Of a stretch of 64,000 nucleotides of DNA, positions 1 through 64,000 are shown piece by piece. Numbering within the stretch: position 1 is the first letter of the stretch; each line of letters opens with the position of its first letter. The position numbers and the translations under genes were made by a program. The DNA lies in contig VFKA01000010.1 in assembly GCA_009885795.1 (NCBI GenBank), positions 4,695 through 68,694 of the forward strand. The letters run 5' to 3'. A model generated the notes under the pieces. It was given only the letters and a program-made list of their open reading frames with translations. It ran no database searches and was not told the DNA's origin. Source of the DNA: Rhodospirillales bacterium (GTDB taxonomy: Bacteria; Pseudomonadota; Alphaproteobacteria; Dongiales; Dongiaceae).

Positions 1-492
1 GCTGGCGAAATTGGCCAGCACCTGTCCCTTGTCGCGGACGAGCGCGTGATTGAAGCGCGCGGTGAAGTGGCGCTCGCGCGGGCTAGGCGGGGTGTCCTCG
101 ACCGGTCGGCCCTCGGCCAGCCACTTCGGCAGACCGCCATCCAGCACGGCGACGTCGTCATGCCCGAACACGCGGAACATCCACCAGACCCGCGGCGCCG
201 ACATGATCCCGTGCCGGTCGTAGACGACGATGCGGTTGCCATCGCCGAGGCCAAGACGCCGGACGCGGGCCGCGAACTTCTCCGGGCTCGGCAGCATGTG
301 CGGCAGATCGGTCGCGGTATCGGCGATCTCGTCGATGTCGAAGAAGACGGCGCCGGGAATATGGCCGGCGTCGAACTCGGCCCGCGCGTCGCGGTTCTGG
401 CTCGGCAGGAACCAGGTCGCGTCGACCACGCGGATGTCGGGCGCGTCGAGCCGTTCGGCCAGCCACTCGGTGCCGACCAGACTGTCAGCCAC
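1..492 (-). CDS. sseA: 3-mercaptopyruvate sulfurtransferase / rhodanese-domain protein, N-terminal 164 codons (rest lies beyond window start)
   Basis: Not in the ORF track (GTG start at 492, runs off the window). My reverse-strand translation is VADSLVGTEWLAERLDAPDIRVVDATWFLPSQNRDARAEFDAGHIPGAVFFDIDEIAD..., a typical SseA/MST N-terminus. The frame is GC3-rich and overlaps the stop of the upstream gene by 8 nt. Confidence 0.75.
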   Translation of the reverse strand, partial: MADSLVGTEWLAERLDAPDIRVVDATWFLPSQNRDARAEFDAGHIPGAVFFDIDEIADTATDLPHMLPSPEKFAARVRRLGLGDGNRIVVYDRHGIMSAPRVWWMFRVFGHDDVAVLDGGLPKWLAEGRPVEDTPPSPRERHFTARFNHALVRDKGQVLANFAS

Positions 493-1204
493 GGAAGGCA
501 ACGTTGACACGGCGATTCTGCCGGCCCTTGCTTTCGATCTTGGCGACCTCGACGGCGCCGATCTCGGCCGTGCGCGCGACATGCGTGCCGCCGCAGGGTT
601 GGAGATCGACACCCTCGATGTCGAGGAGGCGCACGCGGCCCTGGCCGACCGGCGGCTTCACCGACATGGTGCGCACGAGTTCGGGCCGCGCCGCCAGCTC
701 CTCGTCGGTGATCCAGCGCGGCCGGACCGGATGGTCCTCGGCGACGAGGCGGTTGAGCTCGGCGGTGATATGCGCCTTGTCGAGCTGGGTGTCCGGCAGG
801 TTGAAATCGAGCCGGCCCTTGCCGTCGCTTACCTGCCCGCCGGTCACCTCGCCGGTGACGATCGCGCTCAGGAGGTGAAGGCAGGTGTGCATGCGCATGA
901 GGCGGTGGCGACGCTCCCAATCGAGCTCGGCCGTCACCTCGGCGCCGGCGGCGGGCAGGCCCACGCCGGGCGCCGGCACATGCCAGATCTCGTCGGGCCC
1001 GTCGCCCTTGCGGGTGTTGACGATGGCGATGGTGGAACCGTCGGCGAGACGCAAAGTGCCGGTGTCGCCGGGCTGGCCGCCGCTCTCGGCGTAGAAGACC
1101 GTGCGGTCGAGGCGGATGCCTCGCTCGCCCACGGCCTCGATACGCGCGGCGCAGGATCTCGCGTACGGGTCGTCGCGGAACAGTAACAGGGTCATGCCAG
1201 CCAC
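485..1204 (-). CDS. AlaX-type alanyl-tRNA editing protein (Thr/Ala-tRNA synthetase editing domain)
   Basis: 239-aa ORF with the HxxxH (MHTCLHLL) and CGGTH metal/editing motifs of AlaX/AlaRS editing domains. Start could be 1204 or 1195. Confidence 0.8.
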   Translation of the reverse strand: MAGMTLLLFRDDPYARSCAARIEAVGERGIRLDRTVFYAESGGQPGDTGTLRLADGSTIAIVNTRKGDGPDEIWHVPAPGVGLPAAGAEVTAELDWERRHRLMRMHTCLHLLSAIVTGEVTGGQVSDGKGRLDFNLPDTQLDKAHITAELNRLVAEDHPVRPRWITDEELAARPELVRTMSVKPPVGQGRVRLLDIEGVDLQPCGGTHVARTAEIGAVEVAKIESKGRQNRRVNVAFRG

Positions 1205-2193
1205 TCGGGGTAGGGAAGGTTCTTCGACTTCAAGAATGCCGGATTGAACAGCCGGCTCAGATAGCGCGTGCCGTAATCGGCGAGGATGGTGACGATGGTG
1301 TGGCCCGGCCCCATGTCGCGGGCAAGCCGCACGGCGCCGGCGACGTTGACGCCGCTCGACCCGCCGAGACAGAGACCCTCATGCTTCAGCAGGTCGAAGA
1401 TGCAAGTCACCGATTCCGCGTCCGGGATCAGGTAAGCGTCGTCGATCTTGGCGCCTTCGAGGTTCTTGGTGATGCGCCCCTGGCCGATGCCTTCGGTGAT
1501 CGAGCTGCCCTCGGACTTCAATTCGCCGTGCTTGTAGTAGTTGTAGAGCGCGGCGCCCGGCGGGTCGGCGAGGCCGACGCGGATCGCCGGATTGCGTTCC
1601 TTCAGGTACTTGCCGATTCCGGCCAGCGTCCCGCCGGTCCCGACCGAGCAGATGAATCCGTCGACCTTGCCGCCGGTCTGGCGCCAGATCTCGGGGCCCG
1701 TGCCGTTGTAGTGGCCGTCGCGGTTGGCGACGTTGTCGAACTGGTTGGCCCAGATCGCCCCGTTGGGTTCGCTTCCGGCAAGCTCCGCGGCGAGGCGCCC
1801 GGAGACATGAACATAATTGTTCGGGTCCTTGTACGGCACCGCCGGAACCTCGCGCAGGTCGGCGCCGCACAGGCGCAGCATGTCCTTCTTTTCTTGCGAC
1901 TGCGTCTCCGGGATGACGATCACGGTGCGGTAGCCGCGCGCGTTGGCGACCAGCGCGAGGCCGATGCCGGTGTTGCCGGCGGTGCCCTCGACGATGACGC
2001 CGCCGGGCCTGAGCTCGCCCTTGGCCTCGGCGTCGAGGACGATGTAGAGCGCGGCGCGGTCCTTCACCGAGCTGCCGGGGTTCAGGAACTCGGCCTTGCC
2101 CAGGATGGTGCACCCCGTCGCCGCCGACGCGCGCTGCAACTTGATCAGCGGGGTGTCGCCGATCGTACCGAGAAATCCGTCGCGAATGTCCAT
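1192..2193 (-). CDS. PLP-dependent cysteine synthase family protein (CysK/CBS-like)
   Basis: 333 aa with GDTPLIKL...LNPGSSVKDR (PLP lysine) and the SVGTGGTLAG loop. Confidence 0.85.
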   Translation of the reverse strand: MDIRDGFLGTIGDTPLIKLQRASAATGCTILGKAEFLNPGSSVKDRAALYIVLDAEAKGELRPGGVIVEGTAGNTGIGLALVANARGYRTVIVIPETQSQEKKDMLRLCGADLREVPAVPYKDPNNYVHVSGRLAAELAGSEPNGAIWANQFDNVANRDGHYNGTGPEIWRQTGGKVDGFICSVGTGGTLAGIGKYLKERNPAIRVGLADPPGAALYNYYKHGELKSEGSSITEGIGQGRITKNLEGAKIDDAYLIPDAESVTCIFDLLKHEGLCLGGSSGVNVAGAVRLARDMGPGHTIVTILADYGTRYLSRLFNPAFLKSKNLPYPEWLA

Positions 2194-2225
2194 GGCCGAT
2201 TTCTAGCCGGCTTTGGCCCCTTCGT

Positions 2226-3680
2226 TCAACGTTCGTAATGCGCCGGCACGTGGCGATAGGGATAGAGCGTCAGATCGGGGGAGGCGGGGCCGGGGGCGTC
2301 CACCTCGACGATGGCGGCCAGAATGGGCTGGAAGGCGGCGCGGAAGTGGTTCTTGGCCTTGGCGCAAAGCAGCCGCGTGGCGCCGAGATCGATGCCGTGC
2401 AGCGCGAAATAGGCGGGATCGTTGGGCGACTGGCAGCTTTCGGTCACGATCGCCTTGAGCGGGCCGGCGGTCAGCACGGCGGTGCGGCCGAGATCGACGG
2501 GAAGATGCGTCTCCATCGGCCCGACATTGCGGAAGCGCCCGCCGGTCAGGCGCTCGACGGTCCCGGCGAAGGGCACCGGCGGGCCGAATTGGCCGGTGAG
2601 CCGGCCGCCAAGCGGCCGGTCGATGGCGCCGCCGATCCCGGCACGATGAGCCGCGGCGACGGCCTCCGGGTCGCAAAAGAACGCGAAGACCGCCGGCACC
2701 GTAGGCCGTAGGTCCATGAGCGCTCGAAAAAGGCCCGGCGTATCGCCGATCCCGCCCGAGAGCGGGTTGTCGGCGGGATCGAGGACCGCGACCGCGCCGG
2801 GCGTCGCCAGCGCCTGGGCTATTCCCGAAGCAGGGTCCGGCAGCGACACGCGGAACCGGCCGCGCCGCGCCGCCAGGGCGGCGATCAACTCGCCGGCGGC
2901 AGCTTCCGCCAACGGGCGGTCGCCGTCGGCGTAGACGAGCGCGCTCGGGCCCGCGTGCGGTGAGTCGCCATAGGCGAAGCCGCCGAAGACGGTCGCCTCC
3001 AAGATTCCAGGCTTGCGCCGCCATTCGCGGGCCAGCGCCATCACCTCCGCCATCGGCCCGTCGGTCGTGCGCATGTTGAAGCTGCCGAGGATGGCCGGGA
3101 GCTTCGCCAGGGCGCCCGCCGGCCTGACGCGGCCCTCCGCCGTCAGAGCCAGAAGCCGCAGCGCCTCCGCCCCGGCCTCGAACATGTCGGTGTGCGGATA
3201 GGTCTTGTAGCCGACGGCGATATCGACCAGGTCGAGCAGCGGCGGCCCCAAATTCGCATGGAGGTCGAAGCTGGCGCCGATCGTGGCCTTACCGCACGCG
3301 CGCCGCGCCGCATCCAGAAGATAGAGGTCGGCGGCGGGCCGGGCGGGCGTCACCAGGGCGCCGTGCAGCGACAGATAGACCGCGTCCCAGGGTTGTGTTG
3401 CAAGGCCGCCGACGATTTCCTCGACGATCGTGTCGAAATCCTCGTCCGGGACCGGACCGCCCGGCGGAGCGGCGGCGCAGCGCAGGAACGTCACGTCCCA
3501 ATCGGCCCGCCGGCGCGCGAATTCGACCGCGGCGCCAAGCTCGGTGTTGGCGCCGTCGTAAAACGCCCACGCCGCGTCGCCGCGGACCCACTCCCGGCGG
3601 TGGAAGTCGGCAAGGCGCGTCGGCACCGGCGAGAACGAGTTGCCCTCATGCCAAAGACGGGCGATGGCGAGGTGTTTCAT
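2226..3680 (-). CDS. M81 family metallopeptidase (MlrC-like)
   Basis: ORF 2226..3743. Likely start is MKHLAIARLWHEGNSFSP, an MlrC-type N-terminus. The upstream 21 codons overlap a repeat element. Confidence 0.7.
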   Translation of the reverse strand: MKHLAIARLWHEGNSFSPVPTRLADFHRREWVRGDAAWAFYDGANTELGAAVEFARRRADWDVTFLRCAAAPPGGPVPDEDFDTIVEEIVGGLATQPWDAVYLSLHGALVTPARPAADLYLLDAARRACGKATIGASFDLHANLGPPLLDLVDIAVGYKTYPHTDMFEAGAEALRLLALTAEGRVRPAGALAKLPAILGSFNMRTTDGPMAEVMALAREWRRKPGILEATVFGGFAYGDSPHAGPSALVYADGDRPLAEAAAGELIAALAARRGRFRVSLPDPASGIAQALATPGAVAVLDPADNPLSGGIGDTPGLFRALMDLRPTVPAVFAFFCDPEAVAAAHRAGIGGAIDRPLGGRLTGQFGPPVPFAGTVERLTGGRFRNVGPMETHLPVDLGRTAVLTAGPLKAIVTESCQSPNDPAYFALHGIDLGATRLLCAKAKNHFRAAFQPILAAIVEVDAPGPASPDLTLYPYRHVPAHYER

Positions 3681-3736
3681 GTGGGACCGATGATGCCGCC
3701 GTAAGGTAGTTTCACTCGTACCCTGGTATAGCGACT

Positions 3737-3820
3737 TTGTCATCGCCGGGCGAAGACCCGGCGATCCACGGCGCCATGGCGAGACGGATGCCCGGCTCGG
3801 AGGCCGGGCAAGACAATATG
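3737..3820. repeat. Family C intergenic repeat (hairpin units GCCGGGC-N-GCCCGGC; translated signature ...PG.DPAIH...)
   Basis: tcatcgccgggcgaagacccggcgatccacgg followed by atgcccggctcggaggccgggcaagacaat. Related copies are at 26833, 26995, 41256, 41364 and 62637. Confidence 0.7.
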
Positions 3821-3874
3821 GACGGAGCCATATGTCGGAATTGGTACACGATTGTCACAATGAAAGGCGACGCC

Positions 3875-5110
3875 ATGGAGACGAGATTCGAGAAGCTGAC
3901 GTTCCCGGGCTCGATGGGTACGGCGCTGGCGGCGCGGCTCGAGCTTCCGGCGGCTAAGCCCACGGCCTTTGCCCTCTTCGCGCATTGCTTCACCTGCACC
4001 AAGGATATTTTCGCCGCCGGGCGCATCGCCGGCGCGCTGGCCGAGAAGGGCATCGCGGTCTTGCGCTTCGATTTCACCGGGCTCGGCGCCAGCGAAGGCG
4101 ACTTCGCCAACACCAATTTCAGCTCCAACGTCGCCGACCTGGTGAAGGCGGCCGACTTCCTGCGCGAGCGGTACCGGGCGCCAAGCCTGCTCATCGGGCA
4201 CAGCCTGGGCGGCGCCGCGGTTCTGGCGGCGGCGGGCGAAATACCGGAGGCGCTCGCGGTCGCTACCATCGGCGCGCCGGCCGACCCGGCTCATGTCGCG
4301 AAACACTTCACCGACGCGATCCCGGACATCGAGAAATCCGGCGAGGCCGAGGTGCTGCTGGCCGGGCGCCCATTCCGTGTCAAGAAGCAGTTCCTCGACG
4401 ACATCGCCGGCCAGCGGCTGAAGGAGCGCATCGCGCGTTTGGGCAAGGCGCTGCTCATCTTCCATTCGCCGACCGATACGATCGTCGGCATCGACAACGC
4501 GCGCGCGATCTACGAGGCGGCGCGGCACCCGAAGAGCTTCATATCACTCGACGACGCCGACCACCTCTTGAGCCGGCGCGCGGACGCCGTCTATGTCGCC
4601 GAGGTGCTGGCGGCATGGGCGGGCCGCTACATCGCCGAAGCCGGCGCGGCGGCGTCCGAGGCCGAGAGGCCGGAACCTGGCACGGTCTTGGTCGAGGAGG
4701 CGGGGACGGCCATCGGAAGGCTGGCCCAGACGATCCGGGCCGGGCGCCATCGGCTTGCCGCCGACGAGCCCACGGAGTCAGGCGGCGCCGACACCGGCCC
4801 CAACCCCTATGAGTATCTCCTTGCCGGCCTCGGCGCCTGCACCTCCATGACGCTCCGGCTCTATGCCGACCACAAGAAATGGCCGCTGGAGCGGGTCCGG
4901 GTGCGCCTCGCCCACGCCAAGATTCACGCCCAGGACTGCGCCGATTGCGAGACCAAAGACGGCAAGATCGACCGCATCGAGCGGCGGATCGAGCTCGCCG
5001 GACCCCTCGACGAAGGCCAGCGCCAGCGGCTTCTCGAGATCGCCAACAAATGTCCGGTCCACCGCACGCTGGAATCCGAGATCGGGATCGTGACCGCCCT
5101 GGCCGGCTGA
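3875..5110 (+). CDS. bifunctional alpha/beta hydrolase - OsmC-family protein
   Basis: ORF 3737..5110 with probable start METRFEKLTF. Has the GHSLGG nucleophile elbow and a C-terminal OsmC-like segment GPNPYEYLLAGLGACTSMTLRLYA. Confidence 0.75.
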   Translation: METRFEKLTFPGSMGTALAARLELPAAKPTAFALFAHCFTCTKDIFAAGRIAGALAEKGIAVLRFDFTGLGASEGDFANTNFSSNVADLVKAADFLRERYRAPSLLIGHSLGGAAVLAAAGEIPEALAVATIGAPADPAHVAKHFTDAIPDIEKSGEAEVLLAGRPFRVKKQFLDDIAGQRLKERIARLGKALLIFHSPTDTIVGIDNARAIYEAARHPKSFISLDDADHLLSRRADAVYVAEVLAAWAGRYIAEAGAAASEAERPEPGTVLVEEAGTAIGRLAQTIRAGRHRLAADEPTESGGADTGPNPYEYLLAGLGACTSMTLRLYADHKKWPLERVRVRLAHAKIHAQDCADCETKDGKIDRIERRIELAGPLDEGQRQRLLEIANKCPVHRTLESEIGIVTALAG

Positions 5111-5249
5111 CGGCCAAAGGATTTACTTGATCCAACGGGCGGTCCCTTGCATGCTACCTCCATTCCGGCCTGGGCTTACGCCATGGGCGGGTCTGCCGGT
5201 ACTGAGATTCGTGGATACGGCGACAAAACCCCGAGGGAGGAATCACTAA

Positions 5250-6932
5250 ATGAGCGAAGACCTTAAGAAAACACACTCGTATTTGCCGAAGCTCGTGGGC
5301 GAGCTCGGTTCGGGCAAGTTGGATCGGCGCGAGTTCCTGCGCATCTCGACGCTGCTCGGCATGTCGGCCGGCGCGGCCTATGCGCTGGTGGGCATGCAGG
5401 ATCCGTTCGGCAAGCCGGCAAAGGCGGCCATGGGCGGCACGGTTCGGATATCGATGCGCGTGCAGCCGATCGATAGCCCTCACACCTATTCGTGGATCCA
5501 GGATTCGATGATGTCGCGCAACGTCATCGAGTACCTGACGCTGACCGGCTCGGACAATGTCACCCGTCCGTGGCTGTGCGAGAGTTGGGAAGCGAGCGAC
5601 GATCTCAAGACCTGGACGCTCAAGCTGCGCCAGGACGTGAAGTGGTCGAATGGCGATCCCTTCGTCGCCGACCACGTGATCTGGAACATCAAGCGCTGCC
5701 TCGATCCGGCCACCGGTTCGTCGGTGCTCGGTCTCATGAAAGGCTACATGCTCAAGGACGTCGATACCGGCACGAAAGACGCCGAGGGCAATGCCGTCAT
5801 GACAACCGAACTCTGGGACGCCAATGCCATCGAGAAGGTGGACGACCATACCGTCAGGCTGAATGCACAGGCGGCGCAGTTGGCCGTGCCGGAACACTTC
5901 TTCCACTATCCGTTCCCGATGATGCACCCGAGCTCGGAAGGCAAGTTCACGGGCGTGGGCTCGATCGGCACCGGCTGGGCCGAGATGGTCGAGTTCGAGC
6001 TCGGCAAGAAATGCGTGGTGAAGAAGCGGCCGGGCTACTGGCACGGCGACGGCGCGCTCGACTCGGTCGAATACATCGACCATGGCGACGACCCGGCGGC
6101 GTCGCTGGCGGCGGTGGCTTCCGGCCAGGCGGACGGCATTTGGGAGGTGCAGACCTCGCAGATCGCCGCGCTGAAGAAAATGGAGAACATCACGCTCTAT
6201 GAGTCCGTGACCGCGCAGACCGCGGTGGCCCGCATGCAGCCGATCCACGATACCTGGAAGGATCCTCGGATCCGCAAGGCGATGCGGCTCTGTATCGACG
6301 GGGAGAAGGTCTTGCAGGTGGCGTATCTCGGCCTCGGCGTTCCGGCGGAGCATCACCACGTCGCGCCGGTTCATCCGGAGTACGCCAAGCTGCCGTTCAT
6401 GAAACAGGACATCGAGGGCGCCAAGAAGCTGCTGGCGGAGGCCGGCAAGCCGGACGGCTTCGAGTCGGAGCTGAACTGCAAGAAGGATCCGGACTGGGAA
6501 TCGCGCGCCTGCAACGCCATGGCGGAAATGTGGAAGCAGGCCGGGATCAACATCAAGGTCAATGTCCTGCCGTCCGACCAGTTTTGGAATATCTGGAACG
6601 CGGACACGAACCCGTTCGGCTTCACGACCTGGACGCACCGGCCGCTGGGCGTCATGGTGCTGGGGCTTGCCTATCGTACGGGCGTGCCGTGGAACGAGTC
6701 CTTTTGGTCGAACGCAACGTTCGACGAGCTCCTGTCCAAGGCCGAAGGCACCCTCGACGTCGACGCGCGTCGTGCCATTGTGCAGGAGATCGAGACCCTC
6801 ATGCAGGAAGAAGGTCCGATCGTCCAGCCGTTGTGGCGCTCGGTGTTCAACTGCATGGACAAGAAGGTGAAGGGTTTCGCCGGCCATCCCACGGGATACG
6901 TCTTCCCCTGGGATTGGTCGCTCGAAGGCTAA
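5250..6932 (+). CDS. ABC transporter substrate-binding protein, peptide/nickel (family 5) type
   Basis: 560 aa with a Tat-like DRREFLRISTLLGMSAGAAYA signal and a GAGGGAGG RBS upstream. It is followed by two permeases and a fused ATPase. Confidence 0.85.
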   Translation: MSEDLKKTHSYLPKLVGELGSGKLDRREFLRISTLLGMSAGAAYALVGMQDPFGKPAKAAMGGTVRISMRVQPIDSPHTYSWIQDSMMSRNVIEYLTLTGSDNVTRPWLCESWEASDDLKTWTLKLRQDVKWSNGDPFVADHVIWNIKRCLDPATGSSVLGLMKGYMLKDVDTGTKDAEGNAVMTTELWDANAIEKVDDHTVRLNAQAAQLAVPEHFFHYPFPMMHPSSEGKFTGVGSIGTGWAEMVEFELGKKCVVKKRPGYWHGDGALDSVEYIDHGDDPAASLAAVASGQADGIWEVQTSQIAALKKMENITLYESVTAQTAVARMQPIHDTWKDPRIRKAMRLCIDGEKVLQVAYLGLGVPAEHHHVAPVHPEYAKLPFMKQDIEGAKKLLAEAGKPDGFESELNCKKDPDWESRACNAMAEMWKQAGINIKVNVLPSDQFWNIWNADTNPFGFTTWTHRPLGVMVLGLAYRTGVPWNESFWSNATFDELLSKAEGTLDVDARRAIVQEIETLMQEEGPIVQPLWRSVFNCMDKKVKGFAGHPTGYVFPWDWSLEG

Positions 6933-7017
6933 GCGGAGGGGAAATGGGGCGGGTATCCGAAGGGATGCCCGCCCCTGGGGTCCCGCGTCGCGGCCGATCC
7001 GACAGCCGGGAGGGGGC

Positions 7018-7989
7018 ATGACGGCATTCTTCGCCAAGCGAATCGGCATGCTTTTCTTCATCATGCTCGTGGTGTCGTTTCTTGTATTCCTGACATTCGA
7101 GTTTTCGCCCATCGACCTGGCACGCAGCGTGCTGGGCCAGTTCGCGACCGAGGCACAGCTTGCGGTGTATCGTGCCGAGCACTGCCTCGAATGGCCGTTC
7201 CTGGAGCGGTATCTGGCTTGGCTCGGCGTCGTGCCCGACTGCAAGGGCGAGATCAATGGAATCCTCCAAGGCTATTTCGGCTATTCGTACCAGTTCAGGG
7301 CCGACGTCGACGTTTTCGTCTGGGACCGCCTCGGCAACTCGGCGATTCTGGCGCTGACGGCCTTTGCCATCATCGCCCCACTCTCGATCGTACTCGGCGT
7401 GCTTGCCGGCATGCGCGAAGGGTCGTGGTTCGACCGTGCCATCTCGCTGTTCAGCACCATCACCACCTCGGTACCGGAGTTCGGCACCGGCGCCATCCTG
7501 CTGACGATATTCGTGGTGTGGCTGAACGTGCTGCCCGGCACGACGCCGCTCGAGGAGAGCGGCGGCTGGTCCATCGCCTCGCAACTCGTGCTGCCGGTGA
7601 CGACGCTGACGGCCTATTATCTGGGCTATCTGGTGCGCATGGTCCGTGCCTCGATGGTCGAGGTGATGGCGCGCCCTTATGTCCGAACCGCCATCCTCAA
7701 GGGGCTGTCGTTTCGCGAGGTGGTCGTGAAGCACGCGATGCGGAACGCGTTGATAACGCCGTTCACGGCGATCCTGCTGCAACTCAACTTCCTCTTCACC
7801 AGCGTGGTCGTGGTCGAGGCCGTGTTCGGCTTTCCGGGCTTCGGGCGGATGCTGGTCGAGGCGGCGCTCAGGAGCGACGTGTCGACAGTGGAGGCGGCGT
7901 CGCTCTTTGCCGTGCTCGTCGTGGTGACGTCGCAGATCGCCGGCGATTTCGCCTACATGATTCTCAACCCCCGCATCCGTTTCAGTTGA
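7018..7989 (+). CDS. ABC transporter permease (DppB/OppB-like)
   Basis: 323 aa, multi-spanning hydrophobic, with a typical DppB-like N-terminus. In operon with the SBP. Confidence 0.85.
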   Translation: MTAFFAKRIGMLFFIMLVVSFLVFLTFEFSPIDLARSVLGQFATEAQLAVYRAEHCLEWPFLERYLAWLGVVPDCKGEINGILQGYFGYSYQFRADVDVFVWDRLGNSAILALTAFAIIAPLSIVLGVLAGMREGSWFDRAISLFSTITTSVPEFGTGAILLTIFVVWLNVLPGTTPLEESGGWSIASQLVLPVTTLTAYYLGYLVRMVRASMVEVMARPYVRTAILKGLSFREVVVKHAMRNALITPFTAILLQLNFLFTSVVVVEAVFGFPGFGRMLVEAALRSDVSTVEAASLFAVLVVVTSQIAGDFAYMILNPRIRFS

Positions 7990-7997
7990 GTAGGGAA

Positions 7998-8879
7998 ATG
8001 AGCGCGAACGCGATTCCTCGACAAACAGCACGCCGCGCCGTCTGGCCCGGATGGTTGGCCGGCGTGCAACGTCTGGGCGAGTCTCCGGTCGGCATGGTGG
8101 GGGCCGGCCTCGTGCTGTTCTGGTGCCTGGCGGCGATTTTCGCGCCGTGGCTCGCGCCCTATGACCCCAATGCCAACCACTTCGACGTGGGTCCGGTGGC
8201 GCCGCCCTCGGCGGCCTATTGGCTGGGAACCGACGATCAGGGGCGCGATATCCTGTCGCGCATCATCTTCGGTTCGCGCATCGTGCTGACGATAGCGCCG
8301 CTCGCGACGCTCTGCGCCTATGTCGTGGGCTGTGTCATCGGGCTGCTCGCCGGCTACTACCGTGGCTGGGTCGACACGGTGCTGATGCAGGTCTGCAATA
8401 TCATCCTGTCGTTTCCGGTCCTGATCCTCTACGTCATCATCATGGTGAAGTTCGGGCCCTCGGCCATCAACATCATCGCGGCGGTGACGTTCGTCGCCTC
8501 GCCGCAGGTGGCGCGCCTGGTGCGCAGCCAGACGCTGGAGCTGCGCGAGCGCGAGTATGTCGCCGCCGCCAAGATGCGGGGCGAATCCGCCTGGTACATC
8601 ATGCTGATCGAGATACTGCCCAACGCGCGGGGGCCGCTCATCGTCGATGCCTGCCTGCGCACCGGTTACACCGCCATCACCATCGGCACCCTCGGGTTCC
8701 TGGGCGTGGGCCTGCGTCCGCCCGATCCGGACTGGGGCGGCATGATCCGGGACACCTACGGCTTCCTTTTGGGCGGCGACGTTCACATGGCCTTGGCGCC
8801 GGCCTTCGCGCTTTCCTCGCTGGTCGTCGGGTTCAGCCTGCTGGCCGACGGCCTGCGCGAAGTCAGCATGCGGGATTAG
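7998..8879 (+). CDS. ABC transporter permease (DppC/OppC-like)
   Basis: Internal ATG of ORF 7191..8879 (MSANAIPRQ...). EAA-type loop AAKMRGESAWYIMLIEILPNARGPL. The upstream part of the ORF is a shadow frame of the previous gene. Confidence 0.85.
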   Translation: MSANAIPRQTARRAVWPGWLAGVQRLGESPVGMVGAGLVLFWCLAAIFAPWLAPYDPNANHFDVGPVAPPSAAYWLGTDDQGRDILSRIIFGSRIVLTIAPLATLCAYVVGCVIGLLAGYYRGWVDTVLMQVCNIILSFPVLILYVIIMVKFGPSAINIIAAVTFVASPQVARLVRSQTLELREREYVAAAKMRGESAWYIMLIEILPNARGPLIVDACLRTGYTAITIGTLGFLGVGLRPPDPDWGGMIRDTYGFLLGGDVHMALAPAFALSSLVVGFSLLADGLREVSMRD

Positions 8880-8884
8880 AGGAT

Positions 8885-10963
8885 ATGACCGAACCCGCCG
8901 CGACCGCGACCGGCCCGGTCCTCGAACTCGACAACGCGCGCATTTCCTATTTCACGCGCGCCGGCGAAATCAACGTCATTCCGGGCATCAGTTTCAAGCT
9001 CGGCCATGGCGAATCGCTGGGCCTCGTCGGCGAATCCGGCTGCGGCAAATCGACCGTCGCGTTTTCGATCGTGAACTATCTGGGAGGCGCGGGGCGGCTG
9101 ACCGGGGGGCGCATCCTGTTCGAGGGCCGCGACACGGCCCGCATGCCGGCCGAGGAGCTTCGCTCCATCCGCGGCGGCAAGCTCGCCATGGTTTACCAGG
9201 ACCCGATGTCGAGCCTGAACCCGGTCATTCCGGTCGGCCGGCAGCTCATGGAAGTTCCGATCATTCACTTAGGCGCGAGCGAGGAAGAGGCGCGCGAGCG
9301 CGCCGTGCGGATGCTGCGCGAGGTCAATTTGCCCGACCCGGAATCGCTGTTCGGGCGCTATCCGCATCAATTGTCCGGCGGCCAGCAGCAGCGCGTGGTC
9401 ATCGCCATGGCGCTGATGGCGGAGCCGTCGTTGCTGGTGATGGACGAGCCCACCACCGGTCTCGACGTGACGGTGGAGGCAGCCGTACTCGATCTCGTGC
9501 GCGAGCTGCGCCGGCGGCACAATACGGCGATCGTCTTCATCAGCCACAACCTCGGCACCGTGGTGCGGGTCTGCGACCGGATCGGCGTCATGTATGCCGG
9601 CGAGCTGGTCGAGGAAGGGCCGATCGGCGAGGTGTTCCGCGACCCGCGCCATCCCTATACGCGCGGGCTGCTGGAATGCATTCCGTTGTTGGGCACGGAC
9701 AAGCACTCGACCGCCCTGGTGCCGATCCCCGGCCAGGTGCCGCCGGCGCTCTACCGGCCGAAGGGCTGCGTGTTCGCGCCGCGTTGCGGCTTCGTGGACC
9801 AGGCACGATGCACGACCGAGCGCATCGCCACGACCTACGTCGCCGGTTCGCAAGGCCACCGCGCGCAGTGCGTGCGTAGCGCCGAGATACCGAAATGGCG
9901 GCGCCCGGCGGCGGCGGCGGGCGCGGCGGTGGGCAAGCGCGACAAGTCGGACGTACTCACCATCGACCGTCTGCGCAAGACCTACCGCCAGTCGGCCAGC
10001 ATCTTCGCCGGCGGGGGCGGTTACGACGTGAATGCGGTCAACGACATCTCCATGACGGCGGGGCGCGGCATGACGCTGGCGATCGTCGGCGAATCGGGTT
10101 GCGGCAAGTCGACCTTCGCCAAGGTGCTGACGGGCCTCGAGCCCGCTACCGCGGGGAAAGTCTATCTCGAAGGGGTCGATATCGGCGGGGTGCCGGTGGA
10201 GCGGCGCGACAAGCGCATGAAGCGCATGCTGCAGATGGTGTTCCAGAACCCCGATAGCACGCTCAACCCCAGCCATTCGGTCGGCTTCGCCATCGGGCGC
10301 TCGCTGCGGCGCTTGAAGGACATGGGGCGGCGCGAGGCGCGGGGCAGGTCGCGCGAGCTCATGGAGACGGTGAAGCTGCCGGCCGATTTCGTCGACCGCA
10401 AGCCGCGCCAGCTATCGGGCGGCCAGAAGCAGCGCGTGGCGATCGCCCGGGCGCTGGCAGGCGACCCCGATCTCGTCATCGCCGACGAGCCGGTCTCGGC
10501 GCTCGACGTGTCGGTGCAGGCGGCGATCATCAATCTCCTGATCGAGCTTCAGGCTTCGCGCCAGACCACCATGGTGTTCATCTCGCACGATCTGTCGGTG
10601 GTCCGCTATCTCGCGGACTTCGTGGCGGTCATGTATCTGGGCAAGATCGTCGAATACGGATCGGCCGACGACGTGTTCGCGCCGCCCTACCACCCCTATA
10701 CCGAGGCGCTGCTTTCGGCGGCGCCGATCCCGGACCCCGACATGCAGCAGAAGCGGATCGTGCTCGAAGGCGCGGTGCCGAGCGTCACCAACGTTCCGGC
10801 CGGCTGTCCGTTCTCCACCCGCTGTCCGCGTAAAGTGGGGACGATCTGCGAAACCACCCCGCCGCCCGAGCAGCTGACCGACACCGGCCACCGCATCGCC
10901 TGTCACATTCCCTTGGCCGAGCTGCGCGCGGTCGAGCCGGTCATCACCACGGCGGCGGAGTAG
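8885..10963 (+). CDS. fused double ABC ATPase (DppD/DppF-like)
   Basis: Start MTEPAATATGPVLELDN inside ORF 8219..10963. Two Walker A motifs (GESGCGKST twice) and two signatures (LSGGQQQR, LSGGQKQR). Confidence 0.9.
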   Translation: MTEPAATATGPVLELDNARISYFTRAGEINVIPGISFKLGHGESLGLVGESGCGKSTVAFSIVNYLGGAGRLTGGRILFEGRDTARMPAEELRSIRGGKLAMVYQDPMSSLNPVIPVGRQLMEVPIIHLGASEEEARERAVRMLREVNLPDPESLFGRYPHQLSGGQQQRVVIAMALMAEPSLLVMDEPTTGLDVTVEAAVLDLVRELRRRHNTAIVFISHNLGTVVRVCDRIGVMYAGELVEEGPIGEVFRDPRHPYTRGLLECIPLLGTDKHSTALVPIPGQVPPALYRPKGCVFAPRCGFVDQARCTTERIATTYVAGSQGHRAQCVRSAEIPKWRRPAAAAGAAVGKRDKSDVLTIDRLRKTYRQSASIFAGGGGYDVNAVNDISMTAGRGMTLAIVGESGCGKSTFAKVLTGLEPATAGKVYLEGVDIGGVPVERRDKRMKRMLQMVFQNPDSTLNPSHSVGFAIGRSLRRLKDMGRREARGRSRELMETVKLPADFVDRKPRQLSGGQKQRVAIARALAGDPDLVIADEPVSALDVSVQAAIINLLIELQASRQTTMVFISHDLSVVRYLADFVAVMYLGKIVEYGSADDVFAPPYHPYTEALLSAAPIPDPDMQQKRIVLEGAVPSVTNVPAGCPFSTRCPRKVGTICETTPPPEQLTDTGHRIACHIPLAELRAVEPVITTAAE

Positions 10964-10980
10964 GCTTGTTCCCAGCCGCC

Positions 10981-11072
10981 ATGCTTCGAGACGCCGCTTC
11001 GCGGCTCCTCAGCATGAGGTGATATTCCTCATCCTGAGGAGCGTTCGAAGAACGCGTCTCGAAGGATGGGCC
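10981..11072. repeat. Family A/B intergenic palindromic repeat
   Basis: Perfect inverted ends cttcgagacgc / gcgtctcgaag enclose ctcctcagcatgagg...cctcatcctgaggag. Related copies are at 12317, 16957, 21455, 26866, 29030, 55123 and 57108. Confidence 0.75.
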
Positions 11073-11100
11073 ATAGGTCTCGGGCACCCAAGATTCGACC

Positions 11101-12234
11101 CTAATTCCCCGCCGTTACGCCCATCGCCGCGGCCACCAGCGTGTGGAAATGGTGCACCGCGTGCTCGCTCATCTGGGTGCGCTCGCGGTCTACGATGAAG
11201 CGCCCTTGCGTGTAGCCGCGCGAGCGCAGGCCCCGCTGCACCGCCTCGCACAAATTGTTGTCCTCGACCTGGAGCGTGTTGTTGGCGTAGGCGATGCGCT
11301 CCTTGCGCTGCCCGTCCAACTTGCCGTCGAGATAATAATAATCCGCCACTTCGAGCGTGCGTTCGGGGCCGAGCGGCCGGATGTAGAACATCGCCATGTT
11401 GGGCTCGCCCGGCCCCACGTTCATCGTCGTGGTCGGCCACAGCCACCAGAACGCCGCCACCTGCGACCCGTCCTTGGGATCGAATTTATAGGCCTTGTTG
11501 TCGGGCCGGCCGCTGCGGCTGACATGGGTCGAATGGTTGGCGTGGGTGGTCGAGCGGTAGCTGTCCATGTCCACGAGCTGGGCGAAGGCCGGGTGCGCCG
11601 GCTCGCAGTGGTAGCATTCGAGGAAGTTGTCGATGACCACCTTCCAGTTGGCCTCGATCTCCCAGCTTTGCGAAGCCACCTTGGTGAGCCGGTCGAACTC
11701 GGGCGCAAACTTGCGGATTTCGTCCATGAGCCCGCCCGACTGGCTCGCGAGCGGCTCGGCGTTCCCGTCGAGATTGACGAAGACCATCGGCCCCATGGTT
11801 TCGACCCGGACCGGCTTCAGGCAGAATTCCTTGCCGTCGAAGCCGGCGACCTTTTCGCTGCCGCGCGCGGTCCGAAGCTCGCCGGTCAGGTGATAGGACC
11901 AGGCGTGATAGGGGCAGGTGATGACCCGCGCCTTGCCGGCGCCGCGCAACAGCTCGTGCGCGCGGTGCGAGCAGACGTTGTAGAAGCCGCGCAAAATCCC
12001 GTCCTTGCCCCGCGCGATGAAGATGTTCTGGTCGAGGATCATGGCGGTGATGTAGGCGCCGGGTTCCGCCAAATCCTCGACGTGGCCGACATATTGCCAG
12101 CTACGGAAGAAAATGGCTTCCGCCTCCTGCCGAAAGATGTCCGGCGAGGTGTAGTGGCGCGCCGGGAGCGTATAGGACTTGCCCGGATCGGCGTCGAGCC
12201 GGCGCTCGAAGGCGGGGCGGATGATCTTGGCCAT
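11101..12234 (-). CDS. Rieske [2Fe-2S] non-heme-iron oxygenase alpha subunit, quaternary-amine type (CntA/YeaW/GbcA-like)
   Basis: 377 aa with Rieske motif CSHRAHELL...CPYHAWSY. Also NWKVVIDNFLECYHCEPAHP and C-terminal VEDNNLCEAVQRGLRSRGY, which match my recollection of carnitine/glycine-betaine monooxygenases. Confidence 0.7.
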   Translation of the reverse strand: MAKIIRPAFERRLDADPGKSYTLPARHYTSPDIFRQEAEAIFFRSWQYVGHVEDLAEPGAYITAMILDQNIFIARGKDGILRGFYNVCSHRAHELLRGAGKARVITCPYHAWSYHLTGELRTARGSEKVAGFDGKEFCLKPVRVETMGPMVFVNLDGNAEPLASQSGGLMDEIRKFAPEFDRLTKVASQSWEIEANWKVVIDNFLECYHCEPAHPAFAQLVDMDSYRSTTHANHSTHVSRSGRPDNKAYKFDPKDGSQVAAFWWLWPTTTMNVGPGEPNMAMFYIRPLGPERTLEVADYYYLDGKLDGQRKERIAYANNTLQVEDNNLCEAVQRGLRSRGYTQGRFIVDRERTQMSEHAVHHFHTLVAAAMGVTAGN

Positions 12235-12316
12235 GGGAGATGTCTAGCAAGGGTAGCGCCCGGTTGCTACAGTTTCGACGGAGCAATTCAGGGGGCTATC
12301 GCATTTGAGCGCTACG

Positions 12317-12425
12317 GGTTTCCTCTCCCTTCGAGACGCGCCCATTCGGGCGCTCCTCAGGGTGAGGAAACCCCGAAAGTGCCTCATGGTGAGGAGGCCG
12401 CGTTAGCGGCCGTCTCGAACCATAA
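12317..12425. repeat. Family A/B intergenic repeat
   Basis: cttcgagacgcgcccattcgggcgctcctcagggtgagg ... cctcatggtgaggaggccgcgttagcggccgtctcgaac. Same motifs as 10981 and 57108. Confidence 0.7.
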
Positions 12426-12474
12426 GGCGCCGGCTGTGTCGAATGCGATAGCCCCGCAATTTAGGGGGGCCGCC

Positions 12475-14538
12475 ATGGCGCGCGATCCGCGATACGACGT
12501 TCTGTTCGAGCCGGTCAAGATCGGGCCGGTCACCGCCCGGAACCGCTTTTACCAAGTGCCGCATTGCAATGGCATGGGCCACGCGATGCCGCGGTCGCTC
12601 GCCGCCATGCGCGGCATGAAGGCCGAGGGCGGCTGGGGCGTGGTCTGCACCGAGGAAGTCGAGATCCACGCCAAATCCGACATCTCGCCCTTTCACGAAG
12701 GCCGGTTGTGGGACGATGGCGACATCGGGGGGCTCGCCCTGATGACCGACGCGGTGCACAAGCATGGCTCGCTCGCCGGGATCGAGCTTCAGTTTCACGG
12801 TCCTACCTCCGACAATCACTACAGCCGCGAGGTGGCGATGGGGCCGTCCCATTCGGTGGTCAGCAACTATGAACCGGCGCAGGCGCGGGCCATGACCAAG
12901 GCCGACATCCGCGACTACCGGGGCTGGCACCGCAAGGCGGCGCTGCGCGCCCGCGAGGCCGGTTTCGACATCGTCTATGTCTATGCCGGGCACGACCTGG
13001 CGCTGCCGCATCATTTCCTGCAGAAGCGCCGCAACCACCGGACCGACGAATATGGCGGCAGCCTGGAAAACCGCGCACGCCTCCTGCGCGAGCTCATCGT
13101 CGAGACCAAGGAAGCGGTGGGCGACACTTGCGCCGTCGCCGTCCGGTTCGCGGTCGACGAGATGATGGGGCCGGACGGCATGACGGCGGAGGGCGAGGGC
13201 CGCGAAGTCATCGAGATGCTGGCCGAGTTGCCGGACCTTTGGGACGTGAACGTCAGCGACTGGCCGAACGATTCGCAGACCTCGCGCTTCTCCGAGGAAG
13301 GTTTTCAGGAGCGCTACATTGGGTTCGTCAAGAAGCTCACCACCAAGCCGGTCGTCGTCGTCGGCCGCTACACCTCGCCCGACGCGATGGTGTCGCTGGT
13401 GAAGCGCGGCATCGCCGATTTCATCGGTGCGGCGCGGCCCTCGATCGCCGATCCGTTCCTGCCCAAGAAGATCGAGGAAGGCCGCCCCGACGACATCCGC
13501 GAATGCATCGGCTGCAACATCTGCGTGTCGGGCGATTACACCATCACGCCGATCCGCTGCACCCAAAACCCGACCATGGGCGAGGAGTGGCGCAAGGGTT
13601 GGCATCCGGAGATCATCACCGGCAAGGGCTCCGAGACGAGCGTGCTGGTCGTGGGCGCGGGGCCGGCTGGGCTCGAATGCGCGCGCGCGTTGGGTCAGCG
13701 CGGTTATCGCGTCAGCCTGGCCGAAGCGGGCGAGGCGCTGGGCGGGCGCGTCACACTGGAATCGAAGCTGCCGGGCCTCGCCGCTTGGGGCCGCGTGCGG
13801 GACTACCGCGACTATCAGATCGGCAAGATGACGAATGTCGAGGTGTTCCGCGCAAGCCGGATGGGCGCCGCCGAGGTGTGCGAGTTCGGTGCGGCCGAGG
13901 TCGTCATCGCGACCGGCGCCACATGGCGGCGCGACGGGGTAGGGCGCCAGCACCCCTTTCCGGTGCCGGGCTTCGACAGGCCCAATGTCCTAACCCCCGA
14001 CGACATCATGGCCGGCCGCCTGCCGCCCTCGCCGGTGGTCGTCTATGACGACGATCACTACTACATGGCCGGCGTGATCGCCGAGAAGCTGCGGGCTGCT
14101 GGCATCGCCGTGACGGTGGTGACGCCGGCCTATGGCGTCTCCGTGTGGACCACGAACACGCTCGAATTCAAGGCGATCCAGGGGCGTTTGTTGAAGCTGG
14201 GGGTCGAGATCGTGGCCCACCGCGAGATCACCGCCTTCCACGGCGACCGGGTCGAGACGGCTTGCGTTCATTCCGAACGGCCCAGCGACATCGCGTGCGC
14301 CGGGCTCGTCACGGTCACATCGCGACTGCCGGAGGATTCGCTCTACCAGGCGCTCGTCGGTGACTCGGCGGCGCTGAAGGCGGCGGGGATCGCCCGCGTC
14401 ACCGCCATCGGCGACTGCCTGGCGCCCGGTACCATCGCCGCCGCCGTCTATGCCGGCCACCGCTACGCGCGCGAGTTGGACGGCCCCGATCTCGGCGATG
14501 TGCCTTTCAAGCGCGAGCGCGTGGCGCTGACGGGTTAG
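12475..14538 (+). CDS. trimethylamine/dimethylamine/histamine dehydrogenase-family flavoprotein (FMN OYE-like domain + 4Fe-4S + ADP-binding domains)
   Basis: Internal ATG of ORF 11143..14538. N-terminus RDPRYDVLFEPVKIGPVTARNRFYQVPHCNG closely resembles TMADH as I recall it. Cys cluster CIGCNICVSG...RCTQNP and dinucleotide fold VLVVGAGPAGLECA. Confidence 0.75.
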   Translation: MARDPRYDVLFEPVKIGPVTARNRFYQVPHCNGMGHAMPRSLAAMRGMKAEGGWGVVCTEEVEIHAKSDISPFHEGRLWDDGDIGGLALMTDAVHKHGSLAGIELQFHGPTSDNHYSREVAMGPSHSVVSNYEPAQARAMTKADIRDYRGWHRKAALRAREAGFDIVYVYAGHDLALPHHFLQKRRNHRTDEYGGSLENRARLLRELIVETKEAVGDTCAVAVRFAVDEMMGPDGMTAEGEGREVIEMLAELPDLWDVNVSDWPNDSQTSRFSEEGFQERYIGFVKKLTTKPVVVVGRYTSPDAMVSLVKRGIADFIGAARPSIADPFLPKKIEEGRPDDIRECIGCNICVSGDYTITPIRCTQNPTMGEEWRKGWHPEIITGKGSETSVLVVGAGPAGLECARALGQRGYRVSLAEAGEALGGRVTLESKLPGLAAWGRVRDYRDYQIGKMTNVEVFRASRMGAAEVCEFGAAEVVIATGATWRRDGVGRQHPFPVPGFDRPNVLTPDDIMAGRLPPSPVVVYDDDHYYMAGVIAEKLRAAGIAVTVVTPAYGVSVWTTNTLEFKAIQGRLLKLGVEIVAHREITAFHGDRVETACVHSERPSDIACAGLVTVTSRLPEDSLYQALVGDSAALKAAGIARVTAIGDCLAPGTIAAAVYAGHRYARELDGPDLGDVPFKRERVALTG

Positions 14539-14993
14539 GCGGCGATTGGCGGATCACCGACCGCGTCTTTCGTCTGGACGACGGCAATCCACCAGAACAC
14601 GAGCCCACCAACGGTGCCGGCACCAAGGGCGGCTGGGGCTCCCAAAGCGTACGCAAAGATGAATCCTAAGACAACCAGATCTTCCGTCATCACCAGCACA
14701 AACAGGGCAAGTGCAGACGCGCCGATTACCATGCCGCGCAACATGACGAACCGCTTGGAGAACTTGCGCGGGTCGCGCGGACCGAATAGCAGGAACGCTC
14801 CCATGAAAGCGGCCGGAGCGGCGAATGGCAGCGTTACCAGGGCGCCCAATCCAATCAAATGAAAGATTCTTATGTAGGTCCGTAAACCCATGAGATCGCC
14901 GCATATTGGCGAGCAGTGGGCCGCGTTCGAGATTGCCTTGAAAACAACGACTCCAGTGATGCCAATCAGCGGTGCCAACAGAACCGCCACCAC
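14535..14993 (-). CDS. hypothetical integral membrane protein
   Basis: 152 aa with about 4 hydrophobic spans, in a visibly lower-GC stretch. No family recognised. Confidence 0.4.
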   Translation of the reverse strand: MVAVLLAPLIGITGVVVFKAISNAAHCSPICGDLMGLRTYIRIFHLIGLGALVTLPFAAPAAFMGAFLLFGPRDPRKFSKRFVMLRGMVIGASALALFVLVMTEDLVVLGFIFAYALGAPAALGAGTVGGLVFWWIAVVQTKDAVGDPPIAA

Positions 14994-15061
14994 AACGGCG
15001 GCAAGCCATCCAATGATACGACGTCAACGGCTCGGATGAAGGGGTGAATTCATATGCCCCT

Positions 15062-15469
15062 TCAACCCAAATCCTTGAGCAATTCAGGATGCTTGTCCAG
15101 GAGTCGGAAGAGATTGACGACGGCCGGGAGCGGGGCCGCTTCACCGCGTTCGTAGCGCGAGAAGGCGTTGTGGCCGCCGCCGGTCAGGCGCGCGGCGGCA
15201 ACCTGGCTCAAACCCAGTTTTCGCCGGATGCGGCGGATTTCCTTGCTCAGCCGCTCGCGGTCGCGCAGCACCAACTCGTCGCCCGCCGCCGCGTAGCGCC
15301 GCGCGCTGTCGGCGTCGAACTCGACTTCACTGCAGCCCGCGCATCGCCAGCCCGACAGACCGCCAACCTTCGCGGTCATGCCGGCATGTTCAATGGTGAA
15401 GGTCTCGCCCTTGAAGCGTGTCATGCCCTCGCGGGCCTCGCAGTTCAGACATTTCCGCGCCATGGTCAT
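15062..15469 (-). CDS. mqsA: MqsA-family antitoxin / transcriptional regulator (zinc ribbon + XRE HTH)
   Basis: 135 aa with CLNC...CAGC zinc ribbon and C-terminal HTH LGLSQVAAARLTGGGHNAFSRYERGEAAP. AAGGAG RBS upstream. Confidence 0.8.
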   Translation of the reverse strand: MTMARKCLNCEAREGMTRFKGETFTIEHAGMTAKVGGLSGWRCAGCSEVEFDADSARRYAAAGDELVLRDRERLSKEIRRIRRKLGLSQVAAARLTGGGHNAFSRYERGEAAPLPAVVNLFRLLDKHPELLKDLG

Positions 15470-15643
15470 TTCTCCTTGAACTGGATCACCGGCGCCGTGT
15501 CGCGCACACTTTAAGCATCTCCGCCGTGGTCAAGCCCATCAGCCGGCCGCCATCGAGGGCGGATTTCGTGAAAGCCGCCGCCCCGAGCCGCGCGACATCC
15601 GCCTGGATGCGTGCAAGATCGTAATGGGTGTGCGTTTTTCCAC
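15466..15643 (-). pseudogene. mqsR: mqsR-like toxin remnant (1-nt frameshift plus internal deletion of about 40 codons)
   Basis: Reverse-strand reading: GTG-EKRTP, then after a -1 shift in a C-run, HYDLARIQADVARLGAAAFTKSALDGGRLMGLTTAEMLKV. This aligns with the E. coli MqsR N-terminal half (MEKRTPHTRLSQVKKLV..TRSALL..LGL). A third frame ends ...PVIQFKEK-TGA (compare E. coli ...IVSFKEK) and overlaps the mqsA ATG as ATGA. Confidence 0.7.
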
Positions 15644-15653
15644 GAGTTGGAAT

Positions 15654-15673
15654 TACCCTATAAGGGTATTATA
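15654..15673 (-). promoter_or_regulatory. perfect palindrome TACCCT-ATA-AGGGTA overlapping a TATAAT -10 box (candidate MqsA operator/promoter)
   Basis: 15654..15668 is a perfect 6-3-6 palindrome 11 nt upstream of the mqsR GTG. The reverse strand of 15668..15673 reads TATAAT. It resembles the ACCT-N-AGGT palindromes bound by E. coli MqsA. Confidence 0.55.
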
Positions 15674-15674
15674 C

Positions 15675-16940
15675 TCAAGTCTGTTGATGGCTTCCGACCG
15701 AATGCCTCTCCTCCTCCGCACGCGGGTCGAGCTCGGGCGCGCCATAGGTGCCTTGGCTTAACGGCACGGGCACGAAGTTCTTCTGCTCCTTGGGGCTGAG
15801 CGCGCGGCGGATCACCATGCGGATCACGATGACGGCGGCGATCGCAAAGAGCATCGCCGCGACATAGGCGAAGAGTCCCTTCGCTCCCAAGGGCCGCATG
15901 ACCGCGGCGGCGATGGTGGGGCCGATGCTGGCGCCCAGACCCCAGGCGAAGAGCAGGCCCGCGCTCGCCGCCACGAAGTCCTTTTTCTCGATGTAGTCGC
16001 TGGCCTGGCCGACGCCCAGCGCATAGAGCGGCGCCGCCGCGCTGGCGATCGCGCCGATGAGCGCCAGCAAGGCGTAAAAGGAAAGCCCGTCGAACGCCAT
16101 GATCGCGAGCGCGGCGCCGGCGCCGAGAAGCGCGCAGATCAGCATGAGCGGCCGGCGGCCGAAATGGTCGGCGAGCACGCCGATGGGAAATTGAAACGCG
16201 AGCGCGCCGATCGTGCTGAGGCTCAGGAGCAGCGATAGCTTCGCCGCCGAATAGCCGGACGCCTCGGTATAGACCGGAAGCAGCGACCACAACGCCGTAT
16301 TGACCAGGCCGGACCCGAAGCAGGCAATGACGCCGAGCGGCGAGATGCGATAGAGGCGCCGAATCCCGAAATGCTCGCGGTGGCCGATCTCCGGATTGCC
16401 GATCTTGGTGAGCGACATCGGAATGATCGCCGCCGCCAGCATGATGGTGATGAGCGAGAACAGCAGGCTGCCGTCCTTGTCGTTCAAATTGAGGCCGAGC
16501 GGCCCGATGCCGCTCGCCGCCCAGGAGATCGTGGTGTAGAGCGCGAAGACGCGGCTGCGCTGGCCGGGCGCCGCCTTGTCGTTGAGCCAGCTTTCGGCGA
16601 TGACGAAGAGGCCGGCGAGCGCATAGCCGACGGCGGCGCGCAAAGCCAGCCAGACCCAGGGATCGCCGAAGACGGCGTGCAGCAGCGTGCCGATGGCGCC
16701 CACCGCCGCGAACACGCTGAAGGCGCGCACATGGCCGACGCGGTCGATAACGTGGTGGCAAGTGACGGTGCCGAACAGGAAACCCGCGAAGTAGGCCGAT
16801 TGAACGAGTCCGATCACCTCGGTCGCCGTCGCCCGGCGCATGAGTTGCACGCTGACCAGTGGCGACATGGCGCCCAAGGCCAATTCCATGAACACGACGG
16901 CGAGCAGGACCGCCGCGATGGAGCGAAGGGTGTTCACCAT
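15675..16940 (-). CDS. MFS transporter
   Basis: 421 aa with about 12 hydrophobic spans and a good GC3 frame. Confidence 0.8.
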   Translation of the reverse strand: MVNTLRSIAAVLLAVVFMELALGAMSPLVSVQLMRRATATEVIGLVQSAYFAGFLFGTVTCHHVIDRVGHVRAFSVFAAVGAIGTLLHAVFGDPWVWLALRAAVGYALAGLFVIAESWLNDKAAPGQRSRVFALYTTISWAASGIGPLGLNLNDKDGSLLFSLITIMLAAAIIPMSLTKIGNPEIGHREHFGIRRLYRISPLGVIACFGSGLVNTALWSLLPVYTEASGYSAAKLSLLLSLSTIGALAFQFPIGVLADHFGRRPLMLICALLGAGAALAIMAFDGLSFYALLALIGAIASAAAPLYALGVGQASDYIEKKDFVAASAGLLFAWGLGASIGPTIAAAVMRPLGAKGLFAYVAAMLFAIAAVIVIRMVIRRALSPKEQKNFVPVPLSQGTYGAPELDPRAEEERHSVGSHQQT

Positions 16941-16956
16941 GGAAAGGGCTCTTCGG

Positions 16957-17040
16957 CCTCGTCCTTCGACAGGCTCAGGACGAGGTTCATTCGTTGCAAA
17001 CGCTCATCCTCACACTGAGCTTGTCGAAGTGGGAGGATGT
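16957..17040. repeat. Family A intergenic repeat
   Basis: cctcgtccttcgacaggctcaggacgagg ... catcctcacactgagcttgtcgaagtgggagg. Confidence 0.7.
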
Positions 17041-17091
17041 GCGGACCGGTGTTGCAGCAGACTGCCAGGGCAGGCGGCGCCGATGCAAGAG

Positions 17092-18267
17092 CTACTCGAT
17101 CAACGCCGCCTGGCCGCGCTTCATCAGGCCGCGGGCGATGATGAGGCGCTGGATCTCGCTGGTGCCCTCCCAGATGCGCTCGACGCGAAGCTCACGATAG
17201 AACCGCTCGGCCACATTCTCGCGCATGTAGCCGCGCCCGCCGAAGATCTGCACCGCGCGGTCGGCGATGCGGTTCGACGCCTCGGAGGCGAAGAGCTTGG
17301 CCATGGCGCATTGCGCGTGGCTTGCCTTGCGGTCCTCGCCGCTGTCGATGGCCTCGGCCGCGCGATAGGTCATCAAGCGAGCGGCCCACAATTCGGTGGC
17401 GCTATCGGCCAGCATGAACTGCACGGCCTGGCGCTCGGACAACGGTTCGCCCTGGATCATGCGTTGACTAGCAAAAGCGCCGGCCTCGGCGATCAGCCGT
17501 TCCGAGGCTCCACAGCAGCGCGCCGCGATCATCAGCCTCTCGTACCGGAACCAGTCATAGGTGAAGTCGAGCCCGGCGCCTTCCTCGCCGATCCGGTTGA
17601 TGGCGGGCACGCGCACGTCCTCGAAGCGATAGATCGGATGGTGGAAGGCGAAGGTGTGGCTGTAAGCCGGCGTGCGCACGAGGTGGATGCCGGGCACGTT
17701 CATATCGACGAAGAACAGGCAATGCCGCCCTTCGTTGGGCCCGCCCGCGAGTTTCGCCTGGAAGACGAAATAGTCGGCGACGTTGGCGCTGGTGACGTGC
17801 CATTTCTCGCCGTTCAGCACGTAAGCGTCGCCGTCGCGCCGGGCGGTCGCCTTGATCGCGTCCAGGTCCGATCCGGCCTCGGCCTCGGTGATGGCATAGC
17901 ATTCGTGCCTTGTACCTTCGATGCTGGGCTTGACCCAGGTCTCGAATTGATGGGGCGAAGTCGCCTCCAGCATCCACGGCGCGGGGGAGGGGAAGCACCA
18001 GCCGAGCGCGTTGGTGACGCGGCCGATCTGCTCGTTCACCACCGCCTGCTCCAGCATGGTGAAGCCGGCGCCGCCGACCCGCGTCGGCATCGCCATGGCA
18101 TAGACCCCAATCTCGCGCGCGAGGCGGCGATGGCGCTCGCGCAAACCCGAGGGCAGTTCGCCCGCGTTCATCTCTGCCTCGACTTCGTGCGGAATGAGCT
18201 CGGCATCGACGAAGGCGCGCATGCGCCGCTTCAAATCGCGAGCCCGCGCGGGAAGGGGATAAGGCAT
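17092..18267 (-). CDS. acyl-CoA dehydrogenase family protein
   Basis: 391 aa with C-terminal IFGGRGYMRENVAERFYRELRVERIWEGTSEIQRLII. Confidence 0.9.
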   Translation of the reverse strand: MPYPLPARARDLKRRMRAFVDAELIPHEVEAEMNAGELPSGLRERHRRLAREIGVYAMAMPTRVGGAGFTMLEQAVVNEQIGRVTNALGWCFPSPAPWMLEATSPHQFETWVKPSIEGTRHECYAITEAEAGSDLDAIKATARRDGDAYVLNGEKWHVTSANVADYFVFQAKLAGGPNEGRHCLFFVDMNVPGIHLVRTPAYSHTFAFHHPIYRFEDVRVPAINRIGEEGAGLDFTYDWFRYERLMIAARCCGASERLIAEAGAFASQRMIQGEPLSERQAVQFMLADSATELWAARLMTYRAAEAIDSGEDRKASHAQCAMAKLFASEASNRIADRAVQIFGGRGYMRENVAERFYRELRVERIWEGTSEIQRLIIARGLMKRGQAALIE

Positions 18268-18270
18268 GCG

Positions 18271-19440
18271 TCAGACCGCCCGCGGCGGTTCGGCCAGGCG
18301 CGCCATCGGCACCGCGCCCCGGACCATATCGTGAAGCTGGCGCACGCAGATCTCCTTTTGCGACAGGTAACCGGAGCCATAGGAGGCGGACAGCAACCCC
18401 TCCTGCACCGATTCGATCAGGCCGTCATCTTCGCGCATGACCTGGGCGTTGATGCGTTGGCAGAGATACTGCGCGGCGCGAAGTGCGCGCGACGGGTTCG
18501 GGAGCCGATAGGCGCGACCGCGAACGCGGCACTGGCCCGGCGCGATCGGCATAATGGTGAAGTAGTCGATATGGTCGGCGTAGACGTCGAAGGTGACGTT
18601 CGGCAGCAAGCTATAATAGGCCCAGGCGCGCCGGCGGTCTTCCGGCAAATGCTCCTGGTCGGGCAGGAGTTTCTGATAGTGGCGCTCGCTCCAATTGCTC
18701 GATGGCGCCGGGCGCAGGCTATGCAGCGCGCGCGAGACGCCGGCCGGCGCCGTCTCCACGTCATAGCGGGTGCCGAACAAACGGAAGAGCCCCGGATGGC
18801 CGACGGGGACATGATAGCCTTCTAGGAAATTATCCATCGCGTTCTTCCAGTCCACCGGAAGGTCGGTGGTCCAGTGCGGGCCGAAAGGCTCCATCTCCTC
18901 GAAGCGGTAATGTGCGAGTTCGGAATCATAGGGGGCCATCCGTTCGGCGACGCTCGGCCCCTGCCCACGGAAGCGGACATAGACGAATCCGCGATAGACC
19001 TCGACCTCGATCGGTTTCAATCCGATGCTGGTCTTGTCGAGGCCGGGAAACGACGCCTCGCCGGGGATGGCCTTCAGCCGGCCGTCGAGGCCATAGGTCC
19101 AGCCGTGATAGAAACAGCGGATGGCGCCGTCGCAATGGCCGGCCTCGCCGCGCACGACGGCGGCCGCGCGATGGCGGCAGACATTGTTGAAGGCGCGCAA
19201 GGCGCTGTCCTCGCCGCGAACGACGAAGGCGCGCTCGCCCATCAACGTCAGCGCCGCGTAGTCGCCGGGTTGAGTGAGTTCGCTCACATGGCCGGCGATC
19301 TGCCAGGCGGACATGAACAGCCGCTCTTTCTCCTCGGCGAACATGCCGGCGTGGCCATAGGTCCATCCCGGCAGGGTTTCGAATGGCTGGCTGGCCGGAT
19401 CGAGGCGGGCGAGGTTGTCGGTCATGATGGCTCCCGTCAT
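18271..19440 (-). CDS. Rieske [2Fe-2S] aromatic-ring-hydroxylating-type oxygenase alpha subunit
   Basis: Internal start MTGAIMTDNLARL of ORF 18271..19698. Rieske motif CRHRAAAVV...CFYHGWTY. The ATG overlaps the TetR stop (TGATG). Confidence 0.8.
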   Translation of the reverse strand: MTGAIMTDNLARLDPASQPFETLPGWTYGHAGMFAEEKERLFMSAWQIAGHVSELTQPGDYAALTLMGERAFVVRGEDSALRAFNNVCRHRAAAVVRGEAGHCDGAIRCFYHGWTYGLDGRLKAIPGEASFPGLDKTSIGLKPIEVEVYRGFVYVRFRGQGPSVAERMAPYDSELAHYRFEEMEPFGPHWTTDLPVDWKNAMDNFLEGYHVPVGHPGLFRLFGTRYDVETAPAGVSRALHSLRPAPSSNWSERHYQKLLPDQEHLPEDRRRAWAYYSLLPNVTFDVYADHIDYFTIMPIAPGQCRVRGRAYRLPNPSRALRAAQYLCQRINAQVMREDDGLIESVQEGLLSASYGSGYLSQKEICVRQLHDMVRGAVPMARLAEPPRAV

Positions 19441-20081
19441 CAGGCGGCGCTGGCGGCCACGTCGAGAGCGAAGTGGCGCGGGAATGCGTGGACGAGAAAG
19501 GCGCGGCAGGTTTGCTTGGCAAGCGTGCGGTCGATCCCTTTCGGGTTCACGAGAATGTCGAGCCATAACCCGTCGATGATCGCATTGAGGCCGCGAGCGA
19601 CGAGGTCGGGATCGGTGCCGGCATAGCCGCCGGTCTCGACGAGGTCTTGGCAGAGAGCCCGGGTTTGCTCGAAATAGCCGTCGGACAGCCGCGCGCAAAG
19701 GCGCAGATACTCCGGCCGCCAGCGCGCCTCGCCCCAGAAGGCGTACCAGACCGTCACCTTCTTGCGGCTGGCGATGACCGGATCGAAATCGGCCTCGACC
19801 ATCGCCCAGAGGCGCTCGGCGGGGGAGGCGCCGGCCCGGGCCAGACGTCCGTGCCAGAATTCGTCGTACTCCTCGACCATATGGGCAAGCGTCGCGATCA
19901 ACAGCTCTTCCTTGCTGGTGAAGTAGAAATTCACGATGCCTTGCGAGAGCGTCGCGCGCCGCGCCACCTCGGCCAGCGTCAAATCGGCGAAACCATGCGC
20001 GGCGATGGCGCCAACGGTCGCCTCGATCAATTGCAGGCGGCGGTGTTGCTTAATGTCGGCGCGGGCCATGGGAGTACTCAA
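19440..20081 (-). CDS. TetR/AcrR family transcriptional regulator
   Basis: 213 aa with N-terminal HTH ADLTLAEVARRATLSQGIVNFYFTSKEELL. Confidence 0.9.
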   Translation of the reverse strand: MSTPMARADIKQHRRLQLIEATVGAIAAHGFADLTLAEVARRATLSQGIVNFYFTSKEELLIATLAHMVEEYDEFWHGRLARAGASPAERLWAMVEADFDPVIASRKKVTVWYAFWGEARWRPEYLRLCARLSDGYFEQTRALCQDLVETGGYAGTDPDLVARGLNAIIDGLWLDILVNPKGIDRTLAKQTCRAFLVHAFPRHFALDVAASAA

Positions 20082-20120
20082 TAGTTGTAGGCTCCATTAT
20101 GAATACTGCCATACAACGTA

Positions 20121-20168
20121 ATGTTTATCAACATATTTTGGTTTTTCGTTGAATGTTCGTACAATCAA
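20121..20168. promoter_or_regulatory. two near-palindromes in the AT-rich divergent TetR/ACAD intergenic region (candidate TetR operators)
   Basis: ATGTTtATcAACAT (20121..20134, 12/14 symmetric) and TTGAaTGTtC-GtACAaTCAA (20149..20168, 16/20 symmetric). Confidence 0.4.
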
Positions 20169-20255
20169 TTAGTTACGGACTTCGGGGGCCGCCGGACTGT
20201 GACGGTGTACCGCCACCCGGCAATTGCTATGGTGGTTCAGGGGACGGTGAGGTTC

Positions 20256-21416
20256 ATGGATTTTTCGCCAAGCGACGAGCAACGCCTTCTGGTCGATACC
20301 GCCAGGCAATTTGTCGAGCGCGAGTTGCTGCCGCACGAGCGCGAGGTCGAACGCCTGGGCGATGTGCCGGAGGAACTGGCGCGCCAAATCCGGGATCGCG
20401 CCAAGGCGCAAGGTCTCTATGCCGCCAACATGCCGGAGACCGCCGGCGGCGGCGGGCTCGACCCCGTCAGCCTCTCCATGCTGGACCGCGAGCTTGGCAA
20501 GGCGGGGTGGGGACTGCGCGGTCACGTCGGCCGGCCCTCGGCCATCCTCAACGCCTGCGAGGGCGACCAGCGCGAGCCCTATCTGCTGTCGGTCGTGCGC
20601 GGCGAGCGCAAGGAGTGCTTCGCCCTGACCGAGCCCGGCGCCGGCTCCGATGTCATGTCGATCGCGACCAAGGCGGTTCGCGATGGCAATGATTATATTC
20701 TTAACGGCGAAAAGCATTTCATTACCGCCGCCGGCGTGCCGGATTTCGCCATCGTCTTCGCCGTGACCGGCGTGGAAGAGACGCCCAAGGGTCCGCGCAA
20801 GCGCTTCACCTCCTTCCTCGTCGATCGCGGCACGAAAGGGCTCGCCGTCACCCGGGGCCCGCGCAGCGTCGGCTATCGCGCCTATCCCAATTTCCAGCTC
20901 GTCCTCACCGATTGCCGGGTCGGCAAGGGACAAGTGCTGGGCGAGGAGGGCAGGGGCTTCGAGGTCGCCAACGAATGGCTCGGCGACACGCGCCTACTGG
21001 TCGCCAGCACCTGCTGCGGCATGGCCGAACGGCTGCTCGATCTCGCCACCAAATGGGCGGCGACGCGGAAGCAGTTCGGCCAGACCATCGGCCGCTTTCA
21101 AGGCACGGGCTTCAAGCTTGCCGACATGGCGACCGAATTGCGGGCCGCGGACCTGCTTACTCTCAATGTCGCCTGGAAGCTCGGGCAAGGGACCATGGCG
21201 TCATCCGACGCCGCCATGGCCAAGCTGTTCGCGTCGGAGATGGTGGGCCGCGTCGCCGATCATGCGGTGCAGATCTTCGGCGGCATGGGGTTGATGGAGG
21301 AACTGCCCATCGAACGATTGTGGCGCGATGCGCGGGTCGAACGTATCTGGGACGGGACCTCGGAGATTCAACGCCACATCATCTCGCGCGCGCTGCTTCG
21401 GCCGCACGAGAGCTAG
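20256..21416 (+). CDS. acyl-CoA dehydrogenase family protein
   Basis: Start MDFSPSDEQRLLVDTARQF within ORF 20121..21416. C-terminal IFGGMGLMEELPIERLWRDARVERIWDGTSEIQRHII. Confidence 0.9.
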   Translation: MDFSPSDEQRLLVDTARQFVERELLPHEREVERLGDVPEELARQIRDRAKAQGLYAANMPETAGGGGLDPVSLSMLDRELGKAGWGLRGHVGRPSAILNACEGDQREPYLLSVVRGERKECFALTEPGAGSDVMSIATKAVRDGNDYILNGEKHFITAAGVPDFAIVFAVTGVEETPKGPRKRFTSFLVDRGTKGLAVTRGPRSVGYRAYPNFQLVLTDCRVGKGQVLGEEGRGFEVANEWLGDTRLLVASTCCGMAERLLDLATKWAATRKQFGQTIGRFQGTGFKLADMATELRAADLLTLNVAWKLGQGTMASSDAAMAKLFASEMVGRVADHAVQIFGGMGLMEELPIERLWRDARVERIWDGTSEIQRHIISRALLRPHES

Positions 21417-21454
21417 TACCAAGAATCACGGAAGCGTGATACGCAGCCCCAACT

Positions 21455-21532
21455 CTCATGCTTCGACAAGCTCGGCATGAGGGCCTCACGCCTCAAGCTT
21501 CCTCGTCCTGAGCTTGTCGAAGGACGAAGGAT
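21455..21532. repeat. Family A intergenic repeat
   Basis: ctcatgcttcgacaagctcggcatgagggcctc ... cctcgtcctgagcttgtcgaaggacgaagg. Confidence 0.7.
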
Positions 21533-21547
21533 AGAGGACCGCCATCG

Positions 21548-22393
21548 ATGTTCACGCCCGGATTGCTTAAGGACCGCCGCATCCTCGTCACCGGCGGCGG
21601 CACCGGCCTTGGGCGGAGCATGGGCCAGCGGTTCCTCGAACTGGGCGCGGAATTGGTGATCTGCGGCCGGCGCGAGGAGGTGTTGCGCGAGACGGCGGCG
21701 GCGCTGTCGGCGGCGACCGGCGGCAAGGTCGAAACTCAAGCGTGCGACATCCGCGACTCCGGGGCGGTCGAGGCGATGGTCGAGAGCATTTGGGCAACCC
21801 GCCCGCTCGATGCGCTGGTCAACAACGCGGCCGGCAATTTCATCGCCCGCAGCGAGGAACTGTCGCCGCGCGCCGTCGACGCCGTCGTCAACATCGTGCT
21901 TCATGGCAGCGCCTACGCGACGCTCGCCTGCGGGCGCCGGTGGCTGAAGGAAAAGCGTCCGGCGAGCGTGCTCAGCATCATCACCACCTACGCCTGGACC
22001 GGCTCGGCCTATGTCGTGCCCTCGGCCATGGCCAAGGCCGGCGTGCTCGCCATGACCCGAAGCCTGGCGGTCGAATGGGGCGGGCGGGGCGTTCGCCTCA
22101 ATGCCATCGCCCCCGGCCCATTCCCGACACCCGGCGCCTGGGAGCGGCTGGTGCCGCGCCCGGAGCTGGCCCAGGAATTCGAGACCAAGAATCCGCTCGG
22201 CCGCGTCGGGCGCCATGGCGAGCTTGCCGACCTCGCGAGCTTTCTTCTTTCCGACGGGGCCGGCTACATCAATGGCGAGGTCGTGACCATCGACGGCGGC
22301 GAGTGGCTGCAAGGCGCCGGCCAATTCAATTTCCTCGGCCGGATGATGACCGAAGCCGACTGGGACGCCCTGAAGCCGAAGAAACGCGGGTAG
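21548..22393 (+). CDS. SDR family oxidoreductase (2,4-dienoyl-CoA reductase-like)
   Basis: 281 aa with VTGGGTGLG Rossmann motif and a DECR-like PSAMAKAG active-site segment. Confidence 0.8.
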   Translation: MFTPGLLKDRRILVTGGGTGLGRSMGQRFLELGAELVICGRREEVLRETAAALSAATGGKVETQACDIRDSGAVEAMVESIWATRPLDALVNNAAGNFIARSEELSPRAVDAVVNIVLHGSAYATLACGRRWLKEKRPASVLSIITTYAWTGSAYVVPSAMAKAGVLAMTRSLAVEWGGRGVRLNAIAPGPFPTPGAWERLVPRPELAQEFETKNPLGRVGRHGELADLASFLLSDGAGYINGEVVTIDGGEWLQGAGQFNFLGRMMTEADWDALKPKKRG

Positions 22394-22405
22394 CGCGATC
22401 GCTCG

Positions 22406-23308
22406 TTACACCGGCTGGTCGGGCGGGGCTACCGGCTTGCCCAGCACGGCGATGCCGATCGAGGCCAGCGAGATTAGCGTGATGGCGATCCAGGCCCTGG
22501 GCTCGATGGTTTCCGCGAGAAGCGCGATTCCGATCACCGTCGCCACCACCGGTTCGAGCGCGATCACGACACCGTACTGCCTGGCCGGCATCCGGCCGAG
22601 CGCGAGGAATTCGAGCAAGAACGGAATCGCCGCCGAAAAGATCGCCACGCCCAAAATCGCGATGATTGTGGTTGCGTTTGCCATGGCGTCGCTCAGCGCC
22701 TGAAGGCCGGCCATCGGCAGAAGGATGACGGCCGATACTTGCATCGCCAGGGCGAGCCCGACACCGCCTTTCAGCGATTGACCCAAGCAGCGGCTCAGCA
22801 GGATGAAGCACGCCCAACCGGCGGCGGCGCCGAAGGCGAAGAGAACGCCGGCCGGATCGAGGGTCGTACCGACCGCCGGTGTCAGCAGCACGATCCCGGC
22901 CGCCGCCAGCAGAGCGCAAACGAAATCCACCAGCCGCCGCGACGCGATCAGCGCGACGCCCAGCGGCCCGACGAACTCGATCGTCACCGCGAGTCCGAGC
23001 GGTATGCGCGCGATGGATTCATAGAAGGCGATGCTCATCGCCGTCATGGCCAACCCCAGGAGGACAATGCCCATGGGCGCTTGCCGCAAGGCGCCGGCCA
23101 GCGCCTTCCCGTAGAGAAGGCAGAGAAAGATGCCGCCGATGGCCTGGCGCAGAAACAGAATGCCGAGCGGCTCGTAGACCGAAAACAGCGTCACCGCCAA
23201 GGCCGAGCCAAGCTGGATCGAGACGATGGCCGTCAGCACCAGGACGGACGGGGGAAACCGATTGAGTAGCATAAGCTTCGCGTTCGACCTGTCGTCCCGC
23301 CGTCGCAT
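22406..23308 (-). CDS. DMT/EamA family transporter
   Basis: 300 aa with about 10 hydrophobic spans. Start may be 23272. Confidence 0.75.
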   Translation of the reverse strand: MRRRDDRSNAKLMLLNRFPPSVLVLTAIVSIQLGSALAVTLFSVYEPLGILFLRQAIGGIFLCLLYGKALAGALRQAPMGIVLLGLAMTAMSIAFYESIARIPLGLAVTIEFVGPLGVALIASRRLVDFVCALLAAAGIVLLTPAVGTTLDPAGVLFAFGAAAGWACFILLSRCLGQSLKGGVGLALAMQVSAVILLPMAGLQALSDAMANATTIIAILGVAIFSAAIPFLLEFLALGRMPARQYGVVIALEPVVATVIGIALLAETIEPRAWIAITLISLASIGIAVLGKPVAPPDQPV

Positions 23309-23381
23309 CGGATCGCTTCTTATGTATTGGATTATAACAAGAATTGCGCCATAAGGGTCATGGTTAACGGGTTTTTCTGGC

Positions 23382-23415
23382 GATTTCGTTAACGATTCGT
23401 TAGGATTCTCTTAGG
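23382..23415 (+). promoter_or_regulatory. three tandem imperfect 11-bp direct repeats upstream of the lipoprotein-RR-HK operon
   Basis: gatttcgttaac / gattcgttagg / attctcttagg, head to tail at one helical turn, about 50 bp upstream of 23462. Confidence 0.35.
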
Positions 23416-23461
23416 TTAATGGGTTCCGAACGCGGCGAAACATGAACGGGCGGATCTTGAG

Positions 23462-23944
23462 TTGAACGCGAGAGGAATCATCGTTTCGTTCGGCTTCGCG
23501 GCCCTTCTCGGCGCGTGCGAGGCAATCGATGCGCGCCAGCCGGAGGTCGCGATTCCCCCGGCCACGGCGGCCACGGGCACGATCAACGCCGAGTCGGCGC
23601 TGCCGGCCGAACCCAGCGCATCGCAAGAACGGGTTCTCGCCATACCGGCGCACAAACCCAAGCTGGCCGAAGTCCCGCCCGCGATCGACCCCGATCGATT
23701 GGTTGGCCTCGACCGCGATGGCGTTCTCGATCTTCTCGGGCGGCCGGCGCTTGAAGAAGAGGCCGCGCCGGCGAAGGTATGGGTCTACAATGGAAAGAGT
23801 TGCGCGCTGCATGTCTTCTTCTACCCCGAGATCACGACCAAGGAATTCGAAGTTCTGACCTACGAGATCCGCAACGTCGAAGCGGACGAAAATGCGCGGC
23901 GGGTTTGTATCGAGGAGGTGCTGCAAGCCAATGCCGCCGGCTAG
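23462..23944 (+). CDS. hypothetical lipoprotein
   Basis: TTG start. Signal peptide with lipobox ...FGFAALLGAC. 160 aa, no family recognised. Confidence 0.55.
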   Translation: MNARGIIVSFGFAALLGACEAIDARQPEVAIPPATAATGTINAESALPAEPSASQERVLAIPAHKPKLAEVPPAIDPDRLVGLDRDGVLDLLGRPALEEEAAPAKVWVYNGKSCALHVFFYPEITTKEFEVLTYEIRNVEADENARRVCIEEVLQANAAG

Positions 23945-24692
23945 CGCCGAACGACACAGTCGCGCCGAGACCGCCCGGCGCATCGCCATCGTCGACGACG
24001 ACGCGCTATTTCGTGAATCGCTCGGCCTCAATCTGGTCGAGAACGGCTACGCCGTGGAGGAATTCGCGGACGGCGCCCTGGCGCTCGAAGCATTCATCGC
24101 CGGCGGCGTGCCGAGCGCGGTTCTCCTCGACTGGCGCATGCCCAATCTCGATGGGCCGGGGCTCCTGCGCTCGATGCGCGAGCGCGGGCTGGAGGCGCCG
24201 GTGATCTTCCTGACGGTCTTGGGCGAAGAGACCTACGAGGAAGCGGCGCTTCGCATCGGCGCCGTCGATTTCATCGACAAGTCGCGCAGCTTGTCGATCA
24301 TCCTGCAACGGCTGCGGATCATCACCGAGGGGAGCAAGACCGTCGGCGATCGGGCGGTGAACGAATCCGCGCCGATCGTGCGCGGTAAGTTGGAATTGCG
24401 CGACGATATCAGCCGCGCCTTCTACGATGGCCGCCAGCTCGACTTGACCCTAACCGAATTCAACATCGTTCGCCTGCTCGCCGGACAAGTCGACACCGAC
24501 GTGACCTACCGGCAGATCTACGACCTCGTGCGCGGCAAGGACTTCGTGGCCGGCTACGGGGAAGAGGGCTATCGCGTCAACGTGCGTTCCTTCATCAAAC
24601 GGATACGCCAGAAACTCAAAGAGGTCGACGACAATTTCGATTGCATCGCCAACTACCCCGGCTTTGGCTACCGCTGGGTCGATCCGAAGTGA
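23931..24692 (+). CDS. OmpR/PhoB-family response regulator
   Basis: Start MPPASAERH... within ORF 23892..24692. Receiver domain (IAIVDDD, LLDWRMPNLDG) and winged-helix C-terminus (...GFGYRWV). Confidence 0.85.
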   Translation: MPPASAERHSRAETARRIAIVDDDALFRESLGLNLVENGYAVEEFADGALALEAFIAGGVPSAVLLDWRMPNLDGPGLLRSMRERGLEAPVIFLTVLGEETYEEAALRIGAVDFIDKSRSLSIILQRLRIITEGSKTVGDRAVNESAPIVRGKLELRDDISRAFYDGRQLDLTLTEFNIVRLLAGQVDTDVTYRQIYDLVRGKDFVAGYGEEGYRVNVRSFIKRIRQKLKEVDDNFDCIANYPGFGYRWVDPK

Positions 24693-24714
24693 GCCGCGGG
24701 CCCCATCGAAAGCG

Positions 24715-26238
24715 ATGCGGCGCCGGCCGGCCCGCTCGCTCGTGGGCCGACTCATCCTGCTGCTCGGCGTGTTCGTCGCCGTGCCGGTGGCGCTCTATTA
24801 CAACTTCCTCGTCGCGGAACAGGAGCGCCGCGAGCTGCTTCAGCAAAGCGTTCTGAAGCAGGGACGCCTTGTCGCGGTGGCGCTGGCGCCGCTGCTGGCT
24901 CAGACCGATCCCTCGCCGTTGCCGGTGCTGGGCGAGGAGTTGAATCGCTTCGCCGACGCTTCCACCCGCATCCGGATTCTCTTGCGTCCGGTGGACAAGG
25001 CCGGCGTCGACAGCTTCTACTACGTCGCCTCGGCGCCGGCGGTGGCCACGGCGGCGCTGACGGCCGAGCGCGACGAACTGGTCAAACAGGGCATTCTCGA
25101 CAACGTGGCGCAAACCTGCATCGGCAATCAGCCGCTCGCCAACCGATACCTCGACCCCGACGGCCGCGAGGAAGTGCTGACTTCGCTGATCCCGCTGAAG
25201 ACCGCGGCCGGGTGCTGGGTCGTCGTGGTGTCGCATCCGATCGAAAGCTTGCTGGGCAGCAGTCTCGGCCAACCCTACTGGACGCGGGTCGAAGTCCGAA
25301 TCGCTGGCGCCGTCTATCTGGTCATGGCGCTGCTGACCTTCGGCGTGTTCTGGAGCATCCGGCGCGGCATGTTCCGCTTTCGCGCGGTCGCGCGCGCTCT
25401 GCGTACCGGCGATGGGACGGAAAGTTTCGCCGAGCGCAACGACATCGCCGAGCTTGATGGCGTCGCCGAGGAATTCGACCGCCTGATCCAGGCGCTTCGC
25501 AATTCGGCCGAGCGCATTCGCCAAGCGGCCGAGGACAATGCCCATGCCTTCAAGACTCCGATCGCCATCATCCGGCAGTCCTTGGAGCCGCTGAAGCGAA
25601 TCGTGCCGGCGGAAGAGGCGCGCGGCCGTCGTGCCCTCACGGTCCTCGAAAGCTCGATCGAACGGTTGGACCAACTCGTCTCGACGGCGCGGCGCATGGA
25701 CGAGGCGGTCGCCGAGTTGCTCTATCCGCCGAACCGGCCCGTCGATCTTTCGCAGCTGCTTCAACGCATGGTCCTGGCCTACGCCAATCTGGGCGAGAGC
25801 CGAGGCGTGCGCCTGACCGCCTCCATCGACAGCGGCATCGTGGTGCGGGCCAGCGAGGAGCTTTTCGAAACCGTGGTCGAGAATGTCTTCGACAACGCCG
25901 TCAGCGTGTCGCCGCGCGGCGCCGAGATAACGGTGGCACTGCGGCGCGCGACCGACATGGCAATCTTGACGATTCGCGATCAGGGTCCCGGCGTCGCTCC
26001 CCACGACATGGAAAGGATCTTCGAGCGGCGATACACCAAACGCCCGGAATTCATTAACGTCAGCGATGGCGAAAAATTGGAGGCCTTGCCGCATACCGGC
26101 ATCGGCTTGTGGATAGTTCGGCGCAACGTCGAGGCCATCGGCGGGCGCGTCTGGGCCGAATCCGCCGCTGGCGGCGGCCTGATCATGAATGTACGCCTTC
26201 CCTTGGATGGCAAATCCGAAAAATTAAAAAACACTTAA
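24715..26238 (+). CDS. sensor histidine kinase
   Basis: Start MRRRPARSLVGRLILLLGVF. H-box NAHAFKTPIAIIRQSLEPL and ATPase boxes NVFDNAVSVS, DQGPGV, GIGLWIVRR. Confidence 0.85.
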   Translation: MRRRPARSLVGRLILLLGVFVAVPVALYYNFLVAEQERRELLQQSVLKQGRLVAVALAPLLAQTDPSPLPVLGEELNRFADASTRIRILLRPVDKAGVDSFYYVASAPAVATAALTAERDELVKQGILDNVAQTCIGNQPLANRYLDPDGREEVLTSLIPLKTAAGCWVVVVSHPIESLLGSSLGQPYWTRVEVRIAGAVYLVMALLTFGVFWSIRRGMFRFRAVARALRTGDGTESFAERNDIAELDGVAEEFDRLIQALRNSAERIRQAAEDNAHAFKTPIAIIRQSLEPLKRIVPAEEARGRRALTVLESSIERLDQLVSTARRMDEAVAELLYPPNRPVDLSQLLQRMVLAYANLGESRGVRLTASIDSGIVVRASEELFETVVENVFDNAVSVSPRGAEITVALRRATDMAILTIRDQGPGVAPHDMERIFERRYTKRPEFINVSDGEKLEALPHTGIGLWIVRRNVEAIGGRVWAESAAGGGLIMNVRLPLDGKSEKLKNT

Positions 26239-26376
26239 TATCTCGGACAACACCCGCGCGCCAAGGGGCCACAACTTTGACGCAACCCGAGGCATCGCGG
26301 CGCCACTAATCTTCCCGCCTGTCCATGATCGATTCGCGCGTTACGTCGATCATGCTCGACTGTGAAGGAGATGGCG

Positions 26377-26829
26377 ATGGCGGTATCGATGAGCCGAGAG
26401 ATTTTTTCGACCGAGGCGCCGCTGCCGTGGACCGGGCGCCGGCAGGCATTTCCAATCGACTGCGACGAATTCGATCGCGTGTTGACCGGATTGCGGCGCG
26501 TCCATGTCCGGGTCTCGCTCGTGCGCCTCATGCTGCCGACCGCCGATGCGGCGCGCCGGGTCGCGGCATCGGTGCGTCACCCAAGTGTTGTCGCCGCGGC
26601 CGGCGCCGATGGCGGCCTGTCCGCGCTCTATGTCGGCCCGCGCGGTACGCGCGGCATGAAGAACGACCTCGCGGCCACGGACGTGGTGGCGGAAGTGCTG
26701 CTGCGCGCGATGAGCGCGGCTTGTGTCGAAGTCCCTATCGCGACGAAGGCCTTCGCGGTCCAGCATCGGTGGTCCGATGAGTTGTTCGGATTCCGGCCGT
26801 GGCTGAGCGAGATCGCGGCGGCGGCGTAG
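26377..26829 (+). CDS. hypothetical protein (orphan)
   Basis: GC3-rich frame. GAAGGAG RBS 6 nt before the second ATG (26377) of ORF 26362..26829. No confident family. Confidence 0.5.
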   Translation: MAVSMSREIFSTEAPLPWTGRRQAFPIDCDEFDRVLTGLRRVHVRVSLVRLMLPTADAARRVAASVRHPSVVAAAGADGGLSALYVGPRGTRGMKNDLAATDVVAEVLLRAMSAACVEVPIATKAFAVQHRWSDELFGFRPWLSEIAAAA

Positions 26830-26832
26830 CTT

Positions 26833-26868
26833 ACTGTCATGCCCGGCCCCCGAGCCGGGCATCCATCC
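26833..26868. repeat. Family C repeat unit, copy 1 of a perfect 36-bp direct repeat
   Basis: actgtcatgcccggcccccgagccgggcatccatcc is identical to 26995..27030. Contains a 7-bp stem GCCCGGC/GCCGGGC. Confidence 0.9.
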
Positions 26869-26940
26869 TTCGTCCTTCGACAGGCTCGGGACGAGGAGGC
26901 TTGAGGCCCTCATGTTGAGCCTGTCGAAACATGAGGGCCG
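26866..26940. repeat. Family A intergenic repeat
   Basis: ccttcgtccttcgacaggctcgggacgaggaggcttgaggccctcatgttgagcctgtcgaaacatgagggcc. Confidence 0.7.
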
Positions 26941-26994
26941 CAACTGCGTATCACGCATTTATGATTCTGGGTACTTGTCGGTCGATCCGACATG

Positions 26995-27078
26995 ACTGTC
27001 ATGCCCGGCCCCCGAGCCGGGCATCCATCCCGACCCACCGCGCCATGGATCGCCGGGTCACGCCCGGCGATGACAAAG
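26995..27078. repeat. Family C repeat, copy 2 of the 36-bp repeat plus a second unit
   Basis: Identical 36 bp followed by ccatggatcgccgggtcacgcccggcgatgacaaag. Confidence 0.85.
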
Positions 27079-27085
27079 AGTTGGT

Positions 27086-27577
27086 TTAATTCGAGCCGCT
27101 GGCCTCGAAATCGATTTCGCCCGATTCGAGCGCGAGTTTCAGGGCCTCGAATCCAAATCGTAATTCCTCGTAAGCCTCTCGGGCATGTCGGATCTGCGCG
27201 ACCTCGGCGCTGGTCGGCATGCCGCGCGCGGCCGTCCCGGCTTCGAGGACGCCGGCGAGGTAGCGGCCGCGCTGGCGCGCGATCGCGTGAACCAAATAGT
27301 GCATTTCTTGCGGCGTGACCGTGACGATCGCCTCGCGCGTCTGCTCGCCCAGGCTTCGCTTCAGCGTGCCGTTGAGCCGGAACAGGAACTGGCGGACATT
27401 GCCGACATCTTCGGTGGCGACAAGGTTGGCCGGCGGCCTTGGCTGGGCGGGCGGTAGCGGCAGGGAAACGGTCGTTGACGGCACGACGTTCATTTTGCTG
27501 CCGAAGATCGAGGGCCCGCTGGCCGCCTGGGCGTTGCGCGTGGCTGGCCGTGGGGATCGCAAGGAATTGGAAGCCAT
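27086..27577 (-). CDS. hypothetical protein (orphan)
   Basis: 163 aa in a GC3-rich frame, with a Pro-rich N-terminal third and a helical-looking C-terminal part. No family recognised. Confidence 0.5.
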   Translation of the reverse strand: MASNSLRSPRPATRNAQAASGPSIFGSKMNVVPSTTVSLPLPPAQPRPPANLVATEDVGNVRQFLFRLNGTLKRSLGEQTREAIVTVTPQEMHYLVHAIARQRGRYLAGVLEAGTAARGMPTSAEVAQIRHAREAYEELRFGFEALKLALESGEIDFEASGSN

Positions 27578-27681
27578 GAGCGGTCCGGTTGCCGGGAATG
27601 AATTTCAGGACGAGTCCAAGCAAGTCCGGTGCCAAGGGATCGATTTTCTATAATCCAGTTATTTCAATGCATTATCGCCCG

Positions 27682-27700
27682 AAACTAGAAAACGAAATCA
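27682..27700 (+). promoter_or_regulatory. tandem ACGAAATC direct repeat (11-bp spacing) in the AT-rich TRAP leader; TATAAT at 27649..27654
   Basis: aACGAAATCaacACGAAATCg. It shares the CGAAAT core with the repeat array downstream of the operon (31324..31434). Confidence 0.3.
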
Positions 27701-27801
27701 ACACGAAATCGACCCGACCGGCAGATTGTTCCTGGATGGTGTTGATGGATATCGGATGAAGGGCCATGATGGGCTCCGCTCAATCAATCAGGGAGGGAAC
27801 G

Positions 27802-28941
27802 ATGACCAAATCACGCTCGACCGGAACACCCAAGCCGGCCTCGCCGGCACGCCGCAAGTTCCTGGCGGCGGCGGCAGGGGTCGCCGGCGGTACCGCGGCG
27901 CTGGCGATGCCGCGCCTGGCCCGCGCGCAGGACACGGTGACGCTGAAGTTTCAGAGCACCTGGCCGGCCAAGGATATCTTTCACGAGTACGCGCAAGACT
28001 ACGTCAACAAAGTGAACGAGATGTCGGGCGGGCGTCTCAAGCTCGACCTGCTGCCGGCGGGCGCGGTGGCCAAGGCGCTCGAGATGCAAGACGCGGTCAT
28101 CGCCGGCACGCTCGATGGCGGGCACGGCGTGTGCGCGTACTGGTATGGCAAGAACAAGGCCTATTCGTTGTTCGGCACCTCGCCGGCCTTTAGCATGAAT
28201 GCCAACCAGATTCTCGGCTGGTTCAAGTATGGCGGCGGCCGGGAACTCTATGACGAATTGGTTCATGACGTTCTCGGCCTCGGCCTCGTCGGCTTCCTCA
28301 CCGGTCCGATGCCGACCCAGCCGCTCGGCTGGTTCAAGACACCGGTGGAATCGGCCGACGCGTTCAAGAATCTCAAGTATCGTACCGTCGGGCTCTCGGC
28401 GGATCTCTTCGGCGAGCTCGGCGCGGCCGTGACCATCATGGGCGGCGGCGAGATCGTTCCGGCGATGGACCGGGGTCTGCTCGACGCGGCGGAGTTCAAC
28501 AATCCGTCGTCGGACCGTCTCCTCGGTTTCCCCGATGTCAGCAAGAACTACATGCTGCAGAGCTACCATCAGCCGGCGGAGTTCTTCGAGATCATCTTCA
28601 ACAAGGGGAAATTCGACGCCTTGAGCGACGATTTGAAGGCGATCTTGAAATACGCCGCCGAGGCGCATTCGGCCGACATGTCGTGGAAGGCGATGGATCG
28701 ATACTCCAAGGACCTCGCGGGCATGAAGGCCGAGCAAGGCGTTCAAGTGCATCGTACGCCCGATTCGGTGTTGCAGGCGCAGCTCGCCGCCTGGGACAGG
28801 GTCGTCGGCAGGGTGTCGGCGGAGAATCCGTTCTTCGCCAAGGTGGTCGAATCGCAGAAGGCGTGGGCCAAGCGCGTGGTGACGTTCCATCTCGAGAACG
28901 AAGTCAGCCAGGACGTCGCGTTCAAGCACTTCTTCGGTTGA
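27802..28941 (+). CDS. TRAP transporter substrate-binding protein (DctP-type)
   Basis: Start MTKSRSTGTPKP within ORF 27766..28941. Tat signal SPARRKFLAAAAGVAGGTAALAMPRLARA. Followed by DctQ and DctM. Confidence 0.85.
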   Translation: MTKSRSTGTPKPASPARRKFLAAAAGVAGGTAALAMPRLARAQDTVTLKFQSTWPAKDIFHEYAQDYVNKVNEMSGGRLKLDLLPAGAVAKALEMQDAVIAGTLDGGHGVCAYWYGKNKAYSLFGTSPAFSMNANQILGWFKYGGGRELYDELVHDVLGLGLVGFLTGPMPTQPLGWFKTPVESADAFKNLKYRTVGLSADLFGELGAAVTIMGGGEIVPAMDRGLLDAAEFNNPSSDRLLGFPDVSKNYMLQSYHQPAEFFEIIFNKGKFDALSDDLKAILKYAAEAHSADMSWKAMDRYSKDLAGMKAEQGVQVHRTPDSVLQAQLAAWDRVVGRVSAENPFFAKVVESQKAWAKRVVTFHLENEVSQDVAFKHFFG

Positions 28942-29029
28942 GGCCGCCGCGGCCTCGATCTTGCGGGACTCATGGAGCGGCGAGGGGGCCGCTCCATGAC
29001 GCCCTTGTTCGGCTCTTGGGGGAAGCGGT

Positions 29030-29086
29030 CCTCATGCTTCGACAGGCTCGGCATGAGGCCTCATCCCGAGCCTGTCGAAGGATGAT
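29030..29086. repeat. Family A intergenic repeat (short copy)
   Basis: cctcatgcttcgacaggctcggcatgaggcctcatcccgagcctgtcgaaggatgatg. Confidence 0.7.
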
Positions 29087-29113
29087 GTCGAAGCGAGCTA
29101 AGGTGATAAACGG

Positions 29114-29995
29114 ATGAACGTCCGCCGGCTGTCGGATGGGCTGCTCGGTGGCGGGTTGCTGGCAATTCTCGCTGCCGTGGTCTGGTCGCTGCAATTTTAT
29201 GGCAACGCCGCGAGAGAACTGGCCAAGGCGGGATTGGCGGCCGGGCACTCGATCGCCTGTCTCTATGCCCTCGGCGGATCGTGCGGCATCGACGTCGAGT
29301 TGGCCGGTGGCGCGGATATCGCGCCCTATCTATTCTGGTTTGGCCTGTTGCTGTTCGTTGGCGGTTTTGCTTGGCGGTTCCTAGCGCCGAGCCGCTCGGG
29401 CGATGCATCGCCGACGCAGCAATTGCTGATTTTCACCGACAGCGTCAGCACCGGGGTCGGCCATCTTTTCGCTTGGTGCATCGTCATTCTGACCTTCGCG
29501 ATCAGTTACGAGGTGTTCTCCCGCTACGTCCTCCAGGCGCCGACGTCCTGGGCCTACGACGCCAGCTACATCCTCTACGGCACGTTGTTCATCATGGCCG
29601 GCGCCTATGCGCTCTGCCGCAACGGCCACGTGCGCGGCGATTTCCTCTATCGCATGTGGCCGCCTCGCGTACAGGCGGGCATGGATCTCGTGCTGTTCTT
29701 CTTGTTCTTCTTCCCCGGCATCCTCGCCTTCATCTATTCGGGTTACCAGTTCGCCGCCGCCTCGTGGGCGGTGAACGAGCATTCCTCCTACAGCCCGGCC
29801 GGGCCGCCGATCTATCATTTCAAGACCCTGCTGCCGATCACCGGGATTCTCATGCTGCTGCAAGGCATCGCCGAGGTCGTTCGTTGCCTGGTCTGCCTGA
29901 GGAGCGGGGCCTGGCCGCAACGGCTTCATGACGTCGAAGAGCTCGAGAAGGTCATCCTCGCGCGGCGTCAAGAGCAAGAAGCGAGGCCGTCGTGA
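29114..29995 (+). CDS. TRAP transporter small permease (DctQ) with N-terminal extension of about 100 aa
   Basis: 293 aa. The C-terminal about 190 aa are DctQ-like. The N-terminal part adds two hydrophobic spans. Confidence 0.75.
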   Translation: MNVRRLSDGLLGGGLLAILAAVVWSLQFYGNAARELAKAGLAAGHSIACLYALGGSCGIDVELAGGADIAPYLFWFGLLLFVGGFAWRFLAPSRSGDASPTQQLLIFTDSVSTGVGHLFAWCIVILTFAISYEVFSRYVLQAPTSWAYDASYILYGTLFIMAGAYALCRNGHVRGDFLYRMWPPRVQAGMDLVLFFLFFFPGILAFIYSGYQFAAASWAVNEHSSYSPAGPPIYHFKTLLPITGILMLLQGIAEVVRCLVCLRSGAWPQRLHDVEELEKVILARRQEQEARPS

Positions 29996-31311
29996 CCGAC
30001 CCGCAGATCGGCGTCCTCATGCTCGGGCTGTTCGTCGTCTTCATCCTGCTCGGGTTTCCGATCGCCTTCACGCTCATGGCCATGGGGGTCGGGTTCGGAT
30101 ATCTGGCGATGGGCGACGCCGTGTTCCAGCTTCTGGTCCAGCGCGCCTATTCGGTGATGTCGAACGACGTGCTGATCTCGGTGCCGCTGTTCGTGTTCAT
30201 GGGCTACGTGATCGAGCGCGCCAACATTCTCGACCGCCTGTTTCGAAGTATTCAGATCGCGGCGGGCGGCTTGCCGGCGTCGCTGGCCGTGGCGACGCTC
30301 GCCACCTGCACCCTCTTCGCGACCGCGACCGGCATCGTCGGCGCGGTCGTCACGCTCATGGGGTTGCTCGCCTATCCGGCCATGCTGCGGAACGGCTATG
30401 ACGAGAAGCTCGCCGCCGGCGTGGTGTGCGCCGGCGGGTGTCTCGGTATCCTGATTCCGCCCAGCGTGATGCTGATCCTCTACGGCGCCACCGCCGGCGT
30501 GTCGGTGGTGAAGCTCTATGCCGGCGCGTTCTTCCCCGGATTGATGCTCGCCGGCCTCTACATGGCCTACGTGATCGCGCGCGCGGTGATCGATCCGCGC
30601 CTTGCCCCGAAGCTCCCGATGGAAGAGCGCAATGTGCCGTTTGCGAAAGTGGCCTACGACCTGATGACGTCCTTCGTGCCGCTGGCCGCGCTCATTTTTT
30701 CGGTGCTGGGGGCGATCCTCTTCGGCCTCGCCACGCCGACCGAGGCCGCGGCGATCGGAGCCCTGGGCAGCCTGCTGCTGGCCGCCGGCTACCGCTCGCT
30801 CAATCTTCAAAAACTCAAGGAGGCGGTCTATCTGACGGCGCGGACATCGGCGATGGTGTGCTGGCTGTTCGTCGGCTCGTTCACGTTCTCGGCGGTGTTC
30901 GCCTATCTCGGCGGCGATTCGGTCATCAAGGACTTCGTGCTCGGCCTCGACATGACACCGTTGATGTTCATGATCGTGGCCCAGATCATCATCTTCATCC
31001 TCGGCTGGCCGCTCGAATGGACCGAGATCATCATCATCTTCATGCCGATCTTCCTGCCGCTGCTCGACCATTTCGGCATCGATCCGTTGTTCTTCGGTCT
31101 GCTGGTGGCGCTCAACATCCAGACGTCGTTCCTGTCGCCGCCGGTCGCCATGGCGCCCTTCTACCTGAAGGGTGTCGCGCCCGCCCATGTGTCGATCAAC
31201 CAGATCTTCGCCGGCGTCATGCCGTATCTGGCGATCATCGTGTTCGCGATGGTGCTGCTCTACATCTTCCCGCAGATCGGCCTGTGGCTCCCCTCGGTGC
31301 TCTACCGCTGA
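29992..31311 (+). CDS. TRAP transporter large permease (DctM)
   Basis: 439 aa, polytopic, with a 4-nt overlap with the DctQ stop. Confidence 0.9.
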   Translation: MTDPQIGVLMLGLFVVFILLGFPIAFTLMAMGVGFGYLAMGDAVFQLLVQRAYSVMSNDVLISVPLFVFMGYVIERANILDRLFRSIQIAAGGLPASLAVATLATCTLFATATGIVGAVVTLMGLLAYPAMLRNGYDEKLAAGVVCAGGCLGILIPPSVMLILYGATAGVSVVKLYAGAFFPGLMLAGLYMAYVIARAVIDPRLAPKLPMEERNVPFAKVAYDLMTSFVPLAALIFSVLGAILFGLATPTEAAAIGALGSLLLAAGYRSLNLQKLKEAVYLTARTSAMVCWLFVGSFTFSAVFAYLGGDSVIKDFVLGLDMTPLMFMIVAQIIIFILGWPLEWTEIIIIFMPIFLPLLDHFGIDPLFFGLLVALNIQTSFLSPPVAMAPFYLKGVAPAHVSINQIFAGVMPYLAIIVFAMVLLYIFPQIGLWLPSVLYR

Positions 31312-31323
31312 GGCGGATCGGGC

Positions 31324-31434
31324 AGGATTTCGTATTTCGGTGGTATTTCGGTGATTTCGGTGACAGTGCACTAAATAGGATATATATCTTAATTCATGCA
31401 CTGTCACCGAAATACACCCGAAATACACCGAAAT
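31324..31434. repeat. 111-bp dyad element: inverted arrays of ATTTCG(GTG) units around an AT-rich 26-nt spacer
   Basis: Four ATTTCG units on the left (31326, 31333, 31344, 31353) and three CGAAAT units on the right (31407, 31418, 31428). Perfect 17-bp stem 31353..31369 / 31396..31412. The spacer contains the GATATATATC palindrome. Confidence 0.85.
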
Positions 31435-31439
31435 AGGGG

Positions 31440-32252
31440 TCAGTCTCGATAACCGGGGTCGATGCGGTCGATGAGGCGGATGAGCGCGCTCCAGGGAAGG
31501 TCGGGCCAATCGAGCGGTCCCATGGTCGCCGTGTCGCCGCCGCTGTATTGGCGCTCCGTGTAGGCGCAGACATCGGGCGCCGGAATGATCGGCTCGACGC
31601 CCGTGGATTGCGCCGCGAGCTGCAACTCGCACGCCTTGTCCAGGTAATACATCAGCATGAACGCCTCGGCGGCGCTTCGCCCGCAGGTCAGCAGGCCATG
31701 ATTGCGCAGGATCATGACCCATTTCTCGCCGAGGTCGGCGACCAGGCGCCGGCGCTCGTCGAGATTCTCGGCGATGCCCTCGTAATCGTGATAGGCGACG
31801 CGGCCATGGAACTGCATCGCGATCTGATTGAGCGGCAGCAGGCCGGTCTTCAACGCCGCCACCGTCATGCCGGCCTTGGTGTGGGTGTGAAGGACGCAAT
31901 CGACGTCCGGCCGGGCGCTGTGAATGGCGCTGTGGATGACGAAGCCGGCATAGTTGGTGCCGGGACCGGCCTCGCCCACCGGGTTGCCGTCGAGATCGAT
32001 CTTTACCAGGTTGGACGCAGTGATCTCGTCGAACATCAGGCCGTAGGGATTGATGAGAAACTGGTCGTGGCTGCCCGGCACGCGCAGCGAGATGTGGGTG
32101 TAGATGAGATCGGTCATGCGGAAATGGGCGATGAGGCGGTAGCAGGCGGCGAGCTGGACCCGCGCGTCCCTCTCCGCCTTCGCCAAGCCCGAGGGCGGCG
32201 TGGCGCGGAGCGTCTTCTGGCTGGCGACTGACATGGTTGCGATCTCCTCCAA
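31440..32252 (-). CDS. class II aldolase/adducin family protein
   Basis: 270 aa with metal-binding His region DCVLHTHTKAG. Confidence 0.8.
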   Translation of the reverse strand: MEEIATMSVASQKTLRATPPSGLAKAERDARVQLAACYRLIAHFRMTDLIYTHISLRVPGSHDQFLINPYGLMFDEITASNLVKIDLDGNPVGEAGPGTNYAGFVIHSAIHSARPDVDCVLHTHTKAGMTVAALKTGLLPLNQIAMQFHGRVAYHDYEGIAENLDERRRLVADLGEKWVMILRNHGLLTCGRSAAEAFMLMYYLDKACELQLAAQSTGVEPIIPAPDVCAYTERQYSGGDTATMGPLDWPDLPWSALIRLIDRIDPGYRD

Positions 32253-32663
32253 CTACTTCTCGATAAACCGGTAAATGCCCATGCCCGCGGCCATGGCGGC
32301 GACGAACGCGAGCGATGGCGCGAGGCCGTAGGCCAGCGAGGCGATGGCCGGGCCGGGGCAGAATCCGACCAGCCCCCAGCCGACTCCGAACAGCAGCGCG
32401 CCGCCGATGAGGCGGGCGTCGATGGCGGTTTTGGCCGGCTTGTCGAACGCCTCGGCTAGAACCGGCCGCGCCAACCGCCGGCTCCACCCTATGGCGGGCG
32501 CCATCACGATGAGCGCGCCGGCCATCACGAAGGCGAGCGTCGGATCCCAGGCCCCGGCAACATCGAGAAACCCCAGAACCTTCGCCGGGTCCACCATGCG
32601 CGAGACCGCGAGGCCGAGACCGAACAGCATCCCGCAGACCAGGCTCGCCAAGACCCGCCGCAT
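32253..32663 (-). CDS. YeeE/YedE-family membrane protein, half-size
   Basis: Start MRRVLASLVCGMLFG within ORF 32253..32831. Motif GWGLVGFCPGPA. Confidence 0.7.
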   Translation of the reverse strand: MRRVLASLVCGMLFGLGLAVSRMVDPAKVLGFLDVAGAWDPTLAFVMAGALIVMAPAIGWSRRLARPVLAEAFDKPAKTAIDARLIGGALLFGVGWGLVGFCPGPAIASLAYGLAPSLAFVAAMAAGMGIYRFIEK

Positions 32664-32664
32664 G

Positions 32665-33090
32665 TCAGCCTCCCGCAACATGGCGCACGATATAGACCAC
32701 GGCCGCCGCCGCCGCCATGAACAAGACCGTGGCCATGATCGACCGGGGCGACAGCCTGGCGATCCCGCACACGCCATGCCCGCTGGTGCAGCCGCCGCCG
32801 AGCCGCGTCCCGAACCCGACCAGGACGCCACCGGCGATCAAGGTCGGCCAATGGCTGGTGACGTCGATCGCGTCGCTCATGCCGGAAGCGCCCCGATAGA
32901 GCAGGGCGCCCAGAACCAACCCGCCGAGGAACGCGGCGCGCCAAGCGATCGAGCCGGCGGCGGGACGCAGCAATCCGCCGGCGATGCCGCTGATGCCCGC
33001 GACGCGGCCGTCGAGCAGCAGTAAGAGAGCGGCGGCGGCGCCGATCATCAGGCCGCCGGCCAGGGCGGATAGGGGCGAGAACTCGGCCAT
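32665..33090 (-). CDS. YeeE/YedE-family membrane protein, half-size
   Basis: Start MAEFSPLSALAGG within ORF 32665..33237. Motif GGGCTSGHGVCG. Confidence 0.7.
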   Translation of the reverse strand: MAEFSPLSALAGGLMIGAAAALLLLLDGRVAGISGIAGGLLRPAAGSIAWRAAFLGGLVLGALLYRGASGMSDAIDVTSHWPTLIAGGVLVGFGTRLGGGCTSGHGVCGIARLSPRSIMATVLFMAAAAAVVYIVRHVAGG

Positions 33091-33133
33091 CCCTTGAAGG
33101 GCCTCCTGGTGTCCCGCCCCATCATACTCGGCT

Positions 33134-33337
33134 ATGATCCGCGCCATGATCGAAATCATCATCGAGCGCTGGGCCAATTTGGATCGATCGGTCGAGTATC
33201 TCTGGTCGGTGTGGCAAGAGGGGCGCCGCGTTCGCATGGGCGGGCCGCACGCCGCGCCCGAGCCATCGGAAGCCGAAGCGCACCGGTTTTGTCGGGACGC
33301 GCTCGAACGCGAGGCCGACCGGGTGACGCGGCTTTGA
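33134..33337 (+). CDS. small hypothetical protein (67 aa)
   Basis: Clean GC3-rich frame. Its stop overlaps the TTG start of the downstream hydrolase (TTGA). Confidence 0.45.
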   Translation: MIRAMIEIIIERWANLDRSVEYLWSVWQEGRRVRMGGPHAAPEPSEAEAHRFCRDALEREADRVTRL

Positions 33338-33942
33338 CCCAGGCCGCCTCCTTTAGCGTCACCTTTAGCGGCGGCAAGCTATACGGCTTGTCGGCCGGCA
33401 AACCCGCTGGCGCCCCGGTTCTTCTGCTGCACGGGCAGGTCTTCACGGCGGCCACTTGGAAGGATCTCGGAACTCTGGCGGTGCTGGCCGAGAATGGGGC
33501 GCGGGCCGTGGCGGTCGATCTGCCGGGCTTCGGCCAGTCGAAGGCCGCCAAAGCCGATCCCGCGACGCTTCTGGCCGAAATCATGCCGGCCCTGGTCGGC
33601 GATCGGCCCGTCATAGTCGCTCCATCCATGAGCGGGCGGTTTCTGTTCCCATTCATGATCCGGCATGCCGAGCGACTAGCGGGGGCCGTGCTGGTGGCGC
33701 CGGTCGGGTTCGAGCGCGTGGCGTCCGCGCTGCGAAACGTCAAGCTCCCGGTGCTCATCGTCTGGGGCGACCAGGATCGCGTGACCCCGGTCGGCGGCGC
33801 CAACCGGTTGGCCGCTTGTTTCGCCGGCGCCCGCGTCGTCATCCTGCGCGGGGCGCGTCATCCCTGTTACATGGACCGGCCGGCGGAATTCCACGAGGCG
33901 TTGCTGGCGTTCATCGAAGCAACCCGATCGCATATTGGGTAA
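33334..33942 (+). CDS. alpha/beta hydrolase
   Basis: C-terminal about 200 aa of ORF 33094..33942. Contains LLLHGQ..., the APSMSG nucleophile elbow and a C-terminal GARHPCY. The TTG start at 33334 is inferred because the upstream part of the ORF is Arg-rich shadow. Confidence 0.7.
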   Translation: MTQAASFSVTFSGGKLYGLSAGKPAGAPVLLLHGQVFTAATWKDLGTLAVLAENGARAVAVDLPGFGQSKAAKADPATLLAEIMPALVGDRPVIVAPSMSGRFLFPFMIRHAERLAGAVLVAPVGFERVASALRNVKLPVLIVWGDQDRVTPVGGANRLAACFAGARVVILRGARHPCYMDRPAEFHEALLAFIEATRSHIG

Positions 33943-33952
33943 GTTGCCCGCC

Positions 33953-35839
33953 ATGACGACAACGCAAATTCGGCCGGAAGCCGGGGCGAGGGGGCTCCGT
34001 GCATTGGTGGTGGGGGCAGTCGGCATCGTCTATGGCGATATCGGTACCAGCCCTCTCTACACGGTCCGCCAGGCGTTCAATCCGGAAGGCGGCTTGGTCC
34101 CGACCGAGGCGAACGTGCTTGGCGTGCTGTCGCTCATCGTCTGGGCGATCGTCATTATCGTGACGCTCAAGTATGTCGTCGTGATCCTGCGCGCCGACAA
34201 TCGGGGCGAAGGCGGCGTGCTCGCCTTGGCGGCGCTTGGCCTGCGAAGCGCCGGCAGCGGCAGGCTGCGTCATATCGTGATTCTGCTGTCGATCATGGGC
34301 TTGGCGCTTTTCGCCGGCGACGGCCTCATTACCCCGGCTATCTCCGTGCTCAGCGCGGTCGAGGGCATGGAGATCGTGGCCCCGGCGCTCGAACCCTATG
34401 TGGTGCCCGCGGCGATCGCGATCCTGGTCTTCCTGTTCATGATTCAATCGCATGGCACCGCCAGGGTCGGCCGGCTGTTCGGCCCGGTCATGTGCGTGTG
34501 GTTCGCCACGTTGGGCGTGCTGGGGCTCATCGAGATCGCGAAACAACCGGGGATCTTGCGCGCGGTCAACCCCGCCTACGCGCTGGGCCTCTTCGAGCAT
34601 GGCGGTTGGCAGGCCGTTATCGTCCTCGGCGCGGTCGTGCTGGCGGTGACGGGCGCCGAGGCGCTCTACGCCGACATGGGACATTTCGGGCGCCGGACGA
34701 TCCGCATTGCCTGGTTCGGCATCGCCTGTCCGGGCCTGCTGCTCAACTATTTCGGACAGTGCGCCTTGCTACTGCGCCATCCCGAGGCCGTGGAGCATCC
34801 CTTCTTCCTGTTGGTGCCGTCCTGGGCGCTGATACCGTTGGTCGTGTTGGCGACGCTGGCGACGGTGATCGCGTCGCAAGCCGTCATTTCCGGCGCTTTC
34901 TCGCTTACCCGGCAGGCGATTGCGCTCGGATACCTACCGCGCATGGAGACCCGTCACACCTCGGAAAGCACGATCGGCCAGATCTACATTCCGCGGGTCA
35001 ACTGGTGCTTGATGGCCGGCGTCGTCGCGCTGGTGCTGGGGTTCGGATCCTCGGAAGACCTGGCCGGCGCCTATGGCATCTCGGTCATCGGCGCCATGAC
35101 CGTGGATACAATTCTCGCCGGGATCGTGGCGGCACTCCTATGGCGGTGGAACGGATTTCTGGTGGCGGCGCTGTTCGGCGCCTTCCTGGTCGTCGATCTC
35201 GGGTTCCTCGCGGTGACGACGCTGAAGATTCCCGACGGCGGCTGGCTGCCGCTCCTCATCGCCGCCGCGGCGTTCATCATCGTCAAGACTTGGCGGCGCG
35301 GCCGCGCGGCGCTCTACCAACGCGTCTATCGCGATGCCTTGCCGATCGAGAAATTCATCGAGCGCCTCGGCCCCTCGGTTCAGCGCGTGGCTGGAACCGC
35401 CGTGTTCATGACAGGAAACGTGAAATTCGTTCCGCCGGCCCTGCTTCACAACTTGAAGCACAACAAGGTCATCCATGAGCGCGTCATCCTGATGACCGTG
35501 GCGACCGAGGATGAACCGCGCGTGGCCAAGGACCGGTCGTTCGCGGTCGAGGCGCTGGGCAAACGATTCCATAGCGTCACCGCGCGCCATGGTTTCATGG
35601 AGGAGCCGAACGTGCCGGCGGCGCTGGCGCTGTGCCGGACGCGCGGCCTCGACATCGACATGATGGAGACGTCGTTCATCCTCGGGCGCGAGACGCTGGT
35701 ACCTTCCTCCCGCTCCGATCTGTTGCCGTGGGAGGAACGGCTGTTCATCGCCATGTCGACGACCGCGCTCAGCGCCACCACCTTCTTCAAGATACCGCCG
35801 GGCCGGGTGGTCGAAGTCGGCGCGCAGATCGAGGTCTAA
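33953..35839 (+). CDS. kup: potassium transporter Kup
   Basis: N-terminal signature GAVGIVYGDIGTSPLYT. About 628 aa, polytopic with a cytoplasmic C-terminal domain. Confidence 0.9.
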   Translation: MTTTQIRPEAGARGLRALVVGAVGIVYGDIGTSPLYTVRQAFNPEGGLVPTEANVLGVLSLIVWAIVIIVTLKYVVVILRADNRGEGGVLALAALGLRSAGSGRLRHIVILLSIMGLALFAGDGLITPAISVLSAVEGMEIVAPALEPYVVPAAIAILVFLFMIQSHGTARVGRLFGPVMCVWFATLGVLGLIEIAKQPGILRAVNPAYALGLFEHGGWQAVIVLGAVVLAVTGAEALYADMGHFGRRTIRIAWFGIACPGLLLNYFGQCALLLRHPEAVEHPFFLLVPSWALIPLVVLATLATVIASQAVISGAFSLTRQAIALGYLPRMETRHTSESTIGQIYIPRVNWCLMAGVVALVLGFGSSEDLAGAYGISVIGAMTVDTILAGIVAALLWRWNGFLVAALFGAFLVVDLGFLAVTTLKIPDGGWLPLLIAAAAFIIVKTWRRGRAALYQRVYRDALPIEKFIERLGPSVQRVAGTAVFMTGNVKFVPPALLHNLKHNKVIHERVILMTVATEDEPRVAKDRSFAVEALGKRFHSVTARHGFMEEPNVPAALALCRTRGLDIDMMETSFILGRETLVPSSRSDLLPWEERLFIAMSTTALSATTFFKIPPGRVVEVGAQIEV

Positions 35840-36810
35840 ACGCGCGCGCCGCGCAGCATGAAGATGCCGGCGCCGGCGACGAGCGCCGCGCCCAGAATTG
35901 TCCAAAGGTCCGGCACGTCGCCCCACACGAGATAGCCCCACAGCACCGCCCAGACGATCGCCGAATACTCGAAGAAGGTGACCCGGTTGGCCTCGGCAAT
36001 GCGATAGGCATGGGTCAGCAGCCAGATGCCGGCAACGGATATCGGTCCGCACGCGGCCAGCAGCGCGAAATCGAGGGCGCTCGGCAGCGACCAGCCGCGA
36101 ACGAAGAACTCGAGGCTCGGATGACCGGAGCCGGCGAAGGCGCCGTGGCCGAGCAGCGCTCCCAGCACCAGCCCGCCGACGAGATAGACCGCGTTCTGGT
36201 AGAAGGCCATGACCGATGTCGTGGTCTCGCCGGAGCCCATCCGCCTGGCGATGATCTGGGCGACGGCATAGGTCATGGTTCCCATCAAGGGCAGCAAAGC
36301 GGCCCAATGCATGACTCCGCTACCCGGCCGCAGGATGACCAGCACGCCGGCGAACCCGATCGAGATGGCCAGCCATCGCTTGACCCCGACCCTCTCGCCG
36401 AGCATGGGGCCGGACAGCGCGGCGATGAAGAGGGGGGCGGAAAAACTGAGACTCACGATCTCGGCCAGCGACAAGACCGGCATGGCAAGATAGTACGCCG
36501 TATAGGCGCAGAGCATGAGCGCGCCGCGGCCGATCAGCAGGCGGAAACGATTCGACAGCAGGGAGCGCCAGCCGCCGTCGAAACGGACGATCAGAAGCAG
36601 GAATGGCAGGGCGAACACCCCGCGCAGCGTCTGGGCCTCCGCCAGCGGATAGTCGCCGCTGAGCCATTTGAGGATCACGTCCTGAAGCGAGAAGATCATC
36701 ACCCCGGCGCAGAGCGAGAACGCGCCCAAGGCGCCGTGCCGGGTCGGCGCGGCGCTCACCGCCGCGGCGGGCAATTGTTCTGGGACGAGCATGAATCGGG
36801 CGGGCGACAC
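35836..36810 (-). CDS. DMT/EamA family transporter
   Basis: 324 aa with 10 hydrophobic spans. Confidence 0.75.
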   Translation of the reverse strand: MSPARFMLVPEQLPAAAVSAAPTRHGALGAFSLCAGVMIFSLQDVILKWLSGDYPLAEAQTLRGVFALPFLLLIVRFDGGWRSLLSNRFRLLIGRGALMLCAYTAYYLAMPVLSLAEIVSLSFSAPLFIAALSGPMLGERVGVKRWLAISIGFAGVLVILRPGSGVMHWAALLPLMGTMTYAVAQIIARRMGSGETTTSVMAFYQNAVYLVGGLVLGALLGHGAFAGSGHPSLEFFVRGWSLPSALDFALLAACGPISVAGIWLLTHAYRIAEANRVTFFEYSAIVWAVLWGYLVWGDVPDLWTILGAALVAGAGIFMLRGARV

Positions 36811-36900
36811 GAAAGGGGGTTAGGGATTTTCAATCTAACAGAATATATCCAGGGCAGGCTATATTCCGGCAAGCCGCCGACGCGATACCGCGAGGAACCG

Positions 36901-38550
36901 ATGCCGGGACCGGCCACTCTCCTGGAGGCGATTATCATCCTGGTGGCCGCGGTCGCGGGCGTCGTCCTGCTACAGCGCCTGCGGCTCGGACCCATTCTCG
37001 GCTATCTGGCCGCTGGCCTCGCCATCGGGCCGGCGGGCCTTGGGCTGGTGCAGGACCCCGAGGCCATCGCCGGCCTGGCCGAATTCGGGGTCGTGTTCCT
37101 GTTGTTCGCCGTTGGGCTCGAACTGCCGATGGAGCGCATCAAGGTGATGCCGGCTGGAATCCTGTGGCTCGGCACGGCGCAGATTCTTGTGACCGGGCTG
37201 CTCGTCTGGCTCGGCGCCGTGGTGGTGGGCGCCGGCGCCCCGGCGGCGTTCGCGATCGCGGCGGCGCTGACATTGTCCTCGACCGCCATTGTGCTGCGCC
37301 TGCTGTCCGATGCGCGCGAGCTCAGCACCCGCTTTGCCCGCGCCGCCTTCGGCGTTCTCATCCTCCAGGATCTGGCGGTCGGTCCGCTCATCATCCTGGT
37401 GCTTTCGTTCGGCGCGGGCGAAGGCGGGCAGGCGCTTGGGCTCGGCCTGTCGCTCCTGAAGGCGGCGGCCTTCGCGGCGGCGATGCTGCTCGGAGGCCGG
37501 TATGCGGTGCGGCCGCTCTTCACCGCCGTCGCCGCCACGAAAACGCCTGAGATATTCGCTGCCTTGACGTTGCTGGTGGTGCTCGCCGCCGCGCTGGCGA
37601 GCGAGAGCCTCGGCCTGTCGATGGGGCTGGGCGCGCTTCTGGCCGGCATCATGCTGGCAGAATCGCCCTACCGCCATCAGGTCGGCGCCGAGATCGCGCC
37701 ATTCCGCGGGCTCCTCCTCGGCCTCTTCTTCATGACCATCGGCATGTCGTTCGACGTCGAGTACTTCAGTCATCGGCTGGCCACGACGGCTCTGCTCGCG
37801 CTCGGCCTGATGACCGGAAAGGCGGCGATCATGATCGCGCTTGCCTGGTGGCTGCACTTGCCGCCCGCGCAGGCGCTTCGCTTCGGCCTGCTGCTGTCGC
37901 AAGGCGGGGAGTTCGCCTTCGTGCTGCTCGCCGCCGCCGCCGGGGAAAATCTCGTATCCGACGGCGACCGACAGCTTCTGACCGCCGCCGTCGTGCTGAC
38001 GATGATGCTGACGCCGCTGGCGGCGTTCGCGGGCCGCCGGCTCGAGGCGGCGGCCATGCGGGTACTGCAAGCGCGAGGGATGCTGGGCGCGCCCGACGAA
38101 GCGGAATTGGATCGCCTCGGCGGCCATGTGATCATCGCCGGTTTCGGGCGGATCGGCCGCGCCGTGTCGCGGCAGTTGAGCGAATCGGGTTTGACCTGGG
38201 TAGCCATCGACTCCGACACGGCGTGTGTCAAGGAAGCGAGGGCCGCGGGTTTGCCGGTCTATTTCGGCGACGCCTGGCGCCTGGACGCGCTCGAATCCCT
38301 GCACGTCGATCGGGCGCGCGCGGTGGTGGTGACGGTGAACAGTCCGAGGGCCGCGTTGCAGCTCGTGGCCACGCTGCACTATGTCCTGCCCGGGATGCCG
38401 ATCATGGCGCGCGCCTATGACGAGGCCCACGCGGAGGAATTGCGCCTGGCCGGCGCCGAGGACATCGTGCTCGAAGGCACGCCGGTCGGCGATCGACTGG
38501 CGGATTTCGCCCGCGCCGCGTTTCGGTCGAAGGACGGCGGAGCCGCGTGA
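36901..38550 (+). CDS. CPA2 monovalent cation:proton antiporter, Kef-type with C-terminal TrkA-N/RCK domain
   Basis: Start MPGPATLLEAIIILVAAV inside ORF 35632..38550. Rossmann motif HVIIAGFGRIGRAV. Confidence 0.85.
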   Translation: MPGPATLLEAIIILVAAVAGVVLLQRLRLGPILGYLAAGLAIGPAGLGLVQDPEAIAGLAEFGVVFLLFAVGLELPMERIKVMPAGILWLGTAQILVTGLLVWLGAVVVGAGAPAAFAIAAALTLSSTAIVLRLLSDARELSTRFARAAFGVLILQDLAVGPLIILVLSFGAGEGGQALGLGLSLLKAAAFAAAMLLGGRYAVRPLFTAVAATKTPEIFAALTLLVVLAAALASESLGLSMGLGALLAGIMLAESPYRHQVGAEIAPFRGLLLGLFFMTIGMSFDVEYFSHRLATTALLALGLMTGKAAIMIALAWWLHLPPAQALRFGLLLSQGGEFAFVLLAAAAGENLVSDGDRQLLTAAVVLTMMLTPLAAFAGRRLEAAAMRVLQARGMLGAPDEAELDRLGGHVIIAGFGRIGRAVSRQLSESGLTWVAIDSDTACVKEARAAGLPVYFGDAWRLDALESLHVDRARAVVVTVNSPRAALQLVATLHYVLPGMPIMARAYDEAHAEELRLAGAEDIVLEGTPVGDRLADFARAAFRSKDGGAA

Positions 38551-38656
38551 GCGCCGAGGTCGCGGACTCGACGCATTGAGGCGTATCCTAAGCCGGTGTT
38601 AACGCGACGGCTGCGAGATCGCGGACGCAATGGCAAACGCTTGAAGCAAGGCGGCA

Positions 38657-38976
38657 GTGGCCAAGCTAACCCGATGCTTTGCCCGGCGGCATGGCTCCCG
38701 GTGGGAGGCGATCTGTCTCGACTTCGATCTTGCCGTGCAGGGCGAAAGCTTTGAAGAGGTTTATGGCTCTCTCGCCACCGCTGTCGAAGAATACCTGAGA
38801 TACGTTGACAGCATCGAGGATCCGGCCGAGCGCGAAGCCTTCTTGAATCGGCGCGCCCCATGGCCGGTGCGCCTGAAATTCACCTTGGCTCTTTGCTGCT
38901 TACCGATGGCGCGGCCCACCGGCGCGACGGGGGCCACGGCTTCGGCACCGGGTTTACCTTGCCTGCCGCGGCGTGA
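38657..38976 (+). CDS. hicB: HicB-like antitoxin (3' end uncertain, possibly frameshifted)
   Basis: The N-terminal about 75 aa (...WEAICLDFDLAVQGESFEEVYGSLATAVEEYLRYV...FLNRRAPWPVRLKF) look like the short HicB-like family. The track ORF then runs on through hicA. An alternative frame ends ...GFTLPAAA-TGA and overlaps the hicA GTG as GTGA. Confidence 0.5.
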
Positions 38977-39269
38977 AGTTTCGCGATTTGATCGCGATCC
39001 TATCCAGGAACGGATTTTTATAGGTCCGTCAAAAGGGAGATCATCACCAGTTCGAGGGATACGTGGACGGCAGGCGCCGCATGGTGACGATTGCCTACAG
39101 CCGCTCCGGCGACGACATCATGCGCAATAATCTGGCCTCGATGATCCGCCAATCGGGACTGCCGAAGAAGCTGTTCCGGCAACGCTCTCAACGGCGATTC
39201 CCGACCTCGACAGCTGGCGTTTGTTCGACTCTGTCAATGAGGATGAAACTCTTTGCCGCGTCGCCGTGA
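38973..39269 (+). pseudogene. hicA: hicA toxin gene with in-frame amber codon
   Basis: VKFRDLIAILSRNGFL-TAG(39021..39023)-VRQKGDHHQFEGYVDGRRRMVTIAYSRSGDDIMRNNLASMIRQSGLPKKLF. HicA fold signature (GxHH) in a single frame interrupted by one stop. Confidence 0.7.
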
Positions 39270-39910
39270 AACACCGCCTCGAAGTCCTTTCGGAATCCGG
39301 GGCGCCCAAGGCGATTGTGGTTTGCGTGGCCACCGATCGCGTTGGCGATGAAATCGGCGACCTCGATGCACTCATCGCGGGCGGATTTCGGCATCACGCA
39401 TTTGTGCACCGGAATCGGTTTTCCATCGACATGGGCAACTAACGGCCCGGTATAGCGTTCGACAAGACGATTGCCCCGTTCCGACGACTCGAAAAGGAAC
39501 GCGATCTCCGTCGGCGGGGGAATGCACTTGTTCGCGATCTCCTGGAAACGGTTACGTAGGGATAGAAGCACGATTTCAGCCGCCGACGTATTCGCGGGCA
39601 CAGTGGAGGTATCCTTGATGGCTACGCCAAAACTGGCGAATTGTCGATTTCGAAAGAACTCGCCCAGCGCGGCATATTACTCGGGCGACAACTGCCCGAT
39701 GTCGCCGGCATGAAGGGGTGACTCTGCCCCCCCGAAGTGACGGTCTTTCATCGTCCGCCACGGGTTCCGAATCTCAATGTCCATTTTTGTCGCCAACGCG
39801 GCGCATCCGCCGAATCCGTACACGGGGAAATTGGGATCGGCAAACGTCTCATGCCCGGTCTCATCGACAAAGAACACGAGGCAGTTAGGCTGAACGGTCA
39901 ACTCGATCAT
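39188..39910 (-). pseudogene. DUF3800-family gene with in-frame ochre codon
   Basis: ORFs 39677..39910 (MIELTVQPNCLVFFVDETGH...) and 39188..39601 are in the same frame (offset 309 nt). They are separated only by TAA at 39677..39679, with an open frame between. Confidence 0.65.
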
Positions 39911-39953
39911 ATCGGCAAGAACCTTAATGCGGTGGTAACTTGGTGCCGACTTG

Positions 39954-39990
39954 TAAGAAAAGGGCGCCGGCGGGATTTCCGCCGACGCCC
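39954..39990 (-). terminator. rho-independent terminator downstream of tRNA-Asn
   Basis: Reverse strand reads GGGCGTCGGCGG-AAATC-CCGCCGGCGCCC-TTTTCTT (12-bp stem with one G-U), 8 nt after the CCA end. Confidence 0.8.
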
Positions 39991-39998
39991 TGTAAAGA

Positions 39999-40073
39999 TT
40001 GGCTCCCCGGGTTCGAATCGAACGAACGACCTAGCGGTTAACAGCCGCTTGCTCTACCGCTGAGCTACCGGGG
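39999..40073 (-). tRNA. tRNA-Asn (anticodon GTT), CCA encoded
   Basis: Hand-folded cloverleaf: TCCCCGG-TA-GCTC-AGCGGTA-GAGC-A-AGCGG-CTGTTAA-CCGCT-AGGTC-GTTCG-TTCGATT-CGAAC-CCGGGGA-G-CCA (75 nt). Confidence 0.9.
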
Positions 40074-40458
40074 AACAGTGGCCGGCAAGCCTTGGCTCCG
40101 GCGGCGACCTTATATCAGGGGCTGGGGTTGCCTGCAAATCGTTACCCCAGCGCCTGCACGATGCATTCGGCGACCGGCAGATAGTCGGAGTTGGGCAGGT
40201 GGAAGCCCCACAGAAAATCGCCCAAGGTCAAGCGCCCGTCGAGGAAGGCTTCGAGGATCATCCGGCTGACCGGGTGAAGCCGCGCCGGCAGGCAGGCGAG
40301 AACGGCGACAGGCAAGGCGTGAATCCCTTCGCGGGCCGGCCGGCAGAATATGGGGCGCGGCCCCGGCCTGTCCATGGCCGTTGACTAGGCTTGGGCATTT
40401 CCACATTCTCCGCCCTCCGCGTTCACAGGCGGGTGATTTCTCAATCGTAGGACTCTCG

Positions 40459-41202
40459 ATGAGGGCTGTTCTGCTGAGTGCCGGGCAAGGGTCGCGGCTG
40501 CTGCCGCTGACCGCGGACCGGCCGAAATGTCTCTTGGCCCTTGCCGGCCGGCCGCTCATCGAATGGCAGGTGCGCGAACTTGCCCGCGCCGGCATCGATG
40601 ACATCGCGGCCGTCGTTGGCTTTCGCGCCGAGCTGGTCGAGGAATGTCTCGCCGGTCTCGCCCGTCCGGGCCTTGCGTTGCGCGCCCACTACAATCCCTT
40701 CTACGCCGTGGCCGACAATCTGGGCAGCTGCTGGATCGCGCGCGGCGAAATGGACCGCGACTTTCTCCTGGTCAACGGCGACACGGTGTTTCGGGCGGCG
40801 ATCGCGCTGAAAGTGCTGGCCGCGCCTTCAGGCAAGCCGATTGTGGTCGCGATCGACCGAAAATCCGCCTACGACGCCGACGACATGAAGGTGCGGGTCG
40901 AGGGGACGCGGCTCCACGAAATCGGCAAGACGCTGCCCGGCGACCGCGTGAACGGCGAATCGATCGGCATGTTGCTGTTTCGCGGCGACGGACCGCGCCT
41001 CTTCCGCGACGAGGCCGAGCGCGCCTTGCGCGGCGGCGAAGGCATCAAATGGTGGTACCTCAAGGTCATCGACGCGTTGGCCCGCCGCGGTCTCGTGGAT
41101 ACGGTGTCGATCGAGGGACTACCCTGGGGCGAGGTCGATTATCGCCACGACCTCGAGCGCGCCGACGAGTTGGCCCGGCGCTGGCTCGCGGAGGACTCCT
41201 AA
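40459..41202 (+). CDS. alcohol/sugar-phosphate nucleotidyl(cytidylyl)transferase, LicC/IPCT-like
   Basis: Start MRAVLLSAGQGSRLLPLTADRPKCLL within ORF 40381..41202. Its layout resembles CTP:inositol-1-P / phosphocholine cytidylyltransferases, e.g. DDMKVRVEGTRLHEIGKTL and WGEVDYRHDLERA. Confidence 0.65.
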   Translation: MRAVLLSAGQGSRLLPLTADRPKCLLALAGRPLIEWQVRELARAGIDDIAAVVGFRAELVEECLAGLARPGLALRAHYNPFYAVADNLGSCWIARGEMDRDFLLVNGDTVFRAAIALKVLAAPSGKPIVVAIDRKSAYDADDMKVRVEGTRLHEIGKTLPGDRVNGESIGMLLFRGDGPRLFRDEAERALRGGEGIKWWYLKVIDALARRGLVDTVSIEGLPWGEVDYRHDLERADELARRWLAEDS

Positions 41203-41255
41203 GGGCCCGTAAGCCAATAAGCGATTCGATTTGAGCCGTGGGACGCCAAGTAAAG

Positions 41256-41398
41256 CTGTCGTCGCCGGGCTTGACCCGGCGATCCATCGGCGTCGCACGC
41301 GTGGTGATGCGCCCGATCGCAATGACGACCGGCGCGATTCTCCCGGCGAAGTTGCCGACTTTCACCATGGATCGCCGGGTCAAGCCCGACGATGACAA
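41256..41398. repeat. MITE-like unit: two Family C repeats in inverted orientation flanking about 75 bp
   Basis: tgtcgtcgccgggcttgacccggcgatccat (41256..) versus the reverse complement of ccatggatcgccgggtcaagcccgacgatgacaa (..41398), which is ttgtcatcgtcgggcttgacccggcgatccatgg. Confidence 0.7.
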
Positions 41399-41472
41399 TT
41401 GGGAGGTAGCGCGGGACAACATGAATCGAAAAGAACGGGACTTCCATCGCTTATTTTCTGACAAACCCTAAC

Positions 41473-42276
41473 CTACAAATCGTCGCGGCGCCGCAAGATA
41501 GCCTCGGCGAGGACCAGGTCCTCGGGCTTGTCCACGTCGATCGATGCCTCGGCGAACGGAAGCCGCACCGCGCGCACCGTGGCGCCGATGCGCCGCGACA
41601 CGACCTCCATCGCGCCGTCGAGCGTGAGGCGGCCGAGGAGGAATTGCACCAGCGGGGCAATCCCGATCGCCGCGATCAACCGCCAGGGCTGCTTGCGGAA
41701 CCGCTCGAGGTCGGTCCAGAACGCGGCGGCGCGCAAGGAAGCGGGCGTCGTCAACAAGAACAGGTTGCACCCGCTATAGCCTTCTCCCGCCAGACGGTAA
41801 AACGTGCGCGCGGCGTCGGGATAGGCCGCGCGAACGATCTCGGCCGTGGCCACCGCGACGGCCACGTCGGCGCCGCCGGCCAGGGCCTCCTTGTGGAAAT
41901 GCTCGATCATGGCCCGAGTGAGCAGCGGATGATCGCCGGTCGTCACCAGCATCGGCCATGGCGTCGAAGCCCCGGCGAGCGTTCGGCGCACGCTGTCGCT
42001 GGGCGACGTTCCCGCCGGGGCGAATTCAACCCGGCCGGCGCGGTGCAGCGCATCGAGCTCGGGCATGTCCTCCAACTCCGAGGCATCGGTCAGCGATAGA
42101 AGTATGCGCCCGATGGCCGGAGTCGCCAGCAGCGTTCGAACGACACGAACCAGCATCGGCACGCCGGCAATCGGCACCGCCACCTTGAAACGCTGGCCGA
42201 ACGCCGCCGCGACGGGGTCGCTCGCCGCGCGCTGCCCGGCCAGCACCAGGGCGGTCACTGTTCCATCGCCGGTCAT
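41473..42276 (-). CDS. nucleotidyltransferase family protein (MobA-like / NTP_transf_3 fold)
   Basis: 267 aa. N-terminal TALVLAGQRAASDP...AVPIAGVPML pattern. The ATG overlaps the stop of the upstream GNAT gene (ATGA). Confidence 0.55.
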   Translation of the reverse strand: MTGDGTVTALVLAGQRAASDPVAAAFGQRFKVAVPIAGVPMLVRVVRTLLATPAIGRILLSLTDASELEDMPELDALHRAGRVEFAPAGTSPSDSVRRTLAGASTPWPMLVTTGDHPLLTRAMIEHFHKEALAGGADVAVAVATAEIVRAAYPDAARTFYRLAGEGYSGCNLFLLTTPASLRAAAFWTDLERFRKQPWRLIAAIGIAPLVQFLLGRLTLDGAMEVVSRRIGATVRAVRLPFAEASIDVDKPEDLVLAEAILRRRDDL

Positions 42277-43436
42277 GCCAAGGCCTTTTCATAGATCCGG
42301 TAAGTCTTGTAGGCGCGCCCGCCGACGCCTTCGATGAGGCGCCTGGCCGCGACATTGTCGTCGAGGATCCAGGACAATTCGGCGCGGGCAAACCCGAGCC
42401 TGACCACGGTCCGGCGCAGATTTTCGAGAACGATGAGCCCAAGGGCGGCGCCTAGCGGCGTGCCGTGATAGCGCCGCCTTACGCCGAAAAGCGGCACGCG
42501 CGCCGTGCGCAAGCCCTTGATCTTCAGCCGCCACAGGAGCTTCACCCACCCCGTGGGCAGCAGCCGCCCGCCGAGATCGGCGATGGCTTCCGCCAGATTG
42601 GGAACCGCGACGATCATGCTGGCGGCCTCGCCATCCACTTCCGCGATCCAGACGAGATCGGGCAGCAGGACGGGCCGCAACCCTTGCGCCGCCTGGGTCA
42701 CTTCATCGGCGGTGAAGGGCACGAATCCCCAGTTTTCGGACCAGGCATCGTTGAAGATGTCGAGTATCATGGCGAGGTCGGCGTCGTAGCGCCGTTTGTC
42801 GAGGTTTCGCACGCGCACCCTGCGGCCATCGGCGGCCTTGGCGAGCCAGCGTTCGGCGAGGATCGGCTTTGCCGTCGCCATATCATAGTCGTAGGCGATG
42901 AGATCCTTGGCCTTGGCATAGCCCTGCTCGGCCAGGCGCCGGCCGGCATAAGGCGGCGCATAGGGCATCATCAACATCGGCGGCGCATCGAACCCTTCGG
43001 CCAGCAGTCCGGCTTCTTCATTGATCGAGGGATTGAACGGCCCGCGCACCCGGACCATGCCGCGCTCTTTCAACCACGTCTCGGCGGCGGCGGCGAGCGC
43101 CGCGAAAACGTCCCGATCGTCCACGGCATCGAGGAACCCGAAATATCCGATGGCGCCATGGCGCTCGAGCGACAGGCGATCGATCTGAGCGGAGATCCGG
43201 CCGACGGCCTGTCCGCCGCGCGATGCAATCCAGAACCTTGCCTCGGCATGCTGGAAATAGGCGCTGCGCGCCGGGTCGAGAAGCTTTCGCATTTCGCTCA
43301 AGAGCGGCGGCGCGTAGCCGCGGGCACCGGCGTAAAGCGTCATGGGCAAGGCAAGGAATTGCTCCAGTTGACGCGGAGAATCCACGGCCAGGATCGAGAG
43401 CGGCGCGGCCGTGGGCGCGATGCCGCCGCCGGTCAA
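42273..43436 (-). CDS. GNAT-fold N-acyltransferase, candidate bacterial ceramide synthase (bCerS-like)
   Basis: 387 aa with a C-terminal GNAT core (...ELSWILDDNVAARRLIEGVGGRAYKTYRIYEKAL). The TTG start overlaps the lptG stop (TTGA). The functional call rests on the sphingolipid gene neighbourhood. Confidence 0.5.
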   Translation of the reverse strand: MTGGGIAPTAAPLSILAVDSPRQLEQFLALPMTLYAGARGYAPPLLSEMRKLLDPARSAYFQHAEARFWIASRGGQAVGRISAQIDRLSLERHGAIGYFGFLDAVDDRDVFAALAAAAETWLKERGMVRVRGPFNPSINEEAGLLAEGFDAPPMLMMPYAPPYAGRRLAEQGYAKAKDLIAYDYDMATAKPILAERWLAKAADGRRVRVRNLDKRRYDADLAMILDIFNDAWSENWGFVPFTADEVTQAAQGLRPVLLPDLVWIAEVDGEAASMIVAVPNLAEAIADLGGRLLPTGWVKLLWRLKIKGLRTARVPLFGVRRRYHGTPLGAALGLIVLENLRRTVVRLGFARAELSWILDDNVAARRLIEGVGGRAYKTYRIYEKALA

Positions 43437-44515
43437 TAGCCCTCCATCCGCAGCAGCGCCGCGCCGCCGACACTGCCGAACAAGATCGCCGGGCTCCAGG
43501 CCGCGAGGACCGGTGGCAAGATACCGGCCTCGCCCAGCGCCAATGAAAAACCGTCGGTGACGAAAAAGAGGAATCCGAGGCCCAGGCCGATGGCGATCCC
43601 GGTGGCGAGGCCGCCTTGGCGGCGCATGGCCTGGGCGACGGGTGCCGCAAGCAGCAGCATCAGCAGGGCCGACGCCGGAATGGCCAAGCGCTTGTGGAAC
43701 GCCGTTTCATAGAAATAGGGCGCGAAAGCGCCCACGTCGGGGGTCGAGACGTACCGATAGAGCTCGGCCAGCGAGAGGCTGGCCGGCGTCGCCGCGCGCT
43801 CGGAAAAATGGCCGGGGGCAAGGTGGGTCTTCCATTCCTGCTGTGCCGTGCGCCGATACGTACCGCCCGATCCGGTCGATGGGATGAAGACCTCGACGCC
43901 CAGCAGGGTCCAGCTGCCTTCACGGTAGCGGGCGCCGTTGGCGGTGGTGCGGGCGGCCAGGCGCCCGGCCTCGTCGCGGGAGAAGATGGTGACACCGGAC
44001 AACTGGCGGCCATTGTCGAACACCCCGGCGACGCGGACCATGACCCGGCCGTCGTGAATCCAGATCGCCTGATCCACGTCGGGCGCGGCATAGCCCTGAT
44101 CCCCGATCCCCGAATCCCAGGCCATCAGGGCACGGACGGAAGCGGGCGCGACCTGGTCGCTGGCAAAGAGGTGCAGCAGCGATACGCCGAGGACGACCGG
44201 CAGGAAAGCCAGCAGCAGCCGGTAATAGGGCAGTCCCGCGGCCTTGAGGGCCAGCACTTCGTTATGGAGAGCAAGACGGCTGAGCGCGATCAGGCACGCC
44301 ATCAGCACCGAAAACGGCATCATGAGAATGACGACTTCGGGCAAACGCAGCACCGTGTACCGGGCAAGGGCGGTCACGGCATTGCCATGACGCGCCATGA
44401 TATCGGGCGCGTTGTTGAGCAGATCGAACAATTGCAGCAGCGATACGAAGCCGAGCAGCGAGAACACCAGCTGCACGAGAAACAAACGGGTCGCATAGCG
44501 AAAAAGGGTGGCCAT
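43433..44515 (-). CDS. lptG: LPS export ABC transporter permease LptG (YjgP/YjgQ family)
   Basis: Start MATLFRYATRLFLVQLVFSLLGF within ORF 43433..44674. The ATG overlaps the lptF stop (TGATG). Confidence 0.8.
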   Translation of the reverse strand: MATLFRYATRLFLVQLVFSLLGFVSLLQLFDLLNNAPDIMARHGNAVTALARYTVLRLPEVVILMMPFSVLMACLIALSRLALHNEVLALKAAGLPYYRLLLAFLPVVLGVSLLHLFASDQVAPASVRALMAWDSGIGDQGYAAPDVDQAIWIHDGRVMVRVAGVFDNGRQLSGVTIFSRDEAGRLAARTTANGARYREGSWTLLGVEVFIPSTGSGGTYRRTAQQEWKTHLAPGHFSERAATPASLSLAELYRYVSTPDVGAFAPYFYETAFHKRLAIPASALLMLLLAAPVAQAMRRQGGLATGIAIGLGLGFLFFVTDGFSLALGEAGILPPVLAAWSPAILFGSVGGAALLRMEGY

Positions 44516-45798
44516 CAAGCGCCCGTCAGGGATCGCGCGAGGCCGCGGCGGCCCCGTTCCACGGCATCGAGCGTCGATTCGATCGCGACCGTGAACACAT
44601 TGTATCCGGGCCGGCTGTTCGACGAATGGAAAGCCCAGACGCTGAACCACGAAAAGCAGAGGAACGGCACCCACATGGTCAGCCAGGGGCTGAGATTCGT
44701 TGCTTGGCCGAGGTTATTCCCAAGCTGCAGCACGTGGTGGTAGAGTACGATGATCACGATGGCGAGCCCGAAGGCGATGGTGCGGGATGCGCGCCGGGAC
44801 GCGGTCCCGAGCGGGATGGCCAAGCATGGCAAGAACAGCAGGGAAAGTATGCGCACCACGCGTTCGTGCAGCTCGCGCTTCAATCCGTCGGTGCTCAGGC
44901 CCGGCGGCGGGTCGCTCAGCGAATTCCAAAGCTCGACCAAGGTAAATTCGTTGTAGCCGCGGCCACGTTGGCGAAACGGCGTCGGGACCAACGAGAAATC
45001 GAGCGGCAGGTTGAGGTTGTCGAAGGTGACGACCGTCGAATTGCGGCTGGCGACGTCGTTTTCGATCCGCAACCCGGACTCCAGGCTCAAGATCAGCCGT
45101 TCATTGTCCGCCGAGCGGTACACGTTGCCCTTCCTCGCCGTGGTGGTGATCGAGCCGCCGTCCGGCTTTTGCTCGTGGATGAAGATTCCGGCAAGGCTGC
45201 GGCCGCCGTCGCCGATGTCGTCCACCATGATGGTCATGTTGCCGAAGCCGCTGAAGAAGGCGCCGCGCTCGAGCGCGATGTCCCAGGCGGTGTTGGTGAC
45301 GATGTGCACCAGCGCGCGGTAGGCGTATCGCGTCAAGGGTTGCATGAAGCCGACGATGACGGTGCTGCCGATCACCAGAAGCATCGCCACCACCATCAAC
45401 GGCATCAGAAGACGCCCGTAGCCGACGCCCACCGCGTGAATGGCGTCGAACTCGTTGTCGCTGCTGAGCCGCGCGGTCGCCAACAGGATGCCGATGAAAA
45501 AGGCGGCCGGCAGCGCCAGCCCCAGATATTGCGGAACAAGGTAGGCGAGCATGCGCAGCAGCAAGTAAAAAGGCCCGCCTTCGTTGACGACGATGTCGAG
45601 AAGACGAACGGTCCGTTCCAGCATCAACGCCAGCAGGGCCACGCCGAGCGAAGCGAAGAGCGGCCACAACGTCTTGCCGATGATGTACCGGTCCAGCAGC
45701 CGCATCGGAACATGCAGGGCGAGCCGGCCGAGGGCGAGGGACATCGGCCCGCTCGCGTGTTCTTCCGCGCGCCCCGGCGGTTTGCGTGGACCGGTCAT
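44515..45798 (-). CDS. lptF: LPS export ABC transporter permease LptF (YjgP/YjgQ family)
   Basis: Contains MRLLDRYIIGKTLWPLFASLGV. The ATG at 45798 overlaps the metallophosphoesterase stop as ATGA. Alternative starts are 45744 and 45705. Confidence 0.8.
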   Translation of the reverse strand: MTGPRKPPGRAEEHASGPMSLALGRLALHVPMRLLDRYIIGKTLWPLFASLGVALLALMLERTVRLLDIVVNEGGPFYLLLRMLAYLVPQYLGLALPAAFFIGILLATARLSSDNEFDAIHAVGVGYGRLLMPLMVVAMLLVIGSTVIVGFMQPLTRYAYRALVHIVTNTAWDIALERGAFFSGFGNMTIMVDDIGDGGRSLAGIFIHEQKPDGGSITTTARKGNVYRSADNERLILSLESGLRIENDVASRNSTVVTFDNLNLPLDFSLVPTPFRQRGRGYNEFTLVELWNSLSDPPPGLSTDGLKRELHERVVRILSLLFLPCLAIPLGTASRRASRTIAFGLAIVIIVLYHHVLQLGNNLGQATNLSPWLTMWVPFLCFSWFSVWAFHSSNSRPGYNVFTVAIESTLDAVERGRRGLARSLTGA

Positions 45799-46739
45799 GC
45801 GGCCAGGCGGCGGGCGCCGGGAACGGCGAGCTCGAATCCGCCTTCGCGTTCGAAACGGTCGAGCGACGGCGCCACGCCCCTGACCTCGACCGCGAGGCGC
45901 CAGCCATTGGGCTCGCGCGCGACCCGATAGAGATGGTAGCGGGCATGGTCCTTGCCGCGATGCGGCCGCGCCGAGGCGGACGGTACGCCAATCGCCGGCG
46001 CGGTGCCGAAGGGCGTGTCGAGCTTGCCTAGCACCGACAGGTGGGTATGCCCGAATATCACCAGTTCCGCCCCGGCCCGCGCCACGACCTGGCGGAACGC
46101 TTGCGAATCGAGAAGCCGCTTGCGCCGGCTCGCGGACCCCGCCAGGGGCGGATGATGAATGAGCACGACGCGAAAAAGGTCGCGGGTGCCCAGCCGGGCG
46201 AGAGTGTCCTCCAGCGCCTGCAACTGCGCCGGTCCGACGCGCCCGGCCGCCATGTGCAAGGGCATGGGCCGAGCCGTCGATACGCCGACGAGGGCAAGGG
46301 GACCTCGCAGCCGGACGAAGGGGAATCCCTCGGGGCCTGGGACCGGGCGCTCGGCGCCGTCGAGCGTGCTACCCAAGCCGGTCATGTTGCCGCTCCAAAG
46401 CCCGACGGACCGATCCCAGGCAACCGGAACGTAGGCATCGTGGTTGCCCGGAACGACCGTCACGGTCCCGGGCTCGCCCAGCGATGCCAGCCACCTTGCC
46501 GCACGCTCGAACTCCTCGGGCAGGGATATATTGGTAATGTCGCCGGTGATGGCGATGTGGTCCGGCCGCTGGCGTGCCAGATCCTCCACCAGTGCCGGCA
46601 GAACCGGGCCTTCATGCACCGGGCGTCGGCGGACCATCCAGGAGATCAGCCCGAGACAACGCTTGTTCAAGAGATCGCCGAGGGCCGGCCAGCCCATATC
46701 GCCGAGATGCGGGTCGGAAAGATGCGCGAGAGTGAACAT
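45795..46739 (-). CDS. metallophosphoesterase (calcineurin-like)
   Basis: 314 aa with motifs LSDPHLG, ITGDITN, VPGNHD, and GHTH in FGHTHLS. Confidence 0.8.
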   Translation of the reverse strand: MFTLAHLSDPHLGDMGWPALGDLLNKRCLGLISWMVRRRPVHEGPVLPALVEDLARQRPDHIAITGDITNISLPEEFERAARWLASLGEPGTVTVVPGNHDAYVPVAWDRSVGLWSGNMTGLGSTLDGAERPVPGPEGFPFVRLRGPLALVGVSTARPMPLHMAAGRVGPAQLQALEDTLARLGTRDLFRVVLIHHPPLAGSASRRKRLLDSQAFRQVVARAGAELVIFGHTHLSVLGKLDTPFGTAPAIGVPSASARPHRGKDHARYHLYRVAREPNGWRLAVEVRGVAPSLDRFEREGGFELAVPGARRLAA

Positions 46740-46784
46740 TTCGCTTTATACAATGCCCGAGGCGATATATGCGGTCGTTCTTGT

Positions 46785-46855
46785 CTTGGACATGGCCGAA
46801 GGTCAAGGTTTCTTTGATTCTACCGGCTTCTAGAGGGTTACTTGGACATGGCCGA
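46785..46855 (+). promoter_or_regulatory. perfect 15-bp direct repeat duplicating the start-codon context; the upstream copy opens a 13-codon uORF
   Basis: cttggacATGgccga at 46785..46799 and 46841..46855. The first ATG (46792) gives MAEGQGFFDSTGF-TAG (46792..46833). The second ATG (46848) starts the CDP-alcohol transferase gene. Confidence 0.6.
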
Positions 46856-48026
46856 CGCACGCGACAAGGACGGCGGGCCAAGCGCCTGGATCGTGGGAAA
46901 GTGCGACGTCGCCCTTTGGGGACTGGACGCAACCTTACGCTGGCGGCGCTGTCTTGGCCGCGCGGGTGTCACTGCCTGCCAAGTGGAACCGGCGCCGATC
47001 GAGGCCGCCGGTCGGGTTCTGCTCGTGCGCGCCGATGCCGTGGCGCAAGAGAGCCTGGTCCAGGCCCTGGTCGCGTCCCCCGATACCGTCCTCGCGCTTT
47101 CCGGGGCAGCGGATTCAAGCTGCGTGCCGCTGGCGGCTCATGTGCCGGCCGATCTCGCGGGCTTCGTCGCCGGCGCGATGCGGCGCGGTCGGTGCGAGAC
47201 CGCCGAACTCGCCGGGCGCGGCCTCGCGGTAAAAGATCCCGATGAGCTCGGATCGTCCTATCACCATGCGCTGCGAAAGCGCGCCGCGCCGTTCGCGATG
47301 CTGGTGACGGCGGCTTCGGCGCCGGACATCGAACGGCGCATGTTCGCCGCCTCGTATAAGGGTGTCACCGATCTGGTCACGAAATGGCTGTGGCCGGTTC
47401 CGGCGCGCTGGGTGACGGGTTGGGCGGCGCGGCGCGGCATTTCCGCCAACGCGGTCACCTGGCTGAGCCTCGTCTTCGTCGTCTTGGCCTGGTGGTTGTT
47501 CGCCGCCGGCGAATTCGTTCTCGGCCTCGCCGCGGCTTGGGCGATGACGTTTCTCGACACCGTCGACGGCAAGCTGGCGCGCGTCACCCTGACTTCCAGC
47601 AAGTTCGGCGACGTCTTCGACCATGGCATCGATCTGTTGCATCCGCCGTTCTGGTACGTGGCCTGGTGGCAGGGGCTTGCCGACGGAAGCCCGGCGCTGG
47701 CGGCGGCGATGTGGATTGTCGTTGCCGGCTACATCCTCGGCCGGGTCATCGAAGGTTGGTTCATCTGGCGGTTCAAGTTCGAGAGTCACGCCTGGCGGCC
47801 GATCGATTCGCGATTCAGGCTGATCACGGCGCGGCGCAACCCGAACCTGATCCTGTTGACGGTCGCCGCGATCCTCGGCCAACCGGCATTCGGCTTGGTC
47901 GCGGTTGCGGTGTGGACGGTTCTGTCGCTGATATTTCACCTCGTCCGGTCGGGGCAGGCCGAGGCGGCGAACCGGCGCGGCTCGCCGCCGCGTTCGTGGC
48001 TTACGGAAGCAGCGCCGCCGGCATGA
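46848..48026 (+). CDS. CDP-alcohol phosphatidyltransferase family protein with soluble N-terminal domain of about 170 aa
   Basis: Family motif DTVDGKLARVTLTSSKFGDVFDHGID, i.e. D-x2-DG-x2-AR-x8-G-x3-D-x3-D, in a polytopic C-terminal half. No family recognised for the N-terminal domain. Confidence 0.8.
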   Translation: MADARDKDGGPSAWIVGKCDVALWGLDATLRWRRCLGRAGVTACQVEPAPIEAAGRVLLVRADAVAQESLVQALVASPDTVLALSGAADSSCVPLAAHVPADLAGFVAGAMRRGRCETAELAGRGLAVKDPDELGSSYHHALRKRAAPFAMLVTAASAPDIERRMFAASYKGVTDLVTKWLWPVPARWVTGWAARRGISANAVTWLSLVFVVLAWWLFAAGEFVLGLAAAWAMTFLDTVDGKLARVTLTSSKFGDVFDHGIDLLHPPFWYVAWWQGLADGSPALAAAMWIVVAGYILGRVIEGWFIWRFKFESHAWRPIDSRFRLITARRNPNLILLTVAAILGQPAFGLVAVAVWTVLSLIFHLVRSGQAEAANRRGSPPRSWLTEAAPPA

Positions 48027-48988
48027 TGCGCGTCGGTGTCATCTCGAATCCGCGCAGCCGGCGCAACCGCGATGGCATGGACAAGATCCGCGCCGTGCTT
48101 GCCCGCCATGGCGACATCGCGCATGCGGAATTGAGCCGCATGGCCGAGTTGCCGGCGGCGGTTCGCCGGTTCGCCGATTCGGGCGTGTCGCTGGTGGTCG
48201 TGAACGGCGGCGATGGAACCGTGCATGCCGTCCTCAGCGAAATCTTGAACGGCGTGCTTCTCGCCGATCCGCCCCGGCTCGCGGCCTTGCCATCGGGCAT
48301 GACCAATCTGATCGCCGTCGATGTCGGCCTCGCCGGGCGGCCGGACCTGTCGCTTGCGAACCTTTTGTCGCGGGTCCGCGACGGCGGCGAACTGACGGTC
48401 CGGCGCCGGCCGGTCTTGTCGTTGACGCCGGCGCCGGGCGCGCGGGCCAGTCATGGCATGTTCTTCGGCACCGGCGCCTTCTATCGCGCCGTCATGGCCA
48501 GCCGCCGGCGCATCCATCCGACCGGTGTCCGGCACGATCTCGCCACCGCCCTCTCCGTCGGATTGTTCATCGCCGGAATGTTGCTGCGTCGTTCGTCGCC
48601 CGGTTCGCCTTATCGCGGCGACGGCATGACGATCCGCCGGGATGGTGGGGTCGCCCGAACCGGCACTCATCTCGGAATGGTCGCGACGACCTTGGAGCGG
48701 CTTTCCATGGGCCTCGACCCGTTCTGGGACGGGACCGAGGGCCCGATGCGCTACACCCTGCTGCCGTTTCCGCCCCATCGCTTCGGCTCGGCCATGGTGC
48801 CGATTCTTCTCGGGCGGCCGCTCCCGTGGATGGCGGGGAAGGGCTATGAGAGCGGGCGGGCGGCCGAGCTCGCCTTTACGATCGACTGCCCGCTGGTGCT
48901 GGATGGCGAGGTGTACGCGGCGCCGACGGGCGCGCCGGCGGTGCTTCGCGCCGACCGCGAGGTCGAGTTCGTGACCATTGATGGATGA
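48023..48988 (+). CDS. lipid kinase, DAGK-catalytic/LCB5 family (candidate ceramide kinase)
   Basis: Start MMRVGVISNPRSRRN (ATGA overlap with the upstream stop). Has the VVVNGGDGTVHAV motif. Confidence 0.7.
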   Translation: MMRVGVISNPRSRRNRDGMDKIRAVLARHGDIAHAELSRMAELPAAVRRFADSGVSLVVVNGGDGTVHAVLSEILNGVLLADPPRLAALPSGMTNLIAVDVGLAGRPDLSLANLLSRVRDGGELTVRRRPVLSLTPAPGARASHGMFFGTGAFYRAVMASRRRIHPTGVRHDLATALSVGLFIAGMLLRRSSPGSPYRGDGMTIRRDGGVARTGTHLGMVATTLERLSMGLDPFWDGTEGPMRYTLLPFPPHRFGSAMVPILLGRPLPWMAGKGYESGRAAELAFTIDCPLVLDGEVYAAPTGAPAVLRADREVEFVTIDG

Positions 48989-49907
48989 GATATCGGTGAC
49001 CGACGCCCGGCAAGACATAGACCGCCTGATCGCCGCGGAGATCGGCTTGTCCGTCGCGGCATCGGTGCGCGCGGCGGCCGACGACATTCGCGCCCGGTTG
49101 GGCGGACACGCGCGAGCGATCCTTTTTTATGGATCGTGCTTGCGCCGGGGCGGCGATCCGGCGGAGGACGATGATTCGGTTCTCGATTTCTATGTGCTGG
49201 TCGAGGGCTATGCCGACCTCTATGACAACCGCCTCCTGGCGCTCGCCAACCTGCTCCTGCCGCCCAACGTCTTCTACGCGGAGGTGCCATGGCAGGGGCG
49301 GAGCCTGCGCGTCAAATACGCCATCGTTTCCGAAGCCTCGTTCCGGCGCGGCTGCACGAGCCGTAGCTTGCATTCGTTGCTGTGGGGCAGGTTCGCGCAA
49401 CCCGTGCGCCTGGTGTACGCGCAAGACGAGCCGGCGCGGCGCAATGTCACCGATGCGCTCGGCGACGCGGTCGTGACGCTTCTAGCGGCCGCGCTGCCTC
49501 TGGTGCCGGCGGATGGTTCGGCCTTGGAACCATGGACTCGCGCGCTCGAGGAAAGTTATCGCACGGAGTTGCGGACGGAACGCGCCGGCCGGGCCGGGGA
49601 CATCGTCGCCGCGGATGGCGCGCGCTACGCGGCCTTGACGCCGCTGGCGATGACGCTCGCGCGTCCCGTGTCGCCGGCGCGCGCCCGCGCGCTCTGGGCC
49701 TTGCGGCGCGCGATCGGCAAGCCGATGAGCGTGGCGCGGCTGGCGAAGGGCGTCTTCACCTTCACCGGGGGCCAGAGCTACATTCTGTGGAAGCTTCATC
49801 GCCATTCGGGCGTGACGCTGGCGCCCACACCCTGGCAGCAGCGCCACCCGCTGCTGTCGGCGCCGGTCTTGGCCTGGCGCCTCTATCGCCGCGGCGCCTT
49901 TCGCTGA
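48981..49907 (+). CDS. Tam41/Mmp37-like nucleotidyltransferase (mitochondrial-type phosphatidate cytidylyltransferase family)
   Basis: About 308 aa. ILFYGSCLRRG...LDFYVLVEGY, NVFYAEVPWQGRSLRVKYAIVSEASF, LLWGRFAQPV and ESYRTELR align block by block with yeast Tam41 as I recall it (FGYGSGVF, GVYFNPF..VKYGVVS, YLAGRLQKPV, LSYAGDIR). Overlaps the kinase stop by 8 nt. Confidence 0.6.
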   Translation: MDEISVTDARQDIDRLIAAEIGLSVAASVRAAADDIRARLGGHARAILFYGSCLRRGGDPAEDDDSVLDFYVLVEGYADLYDNRLLALANLLLPPNVFYAEVPWQGRSLRVKYAIVSEASFRRGCTSRSLHSLLWGRFAQPVRLVYAQDEPARRNVTDALGDAVVTLLAAALPLVPADGSALEPWTRALEESYRTELRTERAGRAGDIVAADGARYAALTPLAMTLARPVSPARARALWALRRAIGKPMSVARLAKGVFTFTGGQSYILWKLHRHSGVTLAPTPWQQRHPLLSAPVLAWRLYRRGAFR

Positions 49908-49979
49908 CCCTTCTCCAGATCCGTGGCGGTCATTCTAGGTGTCATTGACACATATGCCGTTGACGCATATATTGCGGCC

Positions 49980-50318
49980 ATGTCGATCGTGACCGTTGTC
50001 GAAACGCTGGAATTTCAGCGCCGGGCCGACGAACTCATGAGCGATGAAGAACGCCAGGAAATCATCGACTTCATCGCCCGCAACCCTGGTGCCGGCGTTT
50101 CCATCGAAAGCGGCGTGCGCAAGGTGCGTTTTGCCCGGAAAGGCGGCGGAAAGAGTGGCGGCTACCGGGTCGTCCATTTCCATGGCGACGACGCGAGGCC
50201 AATCTTCCTGCTGACGGTGTTCGCGAAGAACGATAAATCGGCCCTGACCCGATCGGAGACGGACGCGATCAGAAAGCTAGGCAAGGTGCTGTCGGATACC
50301 TACGGGAGACCAAGATGA
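49980..50318 (+). CDS. RelE/ParE-superfamily toxin (Gp49/HigB-like)
   Basis: Start MSIVTVVETLEF within ORF 49923..50318. Contains ...GGYRVVHFHGDDARPIFLLTVFAKNDKSALT. ATGA overlap with the antitoxin. Confidence 0.75.
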   Translation: MSIVTVVETLEFQRRADELMSDEERQEIIDFIARNPGAGVSIESGVRKVRFARKGGGKSGGYRVVHFHGDDARPIFLLTVFAKNDKSALTRSETDAIRKLGKVLSDTYGRPR

Positions 50319-50608
50319 GCAAGGCATTCAAGAGCATCGAGAGAGGCCTCAAGGAGGCCATCGCCCATGCCAAGGGCACGCGGCTCGGCATCATCCACGA
50401 GATCGATGTACCCAAGCCGGACGTGTCGGCGATCCGGGCGAAGACCGGATTATCGCAGGCGGTCTTTGCCAAGAGCATCGGCGTCAAGAAGGGCACGGTC
50501 TTGAACTGGGAGCATCGGCGCCGATCCCCGGACGGCCCGGCCCGCGTCCTGCTCGCCCTGATCGACAAGGATCCGAGCATCGTCCAGCGCACCCTCGCCC
50601 GGCGCTAA
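50315..50608 (+). CDS. XRE-HTH antitoxin (HigA/NadS-like)
   Basis: 97 aa with GLSQAVFAKSIGVKKGTVLNWEHRRRSPDGPARVLLALI. Confidence 0.75.
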   Translation: MSKAFKSIERGLKEAIAHAKGTRLGIIHEIDVPKPDVSAIRAKTGLSQAVFAKSIGVKKGTVLNWEHRRRSPDGPARVLLALIDKDPSIVQRTLARR

Positions 50609-50638
50609 CCGGCGCGGGCGCCTTTCGCCGACCTTCGG

Positions 50639-51856
50639 TCAGGCGACCGCAGCTTCGGAGGGCGCTTCGAGCAGGCCGGTCGCATAAGCGACGCCGGTGA
50701 GCGCCCGGATGATGGTCTCCAGTTGTTCGCGGTCATGCGCGGCGCAGACGCTGCAACGCAGCAGCGCCGTGCCACTGGGTGTCGCGGGCGGCAGCGCCAG
50801 GTTCATGTAGACGCCGGCATCGAGCAGCGCCTTCCACACCGCCACCCCCATCTCGGCGCTCGGCAGATGCACGGCGACGACCGGGCCCTTCCGCGGTCCG
50901 AGATCGAAGCCTTGCCGCTGCAACCCGTCATAGAGAATGCCGACGTTCGACCACAGCCGCGCGCGCAACTCCGGGTGCGCGACCATGACCTTAAGCGCGG
51001 CCCGAACCGAGGCGACGATGGAAGGCGGCAGCGATGCCGTGAACATGTAAGGGCGGCTCACAACTCGCATGATGTCGAAGTCGGGATGATCGGACACGCA
51101 ATAGCCGCCGATGGCCCCAAGGCTCTTGCTGAAGGTACCGGTGATAAAATCGACGTCGGCTTCGAGGCCCTCGGCCTCCGCGAGGCCGCGCCCGGTGCGC
51201 CCGAGCACGCCCATCGAATGCGCTTCGTCGACCAGGAGATAGGCGCCGTGACGGCGTTTCACCTCGACGAATTCGGCCAGCGGCGCCTGATCGCCCAGCA
51301 TGCTGTAGATGCCTTCGGTGACGATGATCTTGTTGCCGGGCTTGCCGGCCAGCCGCGCCAGGCGCTTGTCGAGATCGGCGGCGTCGTTGTGCCGGAAACG
51401 AATCACGGTGGCCTGCCCCAGGCGCGACGCGTCGTAGATGCTGGCGTGGCAATCCGCGTCCAGCATCAGAAAATCGTCCGGTCCGGCGATCGCCGATATG
51501 ACGCCTAGATTGGCCTGATAGCCGGTCGTGAACACCATGCAGTGCTTGCGGCCGTAAAACGCCGCCAGTTCGTCTTCGAGCAATTGGTGCCCGTCGTAAC
51601 TGCCGTTGGCGATGCGCGAGCCGGTGGTCCCGGTGCCGAACGATTCCGCCGCTTCCGCGGCCGCGTCCACGCAGGCGGCGTCGAAGGTCAGGCCGAGATA
51701 GTTGTTGGTGCCGGCGAGGATGGTGTAGCAGCCATTGACGATGGCCTCGGTCGGCGACAGCACCTGATCCATCTTGACCGCGAATGGCTCGGCGCCGCTC
51801 GCGCGAAACCGCGCGCAGACATCCTTCTGTACCTCGTAGCGATCGAACAGGCCCAT
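50639..51856 (-). CDS. spt: serine palmitoyltransferase (alpha-oxoamine synthase family)
   Basis: Start MGLFDRYEV (or GTG at 51865) within ORF 50639..52171. PLP-lysine motif GTFSKSLGAIGG, plus LGTNNYLGL-type, DEAHSMG and PPATP...LLRCS motifs. It resembles Sphingomonas SPT end to end from memory and has a dedicated ACP immediately upstream. Confidence 0.8.
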   Translation of the reverse strand: MGLFDRYEVQKDVCARFRASGAEPFAVKMDQVLSPTEAIVNGCYTILAGTNNYLGLTFDAACVDAAAEAAESFGTGTTGSRIANGSYDGHQLLEDELAAFYGRKHCMVFTTGYQANLGVISAIAGPDDFLMLDADCHASIYDASRLGQATVIRFRHNDAADLDKRLARLAGKPGNKIIVTEGIYSMLGDQAPLAEFVEVKRRHGAYLLVDEAHSMGVLGRTGRGLAEAEGLEADVDFITGTFSKSLGAIGGYCVSDHPDFDIMRVVSRPYMFTASLPPSIVASVRAALKVMVAHPELRARLWSNVGILYDGLQRQGFDLGPRKGPVVAVHLPSAEMGVAVWKALLDAGVYMNLALPPATPSGTALLRCSVCAAHDREQLETIIRALTGVAYATGLLEAPSEAAVA

Positions 51857-51861
51857 ATGCG

Positions 51862-52122
51862 TCACGCCCCCCCTTTGATCCGCGCCACCGTGGCCGCCAA
51901 ATCGGCAACCGAGTGGATCTCCGGCACCAGATTGAGCGGGATCGAAATATCGAACCGCTCCTCCAGCTTCATCATCAAATCCATCACCGCCAGGGAATCC
52001 AGATTGAGATCCCTGGCGATATCCGTCTCTCCGGTAATGGATCCGCCCGCCTGGCGGAACGGCTCGAGAAGTTCGATGACTTGGCCGATAAGCGCTTGTG
52101 CTTCTTCCCGCTGGCCACTCAT
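51862..52122 (-). CDS. acyl carrier protein (sphingolipid-dedicated type)
   Basis: Start MSGQREEAQ within ORF 51862..52212. Phosphopantetheine site DLNLDSLAVMDL. Confidence 0.8.
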   Translation of the reverse strand: MSGQREEAQALIGQVIELLEPFRQAGGSITGETDIARDLNLDSLAVMDLMMKLEERFDISIPLNLVPEIHSVADLAATVARIKGGA

Positions 52123-52241
52123 CCCCATCTCCGCCGCAACGCCACCACGCGGCTGAACCCGCGTTTCCCACCGAATCATAGCCCGGCGCCCGGCCCCCAC
52201 TACCAAGCGCACTTATCCGGAATCGCAGGGCAAAGCTGAAA

Positions 52242-52266
52242 TAACAAATTGTTACAGATTGTTACA
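52242..52266 (-). promoter_or_regulatory. AT-rich palindrome/tandem repeat between cerR-like gene and acp
   Basis: TAACAA-A-TTGTTA perfect palindrome (52242..52254) overlapping tandem ATTGTTACA x2 (52248..52256, 52258..52266). It is a local AT island in a GC-rich genome. Confidence 0.4.
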
Positions 52267-52304
52267 AATAGGTTCTAACCCAGCCGGCCGGCGCCTTCCC
52301 GGCC

Positions 52305-53252
52305 TCAAAGCCATCCGGCGGCGCGATACCAGGCGACGGTCTCGCGGAATCCCTCGGCGACCCCGATTCGCGCCCACCAGCCCAGCTCCGCCAGCAACCG
52401 GTCCTCGCGGCAAACCCAATCCGGGTGGCGGACTTCCCTCAGCTTGCCCGGCGTCAGGGTCGGCGTCCGGCCCGCCAGCCGCGCCAGCGCCACCGCCAGC
52501 CCGGAGGCCAGAACCTGGACCGGCATTGCCACCGGCACGGAAATCGGACTCCTACCGACGGACTGGGCGCCGAGCGCCACCAGTTCGGACCAGCCATATC
52601 CGCCACGCCGCCCATCGTCGATCTCGATGATGGCGCCGCCGGGGTTGAGCCGTTCGAGGACGGTCACCACGGCCGCCGCCAGATCGGCCACATGAAGGAA
52701 CGACAGCCGGGCGCGCTTTGGCGCCGGCAACAAGACCCAGCCATTCCCGATGCAGCGAAAGAACAGCAGCGTCTCGCGGTCGCCGGGGCCGTAAACCACC
52801 GGTGGCCGCAGCGCGGTCCAGCGCAACCGCCCGCCCTGTGCCGTCAAGGCCTCCTCCGCCGCGCTCTTGCTTGCGGCGTAGGGGGAAATCCCGGGCTCGC
52901 GCGCGGCCAGCGAGGACATGTGGAGAAAGTGAGCCGACGGCGCTTGGCGAACCGTCGCGGCGGCAAGGGCGGCCGTTCCTTCGGCATTGACCCGGCGGAA
53001 GTCGGCGCGCCGCCGGGCCTTGACCAGGCCGGCGCAATGCACGACGGCGTCGGCGCCGATCACGAGTTCTTCCAGGCTGGCGGGATCGCCGAGGTCGCCG
53101 ATCGCCACGTCAAGCGTGAGCCCGGCAAAAAGCGGTCCGGCCGGGATGCGCCGGCTAAGGATGCGAACCCGCCACCCCGCCGCCGCCAGGGCCGCGACCA
53201 CGTGACCGCCGATGAAACCGGTGCCGCCGGTGACGGCGACGAGGCGCGGCAT
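52305..53252 (-). CDS. NAD(P)-dependent epimerase/dehydratase-family reductase (CerR-like candidate)
   Basis: 315 aa with VTGGTGFIGGHV Rossmann motif. Starts 3 nt after the stop of the upstream ligase. The functional call rests on synteny with spt/acp. Confidence 0.65.
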   Translation of the reverse strand: MPRLVAVTGGTGFIGGHVVAALAAAGWRVRILSRRIPAGPLFAGLTLDVAIGDLGDPASLEELVIGADAVVHCAGLVKARRRADFRRVNAEGTAALAAATVRQAPSAHFLHMSSLAAREPGISPYAASKSAAEEALTAQGGRLRWTALRPPVVYGPGDRETLLFFRCIGNGWVLLPAPKRARLSFLHVADLAAAVVTVLERLNPGGAIIEIDDGRRGGYGWSELVALGAQSVGRSPISVPVAMPVQVLASGLAVALARLAGRTPTLTPGKLREVRHPDWVCREDRLLAELGWWARIGVAEGFRETVAWYRAAGWL

Positions 53253-53255
53253 GGA

Positions 53256-55025
53256 TTAGCGCCCGGCGGGGGCCGAAACGGCCAGCTTCCGGTCGTCGCC
53301 GCCAGGCGGAGAGCCATGGAGGCCGGCGAGGAAGTCGGTCTTGGCCTTGCCGCGGCTGAGCTTGCCCGACGAGGTTTGGGGCAGGGCATGGGGCGCCACC
53401 AGAACGACCTCCGTTTCAACCGCGAAAGACCGGCGCAAGGTCGCCGACACTTCGGCGGCCAGCGCCTGTCGGGCCGAGGGCTCGATCAGGCGGCATTGCA
53501 CGAGAACGACGACATGCTCGCCGGCATCGTCATCCTCGACCGAAAATGCCGCGGCATCGCCGCGACGCAAAGCCGGTATTTCCTCGACCGTCCACTCCAG
53601 GTCTTGCGGCCAGATGTTGCGGCCGTTGACGATGATGAGGTCCTTGGCACGGCCGGTGATGACGATCTGGCCATCGACGAGGTAGCCGAGGTCGCCGGTA
53701 TCGAGCCAGCCCCGATCGTCGAACACTTGGCGCGTTGCTTCCGGCTCGTTGAAGTAACCGGCGGTGATGCTCGGGCCCTTGGCGAAAATCCGCCCTAGCC
53801 TGCGCTCCGGCAGACTCTGCCCGTCGGCCCCACGGACCTCGATATGATGGCCGCCGAGCGGGCGCCCGCACAGAACGAACTCGCGCGAGCGTGTGCCATC
53901 GCCGTCGCCCGCGGGCTCGGCGATCTTGTCCTCGGCCAGCCGGCGGCGGTCGACGCGGTCGAGCAGGACGCCGCGGTCGAGGGCCGAGAAGCTGAGCGCC
54001 AGCGTCGCCTCGGCCATGCCGTAACTGGGCACGAAGGCCTCGGCGCGAAAGCCGTAGGGGCCAAAGGCCTCGGCGAACCGCGCCAGGATACTCGGGCGTA
54101 TCATGTCGCCGCCGATGCCGGCGACGCGCCAGCGGCGAAGGTCGAGTCCCATTGCCGATGCATCGGCAGCGCGGCGCGCGCAGAGCTCGTAGCCGAAGGA
54201 CGGGCTGAAGGCCAAGGTGCCGCCATGGCGCGAAAGAAGTTGCAGCCATGTCAGCGGCCGGCGCGCGAAATCCCGCGTGGTCATGGTGTCGACCGACATC
54301 TGCGCGAAGAGCGGCGTCAGCAGGAACCCGACCAGCCCCATGTCGTGATAGAGCGGCAGCCACGACGCGCACCGGTCGCCGGGAACCATCCTAAGACCAT
54401 CGACGACGATGGCGCGGCAATTCGCCGCCAGCGCGCGCTGGCGGATATCGACCCCGAGCGGGAACCGCGTGCTGCCGGAGGAGTATTGCAAGTAACTCGA
54501 CTCGTCGGGCCCGAATGGCCGCGGATCGACGCCGCCTTCGGGCAAGGCCTCGAAATCGGCGGGCGATCCGACCAGCGCCAGTCCCAGCCCCGCGCCGGCC
54601 TCGCGCAAATAGTCCATGAGTTCCGGCGGCGCCATGGCGGCGCTTGCGCCCGAACCTTCGATCTGCCGGCGCAACGCGCCGATATAGGCATCCTTGCCGC
54701 CAAGCCCGATCGGCAGCGCGACCGGGACCGGCAGAATGCCGGCGTACTGACAGGCCATGAACATGATGACGAAGGACGGGTCGGTATCGGCCAGCATCAG
54801 GAACCGCGCGCCCTTGGCTAGGCCGGCCCGGATCAAGCGGCGCGCTTGCGCCACCGCCAATTCGCGCAGCTCCGCATAGCCGAGTGCCCGCGCCAGTTCC
54901 CCGCGCACGGAGAAGAAGTTAAGCCCGGTTCGTCCGCGCGCGGCGTAATCCAACGCTTCCGCCAGCGTATCGAACGCGGCGGGGCGAAGGGGCAGGGTGT
55001 CGTTGGTTGATGGTGTCGGGTCCAT
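53256..55025 (-). CDS. fatty-acyl-AMP ligase / acyl-ACP synthetase-like (AMP-binding family)
   Basis: ORF 53256..55091 (start 55091 or MDPTPSTNDT at 55025). AMP-binding motif LQYSSGSTRFP and C-terminal ...TSSGKLSR. Confidence 0.75.
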   Translation of the reverse strand: MDPTPSTNDTLPLRPAAFDTLAEALDYAARGRTGLNFFSVRGELARALGYAELRELAVAQARRLIRAGLAKGARFLMLADTDPSFVIMFMACQYAGILPVPVALPIGLGGKDAYIGALRRQIEGSGASAAMAPPELMDYLREAGAGLGLALVGSPADFEALPEGGVDPRPFGPDESSYLQYSSGSTRFPLGVDIRQRALAANCRAIVVDGLRMVPGDRCASWLPLYHDMGLVGFLLTPLFAQMSVDTMTTRDFARRPLTWLQLLSRHGGTLAFSPSFGYELCARRAADASAMGLDLRRWRVAGIGGDMIRPSILARFAEAFGPYGFRAEAFVPSYGMAEATLALSFSALDRGVLLDRVDRRRLAEDKIAEPAGDGDGTRSREFVLCGRPLGGHHIEVRGADGQSLPERRLGRIFAKGPSITAGYFNEPEATRQVFDDRGWLDTGDLGYLVDGQIVITGRAKDLIIVNGRNIWPQDLEWTVEEIPALRRGDAAAFSVEDDDAGEHVVVLVQCRLIEPSARQALAAEVSATLRRSFAVETEVVLVAPHALPQTSSGKLSRGKAKTDFLAGLHGSPPGGDDRKLAVSAPAGR

Positions 55026-55122
55026 GATCGGCGATGCGGAAAGACGGGGGCTCGGATCGGCCGGCGCCGGTGCCCTCTTAGCAAATTCCATTGCCGCGCC
55101 ACAAGCGGATTGGCCGATTGAA

Positions 55123-55192
55123 GTGCCTCATGGTGAGGAGTCGGCGAAGCCGGCGTCCTCATCCCGAGCTTGTCCAGGGACGAACCATGAGA
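55123..55192. repeat. Family A/B intergenic repeat
   Basis: gtgcctcatggtgaggag...gtcctcatcccgagcttgtccagggacgaaccatgag. Confidence 0.7.
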
Positions 55193-55206
55193 CCGCGGTC
55201 GCGGAT

Positions 55207-56973
55207 TTAAGAGGCGGCCACCCGAATCGCCGCCCGCGGCATCTCGACGACCCGTTCGTCCTGAATCTGGTACACGCGGTCGGCCATGTCGACCCAGGCC
55301 GGCTGATGGGAAATGGCCAGCAGCGTCAAGCCGCTACGCTCCGACAGTTCGCGCAGGTTGCGGCAAATGGCGGCCTCCGTCTCGGGATCGAGCGCGCTGG
55401 TCGCCTCATCGAGGATGATGAGCGTCGGCCGGTGAATGAGCGCGCGCGCCACCGCAATGCGCTGACGCTGGCCGCCCGACAGAAAGCCGCCGCGCTCGCC
55501 GATGATGGAATCGATGCCCTCCGCGAGCCGGGACACGAAATCCCATGCCCCGGCGGCCTCGAGCGAGGCCTTGGCATCCTCCCGGGTGAGCGCCGGATCG
55601 TCGAGCGTGACGTTGGCGAGCACGGTGTCGTGAAAGAGGATGACTTCCTGGGGGACGTAACCCACCATCCCGCGCCATTGCAGAAGATCGACGGCGCGCA
55701 AGGAGCGGCCATCGAGACGAACGTCGCCGGAATCCGGTTCGTACAGCCCGAGAATGAGATCGGCGATCGTCGTCTTGCCGGCGCCCGACGAGCCGATGAT
55801 GGTGGTGACCTTGCCCGCGGGGATAGTCAGGCTGACATCGGCGAGTACCTGCTTCGCGCCGAAGGCAAAGGAGACGCGGTCGAATTCGCAGGCGCGCGCG
55901 AGGCTCGGCGTCTCGCTTCCGGCCAGCGTCTCTCGGGCTTCCCTGGCCTCGGCGATCGTGTCCAGCATGTTCCAATAGGCGGTCTCGTGAATGGCGGCCG
56001 ACTGGAAGTCGAGCTGGGCCTTGCCGACCGCGGCCACGGTGCGGGTGAGCAGCAATCCCATGACGATCAGCTCGGCAACCGGCAAATGCCAAACGGTGAT
56101 CGCGACGTACAATGCGCCCGCGAGAAATATGCCGATCATGGGCTCTTGCAGATTGCGGGCGGCCTGCTTGCCGAAGACTTGCTTCCGCAGGGCGGTGTTG
56201 AGGTCGCGCAGATAGCCCGCGAACAAGATGCCAAGCTGCAGGTGCTTGGTCATGGCCTTCAGCGCCTTGATCCCGCCGAGCAAGTCGGTCAACCGCGCCA
56301 CCAGGGTCTGCGTGTGGCGAGTCTGCTGCTTGCCGGCCCGCCGCGAGAGATTGACGACGCGATTGAGCGCCAGGATCATGACCGATCCGATGACCGCGGC
56401 GAGCAGGCACAGCTTCCAGGAAATAAGGAGCGCCAGCAACAGGTAGACAACCGTCTGCACCGAGCCCGCGATCAGCAGCGAAACCGACAGGAACGCCTGC
56501 GAGGCGCGCGTGGCCTCGCCGCTGATGGCGTTGGCGAACCGGCCGATCGGCTGTTTGGTGAAATAGCTCCATCGGACTTCGAGTAGCCGCTCGACCAGGC
56601 TGAGCCGCAAGCCCGTGGCGATTTCGGCGACCACGTAGCCGACGTAGTTCATGGTCAGCAGTATCAACGCCGACTTGGCCAGCAGCCCGAAAACGACAAT
56701 CAGCAGCAGAACCCCGATATCGACCGGCAGGCCGAGCGCGCCCAAGACATCGGTGACGGCGCTATGGATGGGCGATTGATCGGTGCCGGCGTCGCCCGCG
56801 GCCAGACTGAGGACGGGAAGCAGGCTGGCGATGCCGACGCCCTCGGCCAGGCTGGCGAGCAGCAGGCAGCCGACCACAATGTATTGGCGCCGGGGCGCGA
56901 TGCCGCGAAAGATGGCCAGCACACCGCGTCGGGGCGTGGCGATCGGAGGCGTCGATGTGGCGGGGTGACGCAT
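55207..56973 (-). CDS. ABC exporter, fused TMD-NBD (MsbA-like type I exporter)
   Basis: 588 aa with a six-span N-terminal half, Walker A GSSGAGKTT, signature LSGGQRQR and Walker B LIILDEATS. Confidence 0.85.
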   Translation of the reverse strand: MRHPATSTPPIATPRRGVLAIFRGIAPRRQYIVVGCLLLASLAEGVGIASLLPVLSLAAGDAGTDQSPIHSAVTDVLGALGLPVDIGVLLLIVVFGLLAKSALILLTMNYVGYVVAEIATGLRLSLVERLLEVRWSYFTKQPIGRFANAISGEATRASQAFLSVSLLIAGSVQTVVYLLLALLISWKLCLLAAVIGSVMILALNRVVNLSRRAGKQQTRHTQTLVARLTDLLGGIKALKAMTKHLQLGILFAGYLRDLNTALRKQVFGKQAARNLQEPMIGIFLAGALYVAITVWHLPVAELIVMGLLLTRTVAAVGKAQLDFQSAAIHETAYWNMLDTIAEAREARETLAGSETPSLARACEFDRVSFAFGAKQVLADVSLTIPAGKVTTIIGSSGAGKTTIADLILGLYEPDSGDVRLDGRSLRAVDLLQWRGMVGYVPQEVILFHDTVLANVTLDDPALTREDAKASLEAAGAWDFVSRLAEGIDSIIGERGGFLSGGQRQRIAVARALIHRPTLIILDEATSALDPETEAAICRNLRELSERSGLTLLAISHQPAWVDMADRVYQIQDERVVEMPRAAIRVAAS

Positions 56974-57107
56974 GTCGAGCGGCGATGCGGATGCCTAGTG
57001 AGAGGATACCAGGCCCTTAGATGCGCCGTTCGGCGATCATCCGCAAGTCGGCCTTCCCAGGGCCTTCTTAAGGCCCGTGGACCCAAGGCGTCAAGTTGAC
57101 GCCGGCC

Positions 57108-57233
57108 CTCTTTCGAGACGCGCCCTTGGCAGGGCGCTCCTCAAGATGGGGAAAGCCAACGACAAGCCTCATGGCGAGGAGGCTGCGGCAGCTTCCGTCC
57201 TCATCCCGAGCTTGTCGAGGGACGCACCATGAA
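57108..57233. repeat. Family A/B intergenic repeat (long composite copy)
   Basis: ctctttcgagacgcgcccttggcagggcgctcctcaag ... cctcatggcgaggaggctgcggcagcttccgtcctcatcccgagcttgtcgagggacgcaccatgaag. Confidence 0.75.
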
Positions 57234-57328
57234 GCCGCCAGTCGGCAAATGCGATAGCCCTGGGCCCGCGCTTGTCTGGCCCGTACGGCTGGTGTATCAA
57301 GCGCGGCCGTCGCCAAGGAACCACATTC

Positions 57329-58606
57329 ATGACGATTCAATCGGCCTGGAGCGAGACTCGGGTCAAAGCGATGCTCGCGGCGTATAGCTTCCGCTATCAG
57401 AACGTGGAGCTGCCCTACGGCCTGCAAACCGGCGGCAATGACCGTTCGCCGACGGCGAACAGCATCTTCCCGGCGGACATGACCGGAAAGTCCGTGTTCG
57501 ATCTCGGTTGCATGCACGGCTATTTTCTGTTCGAGGCGGAGCGGCGCGGCGCTACGAGGATCTTCGGCGGCGATATCAACCCCGAGAACGTCGCCAAGTG
57601 CAAGATGCTTGCCGACTGCAAGGGTTCGCGGGCGGAGTTCGCGAAGTTCGACATCGAGCGGGACGCGATCCCCGGTAAGTTCGACTACGTGCTCTGCCTC
57701 AACGTGCTGCATCACTTGCGCAATCCTCTGGCGGCGCTCGAGAAGCTCATCGACGCGACCAAGGAATGCCTGGTCCTGGAAGTGGCCGCCTTCAACAAGA
57801 AGGCGCGGAATGAATCCTGGGTGCCTTACTGGTTCGGCGGACTGCTCAACCGCCTGCCCATCTTCTATGTCGGCGGGGCGAGCCGGGACGCCAAGGGAAG
57901 CCGCGGTTTTTTCATGACCGAGAGCGCCATCGTCGCGCTTCTCAACCACCACCGGCGCGATTTCGCGCGCGTGAAGATCGTGCATGTCGGCGGCCAGAAA
58001 GGGCTCGGCAAGGGGCGGTTCATCGCCATCGCGCCCAAGCGGCGGATCGAGCATCTCCATATTTTCGCCGGCACGAACACGATAGGAAAATCGACTCTGC
58101 TCGAGAGTTTCCGGCGCGGCGAGAACCCGCTTGTCGCCGAGAAACTGGGTCTGGGTCCGGTCGCGGATTGGCGCCACCAGATGTACAACAAGCTGCCCCA
58201 GGCGCCGGAAGCCGAAATGCCCCACATGCTGCTCGAATACAACATCGGCAAGTATCTGTTCGACGGCCCGCTGCATCACTACGAGCGCGGCGTGCTGGAC
58301 CTCATCAAGGTCGCGGAAAAAGTGACCATTACGACGTTCTGGCTGCGGCCCGAAATCTTGCATGAGCGCTACATGACGCAGCGCGTGCCGGAATCGTGGT
58401 TGAAACGCCGCCTGCGGTCCTCGCGCCGGCGCCGGATGGAACGCAAGCTCGGTGCCCTCTATGCCGATCCGGCCCGTTTCGAGGCGATGTATCGCGATTG
58501 GTTCGCGTTCGCTCGCCGGCACGCCGCCGTCAACCACGTCATCCTGCAGGAAAACGGCTATCGTGTCGTATCGATCGAGGATTGGGAGCGTGGCGAGCGC
58601 GGCTGA
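57329..58606 (+). CDS. fusion protein: class I SAM-dependent methyltransferase + P-loop domain of unknown function
   Basis: Start MTIQSAWSE within ORF 57272..58606. Motif I VFDLGCMHGYF and post-I FGGDINPE. The C-terminal half has Walker-A-like FAGTNTIGKSTLL. Confidence 0.6.
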   Translation: MTIQSAWSETRVKAMLAAYSFRYQNVELPYGLQTGGNDRSPTANSIFPADMTGKSVFDLGCMHGYFLFEAERRGATRIFGGDINPENVAKCKMLADCKGSRAEFAKFDIERDAIPGKFDYVLCLNVLHHLRNPLAALEKLIDATKECLVLEVAAFNKKARNESWVPYWFGGLLNRLPIFYVGGASRDAKGSRGFFMTESAIVALLNHHRRDFARVKIVHVGGQKGLGKGRFIAIAPKRRIEHLHIFAGTNTIGKSTLLESFRRGENPLVAEKLGLGPVADWRHQMYNKLPQAPEAEMPHMLLEYNIGKYLFDGPLHHYERGVLDLIKVAEKVTITTFWLRPEILHERYMTQRVPESWLKRRLRSSRRRRMERKLGALYADPARFEAMYRDWFAFARRHAAVNHVILQENGYRVVSIEDWERGERG

Positions 58607-59615
58607 GAGGGCGCCGTCCCGCGGTTTCCTGGGGATGGTGCTGGCCATCGTCCTCGGGGTCGCGCTGTCCGCGGGGGTGCTGGAGCTCGCCGTGCGTTTC
58701 GTGCTCGATGACGGGCTCAATTTCGATCTTGAGATGTGGAAATACGCCAAGGACCTGAAGGCGGTGAGTCCTACGCCCGGCGTCGGGCACGAGCATGTTC
58801 CCGACACATCGGGGATCTACATGGGCGTTCCCGTATCGATCAACTCGGCGAAACTGCGAGACCGGGAAATGCCCCTGGCCAAGCCGGCGGGTATGATCCG
58901 CATCGCCATGGTCGGCGATTCGTTTACGTTCGGTTGGGGCGTCCGGGTGGAAGATACGATGGCGAAAATGCTGGAAGCGAAGTTGAACGCCGGATTGCCC
59001 GCCCCGCGCTTCGAGGTCGTCAATTTCGGTGTCGGCAACTACAACACGTCCATGGAGGTCGCCTCGTTCCTGCACGATGGGTACCGGTTTCAGCCGAACG
59101 TCGTGATTCTCAACTATTTCATCAATGACGCGGAGGAGACGCCCAAGCGCGGCAACAACGTTCTCGCCGAACACTCATACGCCGCCGTCTACATCGCCGG
59201 ACTCGTCGACGTTGTGATGAGGACATATTTCGGCAAGAGCGATTGGCGCGCCTACTACGACGGCCTCTACGAAACGGACGCGCCCGGATGGCGGCGCGCC
59301 CGGCAAGCGATCGCCGATCTGGCCGGCTTCTGCCGCGAGCGCGGCATCGGGCTGCTCGTGGTCAACCTGCCCGAGCTCCACCAGCTGGACCCCTATCCCT
59401 TCGAACGCGTGACCGCGGCAATCGGCGCTCTGGCCGCGAAAGAGCGCGTGCCCTTTCTCGATCTGCTCCCGGCGATACGCGGCCATGAGCCATTGAGCCT
59501 TTGGGTGACGCCGACCGACCCTCACCCCAATGCGACCGCCAACCGGGCCTTTACCGACGCTATTGCGGCGAAGCTTGGCGCGGATTTTCCCGATTTGGCG
59601 ATCGAGGGCGATTGA
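58590..59615 (+). CDS. SGNH/GDSL hydrolase-family protein, N-terminally membrane-anchored
   Basis: GTG 58590 (or ATG 58635) within ORF 58452..59615. Block I MVGDSFTFG, block III GVGNYN, block V DPHPN. Confidence 0.7.
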   Translation: MASAAERAPSRGFLGMVLAIVLGVALSAGVLELAVRFVLDDGLNFDLEMWKYAKDLKAVSPTPGVGHEHVPDTSGIYMGVPVSINSAKLRDREMPLAKPAGMIRIAMVGDSFTFGWGVRVEDTMAKMLEAKLNAGLPAPRFEVVNFGVGNYNTSMEVASFLHDGYRFQPNVVILNYFINDAEETPKRGNNVLAEHSYAAVYIAGLVDVVMRTYFGKSDWRAYYDGLYETDAPGWRRARQAIADLAGFCRERGIGLLVVNLPELHQLDPYPFERVTAAIGALAAKERVPFLDLLPAIRGHEPLSLWVTPTDPHPNATANRAFTDAIAAKLGADFPDLAIEGD

Positions 59616-59630
59616 CCCGAGGCCGGGCGG

Positions 59631-60764
59631 TCACTTTTTCCACGCCGCCTTGAGCATCTCGACGAGCTTGGCCGTGCCGATCGGCGACAGATGTCCCTGG
59701 TTCACATAGAGCGGCAATCCGCCGAAGGGCGACCCCGCTTCCTCCCGCGCCGCGTTGGTGGCGTCGAGGAAATCGACGACCGTGAAGCCCGCTTGCCTCG
59801 CGGCATCCAGAACCGCGCGCTTCTCCTCCCGGAAATAGGGAAAGTCCCAATGGCTGTGGCCGCGGACCCGCATGACGTCGGGCGCCGCATTGTAGATCTT
59901 CGGCAAATAGACAAGCGTCAGGCGGTCGAGCGCGTTTCGCTTGGCGAATTCGGACAGAAAGGGAATGAGTTCCTCCGGACGGCCGTAGGGCTCGCCCGGC
60001 GCGTGGTCGTTCTCGGAGAAGAAGTAGACGACCTCGCGGATGCCGCCCGCATATCGCCGTTCGGCGCGTTCGAGCATGCAGACATTGTCCTTGGCGGCGG
60101 CGCCGTTGACGCCGATGTTCACGTATTGCCGGGTGTCGTCTCGCGCCTGCAGCTGCGAGGCGAGGGTCTCCCAGTCGTTCACCATCGAACCGTTGGCGAT
60201 GCTGGACCCGGTCACGAGCACCTTGCGCGGCGACTCGACAGAGGGAAGCGTCAGGCGCTCGCCCTCGGCGTTGCTCCGGTGTCGAATTTTACGGAAGGCA
60301 TAGCGGTCCAGGAACTGTTGGAGACGCGGCGGCAGCACCCTGGCCGTGTCGTAGAAGGCGTTCATCGGGTCGAAGCTATTGAACAAAGTCGATCGCAAGA
60401 GAACCATGGTCTTGTCGATATTGGGACGCTGCGACCAGCAGCCGTCGATCTCGATATTGGCGCTGGCTGCTTCCGTCTTGAGTTCGGCATAGGGCGCGTT
60501 GCCGAGGCCGACGCCGTTGGCCTTCATGTCGTCGATCATCGATTCGAGTTCGTCCAGACTCGAAATCGTCAGCAGCCTGTCGTCGGCCGGCAGTTCGGCA
60601 TCGCTTCGCTTTTGGTCCTTCAAGAGATTACTGACGAACCAATAGGTGACGCTGGTGTCCGGCTTCTTGAGCCGTGCGACGGCATAGAGACCCTCGCCAG
60701 CCAACAGGATGACGACGAGGACCAGGACGACAGTCATCGCCGCGAAGAGGTGCTGCTTGCGCAT
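59631..60764 (-). CDS. membrane-anchored hypothetical protein, possibly SGNH/AlgX-like fold
   Basis: 377 aa with an N-terminal TM anchor. Weak GDS-like VTGSSIANG and C-terminal NQGHLS. Coding frame is clear; function is uncertain. Confidence 0.4.
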   Translation of the reverse strand: MRKQHLFAAMTVVLVLVVILLAGEGLYAVARLKKPDTSVTYWFVSNLLKDQKRSDAELPADDRLLTISSLDELESMIDDMKANGVGLGNAPYAELKTEAASANIEIDGCWSQRPNIDKTMVLLRSTLFNSFDPMNAFYDTARVLPPRLQQFLDRYAFRKIRHRSNAEGERLTLPSVESPRKVLVTGSSIANGSMVNDWETLASQLQARDDTRQYVNIGVNGAAAKDNVCMLERAERRYAGGIREVVYFFSENDHAPGEPYGRPEELIPFLSEFAKRNALDRLTLVYLPKIYNAAPDVMRVRGHSHWDFPYFREEKRAVLDAARQAGFTVVDFLDATNAAREEAGSPFGGLPLYVNQGHLSPIGTAKLVEMLKAAWKK

Positions 60765-60774
60765 GAACGTCTCT

Positions 60775-61698
60775 CTACGCCGAATAACCGAACAAAGGTA
60801 CCAACCGGATTCGCACCATCGCCTCCATCGCGGCGATTTCGGTGGGCGTGAAATAATCGCGAAATCCGCCGATCTTGCCGCGCCGGACCTTGAACGAATC
60901 GGGGTTGGAGGGATCCCGCGCCGAAAGGCGGCGCGAGCCGAAATGGTCGCCGCGCTCCATGTCCTTCAGGCGCTCGAAGGAGGCGAAGGCCACGGCCTCC
61001 GCGATCTGCTCGTCGGTGAAGGAGTCGCCGATGAAATCCGCGATCCGCTTGAGTTCCGCGGCCGGTTCCTTGCGCATGTCTTCGTAGCGGACCAGCAGGC
61101 CGCGCTCGATGCGGGCCAGAATCCCCGCCCATTCGTTGAGGTAGCCGATGATGAACGGCAGGCCGTGATCCTTGCTCATCACGAAGTCGACAAGCGGCAT
61201 GTCGGCGATGTTCGCGGGCAGGTTCACGATGTCGCGACGGTAGGATTTCGTCCGATGCACGGAATGGAAATAATAGGAGACGGCGATATCGCAAGGGTGG
61301 CGTGCCAGGAAGATCGTCTTCTTGCCGTCGAATTCGGTCTCGGGCGGCGGCAGGCGGCTGGCGATCCGCGCATAGGTGCCGTGCGCGAACAGGAACACCG
61401 GTATCGCGGAATTCATCCCGTGGTAGTTGTCGGACTGAAGCAGCGCGTCGGCGGGAAGGCCGAACTTCACCTGGTAGAGCCGCGACAGCATGACCCTGAG
61501 CCAGGTGCGCCCGCTCTTGGCGAAGGCCATCACCGCCAAATCCGCGCGCCGCAGCCGGCGAAGCTCGCGCCGGCCCCGCTGCCGGCGCTGGAGGTAGAGC
61601 CGCGTCGGCCGCGGCAAGGGCGACAAGGCCGCTTGCGCGACGCGCGCGGCGATCTCGCGAAAAAGCCTTCGCATCGGGGGCGGCTCCGGGGAAGTCAC
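60775..61698 (-). CDS. PAPS-dependent sulfotransferase (cytosolic Sulfotransfer_1-type)
   Basis: 307 aa with 5'-PSB loop FAKSGRTWL, 3'-PB motif LARHPCDIAVSYYFH, and RRGKIGGFRDYF. Confidence 0.85.
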   Translation of the reverse strand: MTSPEPPPMRRLFREIAARVAQAALSPLPRPTRLYLQRRQRGRRELRRLRRADLAVMAFAKSGRTWLRVMLSRLYQVKFGLPADALLQSDNYHGMNSAIPVFLFAHGTYARIASRLPPPETEFDGKKTIFLARHPCDIAVSYYFHSVHRTKSYRRDIVNLPANIADMPLVDFVMSKDHGLPFIIGYLNEWAGILARIERGLLVRYEDMRKEPAAELKRIADFIGDSFTDEQIAEAVAFASFERLKDMERGDHFGSRRLSARDPSNPDSFKVRRGKIGGFRDYFTPTEIAAMEAMVRIRLVPLFGYSA

Positions 61699-61840
61699 GA
61701 AGGAACTATCGCGAATTTATAGCCTTGCCACCCTGGACAAGGGAAGCGCGGCGTCGCCTTGCCGGCAATGAAGACGGCTTGAATTATCGTCTCGTTATGG
61801 GTTCGATAGCGGACCGCTTTCGAAGGAAAGGGACCGGCCC

Positions 61841-62603
61841 GTGGAAATGCACCAGGTGCGGTACTTTCTCGCCGTCTGCGAGACGCTGAACTTCACGCGC
61901 GCGGCCGAGGCCTGCCATGTGTCGCAGCCGTCGCTCACCCGCGCCATCAAGGCGCTCGAAGGCGAGTTGGGCGGGCTGTTGTTCCGGCGCGAGCGCGTCC
62001 ACACGCAGAATGTGCACCGTGGGGCCGCAACAATTGGCGGCCTTTCTCGCTCGGTTCTTGCAGCGCCATCCCGGCATCCAACTGAACCTCCAGGAGGTGG
62101 CGCCGAATGCCCTGGACGACGAGCTTCTGGACGGCAAGCACGACGCCGCGATCGTCGCCTCGCCCGTTCCGCTGCACGAGCGCTTCGACGCCAGGACGCT
62201 CTACCGGGAACGCTACGTGATCGCCTTTCCGCCCGGACACCGGTTCCGCGCCCTGAACCGGATCGAGGTGAAGGATCTCGACGGCGAGCGCTACCTGACG
62301 CGCACGAATTGCGAAGCCCTGAAATTCCTGGGCGACATGATCGAACGCCATGGCGCCAAGGTCAGCGAACCCTATCGCAGCGAGCGCGAGGACTGGATTC
62401 AGGCGATGGTGCTGGCCGGCATGGGTATCTGCTTCATTCCCGAGCAACTGGCGACGCTCCCCGGGCTCATGACCCGGCCGGTCGACGATCCGCTGGCGAC
62501 ACGCGACGTCCGGCTCGTCACCGTCTCCGGGCGCGAACACGGCCCGGCGCTCCGCGCCTTCCTGAAGGAGGCGAAGGGCTTCGACTGGCAGGGGTCGAAC
62601 TAG
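61841..62603 (+). pseudogene. LysR-family regulator with internal deletion/frameshift
   Basis: HTH frame [56 protein letters not shown] (frame of 61841) switches near 62008 to the frame of ORF 61917..62603 ([29 protein letters not shown]...). About 40 residues of linker/start of the effector domain are missing. Confidence 0.65.
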
Positions 62604-62636
62604 AGCGTATTCACGCTGGCTGGAGATATCATCCTA

Positions 62637-62678
62637 CCCCTGTCGCCCCGGCGAAAGCCGGGGCCGGTATGACAATGC
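62637..62678. repeat. Family C-like repeat
   Basis: cccctgtcgccccggcgaaagccggggccggtatgacaatgc (hairpin CCCCGGC/GCCGGGG). Confidence 0.6.
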
Positions 62679-62728
62679 AACGGGAAAGCCGGATGGAGAG
62701 ATTCCAGTCAGCGCGGAGCCGCTCCGAA

Positions 62729-64000
62729 TCAGTCGGTCCACTTTAGGCCATCGCGCGCCAGGCCGTCCATGACCGCGCCGATGGCCGTCCGCAAGATATC
62801 CGCCGCCTCGTCCACTTGCGCGCGGGTGATGATGAGCGGCGGGGACAGCACGACGAGATGCCCCATCGGGCGCACGACGAGACCGCGCTTCGCGGTCTCC
62901 TCGATGATGCGCCGCGGAAACTCCCAGTCGGCCGGGATCGGCTCCTTGGTCGCTCGGTCCTTCACGAACTCGATGCAGGTCATCAGGTGCATGCCGCGCA
63001 CGTCGCCGACAATCGGCAGGTCGGCGAGGCCGGCAAGCCGTTCCTGGAAGTACGGCCCGATGTCGCGAACCCGGCCGCATAGATCCTCGCGCTCGATGAT
63101 GTCGAGATTCTTCATCCCGGCGGCGCAGGCGACCGGGTGGGCGGAATAGGTGAAGCCGTTGGCGAAGAACCTACCCTTGGCCTCGGGTCCGGTCAGGCGC
63201 GCGTAGAGCCGGTCGGAGACGAGGAAGGCGCCCAGCGGCACGTAACCCGAGGTCAGGCCCTTGGCCGTGGTGATGATGTCGGGAACGATATCGAAGACCG
63301 GCTCGGAGGCGAAAATCGCGCCCAGGCGCCCGAACCCCGTCACCACCTCGTCGGAGATGTAGAGCACATCGTGCTTCCGGCAGACTTCGAGCGTGCGGCG
63401 GTGATAGCCCTTGGGCGGCACGATGACGCCGCCCGAGGCCATGATCGGCTCGGCGATGAAGCAGGCGACCTTGTCGGGCCCGATCTCGATGATCTTGTTC
63501 TCGAGATCGGCGATCTTGGTATCGAGAAAGTCGGCTTCCGACTGCCCCTGCGGACGCCGGTAGGGATTGGGCGCCGGCAGGTGATGGACGGTGTCGGTGA
63601 CGAAATCGAGCAGGCCGCGGTCGCCGGGCTTGCCCGACACGGACGCGCTCAGGAACGTGCTGCCGTGATAGGCGTACTCGCGGGTGATGATGTGCTTCTT
63701 CGCCGGCTGGCCGATGAAATTGAAATAGAACTGGACGAAGCGCAACGCCGAATCGACGGCGGTCGATCCCCCGGTCGTGAAGAAGACGTGTTTGAGATCG
63801 CCCGGCGCGTATTCGGCAAGACGGCGCCCGAATTCGATCGCGGGCGGCGTCGAGAGGGTGCCGAACGGCGAGAAATAGCAGAGCCGCCGCGCTTGGTCGG
63901 CGATGGCGTCCGCCATCTCGTCGCGCCCGTAACCGATGTTGACACACCACATGCCGCCGATGCCGTCCAGCATGCGGCGGCCGTCGGAATCGTACACGTA
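62729..64000 (-). CDS. class III (omega) aminotransferase, N-terminus beyond window end
   Basis: ORF 62729..63997 continues to the window edge. Contains ...[12 protein letters not shown]..., [13 protein letters not shown] and [14 protein letters not shown] (PLP lysine). Confidence 0.85.

Follow-up and report, generated by a model that had tools for sequence, protein, structure and literature searches.

What is the function of an ABC transporter, a methyltransferase fusion, two SGNH proteins and a sulfotransferase encoded beside a bacterial ceramide-lipid gene cluster? The question arises from a 64,000-nucleotide stretch of DNA (the window) of a soil-type alphaproteobacterium of the family Dongiaceae, in which these five genes adjoin a cluster of known kind. 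The initial annotation had proposed a sphingolipid-linked tailoring module, with a link that was only positional. We found comparative support that goes beyond position and is spread unevenly over the five genes; it suggests that the accessory set and the exporter decorate and export an outer-membrane sphingolipid.

Gene Content of the Region

The ORF list and a domain search confirmed all five ORFs with the strands and domain types first ascribed to them. The features of the region are as follows.

53256..55091, minus strand: aasR-type fatty acyl-AMP/ACP ligase, last in the conserved ceramide operon aasR-cerR-acp-spt (context anchor)
55120..55195, no strand: dispersed, structured repeat of REP-like type, separating aasR from the ABC gene
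55207..56973, minus strand: ABC half-transporter with a six-helix transmembrane domain and a nucleotide-binding domain (Pfam ABC_membrane and ABC_tran)
57160..57240, no strand: REP-like repeat, second copy, between the divergently oriented genes for the ABC protein and the methyltransferase fusion
57329..58606, plus strand: methyltransferase/P-loop fusion (MT fusion; Pfam methyltransferase families)
58635..59615, plus strand: GDSL1, N-terminally anchored SGNH/GDSL protein (Lipase_GDSL_2, 51 bits)
59631..60764, minus strand: SGNH2, N-terminally anchored SGNH-like protein (Lipase_GDSL_2, 27 bits)
60775..61698, minus strand: PAPS sulfotransferase of the cytosolic type (Sulfotransfer_1, 73 bits)
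61841..62603, plus strand: LysR-type regulator gene in two reading frames (HTH_1 and LysR_substrate)

The repeat element that had been described between aasR and the ABC gene is indeed a dispersed structured repeat. It lies within a 115-nt gap, is predicted to fold into a stem-loop, and occurs in the genome in about 25 copies (24–28 blastn matches). The copy at 57160–57240 has a fold z-score of −3.1 on the minus strand.

The adjoining genes form a full sphingolipid locus, comprising spt (NCBIfam serine palmitoyltransferase model, 654 bits against a cut-off of 500), cerR, aasR (an AMP-binding match; NCBIfam fatty acyl-AMP ligase, 798 bits against a cut-off of 600), a bCerS-like GNAT gene, cpgABC-like genes and LptF/G paralogues. 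Counterparts of aasR in other spt loci are syntenic, with 48–66% identity. The Caulobacter crescentus locus CC_1152-CC_1168 (CCNA_01212-01226) has the same aasR-cerR-acp-spt core, together with a bCerS-type GNAT, cpgABC-like head-group genes, a metallophosphoesterase, an NTP-transferase and a second LptF/LptG pair. In both loci, a gene for a membrane transporter directly adjoins aasR; the transporter is of the Wzx/Polysacc_synt type in Caulobacter, whereas the Dongiaceae locus encodes an ABC half-transporter. CC_1167 (CDP-glycerol glycerophosphotransferase-like) and LptC2 of Caulobacter are replaced here by the sulfotransferase, the MT fusion and the two SGNH proteins. We know of no sulfated or methylated sphingolipid of Caulobacter.

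A Conserved ABC Half-Transporter Beside the Ceramide Operon

The ABC half-transporter is a fixed element of the sphingolipid locus within the Dongiaceae. Its orthologues (41–66% identity) were found less than 10 kb from spt on the same contig in 18 of 22 spt-positive Dongiaceae, at the aasR-cerR-acp-spt side of the locus, and the gene is absent from both spt-negative members. Among 40 relatives, 23 carry both spt and the ABC gene, one spt alone, one the ABC gene alone and 15 neither, a tally that, like the other phyletic tests reported here, is confounded by shared ancestry. Outside the family, an ABC orthologue was present in 1 of 47 alphaproteobacterial spt loci (20 kb examined). Co-occurrence with spt, which had been suggested as a check on the whole block, distinguishes its parts: the exporter tracks spt, but the five genes are not one conserved unit, and their combination was not found in any other genome examined.

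The protein shares the half-transporter architecture (ABC_membrane plus ABC_tran) with the MsbA/PglK-type flippases of lipids and lipid-linked oligosaccharides. Its best NCBIfam matches were HepA (281 bits), MsbA (232) and PglK (188), yet all scores fall far below the cut-offs (equivalog cut-offs, MsbA 602 and PglK 1000). A housekeeping MsbA identity was ruled out, because locus-type ABC proteins form their own clade in the tree, separate from the two MsbA-like genes of the genome, and better MsbA candidates are encoded on contigs C73 (505 bits) and C64. A genome-wide search for Wzx/Polysacc_synt returned nothing at the Pfam cut-off. For Caulobacter, the inner-membrane flippase is described as unidentified and the Wzx-like CC_1166 has been proposed (PMC11324152, S1 Text; bioRxiv 10.64898/2026.04.12.717747). 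The ABC gene corresponds in position to this Wzx-type candidate, and we regard its product as a candidate for flipping or exporting the sphingolipid at the inner membrane. Family-wide adjacency to the ceramide operon and a clade separate from MsbA argue for a strong tie.

We considered whether the protein instead exports a non-lipid such as a peptide or drug, the block being a small-molecule modification and efflux unit. Sizeable sub-threshold scores on models of type I secretion systems and bacteriocin exporters would fit this, as would the fact that, among solved structures, the sulfotransferase is closest to small-molecule SULTs. However, the ABC protein lacks a peptidase domain, the annotated ORFs beside it include no membrane-fusion, outer-membrane or precursor-peptide gene, its adjacency to aasR is conserved family-wide and its presence follows spt, and its top-scoring models are lipid or glycan flippases. 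We judge non-lipid export very improbable.

A Variable Slot Beyond the Exporter

The four accessory genes lie past the exporter in a hypervariable slot, which is filled differently from genus to genus with lipid or glycan tailoring genes, including glycosyl-, acyl-, methyl- and sulfotransferases and MBOAT/SGNH pairs. In sister genomes, the slot contains the following.

G001 and G017: AMP-binding/carrier/PlsC-acyltransferase fusion and ELM1-type glycosyltransferase
G019: second CDP-alcohol phosphatidyltransferase
G008: methyltransferase, GDSL1 orthologue and MBOAT
G006 and G020: GDSL1 orthologue
G010 and G023: MT fusion and two Sulfotransfer_3 genes

Three of the four accessory genes (GDSL1, the MT fusion and SGNH2) recur in or beside sphingolipid loci elsewhere, which points to a moderate tie to the sphingolipid. 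Accessory-gene homologues are mostly distant from spt, and their frequent neighbours are ELM1-type transferases, NeuB, KdsA, CMP-sugar synthetases, and carbamoyl- and pyruvyl-transferases. Because homologues elsewhere often adjoin such sugar-pathway genes, a glycan acceptor has to be considered.

The main rival to the sphingolipid reading is accordingly that the accessory four decorate another surface glycoconjugate (LPS core or O-antigen, capsule, exopolysaccharide) and landed in a recombination-prone slot, with at most the ABC exporter serving the sphingolipid. Homologues found with NeuB, KdsA, CTP_transf_3 and HAD genes, with ELM1-type transferases, with a pyruvyl transferase or with a carbamoyltransferase-SxtJ-DUF5989 trio are in surroundings that would suit a polysaccharide or LPS as acceptor just as well. 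None of the 47 alphaproteobacterial spt loci outside the Dongiaceae contained a sulfotransferase, MT fusion, GDSL1 or SGNH2 homologue within 20 kb. Nod factors, LPS and capsule are the known targets of bacterial sulfotransferases, and SGNH/MBOAT pairs serve in polysaccharide O-acetylation. Low G+C, flanking dispersed repeats and an adjoining broken regulator would also suit an insertion of this kind. Against it, glycosyltransferase and sugar-nucleotide genes are absent from the block and its vicinity, and the sister-genus slots include lipid-specific genes, namely the acyl-ACP-synthetase/PlsC fusion and the second CDP-alcohol phosphatidyltransferase. Elsewhere, a sphingolipid operon includes an SGNH2 homologue, and the MT fusion and sulfotransferase families are nearly restricted to spt-positive genomes. 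If the glycan were attached to ceramide, the two readings would merge. We consider decoration of a separate glycan possible, though doubtful.

Putative Cytoplasmic Enzymes

The sulfotransferase, for which ATG 61674 is a possible start, far exceeds the Sulfotransfer_1 Pfam cut-off of 22; no model matched in an NCBIfam search. The PSB loop, 3'-PB motif and third motif attributed to it are present (AKSGRTW, LARHPCDIAVSYYFH and RRGKIGGFRDYF, respectively) and are conserved within the family. With NodH, LpsS, mycobacterial Stf0/Stf3, the eukaryotic cytosolic SULTs and plant SOT16-18, the protein shares a PAPS-dependent fold and the 5'-PSB and 3'-PB motifs. Among these, the window's sulfotransferase is nearest in sequence to the cytosolic SULT/SOT enzymes (E = 1e-16), its closest solved relatives being plant SOT16/18 and SULT1A1. 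It contains no membrane or hydrophobic segment, and a cytoplasmic location and PAPS production by the host are shared with bacterial and eukaryotic sulfotransferases. The genome was checked for PAPS synthesis and encodes an APS kinase domain, and PAPS can therefore be made. Paralogues with 55% and 43% identity are encoded on contig C29.

Set against known sulfotransferases, this family (P0001-type) is phyletically tied to spt-positive bacteria. It occurred in 5 of 400 genomes of the class sample, all five of them spt-positive, compared with a 13% background (Fisher p = 3e-5; 2e-4 by genus). In at least seven loci, homologues of the sulfotransferase have an MT fusion as neighbour, and in G397 a homologue adjoins an ABC orthologue with 44% identity. 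Aestuariivirga litoralis KCTC 52945 is spt-positive and also has the sulfotransferase, ABC and MT fusion genes. The apparent tie of the sulfotransferase to the sphingolipid holds at the genome level only, through the confinement of its family to spt-positive genomes; in no other genome examined did it adjoin spt.

The MT fusion likely starts at 57329, compared with an ORF start at 57272. Residues of about 1–225 form a CmoB-like class I SAM-methyltransferase, and residues of about 226–425 a divergent P-loop, NMP-kinase-like domain. The AlphaFold2 model (pLDDT 91) gave CmoB as the best fold match, while the C-terminal domain model (pLDDT 87) weakly matched adenylate kinases, guanylate kinases and PPK2; its top 50 fold matches included no sulfotransferase. 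The protein has no hydrophobic segments and is predicted to be a cytoplasmic two-domain enzyme. Full-length homologues occur across many phyla. The fusion lies in or adjoins sphingolipid loci in two Dongiaceae (G010 and G023) and one Myxococcota MAG, where its pair with an ABC gene adjoins cpg genes; in a deltaproteobacterial MAG it lies near cpg genes. Alphaproteobacterial carriers were spt-positive in 17 of 19 cases, compared with 51 of 400 (13%) in the background.

WbdD of E. coli O9a, the bifunctional kinase-methyltransferase that forms the methyl-phosphate O-antigen cap, likewise is cytoplasmic and combines a class I SAM-methyltransferase with a phosphotransfer-type domain. Both proteins are encoded beside an ABC exporter of a lipid-linked product (putative for the MT fusion), and WbdD was among the fold matches of the fusion through its methyltransferase domain. 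Their second domains differ, WbdD having a eukaryotic-like protein-kinase fold and the MT fusion a small P-loop NMP-kinase-like fold. Unlike WbdD, the fusion has a methyltransferase domain closest to CmoB, and its kinase activity and methyl-phosphate formation are only putative.

Two Anchored SGNH Proteins

Both SGNH proteins carry a hydrophobic N-terminal segment, as read from their sequences. GDSL1 likely starts at 58635 (MVLAIVLGV), bears GDSF and DPH motifs, and belongs to a large, conserved family. In G006, G008 and G020, a GDSL1 orthologue (55–62% identity) precedes the ABC gene in the same orientation. GDSL1 is presumably a periplasmic acyl-esterase or O-acyltransferase.

SGNH2, with a Lipase_GDSL_2 score under the Pfam cut-off, consists of an N-terminal anchor, a conserved domain of about 150 aa and the SGNH domain. 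It is a member of a small conserved family in which Ser188 and His358 are invariant. The window's protein retains the nucleophile Ser and the His, and reads GSS instead of GDS, with the triad Asp replaced by Asn. A gap of 10 nt separates SGNH2 from the sulfotransferase gene, and the two are probably co-transcribed. Elsewhere, a homologue with 46% identity is found inside a sphingolipid operon (LptF2-LptG2-SGNH2-FA_hydroxylase-bCerS).

Membrane-anchored, periplasm-facing SGNH proteins are shared with O-acetylation systems of the AlgI/AlgJ/AlgX, PatA/PatB and OatA types, which pair an MBOAT or AT3 protein with a periplasmic SGNH transferase. As in those systems, an MBOAT gene adjoins a GDSL1 orthologue in the same slot, but in the sister genome G008; the window's genome has no homologue of this MBOAT (tblastn, E ≤ 1e-10), and ELM1 and NeuB homologues were likewise not found in it. 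In contrast to the SGNH transferases, the window's proteins could be esterases, and SGNH2 differs from them in its additional conserved N-terminal domain and changed triad positions.

Composition and Regulator

The LysR-type gene, divergent from the sulfotransferase-SGNH2 pair, is split: HTH_1 is encoded in the frame from 61841 and LysR_substrate in the frame of 61917–62603. The five-gene block is lower in G+C than the core locus and flanks. On these grounds, the cassette could be a recent acquisition, under poor regulation or in decay. A silent or decaying acquisition, intact in its ORFs but no longer used and without a current product, would account for these features, for the substitution in SGNH2 of two catalytic-motif positions conserved within its family, and for a gene combination unique to this genome among those examined. 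However, each of the five ORFs is full length and free of internal stops; the sulfotransferase and methyltransferase, as well as the ABC nucleotide-binding domain, have intact cofactor motifs; the SGNH2 nucleophile and His persist; and, in a genome of 103 contigs, an assembly error could explain the split LysR gene. We regard disuse as improbable.

Proposed Role of the Region

On balance, we favor, with modest confidence, cytoplasmic sulfation and methylation, flipping by the ABC protein and subsequent periplasmic acyl editing of a sphingolipid-anchored molecule. The gene identities, synteny, phyletic co-occurrence and predicted folds described above are observations; we infer the acceptor, the order of steps and all catalytic activities. 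At the cytoplasmic face, the sulfotransferase would sulfate a head-group or lipid hydroxyl, and the MT fusion would add a methyl group, possibly onto a phosphate that it installs itself. The dedicated ABC exporter would most likely flip the new anionic ceramide lipid, or its decorated form, across the inner membrane, followed by extraction via the locus's own LptF2/LptG2. At the periplasmic face, the two SGNH proteins may attach or remove an O-acyl group. The topology agrees with this order, in that the sulfotransferase and MT fusion lack hydrophobic segments and the SGNH proteins are anchored. The region would represent the part of a Caulobacter-type sphingolipid locus, in its Dongiaceae organization, that handles export and decoration, with a sulfated sphingolipid as the predicted product.

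Five genes beside a complete sphingolipid locus

The reading of open frames and the domain matches bore out the gene content and arrangement proposed in the initial annotation, namely an ABC half-transporter, a methyltransferase fused to a P-loop domain (MT-P-loop fusion), two membrane-anchored SGNH proteins (GDSL1 and SGNH2), and a PAPS sulfotransferase. The genes and their flanks are as follows.

Left flank: spt (serine palmitoyltransferase, above the NCBIfam cut-off), cerR, and aasR (fatty-acyl-AMP/ACP ligase)
Left flank: CDP-alcohol phosphatidyltransferase, DAGK-type kinase, and a third protein, the counterparts of cpgABC
Left flank: metallophosphoesterase, LptF/LptG paralogues, bCerS-like GNAT, and NTP-transferases
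55207-56973, minus strand: ABC half-transporter gene, 115 nt upstream of aasR on the same strand
57329-58606, divergent from the ABC gene: MT-P-loop fusion gene (425 aa)
58635-59615, divergent from the ABC gene: GDSL1 gene (326 aa), 29 nt beyond the fusion gene
59631-60764, convergent to the fusion and GDSL1 genes: SGNH2 gene (SGNH-like, 377 aa)
60775-61698, convergent to the same two genes: Sulfotransfer_1 gene (307 aa), 10 nt upstream of SGNH2
Right flank: split LysR gene and class III aminotransferase gene

Based on Pfam and NCBIfam matches, the Caulobacter-type sphingolipid locus is present and complete, with spt, the acyl carrier ligase, CerR, the bCerS GNAT, cpgABC-like genes, and LptF2/G2 clustered. 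This core locus, which is syntenic with 48 other spt loci, is already known. The G+C content of the accessory genes is 0.61-0.64, in comparison with 0.66-0.71 in the core locus; that of the window is ~65%.

A REP-like structured repeat of ~70 nt lies on both sides of the ABC gene (55120-55195 and 57160-57240) and is dispersed in ~25 copies through the genome. The best other copy, on contig C73 (C73:5355-5423, 97% over 69 nt), lies ~130 nt upstream of the top MsbA candidate (C73:3510-5222). In the LysR gene (61841-62746), divergent from the sulfotransferase gene, HTH_1 occupies one frame and LysR_substrate the frame of 61917-62603, which points to a frameshift or to an error in the assembly. 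A promoter and terminator scan yielded counts not above those of shuffled sequence.

An ABC half-transporter at the proposed flippase position

The ABC protein has the architecture of a type IV exporter half-transporter, with PF00664 (ABC_membrane) at residues 71-293 and PF00005 (ABC_tran) at residues 377-526. Its assignment as the housekeeping MsbA was rejected. Against the MsbA equivalog TIGR02203 (cut-off 602 bits), it scored 232 bits and ranked below two better candidates in the same genome (505 bits on C73 and 402 bits on C64). In a tree with these two MsbA-like paralogues as outgroups, the locus-type ABC proteins formed their own clade, a long branch away. An earlier tree, built without the paralogues and with L075 on a very long branch as its sole distant sequence, has no bearing on MsbA.

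Among the 22 spt-positive Dongiaceae genomes, 18 had an orthologue (41-66% identity) on the spt contig, within 10 kb of spt and toward aasR. The aligned loci of 12 relatives showed it adjoining the ceramide operon aasR-cerR-acp-spt in 11 cases. Both spt-negative Dongiaceae genomes also lacked the ABC gene. Over 40 relatives, both genes were present in 23 and neither in 15, and each was found alone in one. The whole genome contains no Wzx gene above the Pfam cut-off, its sole PF01943 match being sub-threshold and on another contig.

In Caulobacter, the gene adjoining aasR is CC_1166, a Wzx/Polysacc_synt-type protein put forward as a candidate flippase of phosphosphingolipids (PMC11324152 and its S1 Text), whereas the window has the ABC gene at that position. 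The flippase step in Caulobacter-type sphingolipid export is still open (bioRxiv 10.64898/2026.04.12.717747). Because of its synteny, its tracking of spt, its clade apart from MsbA, and the lack of a Wzx above cut-off, we read the ABC gene as a non-orthologous replacement at the flippase position, with a putative flippase activity. That the ABC protein belongs to a non-lipid efflux unit seems very improbable.

Instead of a single ABC gene, the Dongiaceae loci L099 and L153 (genomes G007 and G015), and also the genomes G009, G021, and G022, carry two divergent ABC genes that are 40-43% identical and fall in separate clades. These pairs could be heterodimeric exporters.

A variable slot beyond the exporter

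The class III aminotransferase of the right flank has a counterpart in the relatives G016 and G017, at 2.5-5.7 kb from their ABC gene, with different genes in between. On this side of the ABC gene, away from aasR, the relatives carry the following genes.

G016: 322-aa protein of no assigned family and an ELM1-type glycosyltransferase
G001 and G017: 920-960-aa AMP-binding/carrier/PlsC-acyltransferase fusion and an ELM1-type enzyme
G008: small methyltransferase, GDSL1 orthologue (62%), MBOAT, and a further GDSL protein
G006 and G020: GDSL1 orthologue (55-57%), with a methyltransferase in G006 and an AlgX-like SGNH protein in G020
G019: second CDP-alcohol phosphatidyltransferase
G014 and G018: aldo-keto reductases and other genes
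G010 and G023: MT-P-loop fusion (46-47%), a second diverged copy, two Sulfotransfer_3 genes, and nonulosonic-acid-type sugar genes

Since its contents differ between genomes, the slot behaves like a diversifying tailoring region. In the main alternative explanation, the accessory genes would decorate another surface glycan, their position reflecting only a recombination-prone slot. Several of the occupants are lipid-specific rather than glycan-specific, and we regard this explanation as possible but doubtful. The AMP-binding/carrier/PlsC fusion adjoins the ABC gene at L091:8639-11404 (G017) and L092:10492-13365 (G001), which suggests an extra lipid acylation in these genera.

Co-occurrence with spt

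The expected co-occurrence of the block with spt did not hold at the locus level. In the 20 kb covered at each of 47 spt loci, evenly sampled from Alphaproteobacteria outside Dongiaceae, no homologue of the sulfotransferase, the MT fusion, GDSL1, or SGNH2 was found, and an ABC orthologue was present at one locus. At the genome level the sulfotransferase and the MT fusion showed the opposite picture, with thresholds of E <= 1e-100 for spt and E <= 1e-30 for the window's sulfotransferase family (P0001-type). Among 400 sampled genomes, 51 had spt and five had the sulfotransferase, all five being spt-positive (Fisher p = 3e-5; 2e-4 by genera). MT fusions were carried by 19 alphaproteobacterial genomes, 17 of them spt-positive (p = 8e-13 against the same background); these p-values ignore shared ancestry, and the carriers span several families. 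The counts disagree with one alternative considered in the initial annotation, that the block belongs mainly to spt-less genomes. The other, a location next to polysaccharide genes, applies in part, to homologues elsewhere.

The sulfotransferase and sulfation elsewhere in the genome

The sulfotransferase matched Sulfotransfer_1 with 73 bits (cut-off 22) over residues 53-294, and its closest solved relatives are plant SOT16/18 and human SULT1A1. The three motifs named in the initial annotation are present as the 5'-PSB AKSGRTW, the 3'-PB LARHPCDIAVSYYFH, and the C-terminal RRGKxGG, and all are kept in 15 relatives. The candidate catalytic His lies in FAHG, compared with FTHD in most homologues; it varies within the family, and a pairwise comparison with SOT16 has a gap there. 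The anticipated PAPS supply is encoded in the same genome by an APS_kinase domain (C60:69896-70339, 226 bits).

The sulfotransferase has its nearest relative within this genome, a paralogue on contig C29 (55%). This paralogue belongs to a second sulfation islet at C29:56250-60600 (L029:10889-15256), located between hut genes and an EamA transporter gene and ordered as 2OG oxygenase, sulfotransferase (43%), 2OG oxygenase, sulfotransferase (55%), and a 302-aa unassigned protein, the last being 75% identical to the slot protein of G016. The pairing of hydroxylases with sulfotransferases suggests that a substrate is first hydroxylated and then sulfated. For a genome of 3.46 Mb the sulfotransferase count is high, and four of the 11 Sulfotransfer_1 matches fall within open frames of 680-900 aa (contigs C21, C97, C101, and C82), suggesting large multidomain proteins.

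In other genomes, the sulfotransferase homologue lies 295 kb from spt in an ELM1-ABC(44%)-sulfotransferase-unassigned protein string (G397), or is flanked by ELM1-type genes (G137 and G428). As the relatives' closest homologues of the sulfotransferase did not lie close to spt, the block was first read as a glycan islet peculiar to the strain and with no relation to the sphingolipid. We dropped this reading in view of the syntenies found for the ABC gene, GDSL1, the MT fusion, and SGNH2.

The MT-P-loop fusion and an unassigned partner protein

The full-length MT-P-loop fusion family comprised 133 protein clusters and 55 genome loci, spread over Alphaproteobacteria, Myxococcota, Desulfobacterales, Nitrospirota, Planctomycetota, and other groups. 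Within 10 kb of the fusions, ABC orthologues (36-54%) and P0001-type sulfotransferases were each found at about ten loci. The cultured Aestuariivirga litoralis KCTC 52945 combines all three genes with spt. Sphingolipid genes were close at four loci (two Dongiaceae, a Myxococcota MAG, and a deltaproteobacterial MAG), and in the Myxococcota MAG the cpg genes are flanked by the fusion and the ABC gene. The recurrent neighbours were ELM1-type transferases (12 loci) and an unnamed 305-aa protein (9 loci), along with CMP-sugar synthetases, NeuB, KdsA, 2OG oxygenases, APH-type kinases, and Sulfotransfer_3.

The AlphaFold2 model of the whole fusion (pLDDT 91) contains a CmoB-like methyltransferase domain, and its fold search gave methyltransferase matches only. 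The C-terminal domain (pLDDT 87) gave weak NMP-kinase/PPK2 fold matches (E ~1e-3, TM ~0.4). The idea of a hidden sulfotransferase in this domain was rejected, as the top 50 fold matches included none; for a sulfotransferase/APS-kinase-like assignment, a profile search against PDB sequences returned generic P-loop matches only. Any kinase activity of the P-loop domain is putative. In WbdD-type proteins, the methyltransferase is joined to a eukaryotic-like kinase domain, whereas here it is joined to a P-loop NMP-kinase-like fold, and any likeness would be a functional analogy only. A stand-alone paralogue of the P-loop domain (28% identity, 229-aa open frame) is encoded at C68:154003-154587.

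The partner protein family (300-322 aa; L029:14351-15256, L102:8615-9580, L032:8320-9234, and L157:10485-11384) has a mean column identity of 69% and an invariant DPD motif. Its members accompany sulfotransferases, MT fusions, and ELM1-type genes, and one adjoins the ABC gene in G016. The Pfam, NCBIfam, and PDB-profile searches returned no match, leaving a GT-A-like reading of the DPD motif unsupported.

The SGNH proteins

GDSL1 matched Lipase_GDSL_2 with 51 bits (cut-off 33). It has the block I GDS with the nucleophile Ser (VGDSFTFG) and the block V Asp/His (TDPHPN) of SGNH/GDSL proteins, with a DxH rather than DxxH spacing, and belongs to a large, well conserved family. Homologues outside Dongiaceae often adjoin a carbamoyltransferase-SxtJ-DUF5989 trio (L163, L164, and L165), and in Aestuariivirga GDSL1 adjoins sulfotransferases, a 2OG oxygenase, and an ELM1-type gene. 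The GDSL1 orthologue of G008 stands beside an MBOAT, as in MBOAT-SGNH O-acylation pairs, whereas tblastn with this MBOAT gave no match in the window's genome at E <= 1e-10.

SGNH2 matched Lipase_GDSL_2 with 27 bits, under the cut-off of 33, and its family is small (32 clusters). Ser188 and His358 are invariant, and the window copy has GSS and NQGH, in comparison with GDS and DxxH in the relatives. The Ser and His are retained, and Asn replaces the triad Asp. That the block is a decaying cassette appears improbable. In another sphingolipid operon (L103:9001-11109, GCA_973406985.1), an SGNH2 homologue (46%) lies between LptG2 and FA_hydroxylase/bCerS, co-directional and with near-zero gaps. Apart from this insertion of the SGNH2 homologue and FA_hydroxylase ahead of bCerS, the operon is collinear. 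Another homologue belongs to an ABC-ELM1-GDSL-SGNH2-pyruvyltransferase string, and in G002 two accompany a sulfotransferase.

A proposed order of modification, flipping, and editing

Hydrophobic segments are absent from the sulfotransferase and the MT fusion, whose cofactors (PAPS, SAM, and a nucleotide) are cytoplasmic, and both SGNH proteins carry an N-terminal anchor. These features point to an order of cytoplasmic modification, flipping, and periplasmic editing, in which we infer every catalytic step. Sulfation and methylation would occur in the cytoplasm, the methyl group possibly being placed on a phosphate that the P-loop domain adds, in a scheme analogous to that of WbdD. The ABC exporter would then flip the product, the SGNH proteins would transfer or remove O-acyl groups in the periplasm, and LptB-F2-G2 would extract the molecule. 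The acceptor may be a hydroxyl of the lipid, the head group of ceramide phosphoglycerate, or a sugar attached by enzymes whose genes lie elsewhere. The genome has no homologues of ELM1, MBOAT, or NeuB, and therefore the sugar-rich version of the sister genera is unlikely here. With moderate confidence, we favour the sulfation and methylation, ABC-dependent flipping, and periplasmic acyl editing of a sphingolipid-anchored molecule.

Implications for bacterial sphingolipids

Bacterial sphingolipid synthesis and Lpt-like export were worked out only recently, in Caulobacter, and two gaps remain: the inner-membrane flippase of the sphingolipid and the variation of its head group between species. 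The locus bears on both. A specific ABC subfamily that tracks spt and adjoins the ceramide operon family-wide is a candidate flippase, and in the adjoining slot the tailoring enzymes are swapped between genera, like those of surface-antigen loci. The literature searched describes no sulfated bacterial sphingolipid and no link of sulfotransferases to bacterial sphingolipid clusters, nor does it describe an ABC-type exporter at the flippase position, a variable tailoring slot, or the predicted sulfated or methylated sphingolipid.

We tentatively propose, as a possibility on the speculative side, that the product is a sulfated, probably methylated and O-acyl-edited anionic ceramide lipid, a counterpart of the eukaryotic sulfatide; that the window's ABC family (P0005-type) is an inner-membrane sphingolipid flippase displacing the Wzx type; and that the slot diversifies head groups between genera in an O-antigen-like manner. 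Were this borne out, a new class of lipids would be defined, and three families that have had no function so far (the MT-P-loop fusion, SGNH2, and the unnamed partner protein of 305-322 aa) would gain one.
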